Of a DNA stretch of 64,000 bases, positions 1-64,000 are shown piece after piece. Source of the stretch: Rhizodiscina lignyota (Eukaryota); assembly GCA_010015805.1 (NCBI GenBank), contig ML978123.1, forward strand, positions 2,232,001 through 2,296,000, in the 5' to 3' direction. A program made the position numbers and the translations under genes. The stretch's first letter is position 1. Each line of letters starts with the position of its first letter. The notes under the pieces were generated by a model. The model was not told the origin of the DNA. It searched no databases and saw nothing but the letters and a program-made list of their open reading frames with translations.

Positions 1-30
1 GCAATTAGAACATTAGAAGCGGAGAGAGGA

Positions 31-393
31 TGTAAGACCGATCCGTCATGATTTTGAGCTCAGCAAAAAGAGCTGGCGAGGTGCCGAAAGCCCAAAGCAC
101 CGAGTTCTTCTGAAGTGAAGCCGAAGATTCAATTGACGGCGTCTCGTCATGAATCTCCAGTGTTACAGACGCAATGCATTACGGAAGAGCTACATAGATA
201 CCTAGTCTCCAGCGAGCGAACAGTCTGCAGAGTCACTATTGTACAGCTCCGTTCCGTACTTCCAGAAAGTTTCCGCGTATTAATGAGTTTACATTCGAGC
301 TGATTAGGGAGTAGCTTACCAGGCTTGCCTTTAGAAGATTTACTTCTTATTCTCTTAGAAGAGAGACTACGTTGCGGATCTCATACGCTCACA
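31..393 (+). mobile_element. Probable 3' LTR of an LTR retrotransposon whose body lies left of the window
   Basis: A purine-rich tract AGAAGCGGAGAGAGGA (15-30) is followed immediately by TGTAAG. The segment ends ...CTCACA at 393, giving TG...CA ends with an imperfect 6-bp inverted repeat. No coding signal inside. The second LTR and the TSD are not visible. Confidence 0.5.
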
Positions 394-723
394 GGAAACT
401 AGCTCCTTCGTATGTCCTCACTTTGTCTTCCCTTCCTCAAGCTCGCAGACTTCTCTGCAGCAGACTCGACAGTCCATCCCCTCCTCAAGCGTCCGTCACA
501 GGTGCTTGTCGAGTCGCTCAGCTTTCGAGCATTCAACCTTGCCTTGCTCTTGATCCAACTTCTCAATTAGCTTAGGTAGCACGTCCAGTGCTTCGTCGCC
601 CAGAAGCATCTTCTCTCGATTCTTCACAGATAAAGTGCAATTTCACACTTGAATCGGTAAATGGGAACAGGTTTATGTATCCCTCCTTCGTGCTCCTTAT
701 AATGCGAATGAATTTGTAATGTT

Positions 724-1200
724 CTATGAGTTGCGCCCTTTGCTGGCCTTTTCCCAAATCTCCCGCTCAGTACGTTTCTCGTACCGCTCTACTGGTGCGT
801 GCTTCTTGGGGCTACCCTTCTGACTGATAGTCGTCTTCTCCACGCCCTTCTCCACGTCTATCTCCTCTCTCCACTTGCTAGCTTCTGGGTTCGCTGGGCT
901 GACTTCCAACGGATTAACGATGTTGCCCTTTCCGGCAGTCGCCATCTGCGATTCAGGCTTTGTATCCCCCGGATGGTATGAAGCAATTTTCTGCTCTGCG
1001 ACGACGTGATCACCACCCGTCTTTGAGTATTCGTCCTTCACCACATTAATTGTGTCCTTCTCCTCGTAAACTTTCGTGTCGGCGGGGTTTTGGTGGGATG
1101 ACGAGAATGAGCGACGTGAAACGGTGGCAATGTGACGTGAGGGATATGGTCGAGAAATTGAAGCAGCAAGGAATCTCCTTGAAGATGCCATATTGGACAT
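724..1200 (-). CDS. Conserved fungal hypothetical protein, probably mitochondrial
   Basis: 158-aa ATG ORF with an Arg/Ser-rich, acid-free N-terminus ending RRSFSSS (presequence-like). EYSKTGGD and PLEVSPAN motifs resemble a common Pezizomycotina hypothetical family. Confidence 0.7.
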   Translation of the reverse strand: MSNMASSRRFLAASISRPYPSRHIATVSRRSFSSSHQNPADTKVYEEKDTINVVKDEYSKTGGDHVVAEQKIASYHPGDTKPESQMATAGKGNIVNPLEVSPANPEASKWREEIDVEKGVEKTTISQKGSPKKHAPVERYEKRTEREIWEKASKGRNS

Positions 1201-1419
1201 ATCAATTGAGAAATTATGGGTTTCGCATCTATCTAGAGGTTAGTCAATCCACTGTGGAGCCCACTGAAGTCGAACTCACATATAGTATTTTGGTGAACAT
1301 CGGATCCTCAATTGAAGAATAGCTAGCTGCTATCTACGATAATGCGGGGAGGATTCCTTTATGTAAGGGATCAGACGGAGTGGACTCCAGGTCCACAGGG
1401 ATAGCTGCAGCTGAAGCTC

Positions 1420-1427
1420 TGACGTCA
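1420..1427. promoter_or_regulatory. CRE (ATF/CREB-type bZIP site) TGACGTCA in a divergent promoter
   Basis: Perfect palindrome between the divergent genes starting at 1200(-) and 1749(+). Confidence 0.35.
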
Positions 1428-1748
1428 TAACCCCTTAAAGCATCAAGAAGGGTCCGTTTCGAAGAACGCGAGGCACGCGTCGACTACTCAAACTGAACGA
1501 ATTAGTACGCAGGTGATACAGCATCAGTGACTAAAAAGACATGTCGGGTCCTAAGCAATTCCACACTGTGACATCAGTCTTGCGTACAGGTGCTACTCGA
1601 GTTTTCATCAGAGCGGCAACTACTTAACAGACAGCGGGTATTTGGATTATGACTTGAGAAGCTAACCACTTCCTTCATCAACCTCTCCAATTTACTTACA
1701 ACGAAAGACTCAGTTCACGATCCGGATTCTTTGCCCTTGGACAGCATC

Positions 1749-2222
1749 ATGGCAACATCGCTTCCTGCAAAGTGCCAGGCCGACTTCTGTATTGTTCCAG
1801 TAAGCCTAAAAACCCCATCAACCCCAGGACTATGACCGTACTATCTGCTTCAACTCCACGCTAACTCTGATCTCTAGGTTGGCACCGTATCGCCGTCAAC
1901 ATCCCCGCACCTTGACCGAGTCGAAATACTTTTGAAGCAGAGTGGTTTGGAATACTCCATGCACCAAAGTGGCACTAGAATCGGTTCGTCAGACTGCTGG
2001 CTTTGCATTTAGCATACAGCTAACGCGTCTGACACAAGAGGGTGACTGGTTGGAGGTGATGAACCTCATTGGCAAAGCGCATATGCTTCTCCACGATGAG
2101 AGCGTCCAGAAGGTCCATACCGACGTGCGAATTGAGACAAGGTAGAGCTTTGTTCTCGATGTTTCATACGGTACAGAGCAAGAGAAGAAGCTAATAGACG
2201 CCGCGATAGGACTGATAAATGA
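1749..2222 (+). CDS. ECM15: UPF0045/thiamine-binding-domain protein (ECM15-like), 4 exons
   Basis: Spliced product MATSLPAKCQADFCIVP|VGTVSPS...SGLEYSMHQSGTRI|EGDWLEVMNLIGKAHMLLH...VHTDVRIETR|TDK*. The ADFC.VP, EG.W..VM..IG.AH and RTDK motifs are typical. Three GT-AG introns. Confidence 0.8.
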
Positions 2223-3186
2223 ACGGGAACCCGAAGGGTATGACTATGTAAAACGCGAGCATATCCAAAATATCGACTGTGCTCAAGGTGAGTGGCAGTG
2301 ATGGAAAGTCACGACTATTTCTCGGAAAGGCTTGATGGTTTCGCAAGAGCAACGAAGGGCTGTAAGGTACGTCTTACTGATGGTGCATTGAGGCTTGATA
2401 TGGAATGCGTACTGCCATTCCAGAAGAATCTTTCGACCTTGAGCCAAGACATTGAATTGTAGAAACCGCAGCCTGAACAAGGAAATGACTCTTTGGTATT
2501 CAATAGGGTTCAATTTCTCCAAGCCATGGATTCACACCAACCAGCTTCCAATGCTTCATAAGCACATAGCCTTATTCCTTCCGGCTGAATAGAGCAGCAT
2601 GCCCCTCTCCATACAGTCTCCGAAGTTGTTCCTCGATTTTTCATCAACTCTTTCTCAAATCTAAAAGAACGGAAAAGCTTTTTGTCGTATTATTCGATTT
2701 TCGGGATTCTGAGCGCTCCAATGAAATTTGCCACGAATGAAGCTCCCCTGCTTGTCGCGTGCGGAGTTTAGGCGTCATCCCGCATCAAACATGCACGCGC
2801 TAGTGCCTTCCCCAGATTTCCAAACGTCCACTTCCTTCTTTCAACCTCACACGTCAATTCAACTTGACACAGTTGAAGCCGCCAATCCCGGAGACTAATT
2901 TTGTTGTCCATATCGTCCTGCTTTGACATAAACGGGGAAAATGGCGGTTCTCAAATGATAACACTGCGATTACTGCAGAAGCAAGGGATCCTTCTCCGAA
3001 CCACGCGAGAGCAATCTGCGCTAGGTTGACAAATATCCGGCTTGATCATTCCGATGTAACGGGAAGGTCTAATTGTGTGGAGAGATGCGGGGTGTTCTTT
3101 TGACTCCGTACAGACTAATATAAGGCTTGAACATGCGAAGCTCTTCTGGCCCGTGTCTCTGGATTGTAGCCGCACTGACAGTGATC

Positions 3187-5030
3187 ATGAGGTTCTTCTC
3201 ACTGTACTTGGTTGCACCCCTACTGGGGCTCGTCTGTTCCAGCAGCGACTTTCAGCAGAAATGTCTTTCTTTCCAGCCGGAGAAGACGATCTTCAATTCT
3301 ACAAGAGCAGCCCGCGAGTTTATTGCGGCCGGCACAAACCTGACTCTGGCTGGTAACGACCCGTCATGTGGGCGAGCCAGTCAGGTGATCCCAGCAGACA
3401 TATGTCGTATTGCTTTGCATATTCCCACGTCTAACAGGTCCAGCATTACGATGGAATTATGGTTGCCCGAAGACTGGAAAGACCGACGAGTGCTTACATC
3501 GGGCAACGGAGGCATTGATGGATGTGAGACACTTCAAAGAACTATCCAATTATGGTATCATTGCATATCATATGACTCTTGACTGACAACCGGTACTAGG
3601 CATCCAGTATGAGAACTTGGCATATGGTGTTCAGAATGGGTTCGTCTCGGCCGGCGCCAATAATGGTCATAATGGCACAGGAGGTCAACCATATTTGCAC
3701 AACCCTGATATCATTATTGACTTCTCCTGGCGTTCGTAAGTGATTGTACATACATCATGTTTCGTCCCCATATTGACTGCGGCCAGACTTCATACCGCAA
3801 TTTCGCAGGCAAAGCGGCTCTCGAGCATGTTCTATCGAGAATCGTACCACAAAGCTTATTACATCGGCTGCTCACTTGGCGGCCGGATGGGTATTGGAAG
3901 TGCTCAAAGGTTTCCTGCCGACTTCGACGGCATACTGGCAGGGAGCCCAGCAACAGACTTCAATCACCTCTATGCGTGGCGCGCCAGCTTCTATCCAATC
4001 ACCGGCAAGAATACGTCTGCGAATTTCATCGGCTCCGATCTTTGGGCAATAATTCACCAAGAAATCCTAAACCAATGCGACACGCTCGACCATGTGGAAG
4101 ATGGAATCATCGAAGATCCGAGTCTTTGCATCTTTCGTCCCGAGGCCCTGCTTTGTTCCAATGCGAAGAAGTCTAATTGCTTGAACCCAGCTCAGGTTGA
4201 CATTGTCAACAGGATATACAGCCCCCTTTATGGATCCGATGGGAAGCTGATATTCCCTGCGATGCAGCCTGGCAATGAGCTTGTTGCCAGGTCAGCTTTG
4301 TACAGTGGGACACCATGGCAACTTTCACAGGTATGTGGCCGCAAATCACTGCCTCTCGTTATTCGTGTTGGTCTGAAAACTGTTCTAATACGACAATGTG
4401 TTTTCCTCAGGACTGGTATAGATATGTCCTTCTGAATGATTCAACCTGGGACCAATTCACCTTCAACCTGGCAGACGCCATGCTCGCCGATGAGATAAAC
4501 CCGTCAGACATCAGGACTTGGCCATCCACTCTTGCTCCCTTCGCCGAGAGAGGCGGCAAAATCATCACCTACCATGGGCAGCAAGATAACCAGATCTCAT
4601 GCTTCAACTCCAACCGCTTTTACAACCACCTTTCCACCGGCATGTCTGCGAGCTCGCGCGATATGGACTCGTTCTATCGCTTCTTTAGGATCTCTGGTAT
4701 GTTCCATTGCAATACCGGCCCTGGGGCGTGGGTGTTTGGTCAGTCTGGGAATGCACCGTCAGCTGGGATTGGCTTCCATCCGAAAAGTAATGCTCTCGCA
4801 GCCCTAGTGGACTGGGTTGAGAATGGTAACGCTCCGATCACCATGGAAGGGACCAAGTTCGTCAATGACGATCCAAAGCAAGGAGTCATGTTCCGACGGA
4901 AGCACTGCAGGTGGGTTGATGAGCTGCAAATGGGGGAAAATCAATACTAACACTTCTCCACAGGTATCCGCTTAGGAATACATACAAGGGTGGAGACGCG
5001 TCTAACCCGTCGAATTGGGAATGTCGCTAG
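3187..5030 (+). CDS. Secreted tannase/feruloyl esterase (FaeB type), 5 exons
   Basis: Signal peptide MRFFSLYLVAPLLGLVCS. Motifs ELWLP..W, GNGGIDG, catalytic GCSLGG, DFDGILAGSPA, YHGQQD, GMFHC, LVDWVENG and C-terminal NWECR*. Confidence 0.92.
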
Positions 5031-5419
5031 TATACTCATATTAACGAATAAAGTTTCACAGCCGTTGAGCTTCAGTGTTAATTCACATCTCTGAACATGA
5101 TCACAGCATACACACTCCCTAAGGCTCACAGCGTATTCACCTGCGCAGTTTCTGACCAGCTTCGCGAGTGACAGAATACTTGACCGTCAGCTAAGTCGTA
5201 ACACTAAGGGGATTGCTCTTACATCTTATGGTGGTTGAGACTATCGCAGAAAAGTTAGTTGTACACTCTCCGGGGTGTAGTAACTTAATAGTAAACTGTT
5301 GAAGAACTTGTACGCTTTGTTATTCACCGAGGCTACATATGGATGCTGTTCAGTGTCTCGCGGCAGCTGTGCCCAACTTTTTTGTCATCCTCTTCCAGAA
5401 AACCCCGTGCTGGCCCGAC

Positions 5420-6262
5420 AGGCTTGTCTCAATGCTCTCTCACCACAACCTACATAGAGGCTGAGATCAAGTGCAAAACTTCTGTGCCGTCTCTCGTCTG
5501 CGACGGTCCCGCCTTGCCACTAATCTGCCGTCTGCTTTCACTCTAATCGACCCTTCTCCTAATGGTTGGGGCACATTCGCCTCCGCGTTTGTCAAAAATG
5601 TCGTAGGGCAACGCCTGTGCAAATTTACTCGTACGAGCCCGATAATGCATTCGGTGCGGCAATGTGGACTTCCGGCATTACAACGATACCGCCTATATCG
5701 AACGATGTGTATGCCGCAAGGCTCGGCCTACAGCTAAACACTTATTGGGGCTTGATAAATGGAATGTACGCAATTCCCGGCGGCATCAGCCCGACGACAG
5801 CTATCATGGCAGGCACCAACGTGTCCGACTACACTGGCGTTAACTCCGGCCTTTACTTCCTGGCGAATTCGTCAACCAGTGTCGGCACACAAACTACCAG
5901 CACCTCCGTCATCCAAGCCCATTACGGCTGGATCGTTGCCCTCTCAGTCTCCATCACCTCCATAGTCATGATCATCGCCACTCTCGTCCCGCCCATCATC
6001 CGCTACACCTGCACGCGCTCGCCAGACGTGATGCAATATCTCCAGTTTGGCGACTAGGGATAACAGGTACGTGCCGCTGCCGGCGAGCGGAACATATATG
6101 GCAGCATCCGAGCGCGCTAGGCTATTAAACAACTTACAGGTCCAAATTGGTGATGTCGAGGCTAGGGGTAAGGTTGGTAGATTGGGGATCACATTAACAA
6201 AGGAAGGCCTTAAAGAGAAGCCGCACCTGATGAAAGTGATGCAGAGGAGGCTATATAGATAA
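5420..6262 (+). pseudogene. Frameshifted C-terminal remnant of a fungal membrane protein of unknown function
   Basis: Protein-like segments run on in four successive frames: CSLTTTYIEAEIKC / CAVSRLRRSR / ARLGLQLNTYW...TM helix...SPDV / SSLATRDNRYV...ERARLL...GDV...VGRLGI. No splice signals explain the shifts and there is no N-terminal part. Confidence 0.7.
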
Positions 6263-6518
6263 AGAAAACGTCATTGTTAATCAGTGATAGAAAGTGCCAG
6301 TGGGCCGAGGACAAAGAAAGACGAGCATACGCCACTGCTTTTGTCAGACCATCTAATTTTCTTGTTTATTTGCCCTTGTTTGAACAAAGACCTCGATGAA
6401 CACCGCTCTTGCCGATAGCCTACTATATATAGAGAAATGCTCTGCTGGAGGTCCATCGAGTTTCAACTTTCAACTTAAGCAGACATTTTAAAGAGAAAAG
6501 ACAAGTACAGGTATTCCA

Positions 6519-7884
6519 ATGTATTTCAGCGAAAGAAGGCCACCTCCGGAGGAGAAAGACAAGGCGCCCGAGGAAATGAGGGCTTATATGAAGTTTGACC
6601 CCACCTGTAAGCTTCATCCTTTTGTTCACCCCTGCGGTATTCCAACGACGACAGCAGCCTTAGCTTACTCAAAGACGTAACGTAGATCACCCCGGTCTGA
6701 CCGAAGAAGATCTCCGCCATAAACTTTATAAAAAAACGATTAAAGACTATGGTAAGACAGGTAAGGAATGTATCCCGAAACAGCATCTCCATGATCGAGA
6801 TTATGAAGTGCTATGCCGCAATTGTGGGTGGAATGAGTACATAGACAACTCAGGCGGATATACATCTCGAGTCAAAGTCCATCACACCCGGTGGAATATG
6901 GCAATCTGGAGTATCGGCCCTAACTGGATGCTGCGGGACGAGCCAAATGACTGCACATTGGCCAACGACTGCGACGCCATGGAGTTTTTACACTCCCAGA
7001 ACACGACCATTCCGGTTCCGAAAATACAGAGGCTAAGTTCTCGGACGGAAACGTTTCAATTTACTCTCATGGCCCGTGCCCAGGGAGAGCCCCTCCACAA
7101 GGTCTGGGACTCATATACAAAGGAGGAACGACAATCGGTCGCAAAGCAGCTGGGCGGCTACATCCGGCAGTGGCGACAGTTTACGGCCCCAAGAGCCCAA
7201 AAAGTTAATGGCGAACGGCTTGATGATCTACTAATTGGCTCATGTAAAGGTCGGATTCCGTCATGTAAGAAAATCGGCTACACAACAGAGGAGTGGCTTG
7301 AGGACCTCACACCCGAGTTGCGACAGGGCCTAACCATACTGGCACGACTGGACAAGACGCTCGTACAAGAACCCCGGACGCTCGACCAACTCGTGCAAGA
7401 ATATAAGGATAAATTCCCAAAGGGTGGACCGTATGTCTTCACGCACGGAGACCTCAACCTCTCAAATATCATTGTATCAGAGGGTAAAATTACAGGTGTT
7501 ATCGACTGGGAGCGGGCAGGCTTCTACCCTTGGTGGGCCGAACGGATGTTTGCACACATGGTACAGGACGTTAGGTTCCATGAGATGTTTGATTTTATAC
7601 CGGATGACTTTTGCCCCGGCTACGACAGACCCGCCTTTATTGACAAGGTCAGTCGCCCTGTTGCCCGCCTCATACAGCTATTCGAAACATGTCCACGACT
7701 CCATCGAGGCGACGAGAATACTTGGGTTCGGCGCCCGTTCTGCGAATGCAGGCAATCCTCTGGCCGTATTTACCCACGCGATATGGGTGTGCCTCCAACG
7801 CATGAAATAGCAGACGCGGACCCAGAACTTACAAAAGAGGACTGGGAGGAGTTCTTTGCAGGGTATCCGAAAAAAGAAGGCTGA
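6519..7884 (+). CDS. APH/choline-kinase-like phosphotransferase (protein-kinase-like fold), 2 exons
   Basis: ATG at 6519; intron 6607-6685 (GTAAGC...GTAG) joins in frame to ORF 6808-7884. Motifs TTIPVPKI, Brenner motif FTHGDLNLSNIIV and IDWERAGFYP. Confidence 0.88.
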
Positions 7885-7914
7885 GAAAATCTCGACTACG
7901 GAGGAGGAGGAGAG

Positions 7915-8312
7915 CAGTGATCCCGTCACGCCAAATACCAAGCGGCTTGGTTTGATGGATGATATTTGATTATGTAATGGTTTGACTTGATTGGATTTAG
8001 CTCGATTGAGCTTGTTTGGGTCGTTTATCAAGCGGCTCAGGGCATTTTGTAGTAATATGTGTACCTATAATAATCAACCATTTTATCACGATAGATTATA
8101 TAATTAGCTAATAAGCTCTCTGTACTCGCCTCTTATATCTAAATAACCAGAGTATATAAATTCTTCTATAATTAAAAGACTGATTTACCACACGTATCAA
8201 GCGGCTTGATGATTGTTTGAAGCGTATGAGTCCTTATCAAATCAATCAATTCAAGCCAAGTTTCAAACAGACCAATCAAAGCTTGATAACGTTTGATTGG
8301 ATGGGAACATTG
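7915..8312. mobile_element. Non-autonomous hAT-type DNA transposon (MITE), 398 bp
   Basis: Perfect 8-bp TSD GAGGAGAG at 7907-7914 and 8313-8320. Termini CAGTGATCCCGTC versus reverse complement CAATGTTCCCATC (10/13). Subterminal CAAGCGGCT and ATCAA/TTGAT repeats and an AT-rich non-coding core. Confidence 0.88.
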
Positions 8313-8497
8313 GAGGAGAGAGACAGGCGCAGGGAATAATTTATGATCAATAAACCATCTGACAATTTATAGTCTATTCCCTAGATGGTACGACTGATCG
8401 GGCAGTTTGTCTGGTACGAAGAAGCTGGTTTCTGACGAGCGAGCGACTCTCAACACCGAATATCCCAGCCACGCCAGTTCACGTGATGAAATTGAAC

Positions 8498-8947
8498 CTA
8501 CGACGACCATCCAATGCGCCTAATGTGCTCTAGCCCCCTTTCCCTGTCTGAATTGCTGGTCGTGGGGGCTTCCTTTCCATCTCGAAAACATAACTTCATC
8601 GCACCTCCTGGCAGTCGCAGAAATAGCAGCTCTCTTGCCTCGTTCTCGGATCCGTTATCTGTAATGTACAAAGCAATTCGGTCAGAGCTTTTGGCTCTTT
8701 CCATATTCAAATCCCACGCGTCAAATGCGCACTGCTTTGACGCAGGTGGGTGATCACGATGGATGGAGAAGATGGTCCAGTTGATGTTGGTGTCGGCTTC
8801 AAGGTCCCAGGTTGGTAATGTGAGTCCACCACATTCTTTGCAGACTGTAGCCGTGGACATGTTGCTTGACTTGCAAAATAAGCAACTGTTGGATGCTAGG
8901 GGTTCAGGTAGAGGATTGACCGCGGCAGAAGAATGCTCGTCGAGCAT
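8498..8947 (-). CDS. Hypothetical protein with a CxxC-x10-CxxC zinc-ribbon-like motif
   Basis: 149-aa ATG ORF containing CLFC...CKECGG. TATATA about 100 bp upstream (around 9045-9050). Confidence 0.45.
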   Translation of the reverse strand: MLDEHSSAAVNPLPEPLASNSCLFCKSSNMSTATVCKECGGLTLPTWDLEADTNINWTIFSIHRDHPPASKQCAFDAWDLNMERAKSSDRIALYITDNGSENEARELLFLRLPGGAMKLCFRDGKEAPTTSNSDRERGLEHIRRIGWSS

Positions 8948-11401
8948 AGTGACGGAAATTTAAGAGAGGAATGGAAATCCGAAAGGGGGTGTAGATAGCT
9001 GGCTCAATTGGTGATTCCGGGAACTCAGTGCTCGCGCCACACAGTATATATTAGCGATCAAACTGGGCCAGCTTTTCACTGTCTGGCGCAGCGTTTCCTT
9101 TCGTTTAGACAAAGCCGGTTTGCTAGTACATGTCTAGAACAATAAACGGGAGAGAACAAAGGAACTAGTCTGGAAGGTATCATATGCTAGATCACACAGA
9201 AGTTTGCTAGACGTCTCACCTTTCAATGACGCCTTTGTCTTTGCGCGCTGAATCTAAGATATACGCAATACGATTCAATGTCGCCTCAGCCCTGTCGCAA
9301 GCGCTCACTTCGCGTTTGCTCGGCGTCTCTGCCGGCTTGTCCAGGAGCTTTGCGTTTGGAGATTGCATCGTGCTCGTGCTTCAAACGCGATCGATATGCT
9401 GTCCCTTTTGATTACCGCGATGAGTAGCGCTTGGAAGCTGCCAGTTGCCGCATTCGTTGCGATCAGAAGAGCACTGTGGGACCCGTTCGGAAGGGCTACT
9501 GCGCAGGGCGAGCTTAACATGAGCTTGGCTTGAAGAGCCTTCAGAAGTCGCACGTCAGTTGCTCGCGGGGACCGCGCGACACGAGGAGATGCAGCGATGG
9601 CACCGGCAAGACGGGCATTATGCTTTGTATCTCTGGGGAGTTGACAACAGTGATCCACTTCCTCTTCTATTCGTGTGCGACCGAGCGTGCAACGGCAGGC
9701 CCTGATAGCATCAAAACTCACTCCCGACTCTTTCACGAGTTGTCATAGCATAGCGACGGCGCTTGACTGACGCATTGCTAAGGCAGCAGCCTGCCACATG
9801 GCATCGACGGGCAGGTCTGATCGACCGGTAGAACACACCCTACTAAGAAATAAATGACTATATCATTCTGAGTAGCCGCTGCCGTTAATGGCACTGCTGC
9901 TGTTACCACCGTCCTCGTCGAGCCAGCCTCTTTGTCTCGATGGGGAGGCGTGGGGGCGGCGTAACATGCGCAGAGCGGTAGTTTTGGGAAGCCATAACCT
10001 CTTTAAAGAAAAAGACGACAGGAGTACCGAAAGGCAGAGCATTGTCTTGTATCAGAGCGTACTCAACGTGGTGTCGTGATTCTTGTCAAGCGATTTGACA
10101 ATCTGGACAACAAAGCTTGGGATAACGAGGAGCACACTTATCCATGCAAAACAGTAGGACGTGCTTCAGCACCGGAGGAACAACTCCCTCCGATGAAGTA
10201 ATTACCTACCTAGTACACAATCTGGGAATATCGCCCCCTAAGTAGTTAGCAATATATCACGTGACATCAATCACCAACGTAATACCATCACCCCCTCAGT
10301 ACGTACTCCTGCTTTTTCGCGCGTGCGCGAGGCTGAATTAAAAGTGCGGAATTTGCCGCCAGCCACAAGCCACGCGCCAGGACAAGCGAGAGCTAAACTT
10401 AAGCCAGACGTTCCGTCTCTTTTCCAGGACTATTAGTCTCCACCAAATCAAACTCTGAGCAGAGCCTCAGGGGAACAAACCCTCTGCACCATGAGGCTCC
10501 GCGGGACCGGTCTTGCGTCCATTCCTACTCGGCAAGGCAGACTGCAATTGCGACTCGCGATTTCCACCCGTTGGGAAGGTACATCCAGCAACAGGAGTCA
10601 TGATCAAGTCGTCTCGATCCCACAGTACTGCAGAGCAAACAGTGTTAACGTTCACATGGCTTATCAATGTTCATCGTCCCCGATCTCGCAACTGGCCTTT
10701 GTGTTACCATCCTCTTTTAGCCGGAGGGACAGACGGAGAATGCCTCCTACCAACAAATATTGGCCAGAACCCGTCAACCCGAAGAGACGACTCCTGAGTC
10801 CTGACCTATGCCCTCCCGTGCCGAAAAGTTGTCTCGTTAAAGGTCTTGGCTAACGGGTCAACGAAGCCGCCCGCGCTTCGTGCAACAACCAAGACTTGCC
10901 TTTTCAGCTCGGCGCGGGCTTTGCCAACTTTATTCAGGAACACTTGCAAAGCAAGACAACTCCACGCGCCCGTTTGCGCCCGAGTGGTCTGCAGCTAGGC
11001 CTAGATCTAACCGTTAAGTCGATGGCGTTGAGGCGTTGTATTGGAGACGGTGCCAGTGCGGAGGTAGGGGTCCGATAATTGGATAAGGGAGTGTTCAGCC
11101 TCAAGCCCCAAGATGCACACGATTCCGGAAATGACACTATTTGGGCGGCGGGCTGCATGCTGTGCATGATTCAGAAGAGGGTAAGATGGTGCCTGATTCC
11201 TAGTAGAGGGGGAAGATATAGAAAGAGCATTTTCATCCGCCACTCTTTCCTGTCACGGGTGCATCTTCTCTTCTCAGCCTTATCGGTGAAAAGACATCGT
11301 CCTACAATCTCGTCGTCCTTCGTTTCTCTTCTTTCTTCCACACACTCGCTTAATCTCTTTGCTATTCGTACCACATTGTCATTGACGAATCTACTGTCAC
11401 A

Positions 11402-12249
11402 ATGGCTCGCGCTCCTCATATCGTCGAGGTATCTCACCCATATGCTCTGATTCTGAAAATCAAACAACTCGTCCTTTCAATTGTCCTCCTCGGGCTCCTT
11501 GCTTATCTAGCTTGGGGCCTCAGCGTCACTGGTTTGGGCACTTACGGTCCCAACATCGCCACTGGTGCCATAGGCGTGGGTCTCTTCAGCGTGAGTTCGC
11601 CAACCACAAGATGATTAGGCCAGAGGAGAGTGATTGACGAAAATCCAGGTCTGCCTGACCATTATCTTTTGTATCTACTATATCGCCTCGACTTCATGCG
11701 CACCTAGCCTGTACAATTACTGGGCTGTAATCTCGCTCGAGGCTGCTGCGGTTCTCTTCTGGCTCATCAGTTTCGCCTTGCTCGCCGACATTACTGCGGC
11801 TCTTGTTAGTGCATATAACGCGGCCGACACGTACTACTCGAACTACGACTCGTCTGATGACTGCACTGACTACGATTCTGATGGCTACTGTGATTACAAG
11901 CGCGCCGTTCGCAGCTTGACCAAGCGCGTTGCTGTCGATCCTGCAACTGCCATCGTCTACGCCTCATTCGCTTTGGCAACCATTGAGTGGTGGGTCTTTG
12001 GCACTCCTTTGCAGCAAAGCATGATGCTTATCAAGTCACAGGATTCTCTTCATTGTCTCCCTCGTTCTCTTTTCTATCCGTGTTCACCGTCACCGCACCG
12101 CCGGCCTTCCGAACCGACCAGGTGATGACAGGTCTCAAGGCTACACGCCGAAGCAGATGGAGGCACAGCACCAGCCAATGCCTGCACCGGAATATCAAGG
12201 TCAAGCACCGCCGCCGCAACAGGGTTTCGTTCAACAACCGATGCACTAG
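11402..12249 (+). CDS. MARVEL-domain four-TM membrane protein, 3 exons
   Basis: Four hydrophobic helices (QLVLSIVLLGL; LTIIFCIYYI; YNYWAVISLE...FWLISFALLA; ALATIEWILFIVSL) and a Pro/Gln-rich tail ending QQPMH*. Two GT-AG introns. Confidence 0.85.
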
Positions 12250-13347
12250 ACGACTGCTCGCTTGAATTTGTGATTCGCAGGGTGAAAGGAAGAAGCCGTA
12301 AAGGAATGGTCGATCAATGAGCACAACTAAGCCTTTCATGGCAAATTATGCGGGGCAATGGTAGATGTTGGAAATATGGAGTATGGAGGTCAACATCAAT
12401 GCGTACGGATTTTTTTTTATATCTACTAATTGTAAATGTCGATACCTTACCAAGCACGAAATTCACCAGCTTGTTTTTCAATAATTGATGCTCCATCTCT
12501 ATTAAAGAGCGGTGCGCACGTGACGTGGTGCGTTTCATCGATCCAGCCACCCAGCCACCCAGCCTCCAGGCAACAAGCTACATCATCTGGAGCTTGTTCT
12601 AAACTTTCCGAAACCCAACAACTAACTATCCAAAGGAGTTCTCTCGACACACCGAATCCTATCTCCTCGCCTTCATTCATGATTTGAAACGATGGGCAAA
12701 CGACGCACAAAGGTGTTTCCCCCCTTACCACACTACAGACTTGAAAATACTCTCACGAGCACTAGAACAAATCCCCCGCAAGGCATGGACCGTCGTTCAT
12801 GACTCTACCAATCGAGATCCGTCAAAAGATTTTCGCTTTCGCGATCGACCGGTCACTGCCGGTACACATCAAGGACATTGATTAAGACGCCGAGGAGAAC
12901 TGGACGCCATACTCAATGTTCTCATTGATCCGCATCAACGCACAGCTTCGATGCGAGATGCTCCACGTGCTAACACAGAGGTTGAGAGATGTGGATGCAT
13001 GGCTCGAAAGTACAGTGCCCGCAACGCGGTCGCTCATCTCGTGGGATACGTCGCAGTACGAATACAATATCCTACAGTCTTTGATAACTCTGATTACCAT
13101 CGCAAGGAATACTCAAGATGTTGCGCGAGGTCTCTGGATAATTGGCTCAGCCTCGCTATGAATCAACGAAAGTGGCGTGGAGGAGTTTGAGGCGCTGCAG
13201 GCACAGTACAAGGGAACAGTCGGTGGGCATACGGACATGTTGACGAGGCTTTTCAGCCAAGCTTACAGTTGGACTTTATTCATTTGAGATATCTCGATTC
13301 GTCTCGCCTACATTGGGCTTCGACGCTAAGTCAGCTTCTTTGTTGTT

Positions 13348-14664
13348 TCAGAAGATGGCCATAATGTTAGGCGGAGAGGCAACCACTCCAGTATAGTCCA
13401 ATGGCGAAGACGATACGAAGAAACTGTATCGACCGAATTTCTGACACATCTTCGACAGCTCCTCCAAAAAGAAAAGCTCTCCAATTGACGTGCCCCAGCC
13501 TGAAAGCAGCATCGGATGCATCATGCCAAAGTCGGGATCTATTGGGGCTATTGTATCTCCGTGTCAGCCCTACAGGCATTCGAATAGGTTTCGCGGTGAG
13601 TTGCGAGGTCTTGCAGACTTACGGATGCACTCAAAGCCAGGCTGGTCTCCGGCAACTGCAGAAAACTGATTCTCCCACAGCCATTTAAGCACCTCCACGG
13701 AGGCAGTGAGACCTGGGTAGGATTGTCTTCCAGCAATCTCTTCCTTTTTCGCCGCATCAAGTTTGGTGTACCCCTCGGTGAAACCTTATTTCGTCAGTTT
13801 CTCCAATCTCCATCCCCGGTAAACACGTCGTCCTTGCTGTATGACGTACCTGTGCGGATGATGAGAATGTCGCCTGTTCGCGGCTCAAGCTTCTCCTCTT
13901 TGATGATGGTCTTGACATGGTCTAACGGTATGGCATACTGGCTCACGCGATCATACTCGACGTTGTTCTTCTGGGCCCAAGCATGATAGTCGATCAAAAT
14001 GCCTCTTCCCGCAACACCTTGCTTCGCCCATGACTCGGCTCCGTTCACAGTACTGTTTGGGTCGCCATGGATATCATCTTGCGAGACACTAAAGAAAGGT
14101 TAGCTGACATGTATTACTGAAATCGGATCACGCAGCAACATACTTATTATAAAATTTCCCCTCTTTTTGATAGGCGAAATGACGGAGACCGTCCCACTGG
14201 CTACTGCTCTGGGTGTTGATGGAAATCTAATTGAATCTTAGCACTGCCATCCACATCGGGACTTATTACACATACGACATCATCATTGATGACTCGAGGA
14301 GCCTTGTTAATGACCTGTCTTTCAAAGACCTTACGATTGAACAATGGAGGCTGCAGAAAATCTAATGGCAAGCTACCGGACATAGCTCAGCTTCTCCAAT
14401 TCCCACTTCGAGTCGGATTTCCTTTCTACTCACTTCAATGAAATCCGAGCTCCTGTCTGGATCTCCTCCTTTGCAGCACGAAGGACAACGTCATCAGTCA
14501 AATGATTGAATGCTCCCTATTTGAGTACTTTAGCAGAGAGCTCTGTATCCCTTGTAGTACGTCAACCTTACGAGTTCTGGTTTCTCCCAAAGTCCCCACG
14601 CCGAATATGGAGGATCTCCCTTGCGGAGTGGAAGATCTTCGAAAGCTGGTATCTGTTTCGACAT
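13348..14664 (-). CDS. Putative cyclase / kynurenine-formamidase-like metal-dependent hydrolase, 7 exons
   Basis: Spliced motifs PPYSAWGLW, NTQSSSQWDGLRHFAY, GVAGRGILID, GDILIIRTG, WLWENQFSAVAGD, GWGTSIGEL and GVASPPNIMAIF*. Confidence 0.9.
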
Positions 14665-15605
14665 TGTAATAAATTTGATGAAATGATACGTTTGAGATGC
14701 CCTGACGCAAAAATCTGTAGCTGAAATGATCCGCGTTCGGGTCTGCTCGACGATATCGGCTGATGAGGGGTTCACGCGCGGACTCTGAAGATCCGCTGAT
14801 TGAATTCGTCGGCATCAGAGCGCCGCTTTTTGATTGAGAATGGTTTTCGAAATGGTGATTGATAGACATGATGATGGATTAATATTGCATGCGCTGGAGA
14901 TTGACTGGAAAGGGCAGAACAGCGTCATCGAGATTATATCCTACACATGTCCAGAGCTCCAACTGTTCTCTTCATCGAATGAGCGACTCCATCTCACAGC
15001 AGCAAGCCTCGCAATTAAAACTATACATCTCGGACACTGTCTTTTCTTTTATAGATTTCGCATCCTCCTGTCGCTAGGAATTTCCTAAAGAAGCACAGTC
15101 AAACTCAAACATATCTCTCAAAATGAATATTCTCCACTTTTGTCTACATTAGAATCTGACCAAGCTTCTCCTATTTGCGGAATTGACACTTTCCCTGCAT
15201 AGAATAACTTCAAAGAGCTAGATGCACAGCATTTAAAGCGGTCAAACTCCCAGAGTGTACCCTGATGGTCTAACGGTAACCCTGCTGACCTCATGGGACA
15301 ACATCTAATCGACACTCTACAGGGAACTATCCAGCCTCCAATAGGTCCACGTTAATAAATTTCCATTGTGCTCATAATGGTCCCATAGAAGATTCGCTCT
15401 GACGAGTAGCTCTATCACTGGAAGATGCACAAGAGTCTCATGGCTTCAATGTATCATTCATATTCCGTTTTCTACTGTCCTTACCCACAAGGCAATTAGT
15501 GTATCCGCGATGCGAAGTATACTCTAGCTAATAAAACGTAAAAGAAACAAAATCCGGAACGCCGACCGTCAACACAGAAGCTCACTCCATAATGGGCCTC
15601 TGTGC

Positions 15606-16097
15606 TCATACAGCAACTCCCAGCATAAAGCTTGTTGCCAAAATAGCGAATGCGACCCAGGCACCTTTGGAGGCGCCTTCCGCAGCGATTGCGGATGCTG
15701 CACCAGTCTTCGATGGACTCGGTGAGGAGTTGGTTTCGGTCGAGCTGCCGTTGTGCTGTGTGGACTTCGATGCACATATCACCGGCGCAAGTGTTGGATT
15801 AAAAGAGTTCGACAAGCATTGTAACAGCTGGTCCTGGGTTTGTTGTCGTGCCACGCAATAAGCGCTGCAGTCTCCGCGGTAAAGGACGATGGGCGCTCCG
15901 TTGCAGCAATGTCGCAGCGCAGCGGTTGCGTTGTTTGCGTAGCCTTGCTCGTATTGGAAGGATATGGCGCAAGCGGCCGTATCTAGGATGGGGAGGCCAT
16001 ATGTAGCTCCCTTCTCACACGTGGTTCCTGTAGGACGCGGAGGCACACCTGTGGAAGTGAAGGTCGAAACTGGAACGGGGCTGGCGATTTGAGACAT
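15606..16097 (-). CDS. Small 8-Cys protein with Ser/Thr stalk and hydrophobic C-terminus (GPI- or tail-anchor-like)
   Basis: First ATG at 16097. Cys domain ACA...CC...DC..YC.A..QT...L..CL followed by an S/T-rich linker and GAWVAFAILATSFMLGVAV*. Confidence 0.75.
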   Translation of the reverse strand: MSQIASPVPVSTFTSTGVPPRPTGTTCEKGATYGLPILDTAACAISFQYEQGYANNATAALRHCCNGAPIVLYRGDCSAYCVARQQTQDQLLQCLSNSFNPTLAPVICASKSTQHNGSSTETNSSPSPSKTGAASAIAAEGASKGAWVAFAILATSFMLGVAV

Positions 16098-17167
16098 GTC
16101 GGGGAGTTTCAATGACCTCTCTATGGGAGTTAAAATGATTAAAGAATGAGGAGATGAGGGAGTCGATTGGGAAAAACTTGAGCTGATTTGTGCAACCTCT
16201 TAAAGAGTGGCAATCGAATGATATGGGGCCGAGAACCTATCTCCTCAGACTTCAACGATACCTCAAGAGGCATTAAGTCATATCCTAATCCGAATCTTAC
16301 ATTCAGAGGCGCATGCATAACTTGGATATTTTAACATCGTTGCGAGCGAGGCTTGCGCGAGGATTGACCTTTTCGAGACTTTGCTAGAGCTGCGGTTGTA
16401 TCCAACTTCTGGAGTGGCTTAGCGTCCAGCCTCACGGCAAGACAGCATATCCGCCCAGCTGAAATCTGGGTGTCAGATTCCCGATATGCCGACCTCTTGC
16501 GTCTTCTTCTTTCATTCCAAGGAGAAGCTTCAAGTATTGTGAGCTGAATGGACTGGACAATAACCGCATCGAGCACACAATGGAGAAAGTTTGACGTCTG
16601 TCAGGACCGTGTTGAAGACGAATTCAGGGAATATTGTCGAAGCTATGGGCAAAACAGCGAAAGGCTGAAGAAAAGAAGCTTTGCCAGTTGAAGTTCATCT
16701 CCTCCGGGTCAATCATGATACGACTTAGATATTTGAGTCGATAATGCTGAATAGAGTATTATGCCATGTCGCGGTGACGCTCGCCAACTCATTTTATCAG
16801 AGGCTACGCTAGAGCTCACTAGGTATAACGTTGCGCACGGGCAACAACTGTACGAAGGAGCGAGATTTCCGGGGGCGACATATTTAGGTGAGATGGTACC
16901 GAGTTTTAGGTGGGGTAGCCCCTTCGAACTCTGGGTGCCTCTGTCGCTTTCGGGATTCTAGCTCCATTCGTTGTGTATGGAGGAGAGGAACAGCTTCGAA
17001 CCCCTCATTATCCGAGGTATGGGACCAGCTAATGGGCCAGACAAGATCCAATGGCCCTAAGAACAGTCTTTCGACTCTCAAGAAGCTGTAAAATCCAATG
17101 CAGGAGATCACCTTCGTCGCAGACAGTTCAGATTCAGCAAAGAAAAGTCAACTCTCAAGCCTTCATC

Positions 17168-17924
17168 ATGCCTACCGCCGGCCTCCTTTTCGCTAAGACT
17201 AGCCCGAAGCACCCTGATCTCACAGAAGAGGTCTTCAATAAGTGGTACTCGACAGAGCATATCCAGGATGTCGTTGACGCTGGCCTCGCCGATCTTGCAA
17301 TTCGCTACAAAAATCTAGACCCTAAGGCCAAATATCAGTACCTTGCTGTTTATCGCATTCCAGATGTATCCAAGCTTTCTGACGAAAAGTTCATGGCAAC
17401 CATTAAAAAAGACTCGAAGTTGTTGCCTGGAAAAGAACCAGGGAAAAACGGCGAATGGCCTGATGTTCTGGACGCTGAAATTCCCGGCTACGAGATTCTT
17501 CAGAGCTTCGAAGGCCCAAATGATCAGAAGACGAGGGCGAAAGGCATCGTGACCGTAGCTATGGAACCTGCAGAGGGAACCGATGATGACTTCGATGATT
17601 GGTACCGCAAGCAGGTATGCACAGTGCTACTCGTTCATACTCCAGAAACGTCGAGTAAAGACCACTCACTCTGAGTAGCATCTTGACATGATTTCAATGT
17701 GTCGTGGTTATCACAGATCAACGAGATATAAGAAACTAGACGGGTCCAAGCCCCGGTATCTCGCCATTCACGAGTACGAGACTACCGACTTTCCGGGTGA
17801 TCAACTCAAGGTCGTCGTTGGAACGGAGTGGAGCAAGAAGGTCATTAAGAATTCTCCAATTTTCGACAGGAACATGTGGGAGTACATCACAGAGTACCGT
17901 AAAGGCGGCCAGGAGAAGCTCTAG
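17168..17924 (+). CDS. EthD-like dimeric alpha/beta-barrel protein with tandem domains, 2 exons
   Basis: Two repeats of the signature: FNKWYSTEHI...YLAVY and FDDWYRKQ|HLDM...YLAIHEY. One intron after YRKQ. Confidence 0.85.
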
Positions 17925-18044
17925 TGCTTCTTGTGAACTCGATTTTGCTGCTACGTAACATGTTCCTCTGTGTGAACTGACATGAACATATTTGCCGCAG
18001 AAATGTCTTCTTTCGTATCAACTGATCTCGCATCACATCATTGA

Positions 18045-18743
18045 CTATAACGACGGTTTTGCAGCTCGTTTCCAATCTTCTGTTGCCAATGGTGTTTGCA
18101 CAAAACTTGGACGCGTTTTAATATTTTCATACCAGTTCCGCAGAGCATCCCTACCTTGCCTCCACTCAACCTTTCTGGTGTCAAAAAATCTCAAGGCAAC
18201 AGCAGCAGATACTTCAGCAAGGCTTATGGTCTGTTGCGCTTCCCGTGTTCTGATGGCACCACTCTTTGCCATTCGCTCCAGGAAATCGAACCCTCGAGTA
18301 ACCTTCTCCCGCTGACCGTCGATCCAAGGTTGGTAGAGCAAGCCCTTCTCAGCTCTGATTCTCTCTTCATACACACATAGGATCTCTGCGTCCACCATCC
18401 CATCACACGCTGCATGAATGCTCTTCTCCTGCCATCGAACCCGATCTGATTTAATCTCCTCCACGACTTCCGTGCCAGCCCGTGCAATTAGGTATTCACA
18501 AATGACCTTCGAGTCAAAGATGGCTAAAGGCCCACCTTCAATGTCCTCCACTACTAATGTGGGGATTTTGGCCAGAGGATTGCCGGCGTCCGACAGGTAG
18601 AGGTTATTGTCGCTCCAGCCTGGGTATGGGACTGGGGCAACGACGACTTTGTCCAGGGTGATCAAATGTGCAAGCCCTAGCTCAATTGCAAGAACGTAGA
18701 CCTTTCGCGAGTATGGTGACAGAGGGTGGTAAATAAGTCTCAT
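18045..18743 (-). CDS. Glutathione S-transferase, YibF-like, intronless
   Basis: SPYSRKV, NPLAKIPTL and FDSKVICEYL N-domain motifs; DGMVDA...QREKV.RGFDFLE C-domain. Confidence 0.88.
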   Translation of the reverse strand: MRLIYHPLSPYSRKVYVLAIELGLAHLITLDKVVVAPVPYPGWSDNNLYLSDAGNPLAKIPTLVVEDIEGGPLAIFDSKVICEYLIARAGTEVVEEIKSDRVRWQEKSIHAACDGMVDAEILCVYEERIRAEKGLLYQPWIDGQREKVTRGFDFLERMAKSGAIRTREAQQTISLAEVSAAVALRFFDTRKVEWRQGRDALRNWYENIKTRPSFVQTPLATEDWKRAAKPSL

Positions 18744-19238
18744 GTTGTTAAGCTTTTGAGCGGGCTTCGGGGGTAATTACTGAAAACAGCTAGAGTATGC
18801 CGCAAATAAATCGAGGTGAATGTGGGGAAGTTGATGGGGACTGCTTCGTATGTACGGTAGTTCCAATCGTCGCTGGCATCATTCATAAAGGAAAGAGATA
18901 AAGCCAACCGCCGTCCGTAGATGCTTTGCTTTCCACTGTTGTTGGTTGTGGCTGTTATTATCTTCATATCCCCCGCACTACGAGCGAAGCTCGGCACACC
19001 TCGCAAGGACCTCTTAAGGCCTCGTAGCGAGAGCTGGGAAGCCGAGATGTATCTTTTTCATTCCACGCCGTACACTACCTCAATTCTTTCGCTACGGCCC
19101 TTCCCATCTCCTCCATCTTCCAAGGCTAGACGGTCTTTCGTATATAGATGCCGTAAATACAAGCGCTCCTAAACTGGGTACGAAGTCAGCATTTTCCCTA
19201 TCGCAGCCTATGAGAAAAGTACACAACCGCCGGCAACA

Positions 19239-19760
19239 ATGGCGTTTCCGAAGAGAGACTCTCGTAGCCGCGACAAGCCTTCGCTATATGAGTTCCTCTG
19301 GAATGATACTACTGCTACTCCAGAGGAGCGCATGAGGAAAGTGCTCCACTTCTACGTGGAAGACGGTCGGTTCGATGCCAGATGTGTCCGCGACACACGC
19401 GTTATATCTGTCGACTTGAAGACGAATACCGTTGTGTACGAAATCGACATACAACCGTACCTGTGTAGCAGGACGAAAACGCTACACGGAGGTGCGGCGG
19501 CCACTCTTCTGGACATGCTCACGTCCGCCATCTTGACACTCCTGGCCAAACCGGGAGCGTTCGATCTGGGGCACGTGTCGAGAACGATCACTATGTCGTA
19601 TCTAAGGCCGGTTAATGAGGGCCAGACTGTGAGAATTGAGTGCAGACCGGTATCTCTGGGAAAGAACACGGCGAATGTGTATGGAGAGATCAGGACTTTG
19701 GAAGGCAAGGTCTGCGTTACGTGCGTCCACGACAAGGTTGTCTTCGGATCCAAGATATAG
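19239..19760 (+). CDS. PaaI/ACOT13-type hot-dog-fold acyl-CoA thioesterase
   Basis: TLHGGAAATLLD, VSRTITMSYLRPV and CVHDKV motifs. TATA upstream at about 19141. Confidence 0.88.
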   Translation: MAFPKRDSRSRDKPSLYEFLWNDTTATPEERMRKVLHFYVEDGRFDARCVRDTRVISVDLKTNTVVYEIDIQPYLCSRTKTLHGGAAATLLDMLTSAILTLLAKPGAFDLGHVSRTITMSYLRPVNEGQTVRIECRPVSLGKNTANVYGEIRTLEGKVCVTCVHDKVVFGSKI

Positions 19761-20191
19761 CGCTCTGGGTCTCTAGAAAGAGAGAAAGCTTAGGGGAATA
19801 TGTTCAGACTATATAGAGGCAGCCATCCTGATAGATTCTCAATACTGTTCCGGTCCACTTCTCACAGCTGACAGCTGATATCGTTCAGGACTACTGTTAA
19901 TGTGGTTGGCTCACCTAAGGGGCGTAATGCAACTTCATCGCTTGCATCGGGCCTTGTACAATCGTGCCAATGGTCGATTGGGTGGGTCGAGGGAACCATA
20001 TCGTTGTTTGTACGACCTGCGGAGTATTACTTACGATACCTGCAACATGAAGGCTGAGAATCCTTGGAATACGAGTTTGTAGATGCCAAGCCCTGGTACC
20101 TGGCCTGGTTGCCCAAAACAACTCAAACCCCCGATGCTCCGTCTAGGTGCGAAGCATCACTTTTGAATTCGTTACCGTTTCTATATCCTTG

Positions 20192-21535
20192 ATGCTCTCG
20201 CGGTCCTTGTTCCAGCAGCTGACAGACAGCATACTGATTTCGAGTTATATAATACCAAACCACACACGAGTGCTCTCCCGGAACTGTTTGCGCCTCTCGC
20301 AGAACATTCCTTTCGCGAAGCATGCATCGTCTTCCTCCTCGACAAGATGGAAAGCCCGTCAATCGCGGGATCGGTTCGCAAAGGATGCAAAAGTCCAAGG
20401 GCTGAAGAGTCGCGCTGCGTTCAAGCTGCTTGAGGTTAGATTTCGTCGAGAAATCTCCCAACGCGCTAATTTTTGTGGAAGATGAATGAGAAGTATAAGC
20501 TATTCAGACCGGGCATTACTGTTGTCGATTTGGTTTGTCTGCCCTTTAAAGTTCAGCATTGTCTTTTTACTGACCTCTCCAGGGATACGCGCCAGGTTCA
20601 TGGTCTCAGGTAGCCTACCTTCTGTCCTATCTACCTTCCTAATACTCGGCCTAACCTTACATGAAGGTTGCTGTATCGCGAACTCAACCCCGAGGCCGAG
20701 TGATTGGCATCGACATAATTCCAGCACAACCTCCAAGGGGTGTCTCTACTATACAGGGCAACTTCCTCGACCCGGGCGTCCAAGAGAGCGTACGGACATA
20801 CGTCCAAGACCCTGATCGCGGAAGACCTCGACGTCCTACAATTTTGGCAGATCCAGACTTTGAGGCGAATGACATGGATAGCATATCGATTGAAGAGCTT
20901 GAGGATGCGAACAAGTCATACATCGATCTAGAGCGGCAAACCAGTGTTGGCAGTGACATTCATACCGCGAGACATCTACAGGTTGAGGCGGATAATGGAG
21001 TTAGGAAGAAGTTGAGTACGAAGGAAAGAGACGAACGACTAGGCAGAGTGGTCGATGTAGTACTCAGTGATATGTCAGCGCCCTGGGAACTGACATCGGG
21101 TATGTGGGTGAATAGCGTTTCTAATCCGTATCGCAGGATGATGAATACAAGCGGCGTGTCATTTCGTGATCATGCTGGAAGCATGGTGAGTCTTGCATAC
21201 ACCAAAATCGACGATTTCTCCGCGCAGCTCACGAATGAAAGGATCTCTGTATCGCAGCTTTGACGTTTTGCTTCGATGCTCTGCGTACTGGTGGCCACTT
21301 CGTTTGCAAGTTCTACCAAGGGGCGGAAGAGAAGTTGCTGGAGAAGAAGTTGAAGAGGCTGTTCGAAAAGGTGCACAGAGAGAAGCCAGATGCCAGTAGA
21401 GATGTAAGCTCCCTTGTATGTGTACTTCAAAAATTATTACTGACATCGGTTCGCAAGGGTTCGAAAGAAGCATACTTTGTTGCGCTGAAGCGCAAAGCCG
21501 ATCCCCCTCGAGAACAAGTCTTCGCAGATGATTAG
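20192..21535 (+). CDS. MRM2: Mitochondrial rRNA 2'-O-methyltransferase (FtsJ/RlmE family), 6 exons
   Basis: Mitochondrial-type leader. Motifs RW..RQ.RD.F, KSRAAFKLLE, VVDL|GYAPGSWSQ|VA, IGIDI, VDVVLSDM, GGHFVCKFYQG and KPDASR. Confidence 0.92.
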
Positions 21536-21850
21536 ACAAGGTGTCGAACGGGACATGTTAATACCAAAGGCTACACACGGTTACGCTTCTACGGACTCCT
21601 CTCCCGTCTGGCCTCGTAGGAGCTGGATGACGGCTGTTTGATATCTGGCGGAATCTAACTGTAATCGCACAGTATCAAATGGCACTCCGATCAGCTTGAT
21701 ATAAAGCTGTTCTTTGGGGTATTGTACATAAATAGAGAATTGTAGCGCCCCTCGCCCTTATTGGGCAGTGCAACATGCCTCCGATAGAAGCCCGATAGAA
21801 ACCAGCCTGTGGTCGTGCCACGGGAACATAAAATACCAAAGCGACATCTC

Positions 21851-24744
21851 TCACAGCGCCTTTACACGCAGGAAGAATGGATTCGCCAGCAACTCTGGGT
21901 TATCCGCAACCAGAGCTTTCATCTTCTCAACCTGTTCCTGCTTGCTGAGCCCTTTCCCTTCGACCTCTTCTTTCCACTTGACCAAAACCTCTTTCAGCAA
22001 AACACTTCCCGTCTCAACGTCTTCCTTCGTTGCTTCCACGTTCAGCTGTTCATGTTTTCCCGAAAAGTCTTCCAGCTCGTCTGCTTTCCTCTTGGCCATG
22101 TTGACGACTTTCTCCGGAAACCTCACCAACTCGGCGACGTGGATGCCGAAAGACTGATCGCACACTCCGGGCTCGACTTTGTACAGCAGTGTAACTTCGC
22201 GACGATCCTTCGATCCATCTTCCGCTTCGCTGATATGTGCCACCACATGCAGATTCTGCACCTGGGGGTACGTCTCAACGAGCGCGGTGAGCTCGTGGAA
22301 GTGGGTAGCGAACATGGCGAACGCGCCAATTTCTTTGACGATGTGTTCCGATATGGCCCAAGCGAGACCGAAACCATCGTACGTGCTCGTACCACGACCC
22401 AACTCGTCGATGATGATGAGAGACTCCTTCGTTGCAGACTTGAGAATGTTGGCTGTCTCCAGCATCTCAGCCATGAATGTTGACACGCCTTTGAGCTGGG
22501 AGTCACTGGCACCGACACGCGCGAGGATTGAATCGAAAATAGTGAGCTCAGCTTCTGAGCACGGCACGAAGCATCCAATTTGCGCCATGAGTGCGATGAC
22601 GCCAATCTGTCGGATGTACGTCGACTTACCACCCATGTTCGGTCCAGTGATAATGAGGAATTCAGATTCGCCTCGTACGAGAGAGACGTCATTGGTGATA
22701 AAGGAAACGTCGTCTTGCATCTCCATGCAAGGATGACGAGCTTCTTTCAGAATAGTGTTGCCTGTTCCACGAGCGTGCACTTTCGGACGGACATATGAGG
22801 TTGGGGCGTGAACGGAAACATGGGCGAAGCTGACAATGACATCCAAGTGCGCGAGGACGCCAGCAAGGCGTTCAATAACCGGACAGTAAGACGCTGCCTA
22901 ATGTTAGTTCCATATCAGCAAATAGGAATGAAGACACTTACCAGCTACTCCTACAACTTCATTAACGAGTCCGCTTTGGGTCCGATTGTAGTTTTCAGAA
23001 AGCTGGTCGAATTCTCTGCGCAAAGCTGCAAGGGTAGAAGTTGTGAAGAAAACTCCGTTCTTCTGGGTTGAGCACTCTTGATACTGCTTCTTGTTACGGA
23101 TACATCCGGCTTCATTCCTCGTCAGTCGGAAGCACCATCCATGCACTCTGTGATTTTCCAGGAATAGCTTCTTGTCAAGTTCTTGACTGAGGTCTTTGCC
23201 AACACGTCTGTGCTCAATCTCCATGTCGTATTTGAGTTTATCCAGTCGTTTCCTGATAACTTTCAGACCGTCATCGAAGTCAGGTTTGATAATGAATTCG
23301 TGATTCTCAAGTGCGTCGAGGTCCACTGTCGTCTCCACCATCTCCTGCAGTTTAGAGAGCTCGTCCGCCGCTCGACGAATTTTGGAGATATATTCAATCT
23401 CCAGCGGGTCTTTGTATTGCTCGTCCATGACAGCCTCGAAAGTTCCAAGAAAGCCTGGTAGTCGGATGGCAACTTGATACGCCCGGACAACGTCCTCGAG
23501 CCCTGCAGCTTTTCGTTGGAATTTCTTCACGAGTCGATAGAGGTCTGGGATCGATCTCAAGTGTTCTTCCTGCATTGTCTGCCGCAGCTCAGTGTCCATG
23601 ACGAATGCCTCCACAAGTTGCTGTCGCCGTTCAATTTCCTCCACGCTCATTAACGGCTGCTTGAGCCACTGCGCGAGGAGGCGACTTCCAACCGGAGTTT
23701 TGCAGTGATTCAGCAGCCCGTACAGACTCATAGTCTTCGCTCCATCCCGAGGCCCAGGCATGAGATTCAGAGCCTTGAGGGCAGATGCATCGAGCTTCAT
23801 ATACTGCGACAGATCATGCTGGTATAACTGGAACTGTCCGTGGTTTGTCGCGTCGGACAGGACTCCCAAATATTTGATGAGTGCCGCAGCAGACCCCATA
23901 GCGAGCTTGAGGTCAGTCTGGGGGAGTTTCCCAATGGCTTGGTCGTCGCGTAGCAACCTGCTCAGGTCGATATCGATGTCCTTTGTGCCAAAGTCCGACT
24001 GTCCACGCTGTGATACCACACAACCGCAGTTATCTGCAATGACCCTTAATTTGTTCAACTCCACATCTTTTCCAGTGCTATCCGTTGGTAGGAGGCACTC
24101 CTTCACCCCCAACTGTATCAAGAGCGATTCGAAGTTCGAATATAGGTCATTGTCCAGAAACTCGCTGACGCCGAGTTCTCGCACGCTGGCATCCGCAAAG
24201 CAAACACCGACATTCCGTGCTTCTGAGGCTCTTGCGGAGACCTTGACCGCCAGTATGATGGGCGCGGCATCAAGCTGACCGCCTAGCTCTTCTTCAATAT
24301 CTTGTAAGTTGCCAGGAGATGCCTGCATTCATCAGCTGAGGATCTTGAAAGTGCGATCTCACGCTGACCTGCTTGCCCACTTTCCAATTCATGCGACCAG
24401 AGTTCTGCCATATTTCTATGCGTTTCCCAAGCTTGAAGAGCGCCTCGCGGAGGAAGTTGCGGAAGACGGTTACGGACAGCGTAACAGACTCCAAACCAGG
24501 CTCTCTACCTAGCTGGCGAAGGACGGAGGTAGTTCGATAGACCTGAACCTTATCAATTCTATTCATGTAGTAGCCTGACTTCACTTACAGTACGCGCAAT
24601 GAACGTTGCATCCTCCCCATGCGCGGTGTAGTACTCGCCTCGGTCAAAGATGCGGACGGTGTCACTAGAAGGAGCGGGCAAGTTGTGAAAGAACCTGATA
24701 AAGCCGACTTCATCGTCAACTTTCAGATCTGGCCGAGAACCCAT
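21851..24744 (-). CDS. MSH2: DNA mismatch repair protein MutS homolog 2
   Basis: [29 protein letters not shown], Walker [33 protein letters not shown] and SFGIHVAE. Multi-exon. Confidence 0.97.
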
Positions 24745-24820
24745 TATTGTGCCTGATGGATATCGATCTCGCACAGTCGTGTGCTTGGAAGGGGATAGAG
24801 GCGAGACACCAAAGTGGGAG

Positions 24821-24859
24821 ACGCGTTCGCGACCTCCACGCGCAATCACGCGTCGCGAC
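24821..24859. promoter_or_regulatory. MCB (MluI cell-cycle box) cluster upstream of MSH2
   Basis: ACGCGT at 24821 and 24848 plus CACGCG/TCGCGA variants 80-115 bp upstream of the MSH2 ATG. MBF control of replication and repair genes is established in yeasts. Confidence 0.65.
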
Positions 24860-25639
24860 TTTCGGCGTGCACGGTGCCGCCCGCCACACAACATCGTGAA
24901 ACCTAATTTCTGCTCTATTTAGATATCATGTCTCTACATGTATTTCTTTCTTGATTTAATTTCAGTATACGGATATAAATTCAATCCGTTCATCCTGCAT
25001 TTCCAGGCATTGCTCCTGTGCAAACTGCCAGGGTTCGACAAAACCGAACCGACCAATCAATCCCTGATGAGCTAACTCGTCTAACAGCTTGCTTACTCAT
25101 GTCTCGTCGAGACATACACGAGTGATTGTTACTGCTGTATGCCTGGGTTCTTAGCGAGTGAGGCATTTCTCCAAAAGGTACGCGTTGCGAGCAAGATCCT
25201 TGCAAGGCGAGGTGTCGATTTTACCCACCCCAACTATCGTGTAATACTTAGAGCGGCCTATCTCATATGCCCGAGCCCGTAGATTGGATTCATTTCTTTT
25301 CTCTTCCAGCCTCAATCATTTACCCCGGGCGCCAACTTGTCATCAAACTCTCCGGCGCCATTCACAAACTACCCTTTCGCGCCTCCAAAACTACTTAGGC
25401 GCTGTCAGCTCACATCTACATCCACCGGCAACAGTCCTTTCTGCCTTCCCCCTCCGTCCAAACAGACTGAAATAGTGTGGGGTGCGTGGTAGCATATGCA
25501 TTTTTAGAAAGCGTGCCTCGGCATCATATGTGCGTTTTCGCAGTTTATTGGTGTAGACCAACTTCTGGGCAACTCCCAAACAACACCCATCATAAAGGAA
25601 GTCGATCTTGATTATTGTTGAAGCAAAACTTCCGCCAAG

Positions 25640-27473
25640 ATGATTGAGCTTATTCTTCAGCAAATCACCATCACCAGGATTGTCGCTCTCGTCGCTGTTG
25701 GGCTTCTTGGTTGGTATATCGCCGACTATGTCATTGAGGACAGAAAGATCAAAGCATTGGGTCATCGCGCTCCAGTGAGGCCCAGCTGGTTCCCTCTGCA
25801 AGTGGACACGACTGTGGATGTGATCAGGCATGCGCAGCGGAACGAGATGCTCGAATTTTGGAACCACATGTTCGATAATTACGGGAACCCTGTCGACAAG
25901 TACACAATCGAGTGCAGGCCCGCCGGACGAAGGCTTATATTCACAGCGGATCCAGAAAATATCAAGGCCATTCTTGCGACCCAATTCCAAGACTTTGGAA
26001 AGGGAGAGCAGTTTAACAAAGAATGGCACGACTTCCTTGGTGACTCGATCTTCACCACAGATGGCAAGCGATGGCACGACAGTAGGCAGCTGATCCGACC
26101 GCAGTTCATCAAAGATCGAGTGAGCGACTTGGAGATCTTTGAAACCCATGTCAATGTCCTCCTTTCGAAATTCGGAGGCCATGGAGAGAATGTGGAGGTA
26201 TCTGACCTCTTCTTCCGGTACACGCTTGATGCTGCGACAGACTTCCTCCTTGGCACAAGTGTCGACAGTCTCAGCCAACCTGTCGTTTTTGCAGAGGCTT
26301 TCAACGAGGTTCAGAGAGTACAGATTCGAATCGCTCAATCCGGGCCGCTGAATGTACTCATTCCACGGAAGACATTCCGGAAGAATCTCAAGATCATCGA
26401 CAGCTTCATCAAGCCTTACATTGATCGCGTCGTAGCACTTTCCTCTGATGAGCTTAACAAGGAGGAAGGGTATACGTTTCTTCATGTAAGCATCTTCACA
26501 TAGTCCATTACATATGCCTGACAAGCACACTAGGCCTTGGCAGGATATACCAATGACCGAACCGTTTTGAGAGATCAGCTATACGCAGTTCTCATTGCTG
26601 GGAGAGACACAACAGCCTGCACTCTGTCATGGACCATCTACGAGCTTTCGAGGCAACCGGCAATCGTTAGTAAGCTTCGACAGGAGATTCTGAATGTCGT
26701 TGGTCCAAGCAGGCCCCCAACGTACGCCGATTTGAAATCAATGCGGTATTTGCAGGTATGGAACATTTCATCATTTCTTGCTGCATAGTCTGCACAGGTA
26801 TGTCACTCAGTGTTGAACGACTTGCTGACGTCTATATAGCATATAATGAACGAGACGCTACGTATTTACCCAGGTAAGTCTACGCACATTCCCATCCATG
26901 GTTTCCGACTAATGCTGTCTCCCAGTTGTCCCTTACAACGTTCGCGTCGCGCTGCACGATACGACGATTCCAAGAGGAGGAGGCCCGAATGGCGATGAGC
27001 CCGTTGGGGTTCCAAAGGACACGCCCATAGCGTATTCCACACTTGTCATGCAGCGTCGAGAGGACATCTACCCTCCGGAGAGCTCTGGCTTTGCTCCCGC
27101 GCGCGAATTTGTGCCCGAGCGATGGGACAGTTGGACGCCCAAGTCTTGGACGTAAGTACATGCTGCTACCACCACCTGGTCTTTGGCTAACACTGCTCTA
27201 CACAGATATGTGCCTTTCAATGGAGGTATGTGAATGCGTAGTAGTCGATCTCTTCTCTATCTTAACTAATTTTTCTTAGGTCCACGGATTTGTATCGGCC
27301 AACAGTTCGCCTTAACGGAGATGGGATATACTCTCGTACGCATATTCCAGCGGTACTCGAGATTGGAGAGCACGAGGCCAGGACAAGCGCCAGGCCTAAA
27401 GAGTGACATCGTGCTTTCGCCTGCAGCAGGCGTGCATGTGGCCTTCTGGGAAGCCTCCTCGACTGAGAAATAA
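25640..27473 (+). CDS. Cytochrome P450, CYP52 clan (alkane/fatty-acid hydroxylase-like)
   Basis: N-terminal anchor; [43 protein letters not shown]; heme motif [13 protein letters not shown] split by an intron. Several short exons. Confidence 0.93.
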
Positions 27474-27995
27474 GTTACTCCAATTTTCTGCCTGTAAACT
27501 TAGCACACTCTTCTAGTGCTGGGCGTGATCTGGGTATAACGCTTTTGCGTGCTTTTTCGGGATGATTCTCGACTCAGCTATATTTATGTCTCAAGGCTTA
27601 AGGCTTGGCCAGATAGTCTGAAAGGGGAGACCAACTCGTGCTCCGTTTTCGACAGGACACCGGTTCGCAATTCGAAATGATGTATGAAAACCGCACTGGT
27701 TCATGTTTGTGTATTGCACAATGACACACTATAGACAGGATGCAAGAATCTCTAATTCCTCGGTCCCTACCCCGGCCTTGAGTTTAAAAGGGGTATAATC
27801 GATCCAAATCCCAACCACCACGCGATGTCCTTTACCATGACCCTTGACAAAGGACTATGGCGCATTCCCAAACCCAGACACCGAGTAAATGCAGATCCAG
27901 CAAGCCCAAGAGCCCAACCATGAACGCCAAGTTATGCAACCAGCGATCCACCCATCCGACAATGTGCATGTAAAGAAAACTGGACGTAGACCGCG

Positions 27996-29417
27996 TCATG
28001 AGCCAGTCGTCAGGATATCATCCAGCACAGACCCTAAGGCTTCGCGATCCTCAGTTCCTCCGCCCGACCATCCCCAGCCGTCAACCACGCCATCCACCTC
28101 CATCTCGTCACCACCAGTGTGACCATTTATTGCTGGAGGATGCTGTATGCCATTCACCTTTGCGGTCTGCTTCCCATCGTCCAGCTCATCACCCTCGTCT
28201 TCTATATCTTGACCACTAGCATCCCACCCTGACATTATATGTGATGCAACTGTAGGCACCGATTGCACATAACTGTCCCCAAGGTTGAGCGCCAGTTTGA
28301 GATCGCTCATACCCAGAGGTCGCCGACCTTCGCTCGCTTCGACTTCGACTGGTAGTAAACCTGCCGCGTTCCGCACCATGCCTCCTTCTTCCCTTAGCCA
28401 CATTGCCTCTTCCTTCTCCAACCTCTTCTTGTATGTCGCAGTCTTGATGTAGTTCTCTCCATCGCTTCTTACTCTGCTGTAGTGGTCTGAAAGTATTTGC
28501 TTGACGAACGTTTCAGTCGCTACGTTCAAGAACTCTGCAGTACCAGGAGTTGCGCCACCCCCTACGCCCATTTCATAACATATAGGTACCATACGTAATT
28601 GTATCGATTCTGTGTCAGGGAATTCGTTGGATTCGGAGAAGAGGGGTTGAGCGTAGCGTTTCCGTATTTCGAGGTCCCAATCTGATCAAGAAGGTCAGTG
28701 TTAACACAAGTTTGATGCATAATATGGTAAAATACTCGTTTTATTAAACCCACCCGCAGAGGCAGGCCCGACCTCTGGTGGCTTCACCGTCTTCCCCGCG
28801 TGATATTCCAGCACGCCCCGTGAAAAAGGATCCCACTGCTCATCTTGTATGCCCTTCAGTCGATGTCGGTCCCTCGCAGGCAGCTGCATCACCTCCGTCT
28901 TCAGCCTCTGCTCCGCGGCATCCCCGCTGACGGGTTTCGACACGGCCGTCGGCTTGTCATTTGCGGAAACCCAGCTTGCAACTCCAGGCTCAGGAGAGTC
29001 GCGTGTTGCGTTGGTGAGGAGTGCGCATACCAGTTGGTTATGCACATGCTCCTTCGCCGGGTCATTCTGTAGTATGGGTTCGAGTTCTCGTGTTAATTCT
29101 TCTTGGTTGCGCCCGCCTGTTAAGCCGCCAGATTAGCAATAGAACTTGCGGACCCGCCAAAATCCGATGTTAGTCATGCATATCTTGAGCATACCTAATA
29201 TAAAATTGCACAATGCTTCTTTATATCTCGCCCACTTATCCCCCACCTGCTCCTTCAGCGTCGCATACAGTGGCTCCAGATCTATTCGGGGCGCCGCCGG
29301 CGCTGAATTCTTCGTCGCCTTAGGCACGCCATTTGTAGGTGTTGGAAGGGGTTTTGCGACGGTGGTGGGTGTCAAGGTTGGTCTGTTTGTGAGGAGGTCC
29401 GTGTTAACGGTGGTCAT
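27996..29417 (-). CDS. ADA1: SAGA complex subunit Ada1/Hfi1 (SAGA-Tad1), 3 exons
   Basis: RIDLEPLY..LK, HNQL, WVSANDKP, GDAAEQRLKTEVMQLP.RDR.RLK and M.PICYE motifs. Confidence 0.88.
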
Positions 29418-29967
29418 GTTGGCCGCAGGTGCATGAGGCGCGCCTTGAGGCCGACACGGCCCCTTCGTGTAGGGTTCAGTTCAGGTCTCTACTGATCACA
29501 ATGATGCGATCATCGACGATACCGATGGAAGTCTGGTTGCGCGAGGTTGGACGGCATATAAAGTCGGAAGCGCGTTCGGACGTGTGATTGCGGGCTTGGC
29601 GGGCAGACTACAGAGAGGTGGCAGCGGGCCAAGGAAGCGGTCGACTATGTTCTGACGGCTTTGGGAGTCTTGGGGGAGTACCATAGAATTCAATGCGTCG
29701 TCGTATGAGAGGGAGGCGTTTGTGATGGAGAACGTAGGTATTGCGTTGACGCGAAGTTGGAGATCCTTGGCGGCCTCGCCAGGATAGGCTTGAGGCACGT
29801 GAGAGTGATGGCGGCCAATCTCCATTATGATTATCACAATCAATCGGAAGGCTTTCATTACTGGAACCACGAATTCTTTGGATAGTTAGTCGCTATGTCT
29901 GAGCAGCAAGCATGTGATTCTATAGCAGCCCAGTTGTTGGTGCAATATCAGCTCGATTCATCGCACT

Positions 29968-32900
29968 CTACGCCTCCCCAAAGCTGCTCTCGCCCAGATC
30001 TACTTTGCCAACAGACCACATCTCTCTCTCATCCTCCACTTCGTCGCTCGCAAGCCCTAATCCACCTTGTCCGCCCTCGGCATCTCTTCTTTCCCGCGCT
30101 TGATTGCCTAATCTCAAGGCAATTCTCTTGAAGTAGTCCTGCATGCTGCGCTTCGTGTTTGGAGGGAGACTAGCGCCAGAGCCTGTCATGTACTTGTCAA
30201 AGACCACCGATTCTTCCTCCACCACAGAGAAGACTGCCAAGAGCGCAGCCTCTGCTGCCAGCTTGACTGGGACAACCATGTCACGAACACTCGCAAAAAT
30301 CGGAGGGGCAAGGAGTGCGAGGTGTGGCCTGACGAGTTCGTTGTTCCTCCGTCCGACAGTACGAATAAGAACGAGAGCAAGACGCCGCGTGTCTGCTGCG
30401 TTGCCAGGTTGTATGACTGCTGCGAGTTTTTCGAAAATTTGCTTGACGATTTCGAAGCTCTTATTGCTTGTTTCCGTAAGGAGATACTTGCAGGCAGCCT
30501 TAACGGAGTTGTCTGCGACATCTGGCTGGGAATCGCTTATGCCACCACAGATTGCCGATACTGTCTCATCTCCAAATGACTCAGTCAGTGCCTCTGGAGA
30601 ATCGACCAGGATAGCATTCAAGGCCAGTACGGATGGCATGGATGGGTGCGAGGTTAGAACCCTGCTCCTTAGCAAAGACGCTGCGACTTCCGAGGGCAGC
30701 ACTTTGACAAGCGCACCAAGTAACCTGGCATTCGTAGTTGCCATTGAATCGTCTTCGCCTTCATGTTCAGTGTCGATGAGACCCAATATGGATGTTCTGG
30801 ATGCTTCGTTCATGCTGCCACCAGACTTGCTCACGACCTCGTAGAGAGCATCGAGCATCGCTCTCTTAACGCCAGGATCGGGTGTCTTGGATCCGGTAAC
30901 CAGCTCTGCGATTAGCGGATCGATCCTCGGTGTCATAGTAATGAGAGTTCCTAAGGCCTTGGCAGCGCGAATGCGAAGCGTCTCGCTCGACGTGTCAGCC
31001 AGGGATTTTGCAAAGGTCCTTTGCAGTTGTGGCAAGAATGGCTTCAGATATGTTGGAATCTTCTCCAACAGATTGTTAAGAGTGAATAGAATGGCCGCTG
31101 TAGGAATGTAAGCATGCATACGCACAACTGGATACAGTTGTCTTTACCTTTAACTTCCACAGATCGTTCCGACACCACACGGATCAGTGGGCCAGTAATT
31201 TGCGTGACGAACGGTCGAAGAGACTCTCCGTTCGTGCGATCAATGATCTCAGAAATGGCCAATGCAGCTTGAGTACGTTGCTCTGCTGTACCATTCATCA
31301 ACCCTTGCAAAAATATCGGAAGGACTGCATTGATGCCCTTGGGCAATCCGAACCCAGGCAAGTTCGATCCCGGCACACCCACTTGTTGAAGCACTTGTCT
31401 TGTCGATATGACGAGAGACTCCATCTCCTCCTTGCGCAGACGCTTCGTCAACTCATTCAGTGCGGTCCATGCAGCTTTGACGACTTCAATATCGCTGTCC
31501 CCAAAGGCAATCAGCAGCGCACGAATGAGATCGGGATAGTACCTCGACATGTCAACCTCGGCTCCGGCAAAAAATTTGGCCAGGTGAACGTCTGCGACAC
31601 ATCGTCTCCTGTGATCATCGTGTTTCGCTAGTCCGAGCATTACACTCATGGCTGTATTGAGACCGTCAAACTCATCGACAGATAACAGAACGGTATCGAA
31701 CGAGGTATCAAACTCGGCCTTGAGCTCTTCGTCCTTGCAGCTGATGATATTGTCCATCAAGGCGTTGAGTATGTTCGGTAACCTTCGAACCATTGCCGTA
31801 CTCGCAACTTCTGCAAGAGATGCGATAGCTCTAGCGTTAAAAGCCGACATTGGAGATGTGAGCAGTGTCGGCAGGAGGTTCGGCAGGATGATATTGGACC
31901 GAGTGTTGTCGGTGAGTAGAGTAAGTAGAGCAGACAGTGCATTGTCTGCGTCTTCTGGGGTCCTAAGGAGATTTAGAAGGTGCGGAAGAACTTGGTCCAC
32001 AGCCTTCTTCCCAAAGACGTGTTGAAGAGAGTCGAAAGCTTCCGCAGCAGCTTCTCGAACGTCGTTGTCAGGGTCGACCAACGCCGTCCTGACCACAGAA
32101 ATCAAGGTCTTTTCGTAGTCTTCCAATGCATCTGGAGAAGCCGACGCTATAAGCTCGCGAAGGGCAATGCATATTCCTTGTCTAGCATCGGTATCTGTCG
32201 AGGTTTGCAAGCCTTCCTCAAGGGTTGGCAATAGGCTTGTCATCACTCCTTCGCCGGCCTTTCGAATTAGTTCGCCTAAAGCGTTCCCAGCAATGACCTT
32301 TTGCTCCATGTTCGAACTGGCGAGTCGGCGAATGATGAGTTGTGTGAGTGTTGGTACGAGCTCTTTCAGTGTGCGCGGAGTAGCGACAAGAGCTTTCCAG
32401 ACATTGATAGCGGAGCTGCGCACCAGACCCGAAGTGTCACAGCGGCAGATGTATAGAGCGGACAAAACCTTGTTGCGTCTCTCTTCTCCAAGCGCCTCCA
32501 AGAGGGATTGACCAGCCTCGTTAGCCATTTCTTCTTCCTCTTCCTCTTCGTCAGCCTGCCCACTAATGCCTGTCAAGTTGAAGAGCAGATCACCAACTAG
32601 CTCGACTGAACTCAGACGGATGCGGTGACTGTCATCTGCCAAACCCCTCTCGAGCTCTGGCAAGAGCAAGTCAACAGCACGCGTAGCAAAACTCTTCACG
32701 AGAAGTCTGCCAGCACGTAGCGCAATGTCGCGGATAGCTTCGATATCGTCCGCCAAACCAGCCAGAATCGGAGGGATTATTTTGCCAAGATAGTTGGCGA
32801 AACTGTTACCGAAGCAAGCGGGGAGATAAATGAACAGCGACATGAAACCTTCGCGGGTGGAGGGTTTGGAGCTTTGTGCATTCTGTAAAATCGTTGGCAT

Positions 32901-35900
32901 CGTCTCCTCGAGGCGAGTAGTACCCAACCCGGCGAGAACTTCGCTAAGAGCCTGAGCAGAGCCAAAGCGGTCTCCGGCACCTGTGTCAGCCTTCAGCGCC
33001 GCCATCAAGCTTGGGATCAAATCGGGCAATGCGTCCTCCCCAAGCTTCTCCACCAGTGAACCAAGAGCTTTGGCAGCAGTAGCGCGAGTTGCAGGCACAG
33101 GATCGACAACAGCAGCTCTTAGGCCTGCGACCAACATTGGGAGATGTGCGACTATGTCTTTTCGTTCCGTCAGGTGGGCCAAGTTTGCAATTATTGATGC
33201 TGCCTTTCGTTTCGTCTGTGACCGGTCTCCCAAACCACGCTCGAGAATGCGGACCACCAATGCAAGTGAGGGGGCATCCAAGTAATGCAAGAATTGCACT
33301 TTGATCAAGATGTCGAGAGCTTCTTCTGTGTATTTTGTGGGATCGCTGAGTGCTTTAAGAAGGATATTAACGATGCTCTTAATCTCGGGATTGGAGATGA
33401 CTTCGCCAAATTGCTTCAAGCTTCTATTAGCACCAGCTCGCACCTCCTTGTGACTATCATTCAGGACAGCCGTGAGAGGGGGAATAATATCCGGTAACCG
33501 AAGGGCCAGTTGTTCTGGGGATAGATGTGACATGGTGCCTAGCATGTCGCATGCTCCTTTTTTGCTTCGCCACTGTGGTTCATCGAGACCCTCGAGCAAG
33601 GTTGGAAGGATTTGTTGAACACCATATGAGCTTAGGGTTTTGTTAAACTGCTTCGCAGCGTCTTCACATGCCTCTCTTACTCCCTGGTTTGAATCGCCGA
33701 ATCCAGCGAGCAATTGAGGAACGACCTGAATAACATAGGGCTCGAAGGTCCGTTCCAATATCATCGACAAAAGCTCATATCCGAGGAAAGCGCCTTGGCG
33801 AGCATTCTGATCTTTCTTGCTCTCGGTAGCTGTCTTAAGGCCAGACATTATCTGGAATTCACGCAAGGACGAAATCCCTTTACCGGCCACGATTCCAGCG
33901 AGACCGTAAGCCGCGCCACGTTGTGCTGGGTACTTCTTAGATTGCAGAAGCTCGTCCATCATCTGTTGCGCGTATGAAGATGCCTGATCCTTTGACGCCT
34001 GAACAAGCGGCGGCAGACACAATGCAACTGCATACTGCACATCTTCAGAAGGCGTGCGGAGGGTGGCCAATAATCTCTGTACAACTTTTTGGAGGCGGCT
34101 GTCGCCAGAGGGAAGATGACGGGCTAGAGCACCATAGAGGATAACAACTGCCTCGTTGACCTGATCAGAATCTGCGGCCCCGCCAGATCCTTCAAGTGAG
34201 CCTTCGAAAAGCTCCATGAGGGGTTCCACCTCGCTTTTCCCATTGATCGCGATGATATCAGTCGCAGCCTCTACCATCTCTCGACGAACGGTCGCGTTTC
34301 GATCTCCCAAGGGACCACTTCCTACTAGAAATTGGCAGAACGGGACAAGACTGCTGGTTTCGAAAGTTGAGGCCAATTGCTTAAAGGCCAGAGCGGTGCC
34401 ATCACGCGCCTCCCATAGATCGGTGACATCCTTCTTTATCACCATTCCAAACTTGTCCTTTTCTGGCACTAATGGCCTGGCTTTGGCAGTGTACAGCTCC
34501 TGCAGTTGGCTCAGAATGCTTGGAAAGGATGCCTGATGCTGCTCAACGGCCTCGGCAAGAGCGCGAGCAGCCGCTCTCCGTAATTGCTTGTCAGGCCTTT
34601 CGAGATAAGATATCATGCGCAGCGCAGATTCTTCAGTTGTCTGCATGTCATTCTCTTCCCAGATTGTCTTGCCAAGCTCCACATTTTCCTCCACGTCGTC
34701 GTGGGATGCAATCCAGATCTCTTCTGAGAATTCCAAGCCAGAGAGATCGACTTCCGCATCAATGGCTTGCAGTGAAGCGGTTCTTACTGGCTTCTCTGGT
34801 ACAATCGTGGCCTTCAAGAGGACAGCAGTCTCCTCGTCGGATAAACTTGCCGCAAGCGCCCGTACCAAATCGTCGAAACAAGTTTTGACGAGCTCGAAGT
34901 GTTGCGTGAAGCGTTGCATAGCACTGACAAGAGAGGAAAGTAGTCTTCGCCGTGGAAGTCGCTCATCAGTGCATGTGTCGGTATGGGACGTGAGGATCTC
35001 AAGAGCGAGCACGATCTGCTCGTCCGCTTCTTCCGATTTGCTCTTCGCAACACCACCTTGTTCCAAGACAATAAAGACCAGAGGCAAGCAATACGCCAAC
35101 GAGACGGTGTCAAGTGGTCTTTGCTCTCCAAGGAATCGCAAGCGATATAAAACTCGCGTGACCAGCTGATCAAGGGGTTCTTCTGTCAATTCGGCGGGCA
35201 ATTGCGTTACTCCAATTGCTCGGAGAGTAGCAATGCCTATGAATGGTCTCAGCGGACCCAGGCGTGGACTGACGCGCTCTGCACAACTGATATATGCCTG
35301 TGCTGCAGCATCATCAAGCAGCAGCCCAGCTCCAGCATCAATGATTCCAATGAGACGATCTATTGCCGCTACAATCCAGCGCTCAGCTTCTGTTGGTGGT
35401 CCGGTCGCAAGTCCTCGCACGATGCCCACTCCTCTTCCGAGTCTTATAGCGAGGTTAGTCATTTCACTACGAATCTTAGATTCTTTTGCTAATTGGTCGT
35501 TGACCTTCGCCTGCTCAACCGGTGAGAGTTTTTTGGTCTTCCCCTTCTTCGCCTCCAGCTGGGCCCTGAGCTCTGATTCCCATTTCAGGGTGTCATAGTC
35601 CTTTATATTCTTGTCGATCACTGTCGGTTGAGACTTGGAAGCGAGCACATCCACGAACATGGCGCCTTCTGGAGTACGGTAGATTCCTGCTTCTGTCGGT
35701 CCAACATGGGACAACTGCCCCGTGTCGAGATCGCTCTCAATCTGTTGGACAATACGAGGGATGGCTACTTCAGGAGAAACGAAAGCCAGGTCAGCTGCAG
35801 CTGCGAAAGCAGCTGCGTGTTTATCCCGAAGGTGTTGGTCAATTGCCGGATTTGCGGTGGCTTCGACAATTGCCGATATGCAGGTATCCAGTCGCTCAGA

Positions 35901-38122
35901 AACTAGAGTTCCAGGATCTACGCCTGTGCGAAGACATGTGCTGATCCAATTTGCTCGTGGAAGAAGTTGAGGTCGACAAATAACAAGCAAGTCGATTAAC
36001 TCTTGGTTCAATGTTGGCTCATCTATGCTTGCATTCAGCTCTTCCCTCTGGCCTTGTGATAGGCAAATGCTTCGTAGTGCCAGATAAAGTTCCGAGTTGC
36101 CTGTCCTAGCAGTCACGGCGGCGGTGTCCTTTTCATTCAGAACAACCCTCCGTCTCCATTCCCAGAGACCGTTGATGATGATTCTACCAATACGAGCTGG
36201 AAAAGTCGCGTAAGCAGACGCCAAACCTCGAGCAGCTTCGGTTCTGACAAAAGGCGGGACGGTTGCACTTGTCATAAGAAAAAGAAAAGCTTGGGACCAT
36301 GCATCTTCAATGCCGGAGCTATTATCGAGCTTGGCCAAGTCTTCTGTCATAGAGGCCAGAGCGCGCAGTCCCCAAGTAAAGTCATCCACCGCAGTTAACT
36401 TTGAGTAAATCCGGAAATTCAGAAGGAAAGACGGCTTTGGTTCTGCCACGAGTACTTGCTTGGCAATTGCTGCCTTCTTAATAATCGATGCAATATCGCC
36501 ATCTTTGCTGTCACGGAACTTTGACTGACACAATGCCAAGAAAATATAGGCTATTGTAACCAGTCCATTTTGTGCTGCAGGCAAGGGGTTCGCGAGCACT
36601 TCCGACCAGCTGTCAGCCAGTTTAGGAAGTACTTCTTTTGAAAATGCGAGTACCTCAGGTCTTTCCACTTGATCGGCTTCCAGCTCCCAGATGATTTGAC
36701 TCGCACTGATGGCCCAGGCTCTTCTAAGCGGGATCTTCTTGTCGTTGATGCCTTTCTTGAACGCGTCTAGTACTGAGCTAGGTGTGGAGACCCCAGTGGA
36801 GAGTAAATACGAAGTGTGCGTTGATATCGTCGAAATCTCTGCTGCGGCTGCTGCGTCGTTCGGTTCCTTCAGTGCAATGGGAGCGAGTCCGGAAGACAGC
36901 TTTTCGGACAAAGATTTGTTGGGCTTTAGGGCCGCCAACATTTGGAGATAGATGATTTTCTGGTCAGTAGAGGTGACTTTGGACTGCTTGAGTGGATTTA
37001 AGATTTCGTCCGACACTTTTGCAAGTGGTGTTGCCTCCTCGGACCTGGAAGCAGCGGCTTTGAAGGTTAGGAGTGCTCCCATACGAATCAGTGGATTTGA
37101 TGATTTAACGTTGGAAAGTAAGGGTTTCGTAAGATTGTCGAGTAGAATTTCGGAAAGGTCAATGCTCGCTGGGATGGAGTGGATGAGGGGTGTGAGAAGG
37201 TCATTGAGAACAACTTCCGGAGATCGAAGCAGGGCTTTCTCCACGGCCGGAATGATGTCCTGCAACACTTCCTCCTTCGTTGTGAATTCAGTGAAGAAGT
37301 CTCGGAGCCCATCCGCCATATGCGGTGCCAGCACTGTCCGAGACCCGATTATCTCGCGAGTATAGAACGAATAATAGTCCGGCTTCCACTTCTCAAGCTG
37401 AGTCTTCATGCGGGGGAGTCGGGCAGCCACCCCAGCAAGAACGCCTAACAGGACTGCATTCCTAGCAGTTGGTGCAGAACTTTTTGCAGTAAGATGCTCT
37501 ACAGATGCATCCAGAGCTGCAGTACCAACCTCGGGCGATTGGAAGAGCTTGCGGAAGGCACGCCTTGTAACAACAAGAGCAGAATTCCTAACGCCCTCAC
37601 GAGTGGCATTTCCCATACAAAATTCCAGAGCTTTTGCGTCCGCGGCCACAATGTCCACCCCCCAGGTCTTCCAGAGCTTTGTATTTGTCCCAGAGCCGGA
37701 CAGTAGCAGAGAGAACCACTCCAGCAGGACAAAAGCATTAGCCGCAGCAATGGTTGTCTTGGCCGCCTCTTGCAACAACGCCGCTATGAAGGGCTTGAGA
37801 CGTTCTACCGCATCTGAAGAGAGAGCGATCGTGCGTATGCATTGTTCGACAGCGCGGCGGGAATTACGATCGATGTAGTAGGGGTATATATCGAGGAATA
37901 CCGAGAGGAGAAAGTGGATGTCAGGAGTTTCAAGTTCTGTGGGCTAATCAGACGCAATTTCCATGACTTTGTCTTAATTACGGGGAAGGAAATACCATTA
38001 CTCTCGAGCTGCGCGTTGATCGCGTGAAGCTCAGGTATTCTCTGCTTGGGGGAGCTGGCATGCAAAATACTTCGGACCAGCTCGTGTTTGAGGCGTGGAT
38101 TTCCGTTCATTTGTTGATCCAT
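29968..38122 (-). CDS. GCN1: eIF2-alpha kinase (Gcn2) activator Gcn1, giant HEAT-repeat protein, 3 exons
   Basis: About 2650 aa of HEAT repeats. Motifs RGAAYGLAG, FEPYVIQ, QWRSKKGA, DAPSLALV, SHRIRLSSVELVGDLLF, TQITGPLIRV and PFLPQLQRTF. Introns near 37937-37995 and 31100-31147. Confidence 0.97.
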
Positions 38123-38485
38123 GGTTCTGAGGCATCAGGAATATCTTTGAGCTCCTGTGTGATGCTGTCTCTGAAATTTTGATGTCGATGGGCAAAAGTG
38201 GGACTCTGCAGAAGTGACCGCCAAGCCTCAAAGAGTCAGCGATCAAAGTTGTTGCTGGTCCTCGAAGGTCGATCATCACTTTGTCACAGCCCAATTCAAG
38301 CCACAAACTACATGAAAAGTTTGTTTCAAATATCAAACACGAACACAGCCCCACACTGGCCAAAGATGAACGGGTTGGGTCGTATCAAAGGATCTATCTC
38401 GAAATTTCTTGCTAGAAAACACGCGTTCGACATACAAATCGACGCTCGCTGAAAGGCTAATTCCGCGACCACAGTCGTTATCATC

Positions 38486-41400
38486 ATGGCGAAGAAGAAG
38501 AAGCCAGCAGCCAATCCTGCTCGGGGGTTTGCCACCACATCAATCGCCAGCAAGGCGAAAGTCGAGAAGGCGAGTGATGATACTGCAGCGCCGCCAGCAT
38601 CACCACAGAAGGAACCCGGGAAACCCTCCGACATGGATGCAAGTGGACCTCAAATTTCAGAGAAGGAGGTGTCTACGGCTCCAAAGCAGTTGCATGAGCT
38701 CAGCCCGGAAGAAATGGAGCGGCAGCTGGAGAGAGATGAGCTCCAATTACAGGTCGAGCAAAATGGAGTCAAAGTTCGAAGAGAAGCCGCAAGGCAGGTC
38801 TCGCGAGCGTTGACGGACTGTCGCGTTCTACGTAGTCAGGCTCAGTCTTTGAATGTCAAGGATTGGCTTTCTTACCCTGTGATTCAGCAAATTCTCGCTC
38901 TTGCAAAAGAAGACAGCCAGCACGACCCGCAGATCACAAGTCAGGGCAATGAAGACGCCTTCACAGAAGACGAAATGACAATAAAGCTCTGGACACTGCG
39001 CGAAGCTTTATCTGGATTCGGGATCGCCTATGAACACGTCGACTCTGCACTCAAAACAGCAATGCAAAAGCGATTGAATTATGGAGACGGGCCCTACCTA
39101 TGGGGCTTTCCGCAAAGTTTGGAGTTTCTGGCTTTGATAAGCGGAAATGATATCCTTCCGGCTTTTGACCGTCAAAAGGTCGCTGTGTCTCAAACTCAGA
39201 CTCCTGTGGACAGTGATACGGAGACGCATACTGCACGCCAACGGCCCTCTCCATGGATGAAGATGAGTGTGGCATCCGATGTGGCATCGAAGACCCCATC
39301 AATAGCGTCAACGGAACCCACGAGTACCCCTGACGTCTCTGATGTCGACAGCGACCTAGAGCCAGACGAGCTCATTCCAGTATATATCTCACTTCGGGTC
39401 AAACTTTTCTTGCTTCAGCCAGACATGAACGACCAAATTAGTTCTAGTAAAGGGAAGGCTAAGAAGCAAAATCTAGTAGCATCGAGGAGCCCCCTCTCAC
39501 CTGCGGCAGTGAAAATACAGCGGCAGCTAGCGAAAATTGAGTCGGACGTGCTTTTCGACAAGAGAGAGGCAGACGCCCAATGGATCGCGAGACGAAACCA
39601 GTTATCACGAGCCGCATCACTCCGCAGAAAACTAGATCTTCCGGATCCTAAAGCTCACTTGCTTGACCCGTTGAATGACTCGAGCAATGTGTCTAGCGAC
39701 GCAGAAGCAATTGGAAAAGAAGTTGGAGAGTCAAACCAAGGTTCTGCCAACTCGGACGAAGAAGATCTTATAGGTGGCATGTTTCTCGAGAGCGGTGATA
39801 CACCAAATTCCACCATTGAAGAAGATTCCACGGGCAACGGCACCACCGTCACATTACGAGATTTTGGGAAATTTACTGGCATGAGTCCCAGGCGAATCTT
39901 TGAAGAAGCTTGTCGTGCACGGGATTCAGGGAGCAGCATTTCATACAAGCTTGTTTCACCCACGACATATTCAAGCCGTCATTCGTTGACGGTCTTTTGG
40001 ACAAAGGCTCAAGATCCGGCCATTCAAGTAAATGATGTCGAGGTAACGCAATCATCCAACTGGGCAAAGTTCACTATGGTGTCCATCGCAGCGTCGAATC
40101 CTCAGCAGAGCGAGGCTTTCATCTCAGTAGCGGCACTCTTCGCACTCTTTTCTCAATCTCTAAAGGAAGAGAAAGTTTATATGAGGCTGCCAGTCGTATG
40201 GCGCGACGTGTGGCAAGAGTTCGCAACTGCAGAGAAGGAGCGAAGGGATGCATCTGACCGACAAACGATCAAAAACTTCCGCGAGCTCATTCAAACCCAG
40301 AGGAAAAATGAAGAAGACGAGGGCATAGTCCTCCCTCATCAACTGAGAACGAAGAGAAATGGTGAACAAGCTAAGATGACTCCTTCGTATCAAGGTGACG
40401 TTCAGGCAAGCGAAGAGCTTCAGCGTACATGGTCTCAGAGAGTCTCAAGCCCTTCCTATCAACATATGCTCCCAGTTCGGAGTAGTTTGCCCATCTTCGG
40501 ATACCGTCAAGAGATCCTCGCAGCTATCGAAGCTAACCAAGTAATCATCTTGTGCGGCGAGACTGGCTGTGGGAAAAGCACTCAGCTGCCAGCTTATGTC
40601 CTGGAGAATGAGCTCTCCAAAGGCAACCCTTGCAAGATATATTGCACAGAGCCGCGACGGATATCGGCAATTTCCCTTGCGCAACGAGTAAGTGAAGAGC
40701 TGGGCGAAGCGAAAAATGAAGTCGGCACTGGTCGATCGCTCATCGGATACGCCATCAGGCTCGAGTCTCATGTTGGGGCAGCAACTCGTTTGGTCTATGC
40801 AACAGTCGGGATTGTCCTTCGCATGCTGGAGTCTGAACAGGGACTCAGTGACATCACCCACCTTGTCATCGATGAGGTGCATGAGCGCAGCATTGACACC
40901 GATTTTCTTTTGATCATTGTCAAAGCTATGTTGACGAGGCGACCAAAGCTTCGCGTCATCTTGATGAGTGCTACTGTTGACGCTCTGCGGTTCTCAACCT
41001 ACCTAGATGGTGCCCCAATCTTGACTGTGCCAGGTCGAACGTTTCCTGTGCGAACAATGTACCTGGAAGACGCCATCGAGCTCACAAAATTAACCGAAAA
41101 TGGCAAGGAACAACAGGAAAATGACGAAGACGCGGAGTTACCGGAAGATGACATGAAAGAAAGCAAAGCAGCGCTGCTGGAATCACTTCAGAGCTATAGT
41201 GCCTCTACCCGCCACACTCTCTCAAGCACTTATGACGAGTATCGGATCGACTTTGAGCTTATTGTTCGCCTTATAGAAGAAGTTGCGTCAAGAGCCGATT
41301 TTAATCACTTCAGCAAAGCCTTTCTCGTCTTCCTTCCAGGGATTGCGGAGATCCGGGAGCTTGCCGATATTCTCCAGGAACACCCAGCTTTTGGAGCCGA

Positions 41401-42862
41401 TTGGTTGATATACCCACTTCATTCAACTATTGCCAGTGACGAGCAGCAGCAAGCATTTTTAGTTCCTCCTCCTGGCGTTCGTAAAGTGGTACTCGCCACG
41501 AATATTGCAGAGACTGGCATCACCATCCCAGATGTCACGTGCGTTATCGACACTGGCAAGCATAAAGAAATGCGTTTTGACGAGCGTCGACAACTGTCGC
41601 GATTACTCCAGGCATTCATATCTCGCAGCAATGCAAAGCAACGACGTGGTAGAGCTGGTCGTGTACAAGATGGCCTATGCTTCCATCTATTCACCAAGTA
41701 TCGACATGACAACTTAATGTCGGAGAATCAGACACCTGAAATGTTACGGTTGTCCTTGCAAGATCTCATCATGCGAGTCAAGATATGCAAACTTGGTGAC
41801 ATCGAAGAGACGCTTGCACAAGCACTTGATCCCCCGCAACCGAAAAACGTCCGAAAGGCAATTGAAGCTCTAGTCGAAGTTGACGCTCTTACGCCGAGCG
41901 AGGATCTTACGCCTTTTGGGCAGCAACTCGCCAAGTTGCCACTAGATGCCAACTTGGGAAAGCTTTGTCTTTTGTCTTGCATCTGTAGCTGCTTGGATGT
42001 CGCTCTGACAATTGCAGCGTTACTCTCGTCTAAGTCACCTTTCGTCACACCGTTTGGAGCGAGAGCTCGTGCTGATGCCGCACGGTTGGCTTTTAAACAA
42101 GGCGATTCTGATTTATTGACAGCCTACAACGCGTACGTATCCTGGAAGCGATCGTGCACATCTGCGGGCCAGTCAGAATTCCAGTTTTGCAGGAAAAACT
42201 TCCTTAGCCCTCAGAACTTAAGCGGCATCGAGGACCTGAAAGCGCAGTTGCTCAATGCTCTCATTGATACGGGTTGTGTACGACTGTCCTCGGAAGACCG
42301 GCAAGCACTGAGCAGGTACCGATATGCATCTAGGCACCGTTCATTTGTACCAGTGCCAGCAGAATACAACCTCAACAGCGGCAACCACAATTTCGTGAAC
42401 TCTGTTATTGCATGGGCGCTATACCCCAAAATCTTGATACGAGATGGCAAAGGTTGGCGGAACATTGCCAACAACCAAAGTGTGAGCTTGCATCCCACAT
42501 CGGTAAACAAGGGCATATCGAACGCAAAGTTTTTGAGCTACTACTCTATCCTGCAATCGAGCAGCAGGTACTACAATGCACATTCGACGAGTCTCGCTCA
42601 GGACTTTCCTCTCGTCCTTCTGGCAGGCAGTGCTGATTTCAGGTTGCACGCTGGAGTCATCATTGTAGACGGAAATCGTCTGAAGTTTACGGTCAACGAT
42701 TGGAAGACAATGATGGCGGTCAAGTTTCTCAGGACAAGGTTGAAGGAGATCGTTGCAGCAAGGCTAAAGGCCCCGAGCAAGCCACTGGGTCGCAGACTGG
42801 AGAGATGGATGGAAGTGATACAAACCATCTTTGACGCGAGAGAGGCGATCGACAAAAAGTGA
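38486..42862 (+). CDS. DEAH-box RNA helicase, DHX29/DHX57-like, intronless
   Basis: GETGCGKSTQ, DEVHERS, MSAT, FLPG, ATNIAETGITI and QRRGRAGR, then HA2/OB-fold C-terminus. Long N-terminal extension. Confidence 0.93.
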   Translation: MAKKKKPAANPARGFATTSIASKAKVEKASDDTAAPPASPQKEPGKPSDMDASGPQISEKEVSTAPKQLHELSPEEMERQLERDELQLQVEQNGVKVRREAARQVSRALTDCRVLRSQAQSLNVKDWLSYPVIQQILALAKEDSQHDPQITSQGNEDAFTEDEMTIKLWTLREALSGFGIAYEHVDSALKTAMQKRLNYGDGPYLWGFPQSLEFLALISGNDILPAFDRQKVAVSQTQTPVDSDTETHTARQRPSPWMKMSVASDVASKTPSIASTEPTSTPDVSDVDSDLEPDELIPVYISLRVKLFLLQPDMNDQISSSKGKAKKQNLVASRSPLSPAAVKIQRQLAKIESDVLFDKREADAQWIARRNQLSRAASLRRKLDLPDPKAHLLDPLNDSSNVSSDAEAIGKEVGESNQGSANSDEEDLIGGMFLESGDTPNSTIEEDSTGNGTTVTLRDFGKFTGMSPRRIFEEACRARDSGSSISYKLVSPTTYSSRHSLTVFWTKAQDPAIQVNDVEVTQSSNWAKFTMVSIAASNPQQSEAFISVAALFALFSQSLKEEKVYMRLPVVWRDVWQEFATAEKERRDASDRQTIKNFRELIQTQRKNEEDEGIVLPHQLRTKRNGEQAKMTPSYQGDVQASEELQRTWSQRVSSPSYQHMLPVRSSLPIFGYRQEILAAIEANQVIILCGETGCGKSTQLPAYVLENELSKGNPCKIYCTEPRRISAISLAQRVSEELGEAKNEVGTGRSLIGYAIRLESHVGAATRLVYATVGIVLRMLESEQGLSDITHLVIDEVHERSIDTDFLLIIVKAMLTRRPKLRVILMSATVDALRFSTYLDGAPILTVPGRTFPVRTMYLEDAIELTKLTENGKEQQENDEDAELPEDDMKESKAALLESLQSYSASTRHTLSSTYDEYRIDFELIVRLIEEVASRADFNHFSKAFLVFLPGIAEIRELADILQEHPAFGADWLIYPLHSTIASDEQQQAFLVPPPGVRKVVLATNIAETGITIPDVTCVIDTGKHKEMRFDERRQLSRLLQAFISRSNAKQRRGRAGRVQDGLCFHLFTKYRHDNLMSENQTPEMLRLSLQDLIMRVKICKLGDIEETLAQALDPPQPKNVRKAIEALVEVDALTPSEDLTPFGQQLAKLPLDANLGKLCLLSCICSCLDVALTIAALLSSKSPFVTPFGARARADAARLAFKQGDSDLLTAYNAYVSWKRSCTSAGQSEFQFCRKNFLSPQNLSGIEDLKAQLLNALIDTGCVRLSSEDRQALSRYRYASRHRSFVPVPAEYNLNSGNHNFVNSVIAWALYPKILIRDGKGWRNIANNQSVSLHPTSVNKGISNAKFLSYYSILQSSSRYYNAHSTSLAQDFPLVLLAGSADFRLHAGVIIVDGNRLKFTVNDWKTMMAVKFLRTRLKEIVAARLKAPSKPLGRRLERWMEVIQTIFDAREAIDKK

Positions 42863-43798
42863 AGGTGCAAGCGGTTGTGGTTAGACATACAAGATGTGCC
42901 TCCTTCAGCACGTCCTCTTCGTACTCGAAGCGTACACGACTTTGTGCCCGGGTCCTAAAGCTAGTTTAGTTAATGCTCAAGCAACAGCACTTCAAATGTG
43001 CTACAAGATATGGTTTCCATGCTTATAAAGCGGCCCATAAATACCAGATTTGCGAAGTCGTGAAAAATTGTTGTGTCTCCTGCTTTGTATGTACCAGAAT
43101 CTCTGATATTGGAAAGACCAAATATTGCTATATTTAGAACTCTCCCACGTCACTCACTGACTCCAAGCTTCCCCAACCTCCCCCAACCTCGTGTCACTCT
43201 GCGCTAAAGCATCTGGAATACGCAGTACGCAACGCCACTAACTGGGCACCGGGTATTCTAGGTGGTATTTCTCAATGATCAGCAATTATCCCGTGACACC
43301 AGTCACTGCTGTCCGGCTTCAAATTGCAGGGAAGCAATACGAGGGTTCAATAATGCAAGACAAGCTGATCTTTTCGAAACTATTCCTTGCAGGGGAGGCA
43401 GTGTCCGCAATTTTCCTGTTTCAAAACACCTACCTGCAGATCGTCATGCTATCCAATTGCATACCCTTATACACAACAGCTTTTCCTGCTGTAACTACAG
43501 CGAGCAGTCCTTCCACCTTGCGTTGTATGAGGCAACACCGTGTTTGACCGCAGCGAAGGGGTTGCTGCCGTGTCTAGCTCCACATTTTTCGTCATGAGAT
43601 TCTTGTTCCTTGATGGCAGATGAGAAATTTCTATGATCGCTGTCAGAATTGTGATATGCATGCGAGTGGGTATATAACCATGGTTCAAGCACCCCCTCAC
43701 GATCAAGCAGGTCTCAACTGTTTTGGACAAGCATTCAGTCGTTTTGATACATTTTTGCGAATTCGTCTTAGTAAAAGTGTCAATCCCCTCTGCGCAAA

Positions 43799-44420
43799 AT
43801 GAAGACGACGCTTGCGATCTCCGCCATTCTCGGCCTCTTTTCTTTTAGCCCTGTTCAGGCAAACTATTTCTCAGTTATATCCGTTCGCTCGGCTTCTCTA
43901 ATTCACCTTCAAAGCATCAACGCAAATGGAGGTAGCTTCTGGATTGGCAAAACAACGACATCTTATTGTCCGCAAGCCGAGGTCTCTGATTGTCCCCCCG
44001 GCAACGACACTGTCTTCGAAGGTGGAAACGACACCCTTGGTCTTGGTACAGTCGTGCCTGCGGGTCAACAGGGTACGTTGGTCATTCCTCCATTCCATTC
44101 TGCACTTGCTGTACTTGAAGTTACGCGTTGCTGATGCCTTTTAAGTGTACATTGCCCCAAGCGGCATCCTCTCTTTCTCCGAGGCACACACTGCCTCATT
44201 CCCAAAGGGTTCCATTCTTACTGGCTTTTCCCTGTGTCCGGGTGCGAGCTTTGGCGACCTCTCATGGGAGTACGGACTTGTCGCCTGTCCAACGAATGGA
44301 ACCAATGGACCGTGGCAGATCTACGGACAGCGGGCTGATATCACACTGCCAGAGACGTGCTTGGGATTCGACGCGCTCACATACAACCTGACTGAGCCCG
44401 GAGCATGGCAGTATATCTGA
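43799..44420 (+). CDS. Secreted 'IgE-binding protein'/PhiA-like cell-wall protein, 2 exons
   Basis: Signal peptide; INANGGSFWIG, SYCP, CPPGNDT, VP.GQQ|VYIAPSG.LSF..AH, ACP and AWQY motifs. Confidence 0.85.
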
Positions 44421-44541
44421 GATCCATGGCCTTTTTGGACGGCAAAGAGAATGGCGAATGCAGCAACGGCGGCTTATGATAGGTATTCTGAGCGGGAGTG
44501 TATAATCATCGCTAGACATAGTATAGTTATGCGCTCAAATG

Positions 44542-44995
44542 TTATTCTTTCCCGTCCATGGTGTCCAGAATTTTGTCTGATATTTTTGATCGGAACCACT
44601 CAAAGCCATCCTTCGGAGCTGTCGATGGATCACATGATATTACGATTGTCTTAATCCGTGACTTTTGGCCTCTGGCAATCTCGATATTTGACTTCGGAAC
44701 GTCCAAAATCTAGGTCAGATCAGTGCGTGTTCGTTGGAGGACTCGAACCAATCACTTTCTGCGGAGGAAAAGTTGCCCATACCTTCGCCAGTAAAGCCCT
44801 TACAGAAGCATTTGCTTGCCCTTCTCGTGCCTGTCCTGAAACAGAGAGTTCAAACATGTCGTCTTTCAACGCTGTGACGCCCTCATGCCTGCTGTCCACA
44901 CCGGGTCTGACTCGACATTTCATCACCACCTGCAGGAGTGGAGAACGCTTGGAAGAAGTGAAATTCAATGCAGCGACTACTTGAGCTCTCGACAT
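44542..44995 (-). CDS. DUF167/YggU-family protein, 2 exons
   Basis: CRVRPG...EGV...VSGQAREGQANASV..LLAK|ILDVPKSNIEIARGQKSRIKTI. One GTATGG...TAG intron. Confidence 0.85.
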
Positions 44996-45414
44996 GAGCT
45001 CGAATATGCTCAAACGGACGCCGAGAAGGAAGTCTTGGGCAAATAGCACGTGAAAGAATTGGCTGAGATGATTGACAGGGACCACCTGCTGAGCCGATGC
45101 GTGGGCGCCGGCATAAAAATCGGCGCGAGCCACGCCAATTCCTGCGCTTAGGGGAAGTTCTCTACAAACGCGTCCGTTAAGTTCCAATATAGACGAGAAG
45201 AAAGTCATCAGACCAACGCAGTTACGTAAAGAGAGACAAACCATTGTTCGGAAGATAAGGAAGACTTTTCGCTTTCCTCGACATTCCTTTGTTCAGCTTG
45301 ATTCCGCGGCAACATCATTTCAACTCGTGTCTTACTCTCTCAACGTAGTTAATATCTAGCGGCTCTGAACAACACTTCGGCATCTCGAGCACAACATCTC
45401 GCGCTCCTGCAAAC

Positions 45415-46521
45415 ATGACTTCTGCACCCACTTTACAGCCCAAGTTCTTGCCCAGCAAGAACGAGCTCGGCCTCGTTGCAGTGGGCTTCTCCGGAGGACA
45501 AGTACCACACACCGCCCCCAGTCCAATCAGTTATTCTCCATTGACGAGCATGACAACTAGTGTAAACCAGGCGTCGACGCCGCTCCTATGGCGCTCATCG
45601 AATCGGGCCTCATTGATCAGCTCAAGAATGACCTCGAATTCAACGTCACCTATGACGGCGAAGTCCACGCATATGCCGATATCATGCCTTCCTCCGACCC
45701 CGACTACCGCAACATGAAGCGCCCGAAAGGGGTCAGCGCGGTCACTAAGCGGCTGTGCGACCAGGTCTATGAGCACGCCTCGAAAGGACGATTTGTACTC
45801 ACGCTGGGCGGAGATCACTCCATTGCAATCGGCAGCATTGCGGGGACACAGAAGGCAATAAGGGAAAGGCTGGGCCGGGAGATGGCTGTGATATGGGTAG
45901 ATGCACATGCGGATATCAACACACCTGAGACAAGCGACAGCGGGAATATCCATGGGATGCCGGTTGCGTTTCTCACGGGTCTGGCAAAAGAGGATAAGCA
46001 AGACACATTCGGCTGGATCAAAGATGAGATGAGAATCAATACAAAGAAGCTGGTGTACATTGGTTTGCGGGATGTGGACGTAGGAGAAAAGAAGATATTG
46101 CGGGAAAACGGAATCAGGGCATTCAGTATGCATGATATCGATCGGTCAGTCAATGCGGCTTATTTTGGTCTCATACTTCCTCCCTAGGAGTAAGAATGCT
46201 AATGGAGTAACGTACAGCCACGGTATCGGAAAGGTGATGGACATGGCTCTTGGATGGATAGGACAAGATACGCCAATCCACCTCTCCTTTGACGTAGACG
46301 CACTGGACCCTCAGTGGGCACCTAGCACTGGCACGCCTGTAAGAGGCGGCCTGACGTTAAGAGAAGGAGACTTCATTGCGGAGTGTGTGGCCGAGACCGG
46401 AAGCCTGGTCGCTTTAGACCTCGTGGAGGTAAATCCAAGTCTTGAGGCCGAGGGTGCTGCGGAGACGGTAAGAGCTGGATGCTCGATTGTCAGGTGCGCT
46501 CTTGGAGATACGCTCTTATAG
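45415..46521 (+). CDS. CAR1: Arginase, 3 exons
   Basis: [56 protein letters not shown] and DLVEVNP. Confidence 0.97.
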
Positions 46522-47076
46522 TGGCAGAGTGGCGAATCGGCTCCTGGTATAATATGGCAAACTTTTAGGGGTGTCTCTTTGGGGTTGAACTATTCTAGAA
46601 TGACCCGTTTAGACGGCGCTGGAGACTCGATAACTAGCTTCACAGCTAAATCAAAGCTTACATAGTCTGCAAAGGGAACTATTTTGTAACCACTAAGGAT
46701 TTTCTTGATCATATCATTTTCTCCACCGGAACTTGTCCAGTGCTTGAACTACGCATTGAGGGGAGGCCGAGCTCTCGCCTTGAGTAGAATATCAGCACTG
46801 AAAGCTCGGAAATTTGCAACGGCGCTGAATCGGTCATTCCAAGTTGCTATAAGCACCCTCGGAATAGAAATCAAGACTGGACTCTTATGCCAACTGCGTT
46901 GCAAATCATTATGTATGTTCCGTATCATCGGCGACGTCATTTTGCCTCATCGCCCAAAGCAGTCTGAACCTCCGCAGCTCCGCCAGAAATTCGCAAGGGC
47001 ATCGGAAGAGATAGGTCGTTGAAAAATAATGCCTTCGCTCGTCAGCTCTTAGGAGTCTCGTCGAAAGAGTCGAAAT

Positions 47077-49020
47077 ATGTCTGGCGTACTACAGACGAGG
47101 CATTTGCGATGCTTCTCCAGTCCCATCACGCAGAGCTCCCTTCGGGCGCTTCGAGGGGGTTCGCCGGCTGTGCCCGTATACAATTTTGGATCTCATCAAA
47201 GAAGAGACCTTAGCATTGCACAGTTAGACAATGACAAAAGAGGTGCAATAACGCATCGAAGAGCTTGATTGATATCATGCTAATGGCTTCATTAACTTAG
47301 ATCGACAAAGAGTCGTCATCCTGGGCTCTGGTATTCTTCTTCCGATCCATAATTTTTGGACCTTGACTGACCGTATCGTACAGGCTGGGCTGGCTTCACA
47401 ATCGCTCGACGCCTTAATCCAAAGCTTTATCAAGCTATCGTTGTTTCCCCTCGCTCCTATTTTGTATTTACTCCGCTCCTCGCAAGCACATCGGTTGGCA
47501 CTCTCGAATTCCGCACCGCGCTCGAACCCGTCCGTTCAATCACAAAACCTGTGGAGTTTCTCCAAGGCTGGGCGGACGATGTCGATTTTGCCAGCAAGAG
47601 AATCGCTGTTGAGGAAGCGGTGGATGATCCTCGAGGCACATCAGCGTTAACATACGACCGAAACAAGCCAGCTGTGAAGTCCTTGGCTGAGCAGCAGGCG
47701 GAGAAGTTCCAGGAGAAGAAGAAGGGGGAGCTGTTCGACTTGACATGGGACAAGCTGATAATTGCAGTTGGATGCTATAATCAGACCTTCGGGACACCAG
47801 GAGTGAGGGAGAACGCGATGTTTTTGAAAGACGTCAGCGATGCGAGAAGGATACGGAACCGGCTTCTGACATGTATGGCCTCACTTTGGCTGCCACATGT
47901 AGCATAGGCGCTGATGATGGCTGATAATAGGCTTCGAGACGGCCTCTTTACCTACAACGACCGATGAAATGCGGAAAAACTTATTAAACTTCGCTATTGT
48001 CGGAGGCGGGCGTAAGTATAACGGACTTCATCTCTCACGCAAGAAAGTTTGTTGATTCGGAAAAAACAGCAACCGGCATTGAGTTCTCCGCTGAGCTTCA
48101 TGATCTCATCCGGGAAGACATGGGAAAGCTATACCCTACACTCATGCCATTCTACAAAATCACAGTATACGACATTGCACCCAAGGTACTATCAATGTTC
48201 GACGAGAAGCTGGGCAAGTACGCTCTCAAGCATCTTCAACGCGAAGGTGTTCAGGTCAAGACGTCTCATCACGTTGAGGAGCTACGACGGGGATCACCAA
48301 AGGCAACACTCGATAAAGACGCTGCGAAAGGCGCAGATATGGGTTGGACACTGAAGACTAAGGAAGAGGGTGAAGTAGGCGTAGGGATGTGCGTTTGGAG
48401 CACCGGGCTGATGATGAACCCGTTTGTTGAGCAAAAGCTTGCCGGAACAGTTCAGCTGCCGAAGGAGGGTATTAAATTCGCCGGTGTCAGTGAGGCGGAG
48501 TCGAGAACGACGGAATGGCTTGTGAAGAAGGCCCCGAAAAGTGGAGGCGTCACGACGGACGATAAACTGCGCGTTCTCCTGCAACCTAAGGACAGCAAGG
48601 ACGGCTCACGGAGTGCAGTTATGCAGGATGTCTATGCACTGGGAGATTGCGCAGTCACGGAGGGCACGATGTATCCCGCCACCGCCCAGGTTGCCAGCCA
48701 GAAAGCAGAGTGGCTTGCTAAACGTTTCAACGCCAGAGATATAGACACTCAGAAAGGCTTCAATTGGAAGAATATGGGCGTCATGGCGTACCTAGGAAAC
48801 TGGAATGCTGTTCTACAGAGCTCAGGTGGCGACTTCTCTGGCAGGACAGCCTGGTTTATTTGGCGAGGTAAGTGAAACGATAAATCTATTTAAACGAGCA
48901 AGCTAATACTTTGCACTAGGTGCATACCTGACGAAGGCGGTTTCATGGCGCAATAAGATATTGATCCCAACGTACTGGTTCATTAATTGGCTATTTGGCC
49001 GAGACGTCTCACGGTTTTGA
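47077..49020 (+). CDS. Type II (alternative) NADH dehydrogenase, mitochondrial, multi-exon
   Basis: Leader then [65 protein letters not shown] and [10 protein letters not shown]. Confidence 0.9.
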
Positions 49021-49092
49021 TACCCTGGTCTCTGAGAGAGCATTATCATCGTGGTCGGTTTGGAATAGAATACATGGCGATAGCAATGAGAC

Positions 49093-51114
49093 TTACCAGA
49101 ATGATTCTTGTCCGAAATCGAGTCCAAAATCACTCATGTAGGCATCCCAGAAAGCCCAAGGAGACCCTCCTTGGTCTTGGACAACTGGAGTATTGAAGAA
49201 AGCTGTCTGAGTGTCCAGGAGGTGAGACCTCATCTCTGGTGCTGGTGGGAGGTTCAAGCGCCGCAGGCCAGTCGTGGCAGCAGGTTGTGTGCTGAATCCT
49301 TGAGCTTGATTATTCCCATCATCGTGAGGGTCGCCATTCGTCTTCGGAACAATGCGGAAAAGCGTATCCCAAAGTAGAGAAGCTCCGTGACAGTTTGTGA
49401 TAGAAAGCCTTAGTGTAGATGAGGGATCGACCGATGATTCTGCTGAGCGCGCCTTGTCGACAAGCCTCTGGATCAAGTTTGCGGCTCTGGCCCCGTCCCG
49501 ATGAGATGCCATACGCCCAAATATATCATGTGTCTTCACCAAGCCCTGAATACCGAGCAATTTGTGTGCCTGGCTACTTCTTGGGTTGCTCACGACCATA
49601 CGGAATAGAAAAACCGCAGCAAAGAATAGACTCGTGAAGAAAGGTTTCGGATAGTATGTCAACCCGCCGAGGCTGCGTTGCTCTTCGGCCACCTGCGTGA
49701 GGCTTATGCTCCTCATCTGAGTTATGAGGCTGGAGGCCGCGTCCAATCCTTTGAAAATGAGGATTTGTCGATTGATTACGTTCTGATCATCCACCAACGG
49801 CATTTCTTGCAGAGGAAGTAAGAAATTCAATGCATACAAATTCAACTTGGTATAGTGAAGTTGTATATCGAGTTCGGGAGTCCAGTAAGCAGAGTGGGTG
49901 TCTTTGATGGTGTCAAGATTACTGTCGAAAGTTTGGGTGAGGGTGAAATGCGCCGCTGGATCTTCAACGTCCTCAAGCGAAACGCTGTAATGGCATACAA
50001 TCTCGTTGATCGCGAGACTGGCTCGATTTTGAGGCGACAGAAGACAGTCGAGGCACTCTGTAGCCTTTCTTACTTTTTTGAGCTGCGCAGTGGACGAGAG
50101 GGGAGGCGGTAACCCTAGCCAAGTCGCCGCCCTTACGGTAACTTTAGCGGATGTCAAGTTTGTTAATCTGCAGCGATATGACATACTGAGTACCAATACT
50201 AAAGCATCCCATAACCCAGGTCATCCGCTGGGTTTGAACATCGACGTTCGCACACAAGCTATTCCAGCGTGCCCAACCTCGAGTATTGATATCTTCCGGT
50301 GAAGCGTTATGGAAAGTCAGTCTCATACAAGCATTGACAGCAATGCCGATATAGCTCCATGATGGATCAAACGATGGCAGGCGTTTGGGAATTGGCCAGA
50401 GACAAAGAAGTAAAATGGCATGGACTTCTTCCATGGATCGAATGGCAGTATTGGAAAGCGGAGCAAGGAGGTCTTTGTGTGGGAAGAACAGCTGCTCGTA
50501 CAGATTGCTGTGCTGCGCGTGGTTTTGACACGCAACCAAAATAATCGTCCAGAAAAGCAACGGACAGTTCCCAGCGAAACGGCTCACTGACCGAATGGGC
50601 TGTACAAACGGCGCGTGGACATGGTAGTATCGACCGAAGCTGCGGATAGATTAGCGGTAGTGGTAACTGGTTAATTACGACTTAAGGAACCCTACTGCTG
50701 AAACAACTCGACTATGACCTGAGAAGGAATAGACACGGTTCCCAAAGAAAACTCCGGAAAGCCTTCCACGTCAGTTGACAGAAGGAAGACAGAAGAGGTA
50801 TCGACTCCATTCTGCGGCTGTGTTCGAGCCTCGACAGAAGGACTGCTCTCCTCCGATGCATCCTGCGATGCTCGGACAATGTGGAGCTCGTTCGCAATGT
50901 CTTGGGCAATTCTAGAAAGCATGAGTACCGGCTGTTATGAAGCGGATAAAGTGTTCTCTCACCGCCTTGTAAGGATTCTCTTGAAGTTCTTGTCAAATCG
51001 GCACTCGAGGCTCTTGCTACTACATCTTGAACACGGATTGGGGGCTTTGTCGCGGGCGTCGCAGGCCACTTTTGCCTGCCGACAGGCCGTACACGACTTT
51101 GGTTTTCCAACCAT
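49093..51114 (-). CDS. Zn(II)2Cys6 transcription factor with fungal TF middle-homology region, 4 exons
   Basis: MVGKPKSCTACRQAKVACDARDKAPNPCSRCSSKSLEC (in a frame the ORF track misses), then PLLFWTII and AILLLCLWP. Confidence 0.9.
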
Positions 51115-51856
51115 ATCCTTTCGTACTAGGTCATCCTTTGGAATTTGGGTGTTGTATTATTATTACTCCCCGTCCGTTGAAACGTATGTGTAGACACTTT
51201 CTACCCTGTGGCATTGGCAGTTGCTTGGGTTTTTCGCCATATCAAACGTCAGATCCTCCCCAACTTAGAGTATCGGATGATGAGGAATATGGTACAGAAC
51301 CCGAAATTAGGGCCTGCTCATCTGGACTGTGCTATTGTTGATCCTTTGAAGTCTCGGTGGGGAGATGAAGTGGAGAGAGGTTGGCAGGCCGTTCTCCGGT
51401 TCTCGCACTTTCAGTTAATAAGCGGCTTAGGCAGTAGTTAAAATGTCGAACACGATAATGGCCAACCAACCCGAACCCCCGGCGCTAAGTACGGAGTGGA
51501 CTGGCTTCGACTCCATTGATTGCGACATTATAAGCGCTCCGTACCGCCTTTTCCTTCATTGTCATTCTCCGGGAGCCGCAGTTTGGGCAATACACCACCT
51601 CCCAATGTGACGCGGCTCTCTTCTATCTCCCCATTAGACGACAGTGACGATTCCCAGAGGCTACTATATGCGGAGCGCGATGCGTTTGAGTTGTAGAGGC
51701 ATCATCTGTGCATTGACTTGCTCTTAGGAGGTAGGTCGACCAATAAACAGTTCGAGCGAAGTCTAGAGCTCCTCTGTATAAAGGTATGGCTCTACTTGTT
51801 TCGTTCCAATTCTTGAGACTAATCGTACATTTTCCAATTCTAATTTCATCGTCGCC

Positions 51857-52911
51857 ATGAAGCTTTGCGTTCTCTCTGCTACTTTGTGCTTTAACCTGGC
51901 AGCTGCTCTGCCCTCCTTGCCTTCATGGCTCACATCTGAATTTTCAGCCGAAATTCCGGAGGAAATTCATTATTTTACATGGCATTCTCCAGGGCCCAAT
52001 GATGGTATGCATATGGAATAGCTCACCGATGCTGGGATGCTGAGAGTCGATAGCACGAGCCCCTTGTCCAATGCTGAATACTCTGGCGAACCATGGATTC
52101 CTCCCTCACAGCGGCAAAAGCATCACTGAACGTGATACGGTTAACGCTCTGTACACCGCCCTGAATATCAATCAGACTCTCGGTCAATTCCTGTTCCAGA
52201 AGGCTATGACAACCAACCCTACACCTAATGCTACAACTTTTGACCTTGACGATCTCGATCGTCACGATATCCTTGAGCACGACGCATCTCTGAGGTTTGT
52301 CGGGGTTCTCATTTGCAATCCGCTCGATTTCCTTTGCCCTACCAAGTCCATGAATCGAATTTCAAGTCACCGACGTTCCAAAATAGTGCAGTAACTTATT
52401 CAAAACTATTCAGTCGTGGCGACTTTTACTTCGGAGACGATCACACGTTCAATCAGACAATCTTCGATGAAACGAGGTCATACTGGACGGAACCCATTAT
52501 CGATGTCCAAATGGCAGCAAATGCTCGCCTAGCTCGAGTCCATACCTCGAATGCGACTAACCCAACCTTCATGCTCACTGACCTCGGTAGGAAATTCAGT
52601 TTCGGAGAGACGGCTGCGTACATCCTCGTTCTCGGTGATAGAGTTGCTGGCACGGTGAAAAGGTCGTGGGTGGAGTATCTCTTCGGTCAGCACTATAATC
52701 CTGCTGGTAGATGCTGAACACTATCCAGCTAACCATTCTTCCAACAGAGAAGGAACGTCTGCCGCTTGAGCTAGGCTGGAGAAAGAGGAAGGTAGAGATC
52801 TCAAATGGTCATGTCGGCAATCTTCTTCAGAGGATAGTGAATGCAACTGGAGCCTCCGCACAGGATAAGGAGATAATGATCAAGCGTGGAGGTATGCATG
52901 TAGGGCTTTGA
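51857..52911 (+). CDS. Unspecific peroxygenase / heme-thiolate peroxidase (chloroperoxidase family, short type), 4 exons
   Basis: Signal peptide; RAPCPMLNTLANHGFLPH with the proximal Cys; LEHDASLS|R.D; E.AAY and ERLP.ELGW. TATAAAG at 51777. Confidence 0.92.
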
Positions 52912-55900
52912 GGACCTGATAATTGACTAGCGCGCGGTAGATATATAGCAAGATTGGAGAAAGTCTGATGCCGAGTGGAATATGAGCAAGATGCTGCTAC
53001 CGCGCAGGTGTATTCGACAAGCTGAGGTCCAGGTGGCGACGAGTTTGCTCTGACCTCAGGGCGAAGCTGAGCTGAGATAGCATGTACGGAAACTTGAAAA
53101 CAGTTCGTTCACTTGAAGCCCTAGATAGGTTAATGTTCGTGGTAGCAGTCGTTTCTGCTGTCTATAGTTCACCTGATTAGTCAAGTCTCTGAGCATTCCA
53201 AATGGAGCAGCTGAAGCGACGATTGATCAAGAAAACGATTTGCCTATTGTTAACTGAAGACGGCCACCCGCTTCAATATTGCACCTTCCAATATACATGA
53301 ACCATTCATCGAGTACCCTACGTTGGCCAAATGTCTCTCGATTCCAGCAAGGCATCTACTCTTAGCAGGAGACGTCTACCAGCTAAGCTCTGTAGTATTC
53401 GGACGTGGATCTACAATTTGCGGAAGATGCCAGCCAAGGTCTTCCCTGTTCCGACTTCCATACGGTTCATGGAAGACGCTTGCCCGTCTGAGTGTTGCTT
53501 CCTTCTTAATGCGTGCGATTTCCGTTGAAGATGGTCTACCGTTCCAAGTCCGATAAATCAGTAACGTATCCACGATTGGTGGGATGTGTCTGCTAACTCT
53601 GCTTGTCTGATTCTGTCATCTTTCGACCCACATCTACCGTTGGTGGCAAACGCGGGCTAGCCAAAGTACAGCGTCTTGTCCGTATTGTGTAATGTTAGCG
53701 GAAGAAACTTTCCAGCCGAAGTACTGTAATTTCCACATTGCATCCAAGGTTCATGAAGGATCCAAGTCCGCTAAGGTATTGTACGTTTCGCAATGCGTCT
53801 ACTGTCCGCGGAAGACATGGTTCGGCCGAGGTCTGGCAGTGCCCTCACAGCATCTACTGTCCGTGCAAGACGTCTTCCAGTGGGAGCATTGTTCTCTTTC
53901 ACGTCGCACATATGCTGTTGGTGAAGACGCGGCGTAGATGCCGCATGCCAGCTTTAAATACTGTCTTCTCGCACCCGTTCCATTTTTCGCGGTAGACACA
54001 GCCCAGCAACATCGGAATTCGATTTATGCATTAAATCTGCGGGTTAAATACCTCTGCAGCCGGGTCAACTGCGTGCCTCATGCGTCATTCTGCACTAGCG
54101 GAAGTCGTCCGACGGTTGAAAAACTTGTCCGATGTTCCAGTCCCTTTGATTGTTGCACCATGGCTTCCTTCTGTTTGAAAATCTGCACTTATGCAAATAT
54201 TATAGATTCAGTAATTAGCAAGACTGGACCGATTGGATCTGGGCCGGGTCCCTGCCCCTGATTTCATTATTGGAGCAAAGTGCTGTGTTCATTGCTGCCC
54301 TGATTTTCGACAGGAAGGACGAGAATGAAGCCTTGATACGTTGCAATTCGCCTGTACTCCGAGCGGTTATGATGGATTCCTCTTAACGCCCGATCGCTGA
54401 AACTGTCCGAACGCGTACTCCGTGAGTGATGCTGTTTGAAGGATGCACTTCGGAACCTGATCATCCTGTAGGCTGCAAAGCGAATATTGTATTTTGAGGC
54501 TCGGAGATTTGACATGATTTCAAGGAGACGTTCAAAGCCTGAGCTGAGCTGAGCAGTTGATAATCTCCGCAAGCCATCCATCCCACTGCATAATGTAGGA
54601 CATTTAGGGAACGATGGACACGTCAAGCAAACAATTGGGCAAAGCACTTGTGCGACACAGGGCTCTCAAGAACCATAGCCACGCGAGGCTCGCATGGCTA
54701 GCGCTCTGCTGGACTGGCGAGTGAGGAACGAAACAGCAGCCCCAGCTGCATGATTCCAACGGCTCTGCGGCATGGCCGCTGTCATAATGAGTTTATTTCA
54801 ACCGCATTCCATGGCCGAGCAGAGCCAAATGCGATCAGTCCCTCTGTCGACTGGCACGGGAGTCTCCCCGACTGCTGGACGAAGCAGCTGGCGTCCGAGA
54901 GAAGCGTCGTTTTCGTTGCCCCCGCAGCGGATCACGATCATCGTCAAGGAACATTTCGGCAAGTACCTTGTCGTTTTGCGGGTTGAACATCGTGCTGGGT
55001 ACGGGAGGGCGCATTAGATGCATCGTGAATGCAAGGGAGCGCGGCGGCGACCTCGAATGGCGGCGTCCGCAAGGCTGGTCTGCGGCGATGCCTGCCGCAT
55101 GGCGCTCACCTCACCTGCGCTGCCGTTGGAGAGAGCGCCAGCACAATTCTTCACCGGTCTTTCGAGGGAGGTCCACTGCATGCTCTTGGGCAGTGGGTGA
55201 GCAAAGGTCGGCGTAGGGCATCAATGGCCCGTATCAACCGCGCGGGCCAATCAGCGGGCAGCAGGCCCTGTGACGTCGAGTTTTCTCCGATTTCTCCAGC
55301 TCTCATTGCTGGCCTAGCGCAATAAAGCGTACCAGACTTCGGCACTGCGCCCAAGCCCATTGCTCTTAACACGCTTCACTATCATCGACCACTGTAGCGC
55401 CCGCTGCACCTGCAATTTGCCCCTCCGCCTCGCTGGCCGTACGGCTTACTCAATTGCCTCGACGTCTTCCTGTTATGCTGCACGACTGTCCTCCGCGTCG
55501 TCTCTCGTCGTCGCTCCTTCTGCTTTGGTGCGCGCAGACGTCCTTCCGACTCACATCCCGGCCTGCAGAGAGGCCATCAGGATGCCAACACATCAATCGC
55601 CTCTCGACACCTCAGCATCACAGAGATTCGCACCGCGTGCCTCCGCTAGCTCCAAGAGCTAACCCATGCAATTGCAGGATACGCTCCTTGCCGCTTTTGC
55701 TTGCCAGAGCTCGCCATCTCGGCGCGCATGCCTGGCCTCGACTCCCATCGCCGTGCCCTTACGTCTTTGATGAATGCTTCGCTCGCCCCCCAAAAGGCTC
55801 CACTGCTTCTCACTCATTCGCTGTCTCTCCCGGCCTCCATTCCTCCTGATACGAGCATCTGTGGCTAGCAGCTAGTCATTTGTCACAAGCCAGAGTGCTT

Positions 55901-56371
55901 CCGTCTGATATGCCAATGCTTACTGGGGTTTGGTGATCGGCTGTCCATTAGTGCTTTGCTCCACCATCCAGACCTCCAATTGAACTCGTTCTCACCCGGT
56001 GGGGAGCTCGGAAGCACCTTCAATTCGCATATCAGCATGCATCTCTATCAGCTTCCAGGCGGGGTCGACGTGAGCCAGACTTGCTGATGGGGTCCATGGC
56101 ATTCCCCCCAACGGGTCGATGAGCCGTCAATGCTGTCTTCCGAGCAAGGCTGCGGTGGGTATAAAAAGGAGCCGATGTTGTGGTTTTACAGCATCTGCTC
56201 CTTCTTCCCTTTAATCCACTTCTCTAGCGACCAAGTATTCTTATCCAAACTTGCGTCATTATATTGGATCATCTCACTCCATCACATCAAAGTCTATCCA
56301 ACACATACCCAACTCTGCCAATTACTATCTCTCAAGCTACTCACACTTCATATTACTTCCTCACAATCAAG

Positions 56372-57134
56372 ATGTCGTACTACTACCCCAGTCCTTCCGC
56401 TCCCGTCAGTGTGCCCCAGAAACAAGGCACCTACCCTTATCCGTACCCGTACCAGGCTGCTTATGGCCGTGTCTCTGTTTCTCCTCCAGAGCATCCTGAG
56501 AGCAGCACTGGTTCTGGCGTCCCGTCATACGACCCTTCCGCCGCATCAACCAGCTACGCCGGCAGCGCGTATGCCGGTAGTGCGAGCGAGTATGATTCAT
56601 CTTCGTCAACGGGCACAAACAGCATCGATCTCCTCGAGTATATGAACGGCCGCCTTGCCGACGCCTACAATCCAGAACCACTGGATCGGAGTTTGGCAAA
56701 ACAAGCGCAAACGTGAGTTTCGAGCCCGCCAATTCTGTCACTATACGAATTCCGCGATTTAACAGTTTTACAGATCTGGCCAGATAAACGACAAGACGCG
56801 GCAGCTCAGGGAATTGCAGGCGCTTGCGCAGCAACGACTCGCCGCCGCCCAGTCCAATTTCGCAGAAGGCATTAAATCCGCGAAAGAAGTCCAGCGAGAT
56901 TTGCAATGGACACAAAAACGCGTGAGGTGAGAATTTTTCTAATTTTCCAGACCTGCAATTGCGGTGTGTGGTGGTGTTGCGAGGGAGCAGACGTCAAATT
57001 AAGGTTGCTGCGAACGGTCTGTGACAGCACAGCTAACGCTGCATCTTAGCGCCATCAACCAGCGCGCCGCGCGCAAGTACCCTGCAGAGTACAAGGTCGC
57101 GAGCCAGAGATACCCGGCTCCTGTGGATTACTAG
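56372..57134 (+). CDS. KXD1: KxDL-domain protein (BLOC-1/BORC subunit Kxd1-like), 3 exons
   Basis: IDLLEYMNGRL...PLDRSLAKQAQT|SGQINDK.RQL...F.EG......QRDL.WTQKRVS|AI..RA..KYP.EY. TATAAAA at 56160. Confidence 0.8.
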
Positions 57135-58090
57135 GTCCTCCGCGCCGTATTTTGACGCAGGAACGGGTGTACGAGGACGACGTTTCATTCGCCATGTCTC
57201 ACTTTTTTCGATTCTCTGTACAATGTTTGACCCTTGGACGACTTTTCCTTTTTCGATCGACATGCGGGTGATGCGGGTGATTAGCGCGCTGGCTGCTTTA
57301 TCAGCCTTGCGGCGGTAGATCGACGCGATTTGGTGGTCTGAGCGGCAGGGCCGTGGCTTCGTGCCAGGCGCTGCGATTTAGCCGGTTCGAGAGGACTGGT
57401 CAAGGCGCCTGGCACGCTACAGATGGCGAGGGCGAGTGCGAGAGCTCAAGGGGGGCACCAGCATGGATTAGATCGGTTTCCATTCGGCGTTCATTGGTTG
57501 CTTGGACATCCACGAGCACGAGAAAGCACGCGGTTGGGTGGCTAAATTGCACTGCTATGGGACTGGGAGCATAGTATGCGTGAGACGTTGTCTCCGATTG
57601 GGAGAAGATTGCATGACTTGGATGCCCAGAATGGGTGGTTTATGTGTGACGGCCGTTTTATATTTGTTGTAATTATTCGTAGCACGAGATGGTGCTCGTG
57701 AGACAGCAATCCACGAATTGAATCAAAGCGCGATGGCTGAAATCAAGTTGAGCACTGTAATTTATAGTATCGCGGGCTACGTTTTTAAAGCAGTCAAGCT
57801 CGTTCTATTGGGGCCAGAGGTTGCAAGTGCAACCTTGCCGGTCTGCGTTGACGCCCATCCATGTAGGTATTGCATCCATGATCCGAATGCGGACATTCGC
57901 ACGTGCCGCCTCATCCACCCAGTGTGGATTACACATCAATTTCGCAAAGAATACACATAGGACGTGAGGGACCATCGATCGAGACGTCCAGAACGTTTCT
58001 CAGCCACTTGTATCATGTTGCCGATAGCTTATACTATGAAAGCTCGCCGTGGCCTTCCTCTATCCATCGGATGCCCAGAAGCTCGGTCGC

Positions 58091-58627
58091 TCATCCATCG
58101 TCTGCGGCCCTCAGTCGCTCCCAAGGGTCCTCGACGAAGCTTGGCTTGAAGTACACCATGTCCCCCGCCTCATTCCTCACGCCTCTGCTCAGTGCCGCCA
58201 ACTCCTCCCCGTCAAGGTCCCCAAGCTTCTTCCCCTGGATTCGCGCGTACAGTCCCGCCCCGCTCTTATGACTCGGCGCAGAGGAGCTCCCATAGCCACG
58301 ACCTGAACCTCCGTCTGAAAAAGCCGGCTTCGATGGCAACTGCTGCAGATCCTGCGCCTCTTGGTTCGCGGCGGGGGCGGCCGTCGTCGCAATCCCTGCT
58401 TGAGTGTCGTCGCTAGACGATACGTTTCCCTTGCCACGGATGCCCAACGGCGTCGAATTAGCTCCGCGAGCTGTGCTGTTGCCCGAGGCCGACGAAGCAT
58501 CGGTGACGGTGAACCGGCCGTCGTCGTTTTTGCGCCGTTTTGCGCCCGGCTTCATGCCGAAGGAGGTGAAGCCCATCGCCGCCGCAATCTCCGGGTCGAC
58601 CTCGAAATCGTCGTCTTCAGGATCCAT
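58091..58627 (-). CDS. Small conserved protein with N-terminal AMGFTSFG and C-terminal YFKPSFVEDPW (MPLKIP-like) motifs
   Basis: 178-aa intronless ATG ORF with GC3-rich codons. Two short motifs flank a low-complexity linker; basic AKRRK may be an NLS. Confidence 0.8.
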   Translation of the reverse strand: MDPEDDDFEVDPEIAAAMGFTSFGMKPGAKRRKNDDGRFTVTDASSASGNSTARGANSTPLGIRGKGNVSSSDDTQAGIATTAAPAANQEAQDLQQLPSKPAFSDGGSGRGYGSSSAPSHKSGAGLYARIQGKKLGDLDGEELAALSRGVRNEAGDMVYFKPSFVEDPWERLRAADDG

Positions 58628-59039
58628 GGCAGTTAAGGTGTGCGAGAGGTGAGGGGTTTAGAGTCGCAGTGAAATAGTTTTGGGACAGGTGTCGATGGGA
58701 TTGACGCAGAGCAGAATGGCCAACTGGTAGGGCTAGCGGATCGGCCCGCTAATGTGCAGGAGGCAGGAGGCAGGATCGTGCGTTAGACACGCATGAAGCT
58801 TGAATATCGTGACAACCTTCAGAAAGAGTGAGCTTGTTGGAGTATTTGTCAATTGGAACTATGCAGGAATTGCAGAATATATTCTGGTGCGGAAATGGAA
58901 GATGGTTGTTCGTCTTCATTGTCACCGTAATTCTATCTACACATATTCACATATTCACTAGGAACAGCAATAAAATCTTCAGTTGAATCATGCTTTTGGC
59001 CATTTTCCAATTCCAAACGCCCTTTGCCTACCTATGAGT

Positions 59040-60486
59040 CTATGGATAAAGCGATTTGAATGGTATAGTCGAAAGTTGTGCGCCTGGGTTCCCGCCCTGA
59101 ATACCAAACAGATTGTAGATCCACTTCATGATGATGAAGAACGATTCTGGCTCGCCCATGTGCTTGATGCCAGGCACGAAGCGTGCTTCCTTCACCGGAC
59201 CGTGTTGAAGTGCAAGATAATAGTCGTCGATGGGGAAGATCTCATCTTCTGTTCCATTGACCAGCAGCAGGCGTGCGCAGCGATCCTTGTCGAGGGTGCC
59301 GTCCTTGAGTAGGGAGAAGCGGTCCGAGGCTTCCTTCTTGAACGCCTCGACATCGTCGCCGTAGCCCCACTTGTAGCAGAGAGTGTTGGCAAGGCTGCAG
59401 GCAATCAGTATTGTCAATATTTCTCGACAGGACTTGAGTTTAAACATACTCGAATGGATACTCAAGGTGGTTCACCTCATCCAACCACTCTCTGTCGAAC
59501 ATATGATGGCACCCACCACCAAGAGACACAACTCCCGCCAATCTGTCCGGGTGCGTGTGTGCAACGCGAATGGCATAGTATCCACCTGTGCTGAACGCCC
59601 ACACGCACAGCCTCTTGCTGTCGATTTTCTTGTTCTGATCACACCAATCCAGCAGCGATGACCACAATCTGTCAGGGCTCTTTGGGTCCTTTGGCGTCGC
59701 AGGGCAGTCGCCCGTGCCTGGAATCTCCACAACAATAACACCGACGCCATTGCGTCTCCATCCCTCCATCCACACTGCCAGCTCAGTCCGGTATCCATCC
59801 AAGCCTGTGAAGATGATCACCACCGGCGCAGGCTTGCTCTCTGACGCATCTTCTGGCAGCTGGAACGCAACAGGAATTTCTTTGCTCTCGCCTTCAATCG
59901 CATTCGTGAACGGGATCTTGACTTCGTGTGCCGGATGTTCTCTCATGCCCATACCCTTGAACGCGCAGTGCTTGCACTGTTCCCAGGCCCAACGCTGCTT
60001 CTCGCTGCGTGGCGCCGGAAAGCGGCTCATGCGGTAGACGGCCGACGCACGCATGTAGTACTCGACGGCCTGCGCTGTGTCTCCAATCTTCTCGGCTTCC
60101 TCGGCCTTGGACTGAAGGTCTTTGGCTTTCGGGAAGAAGACTTCGGCGTATTTGTCCCAGTCGTAGGGCTCTTTCATGCCCAGCTAATCAACACATTTAG
60201 TATGGGGCTGTCGCGTGTACAGGGACGAGGCCGTAGGCAAGGAGGCGGGGCGTACTTTGTCCATCTCTTCGACAATGGGCTCGAAGTCTTTGGCGGCGCC
60301 AAACATGAAAGGGTAGACGCCCATTGTGGCCTGCAAATTGGTTAATTAGACTGGTTGCAAGCAGCAGTTTCGTGGACCTACCGGCTTCTTCCATTTGGTC
60401 TCCCACAACTGCTTGAAGCTCTCATGGTGGGGCGCTGGCGTCTTGAGCTTCTCCTGAATGAAGAACTTCCCTCCTGGTGCAGCCAT
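59040..60486 (-). CDS. ayg1: Ayg1/YG1 polyketide-shortening alpha/beta hydrolase (DHN-melanin pathway), 4 exons
   Basis: PHHESFKQLWETKWKKP|ATMGVYPF, RMSRFP, TGLDGYR, EIPGTGDCP, nucleophile FSTGGYYAIR, RLLLVNGTED and HMGEP. Confidence 0.92.
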
Positions 60487-61087
60487 CTTGTCTCTCCGGG
60501 TCCTTGTTTATAACGAGCGATGTGCGCACCAGCGAAACGCAATAAAGTGGATGAAAACTAGGAAACTCCATTTTCCGCAATACCTAGTACCTACCTATAT
60601 ACGCAAGCACAGACGCGGACCGCGTTGTGGGGGGAGACTCCGCCGACATCCATCTCTCTCGGCGTGCAGTCAAAACCGAAGAGCGTGCCCGCGGCGGGCG
60701 AGAGGGGAGCCGTACGTCAGTCTCCCCATCCTCGCAGGAGTACTACCGTTTGGAAAAGCACTGAGAATTCCTTGGCGCGCATACTCGGACACCCCGAGAG
60801 GACTGCTAAGGCAGGGAGCTCAATTGACAGTGTATTCGTGATTCAAGCTATAAATGAATACCTAAGATGAGAGAACTAAGATCGCGCAGAACGCGTGAAG
60901 AAATCCAAAGGGCTTGGAACGCGCTAAACCCGATCGGGGTTCGCATGTGAGCTGTATGCCTCACGATTATGATATATTTGATTATAGGGTTAAGTGTTAT
61001 GACTTATGTCTAGTTTTATATTTGAGTGTTTTAAGTAGTGTTCTAACAAGCGTGTTTGGCAAGCATCGAGGACTCGAAGCTTAATAG

Positions 61088-61129
61088 CTTAATATTCCGA
61101 CCTTAATATTCCGACCTTAATATTCCGAC
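61088..61129. repeat. Perfect tandem repeat (CTTAATATTCCGAC)x3
   Basis: Three exact 14-bp units at 61088, 61102 and 61116, next to an AT-rich tract. Confidence 0.95.
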
Positions 61130-61357
61130 AGGTTAAAAGACACGCTTTGTGCTCCAACACTAATAGTGTTTGCACTATGCCCTACACAGCGTGGTCTTGA
61201 CATTGATACAGTTGCTGTTCTCCGGTGCTCGGAGTGTTCCTTCAGATCCGATGTCACTAGTCAATATTACCTAGACATAATCGCGTAGGCAGATTCTGAG
61301 GGAAATAATGCGATTTGAGACATCCAGTCTCTTTTGTGAAGGATGGAGGCCCCTACT

Positions 61358-63567
61358 TTACACTATAAGATACAAGCTAGTGATCACGCTAGGGCCGACG
61401 AACAGCCCTATCCAAAACACCACGTTGCCAAGGAGCTTCCGGCCTCTTAAGAGCTTCGTCCGGCTCATGGCGACCAAAGGCAGCTGCATCAGCTGCATAC
61501 AGAATAGATAGCCCCGTACTTTTTTGAACAAGCACCTGCAAATCGTTAGCAACTCTCCCATCAGAATATTAAAGGTAGCACTCACCACATGACCAACTCA
61601 TGCACCAATGCGCTCAATAGAAACGTCGCAAACGTGGCAGTCCCCTTGCTCAGATGGAACGCCGAAATGCTCGAATGATACACATGCCTGAGCAGGAAAT
61701 TATGCACCGGCCGATTCCAATCCCTCGCATACTGATCCCAACTGACGCTATTCCACCAATCACCATAGAAACCACGGTCCGCAAAGCGCGTGAGTTCGGC
61801 CAGAACATTCAGGACACACTCCCAAATGACGTACCACGTGAGCAGCTGCTCCAGCATCATCGGGAACAGCAGGTCCATGCAGATCCACGGGAATTCAACC
61901 CAGCGGTCCGGCAGGCTGAGGCCCGCCCGCTTCATCTCGATAGTCTTGAGGACTAGCGGGTAGATGTAGGCCTGCGAAACAATGATCATGACCCAGATGG
62001 TGCCGAGGCAGGCGGCCGTCTTCTCCGCGACATAGGCCCAGCTGATGCGCTCCTGGCGCGGGTACTCCAGCTCGTAGACCAACGTGGGCAGACAGACCCA
62101 GTCAGCCCAGTTGGCAACAGTCAGATTAGACGGATACGTGTTGCGCGTATCAGTGCACTTCCCATCAAGCTCCTCGGAGAGGCGCTGGCGCTCATTTTGC
62201 AGAACTCGTTCAAATGCCTCCATCTGGGATTGATCAAGTGACGAGCCGGCCTCGATGGCGGATGCAATGGATGACACTTCAGACTTCTCCTTGGCGAGGT
62301 TCGTGGATGCCGCGGAGGGATTGGACTGGCCGCGACGACGGGTAGTTTGTGTCGGTGTGGCCTCGGAGTTGGGAGAAGCGGCGTCGTCTAGGGCGCTCGA
62401 GAAAGAAAATGGAGGCTTGGTCTGTGTGGTTGGGCTGGCGACGGGGGACATCTGGCCTAGTTGGCGGAGTTTGTGTTCTACTATTCGCTTACGTCGGTAG
62501 ACTTGTGATACTGAAGGATTTGTTAGCCAAGGAAATAGAGGAGTAAATGAGCAATTCTCACGGTAGCCGTTGTAAAAGGCATAACTGTGCTGTTTCATGA
62601 GAAAAACGAGACCATGGAGGACGGTGAAAATCGTATGAGTCCACGGCCATTCTCGATAGTATGTCCACCATATCACTGCTCCGAGGTAGAAAGACTGCCA
62701 TAGGTTCTGGATGATCCATCCGCTGCTATTCCAGCTGAGATAGCCTTTTGCTATTATCTTTTGCAGTAGCACCCCTACCATTGTGCTAGCACACATGACG
62801 CCGTCTGTAACTCCCAGCATAAGCAACTCTCGGTCCGTCATCATGTGCAGAATCTCAGCTCGTCCGAGAATGCTCCCATAGTCTCTCCAATTGTGTGTCG
62901 CGATTCTGAGTAAGAGCATGAACATGCACAGCCAGAAGAGCGTGAAGAAGCCATAAAATGGCGACTCGCTACTGAGCGGGTTCTGACGGTCAAAGGTGGT
63001 GAATTGTCTTGTAAACACAAGGTCCCGAAACCTCTTGCGCTTCTTCGGATCGATCGACTCTTGCTCGATGGTGTGCCGCAGTATATCTCGAATCTCCGGA
63101 TCCTCCGCCGTCAAGACATAACGTCCTTTCTTATCTGTCTTCTCTAACACGACATGTATGCTTTTCCGCCGCTTGAGCTGTGGCTTGCCATTTGCCTCGT
63201 CCGAACGTGAGGAGCGTCGAATCTCGATAGCGCTTCTGATCTCGCCCGGCCCCGGGCTAGATGCCCTTGATCCATCCAGCGTATCAATTTTCAATTCTGC
63301 CTGATGTTCTACACCGGCCCCTCTGCTGCCAGACACGACAGCGCTGGCGTCTAGCTTCATGGTGTCATAGTCCTCTTCGTCAGAAGTACTCGAGGGCTCG
63401 CCGCTCCACTCCCCAGCGCTGTGCTCCAAGGAAGAAGGGTCGTGTTCGTCAAGCAATGAATCGAATGCGGCGCTGGAGCCATTTAATTGCGTATGGCCGT
63501 TAATATGGGGCGAGGTGGACATTGATGTCAGCTGCTCCTGAGTGTCTTTCCGCACGTCTCCAGCCAT
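61358..63567 (-). CDS. ARE2: Sterol O-acyltransferase (MBOAT; Are1/Are2-like), 3 exons
   Basis: FTRQFTTFDRQN, MKQHSYAFYNG, PTLVYELEYPR, FADRGFYGDWWNS, WNRPVHNFL.RHVY, SALVHE and GNVVFW. Introns 62511-62561 and about 61536-61585. Confidence 0.93.
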
Positions 63568-64000
63568 GGCGGCGTGTTTGTGTTGTTCCACTTCTGTGAT
63601 TTTAAGGTCTGACGCAAAACTTGCAAGTGGCCCCCGGCGCAAGGATGAATCCCGGCGGCCGCCTGCGTTACTTCAAAGGTGTTGCGTGGATGTGGAGCTC
63701 GCGTGCTCTGCGGAGGAAAGTATTAGGCGCATTACTCGAGCTTAAGCTCAGGTCTTACGACATGATCGGAAGAGCGCGGAGGTGAGAAGGATTCAGGGCG
63801 GAGGCCCGAGTGCGCCGAGGCGCAATTGACATACGTAGAGCAATCATGATGAAGGCAGCTATGCCATGAATTTTGGAGCACATCTATACTACGCGCGGCG
63901 TGGGTTGCGACCGCTGATTGAGTCGGTGATGCATTAGCCGGTCCAACAATGACGCTACCCCTGCCTGCCTGCACTTTAGGCTCTTGGGCTGCACCTGCAT

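Follow-up and report, generated by a model that had tools for sequence, protein, structure and literature searches.

A candidate Pezizomycotina counterpart of MPLKIP/TTDN1 with an N-terminal MGF peptide resembling those of spliceosome proteins

How the debranching enzyme DBR1 reaches excised introns is actively debated, with tethering by TTDN1 (Townley et al.) set against tethering by peptides of DBR1 itself (PMC13736545). In the first account the C-terminal region of human TTDN1 (MPLKIP) binds DBR1 directly, the disordered N-terminal region, rich in aromatic residues, attaches to the intron-binding complex and tethers DBR1 there, and conservation of the protein is given as restricted to metazoans (Townley et al.). 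In the second, published in Nature in 2026, MPLKIP is modelled by AF3 on the metallophosphatase domain of DBR1, and DBR1 is tethered to the intron-lariat spliceosome via peptides of its own that bind C19L1 and SYF1; no interface between MPLKIP and the spliceosome was predicted with confidence in the AlphaFold2-Multimer screens described there, a result that weakens the tether model borrowed below (PMC13736545). The C-terminal region of TTDN1 is further reported to raise the catalytic efficiency of DBR1 19-fold; the same paper gives a 33-fold lower Km with TTDN1, no effect of TTDN1 on the Entamoeba Dbr1, which is without the disordered C-terminal domain, and a yeast Dbr1 that has no metazoan extension (JBC paper), from which it follows that a fungal partner may act differently. 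In Arabidopsis, the core S-M-L/A-E-D-P-W of SICKLE mediates DBR1 binding, and its replacement by alanines abolished the two-hybrid interaction with DBR1, weakened co-immunoprecipitation and removed complementation (10.1101/2023.07.25.550414). That an MPLKIP core occurs in fungal proteins was already stated in the same preprint (10.1101/2023.07.25.550414; InterPro IPR028265).

We analysed a 64,000-nucleotide stretch of Rhizodiscina lignyota contig ML978123.1 (hereafter the window), in which a first-pass annotation had picked out a small, mostly low-complexity protein with two compact motifs; both are present in the 178-aa translation, with codons matching the DNA (Table 1). The ORF listing and translation give an intact ATG-to-stop open-reading frame, and the enclosing stop-to-stop frame (58091..58657) holds ten further codons 5' of the start and no earlier in-frame ATG. 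In the alignment, the protein is colinear with 25 homologues from M1 through to the C-terminus. Serine, glycine and alanine are abundant outside the motifs and there is no cysteine at all. The gene is real, intact and part of a widely conserved fungal family. The four neighbouring genes listed in Table 1 have no functional tie to it. We regard it as somewhat probable, judging from the sequence, that the product is a small intrinsically disordered nuclear adaptor that binds Dbr1 and docks on the spliceosome, the docking step being the weaker part, and in Pezizomycotina the protein probably takes the place of human MPLKIP/TTDN1 and Arabidopsis SICKLE.

Table 1 Position of the MPLKIP-like gene, its motifs and neighbouring genes in the window.
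Feature	Residues	Window position	Strand	Basis
Whole coding sequence, 178 codons plus stop, single exon		58091..58627	-	ORF listing, translation, homologue alignment
N-terminal MGF motif DPEIAAAMGFTSFG	11-24	58556..58597	-	Conservation, profile alignment, predicted helix 12-17
Basic cluster AKRRK	29-33	58529..58543	-	R32 invariant, K33 nearly invariant
Third conserved motif, in the linker, GANSTPLGIR	55-64	58436..58465	-	Alignment consensus GANSxPLGxR
C-terminal module: two helices, short hairpin GVRNEAGDMVYF, MPLKIP core	121-178	58094..58267	-	AlphaFold2, consensus
MPLKIP core motif YFKPSFVEDPWERL	159-172	58112..58153	-	Pfam PF15502 match, invariant residues
FrsA-like esterase		59040-60183	-	Neighbour gene
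MBOAT acyltransferase		61585-63672	-	Neighbour gene
Family-2 peroxidase fragment		52277-52714		Neighbour gene
Pyridine-nucleotide oxidoreductase fragment		47988-48872		Neighbour gene

Homologues were numerous. A word-indexed search returned 25 at E ≤ 0.001 from 600 candidates, an exhaustive phmmer search of 1.84 billion representatives returned 303 at E ≤ 1e-3 (115 at E ≤ 1e-10 and two at E ≤ 1e-30), of which the best 150 were inspected, and a profile search, in which 8000 candidates were scored, returned 169 at E ≤ 0.001, of which the best 120 were inspected. Dothideomycetes were many among the matches listed (e.g. Acrodontium, Cenococcum, Cladosporium, Lophiotrema and Teratosphaeria), which also included Lecanoromycetes (Alectoria, Bachmanniomyces, Acarospora, Vezdaea, Bacidia and Xylographa), Sordariomycetes (Xylaria and Astrocystis) and Leotiomycetes (Pseudogymnoascus). 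The named members listed fall into these four Pezizomycotina classes and the true taxonomic range may be wider. All are annotated as 'hypothetical' or 'uncharacterized', except for one Lophiostoma orthologue (P0186) with both Pfam labels, MPLKIP and SNRNP27, precomputed in the database and a source name that starts 'U4/U6.U5 smal...'.

Across an alignment of 26 sequences (the protein and its 25 homologues) mean column identity was 28%, and the invariant columns lay at both ends of the protein: A15, A16, M18, G19, F20, F23, G24 and R32 in the N-terminal part, and G149, G155, D156, F160, F164, D167, P168 and W169 in the C-terminal part. The first-pass annotation had proposed co-conservation of the two motifs across Pezizomycotina as a check, and this was borne out both by these columns and by pattern searches. 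A strict pattern found both motifs in 143 of the first 166 proteins, the N-terminal motif only in 13, the C-terminal motif only in nine and neither in one; the 23 misses were variants (LGF, MGI, NPW, YPW or APW, along with a few that were altered otherwise in the C-terminal core). With a relaxed pattern, both motifs occurred in the correct order in 236 of 245 fetched family proteins, and the nine exceptions comprised five with an inserted MGFNFSSFG variant, two truncated records, one DPDPW and one EDPV ending. In the 236 two-motif members the two motifs were separated by a linker of 73-272 residues (median 143), the N-terminal motif started at a median of residue 17, the C-terminal motif ended at a median of seven residues before the C-terminus, and a GANxxPLGxR peptide was found in 166 under a relaxed pattern. 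Selection keeps three modules: DPxIAAAMGFSxFG with KKRK, GANxxPLGxR, and a C-terminal module of ~55 residues ending YFxPSFxEDPW. Since the motifs are kept whilst the length of the linker is free, what defines the family is a set of short conserved peptides, carried on a disordered chain that evolves freely.

The N-terminal module was compared with known structures by searching the profile of the 26-sequence alignment against 177,635 distinct PDB sequences, which returned four sequences at E ≤ 10. The best was the N-terminus of WDR70 (residues 18-38, DPQLAVTMGFTGFGKKARTFD; E = 0.0012, 22.9 bits) and the second the C-terminal tail of ZMAT2 (residues 177-197, FEEDDEMAAVMGFSGFGSTKK; E = 0.044, 17.8 bits), so that among all 177,635 sequences the top two matches are both spliceosome proteins, each aligned at a terminal MGF peptide (family consensus DPeIAAAMGFssFG..kkRKFd). 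WDR70 has reportedly been described in a 2020 paper on the human C complex. The other two were FACT subunit sequences at E = 2.5, which we regarded as noise, and there was no SNRNP27 chain among the profile matches at E ≤ 10. Searched alone against PDB sequences, the 40-residue N-terminus matched only ZMAT2 (E = 0.13).

SNRNP27 emerged from Pfam instead. Its family (PF08648) was matched by three of the 26 relatives at E ≤ 0.01 and by 17 of 67 at E ≤ 1, and was the sole recurrent Pfam family besides MPLKIP among the 67, the 17 other families having one match each. The Lophiostoma orthologue scored 26.0 bits against a cut-off of 23.1, its residues 2-33 aligning to profile positions 1-32 of 56; the R. 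lignyota protein itself had no match to PF08648 at E ≤ 10. The first-pass annotation had pointed to an 'M..MGF..F' motif in ZMAT2/Snu23 and SNRNP27 and was right in this on both counts, given the ZMAT2 match and the orthologues that match SNRNP27, one above the cut-off; WDR70 is a further case, even closer than either. No longer protein sharing the N-terminal 40 residues was found at E ≤ 10 among nine candidates, in a search where a 15-residue motif cannot reach significance among 5.8 billion sequences. Separately, the ESM Atlas gave sub-threshold clusters only, namely one of SNRNP27 (0.76), some of Ascomycota (~0.8) and one with MPLKIP on 14% of its members.

The likeness to these three proteins is confined to the peptide. 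The peptides of human ZMAT2/Snu23 and WDR70 (PDB 5o9z and 6zym) are near-identical to the fungal one and likewise lie at a protein terminus, but ZMAT2 with its zinc finger and WDR70 with its WD40 domain are otherwise unrelated to the fungal protein. Membership of ZMAT2/Snu23 was rejected, as there is no zinc-finger Pfam match and no cysteine for a U1-type zinc finger, and so was membership of WDR70, the protein having only 178 residues and no WD40 Pfam match. In SNRNP27K, the counterpart of the MGF peptide with its basic flank is the first half (positions 1-32) of the C-terminal domain, whilst the fungal protein is without the second half of this domain and without the N-terminal RS-rich region; membership was rejected here too, as the complete 56-position domain with its M141 loop is absent and only positions 1-32 are matched, and these in orthologues. 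The second half of the SNRNP27K domain forms a U-shaped loop containing M141, which lies by the U6 ACAGA box and PRP8/SNU66 (PMC10581693, PMC11098459). SNRNP27K sits at the tip of the PRP8 endonuclease-like domain, in descriptions whose relevant passages do not mention the MGF peptide (PMC10943123, PMC11208138), and the parts of it given as modelled in B-complex and tri-snRNP structures do not include that peptide (PMC10943123, PMC11208138, PMC11098459). Similarly, the parts of SNU23 given as modelled are amino acids 16-36, 45-75, the zinc finger and 118-133, with the MGF peptide lying outside them (PMC10943123, PMC11208138).

We propose a docking role for the MGF peptide because ZMAT2/Snu23 and WDR70 carry it at one end of their chains and the C-terminal domain of SNRNP27K begins with it. 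This is a tentative step, taken from shared occurrence, and we would call spliceosome docking by the MGF peptide possible rather than probable. The basic cluster AKRRK looks like a monopartite nuclear localisation signal, a sequence type that suggests a role in nuclear import, and a basic cluster lies no more than 16 residues past the MGF peptide in all 236 two-motif members. This constancy would also be expected if the protein were a partner of Dbr1 that does not dock on the spliceosome, with the MGF-KKRK segment serving nuclear import or retention or binding a non-spliceosomal partner, and the whole acting as an import or stabilising chaperone, as reported for SICKLE. Such a role would fit with a 2025 review, in which SICKLE is said to help DBR1 accumulate in the nucleus and DBR1 to move back and forth between nucleus and cytoplasm, with the presence of FgDbr1-GFP in both compartments, and with the AlphaFold2-Multimer screens that gave no MPLKIP-spliceosome interface (PMC13736545). 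We nevertheless consider it somewhat unlikely, as the MGF peptide, with M18, G19, F20, F23 and G24 invariant, is far tighter than a simple nuclear localisation signal needs, and as its recurrent matches elsewhere are to spliceosome proteins only.

The evidence for the other half of the adaptor, its binding to Dbr1, lies at the C-terminus, where the first-pass annotation had noted a resemblance to MPLKIP. Pfam supports it: residues 159-173 match profile positions 23-37 of 64 in the MPLKIP family PF15502 at E = 9.5e-6, with a score of 26.1 bits that lies below the curated cut-off of 28.9 and a match of only ~15 residues. The precomputed Pfam column of the searched database assigns PF15502.12 to the 178-aa protein and to eight of the other 25 matches. 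Amongst the relatives, PF15502 was matched by 23 of 26 at E ≤ 0.01 and by 63 of 67 at E ≤ 1, some of them above the cut-off; one orthologue reached 40.4 bits with two copies of the module (P0033), and another reached the cut-off itself with 28.9 bits (P0101). The C-terminal 42 residues had no match among PDB sequences at E ≤ 10.

The consensus of the C-terminal module in the homologue alignment is LxALRxGVxNExGDxAYFxPSFxEDPW. Residues 163-169 (S-F-V-E-D-P-W) are identical to the published S-M-L/A-E-D-P-W at five of seven positions and carry hydrophobic replacements at the other two; S, E, D, P and W are the residues that the string PSFVEDPW has in common with that published core, and the invariant residues of the family coincide with the core required experimentally. 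Human MPLKIP/TTDN1 and the fungal protein are both small and largely disordered, with a C-terminal S-hydrophobic-hydrophobic-E-D-P-W core after aromatic residues, but they differ at the N-terminus, where the fungal protein has the MGF peptide and KKRK instead of the aromatic-rich region of TTDN1; the fungal core is also preceded by a conserved LxALRxGVxNxxGD hairpin. At the position of TTDN1 Met144, which we take to be the methionine of the S-M-L core, the fungal family has an invariant phenylalanine (F164). Met144 is mutated in disease (Townley et al.). SICKLE possesses the MPLKIP core too, and differs in that it is rich in proline, has a mass of 35 kDa and has been described as conserved across the angiosperms; we compared it by description alone, and that description makes no mention of an MGF peptide (10.1101/2023.07.25.550414). 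By analogy with what is known of the MPLKIP family, we think it quite likely that the fungal protein is a partner of Dbr1.

The brevity of the PF15502 match and its sub-cut-off score would also suit a protein that is not a partner of Dbr1, its DPW having arisen by convergence, and that instead assists the tri-snRNP, the B-type spliceosome or some other nuclear complex as an accessory factor recruited via its SNRNP27/ZMAT2-like peptide. The Sordariomycete and Leotiomycete members, which match PF15502 weakly (P0243, E = 0.083) or not at all (P0241) and retain YYDPSF..NPW, point the same way, as does the source name of the Lophiostoma orthologue. Against this stand the match of nearly all 67 members to PF15502, some above the cut-off, the coincidence of the invariant residues with the core that SICKLE requires, and the absence from the family of the second half of SNRNP27, which is the site of the functionally mapped M141 loop; taken together, we judge it quite improbable.

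Structure prediction agreed with a chain of separate peptides. The AlphaFold2 model (67-sequence alignment) had a mean pLDDT of 63.6 and a pTM of 0.28, with confident prediction limited to the C-terminal module and the short MGF helix. The helix spans residues 12-17 (block pLDDT about 75), residues 21-120 form a low-complexity, disordered linker (block pLDDT 47-60), and residues 121-178 reached block values of 73, 89, 85, 83, 71 and 78, with helices at 124-130, 140-147, 162-165 and 170-176 and a small hairpin around 150-158. Such a pattern of confidence would be expected from a protein built of binding peptides, and the protein is mostly disordered in the model outside its C-terminal region, like MPLKIP/TTDN1 and SICKLE. 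A fold search against 48,161 chains returned a single chain at Z ≥ 2 (Z = 2.1) and was uninformative for such a peptide-like module. That the N-terminal helix and MGF are the remnant of a UBA-type ubiquitin-binding element, making the protein a reader of ubiquitin signals, is very improbable indeed, for although 'MGF motif' in the searchable literature denotes the ubiquitin-contacting loop of UBA domains and the helix-then-MGF layout resembles UBA helix 1 and its loop, no UBA family was among the Pfam matches of the 67 members at E ≤ 1, and in the model a single helix of six residues gives way to disorder, with no three-helix bundle.

If the protein is an adaptor that binds Dbr1 and docks on the spliceosome, its C-terminal module would fold onto the Dbr1 metallophosphatase domain, in keeping with what has been reported or modelled for TTDN1 and SICKLE, and would stabilise or activate the enzyme, leading to faster turnover of intron lariats. 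Less firmly, and going by the type of sequence, the KKRK cluster may carry the protein, possibly with bound Dbr1, into the nucleus. The MGF peptide may then dock the complex on a spliceosome-associated surface, again a weaker step, and would thereby replace the aromatic-rich N-terminal region with which TTDN1 binds the intron-binding complex. An extension of this scheme, which we put forward as unlikely, is that DPxxAAxMGFxxFG serves several proteins as a common tag, docking them in one and the same pocket of a core spliceosome component, and that Pezizomycotina have combined this tag with the MPLKIP peptide that binds Dbr1. Were this so, Dbr1 would be delivered only once earlier tag-bearing factors had gone from the spliceosome, splicing would be coupled both physically and temporally to debranching, and fungi would possess the connection between MPLKIP and the spliceosome that was sought in vain in recent human work.

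The first-pass annotation had known of no description of this architecture, a claim that holds in part. We came across no paper that treats either the two-motif architecture or the function of a fungal MPLKIP protein in Creative Commons PubMed Central and bioRxiv, and none on the spliceosomal MGF peptide strings in the full text of the same collections; on the other hand, the fungal MPLKIP core is already in InterPro and in the SICKLE preprint, and one orthologue carries both Pfam labels. SFigure 7 of that preprint aligns fungal MPLKIP motifs, and members of the family may already be shown there.

The family fuses a peptide of the DBR1-binding type to one that has otherwise been seen in spliceosome proteins alone, and it draws attention to the MGF peptide common to WDR70, ZMAT2 and SNRNP27K. 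Whether MPLKIP-type proteins connect Dbr1 to the spliceosome can be tested in it simply and with tractable genetics. In fungi, this protein may link splicing to the disposal of introns.

In the window protein, the linker between the N-terminal MGF peptide and the C-terminal MPLKIP core holds another conserved peptide, the third in this protein. It reads GANSTPLGIR, with GANxxPLGxR as the consensus across the family, and a relaxed pattern detects it in 166 of the 236 two-motif members; in Sordariomycete and Leotiomycete members it takes the form G(S/G)N..PLG. No known counterpart of this peptide came to light. The MGF peptide itself is common, in near-identical form, to human WDR70 (residues 18-38), ZMAT2 (residues 177-197) and Pfam SNRNP27 (positions 1-32), three human spliceosome proteins that belong to different assembly stages, and it lies at a terminus of both WDR70 and ZMAT2. 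No description of this common peptide was found in the literature searched (Creative Commons PubMed Central and bioRxiv).

The adjoining FrsA-like gene reads as two overlapping ORFs, so an intron or a frame change probably lies between them.

Linker peptide and adjoining gene in the window
Feature	Window position	Residues	Strand	Location
GANSTPLGIR peptide	58436-58465	55-64		otherwise variable linker
FrsA-like/alpha-beta-hydrolase esterase gene	59040-60183		minus	directly upstream of the MPLKIP-like gene
Esterase ORF	59040-59471			
Esterase ORF	59440-60183			

In the lichen fungus Vezdaea acicularis (P0033/P0167), one MGF peptide is followed by two tandem copies of the C-terminal module, 'GVRNxRGDMVYFxP.F.EDPW', and the Pfam MPLKIP score (40.4 bits over two stretches) is the highest seen. 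Three Lecanoromycetes orthologues have a further linker element, ..DPLAAxALDExAGxLLExGxLPQxLDWxxGFAEGGP.., present once in P0232, twice in P0234 and P0236, and absent from the window protein. Among Sordariomycete and Leotiomycete members, P0241-P0245 (Xylariales, Pseudogymnoascus) exhibit a different core context, WW/LWY.DYYDPSF..NPW..LEK..GL....G.W, and an extra linker peptide, YLDTSRP, which together suggest additional class-specific binding peptides.
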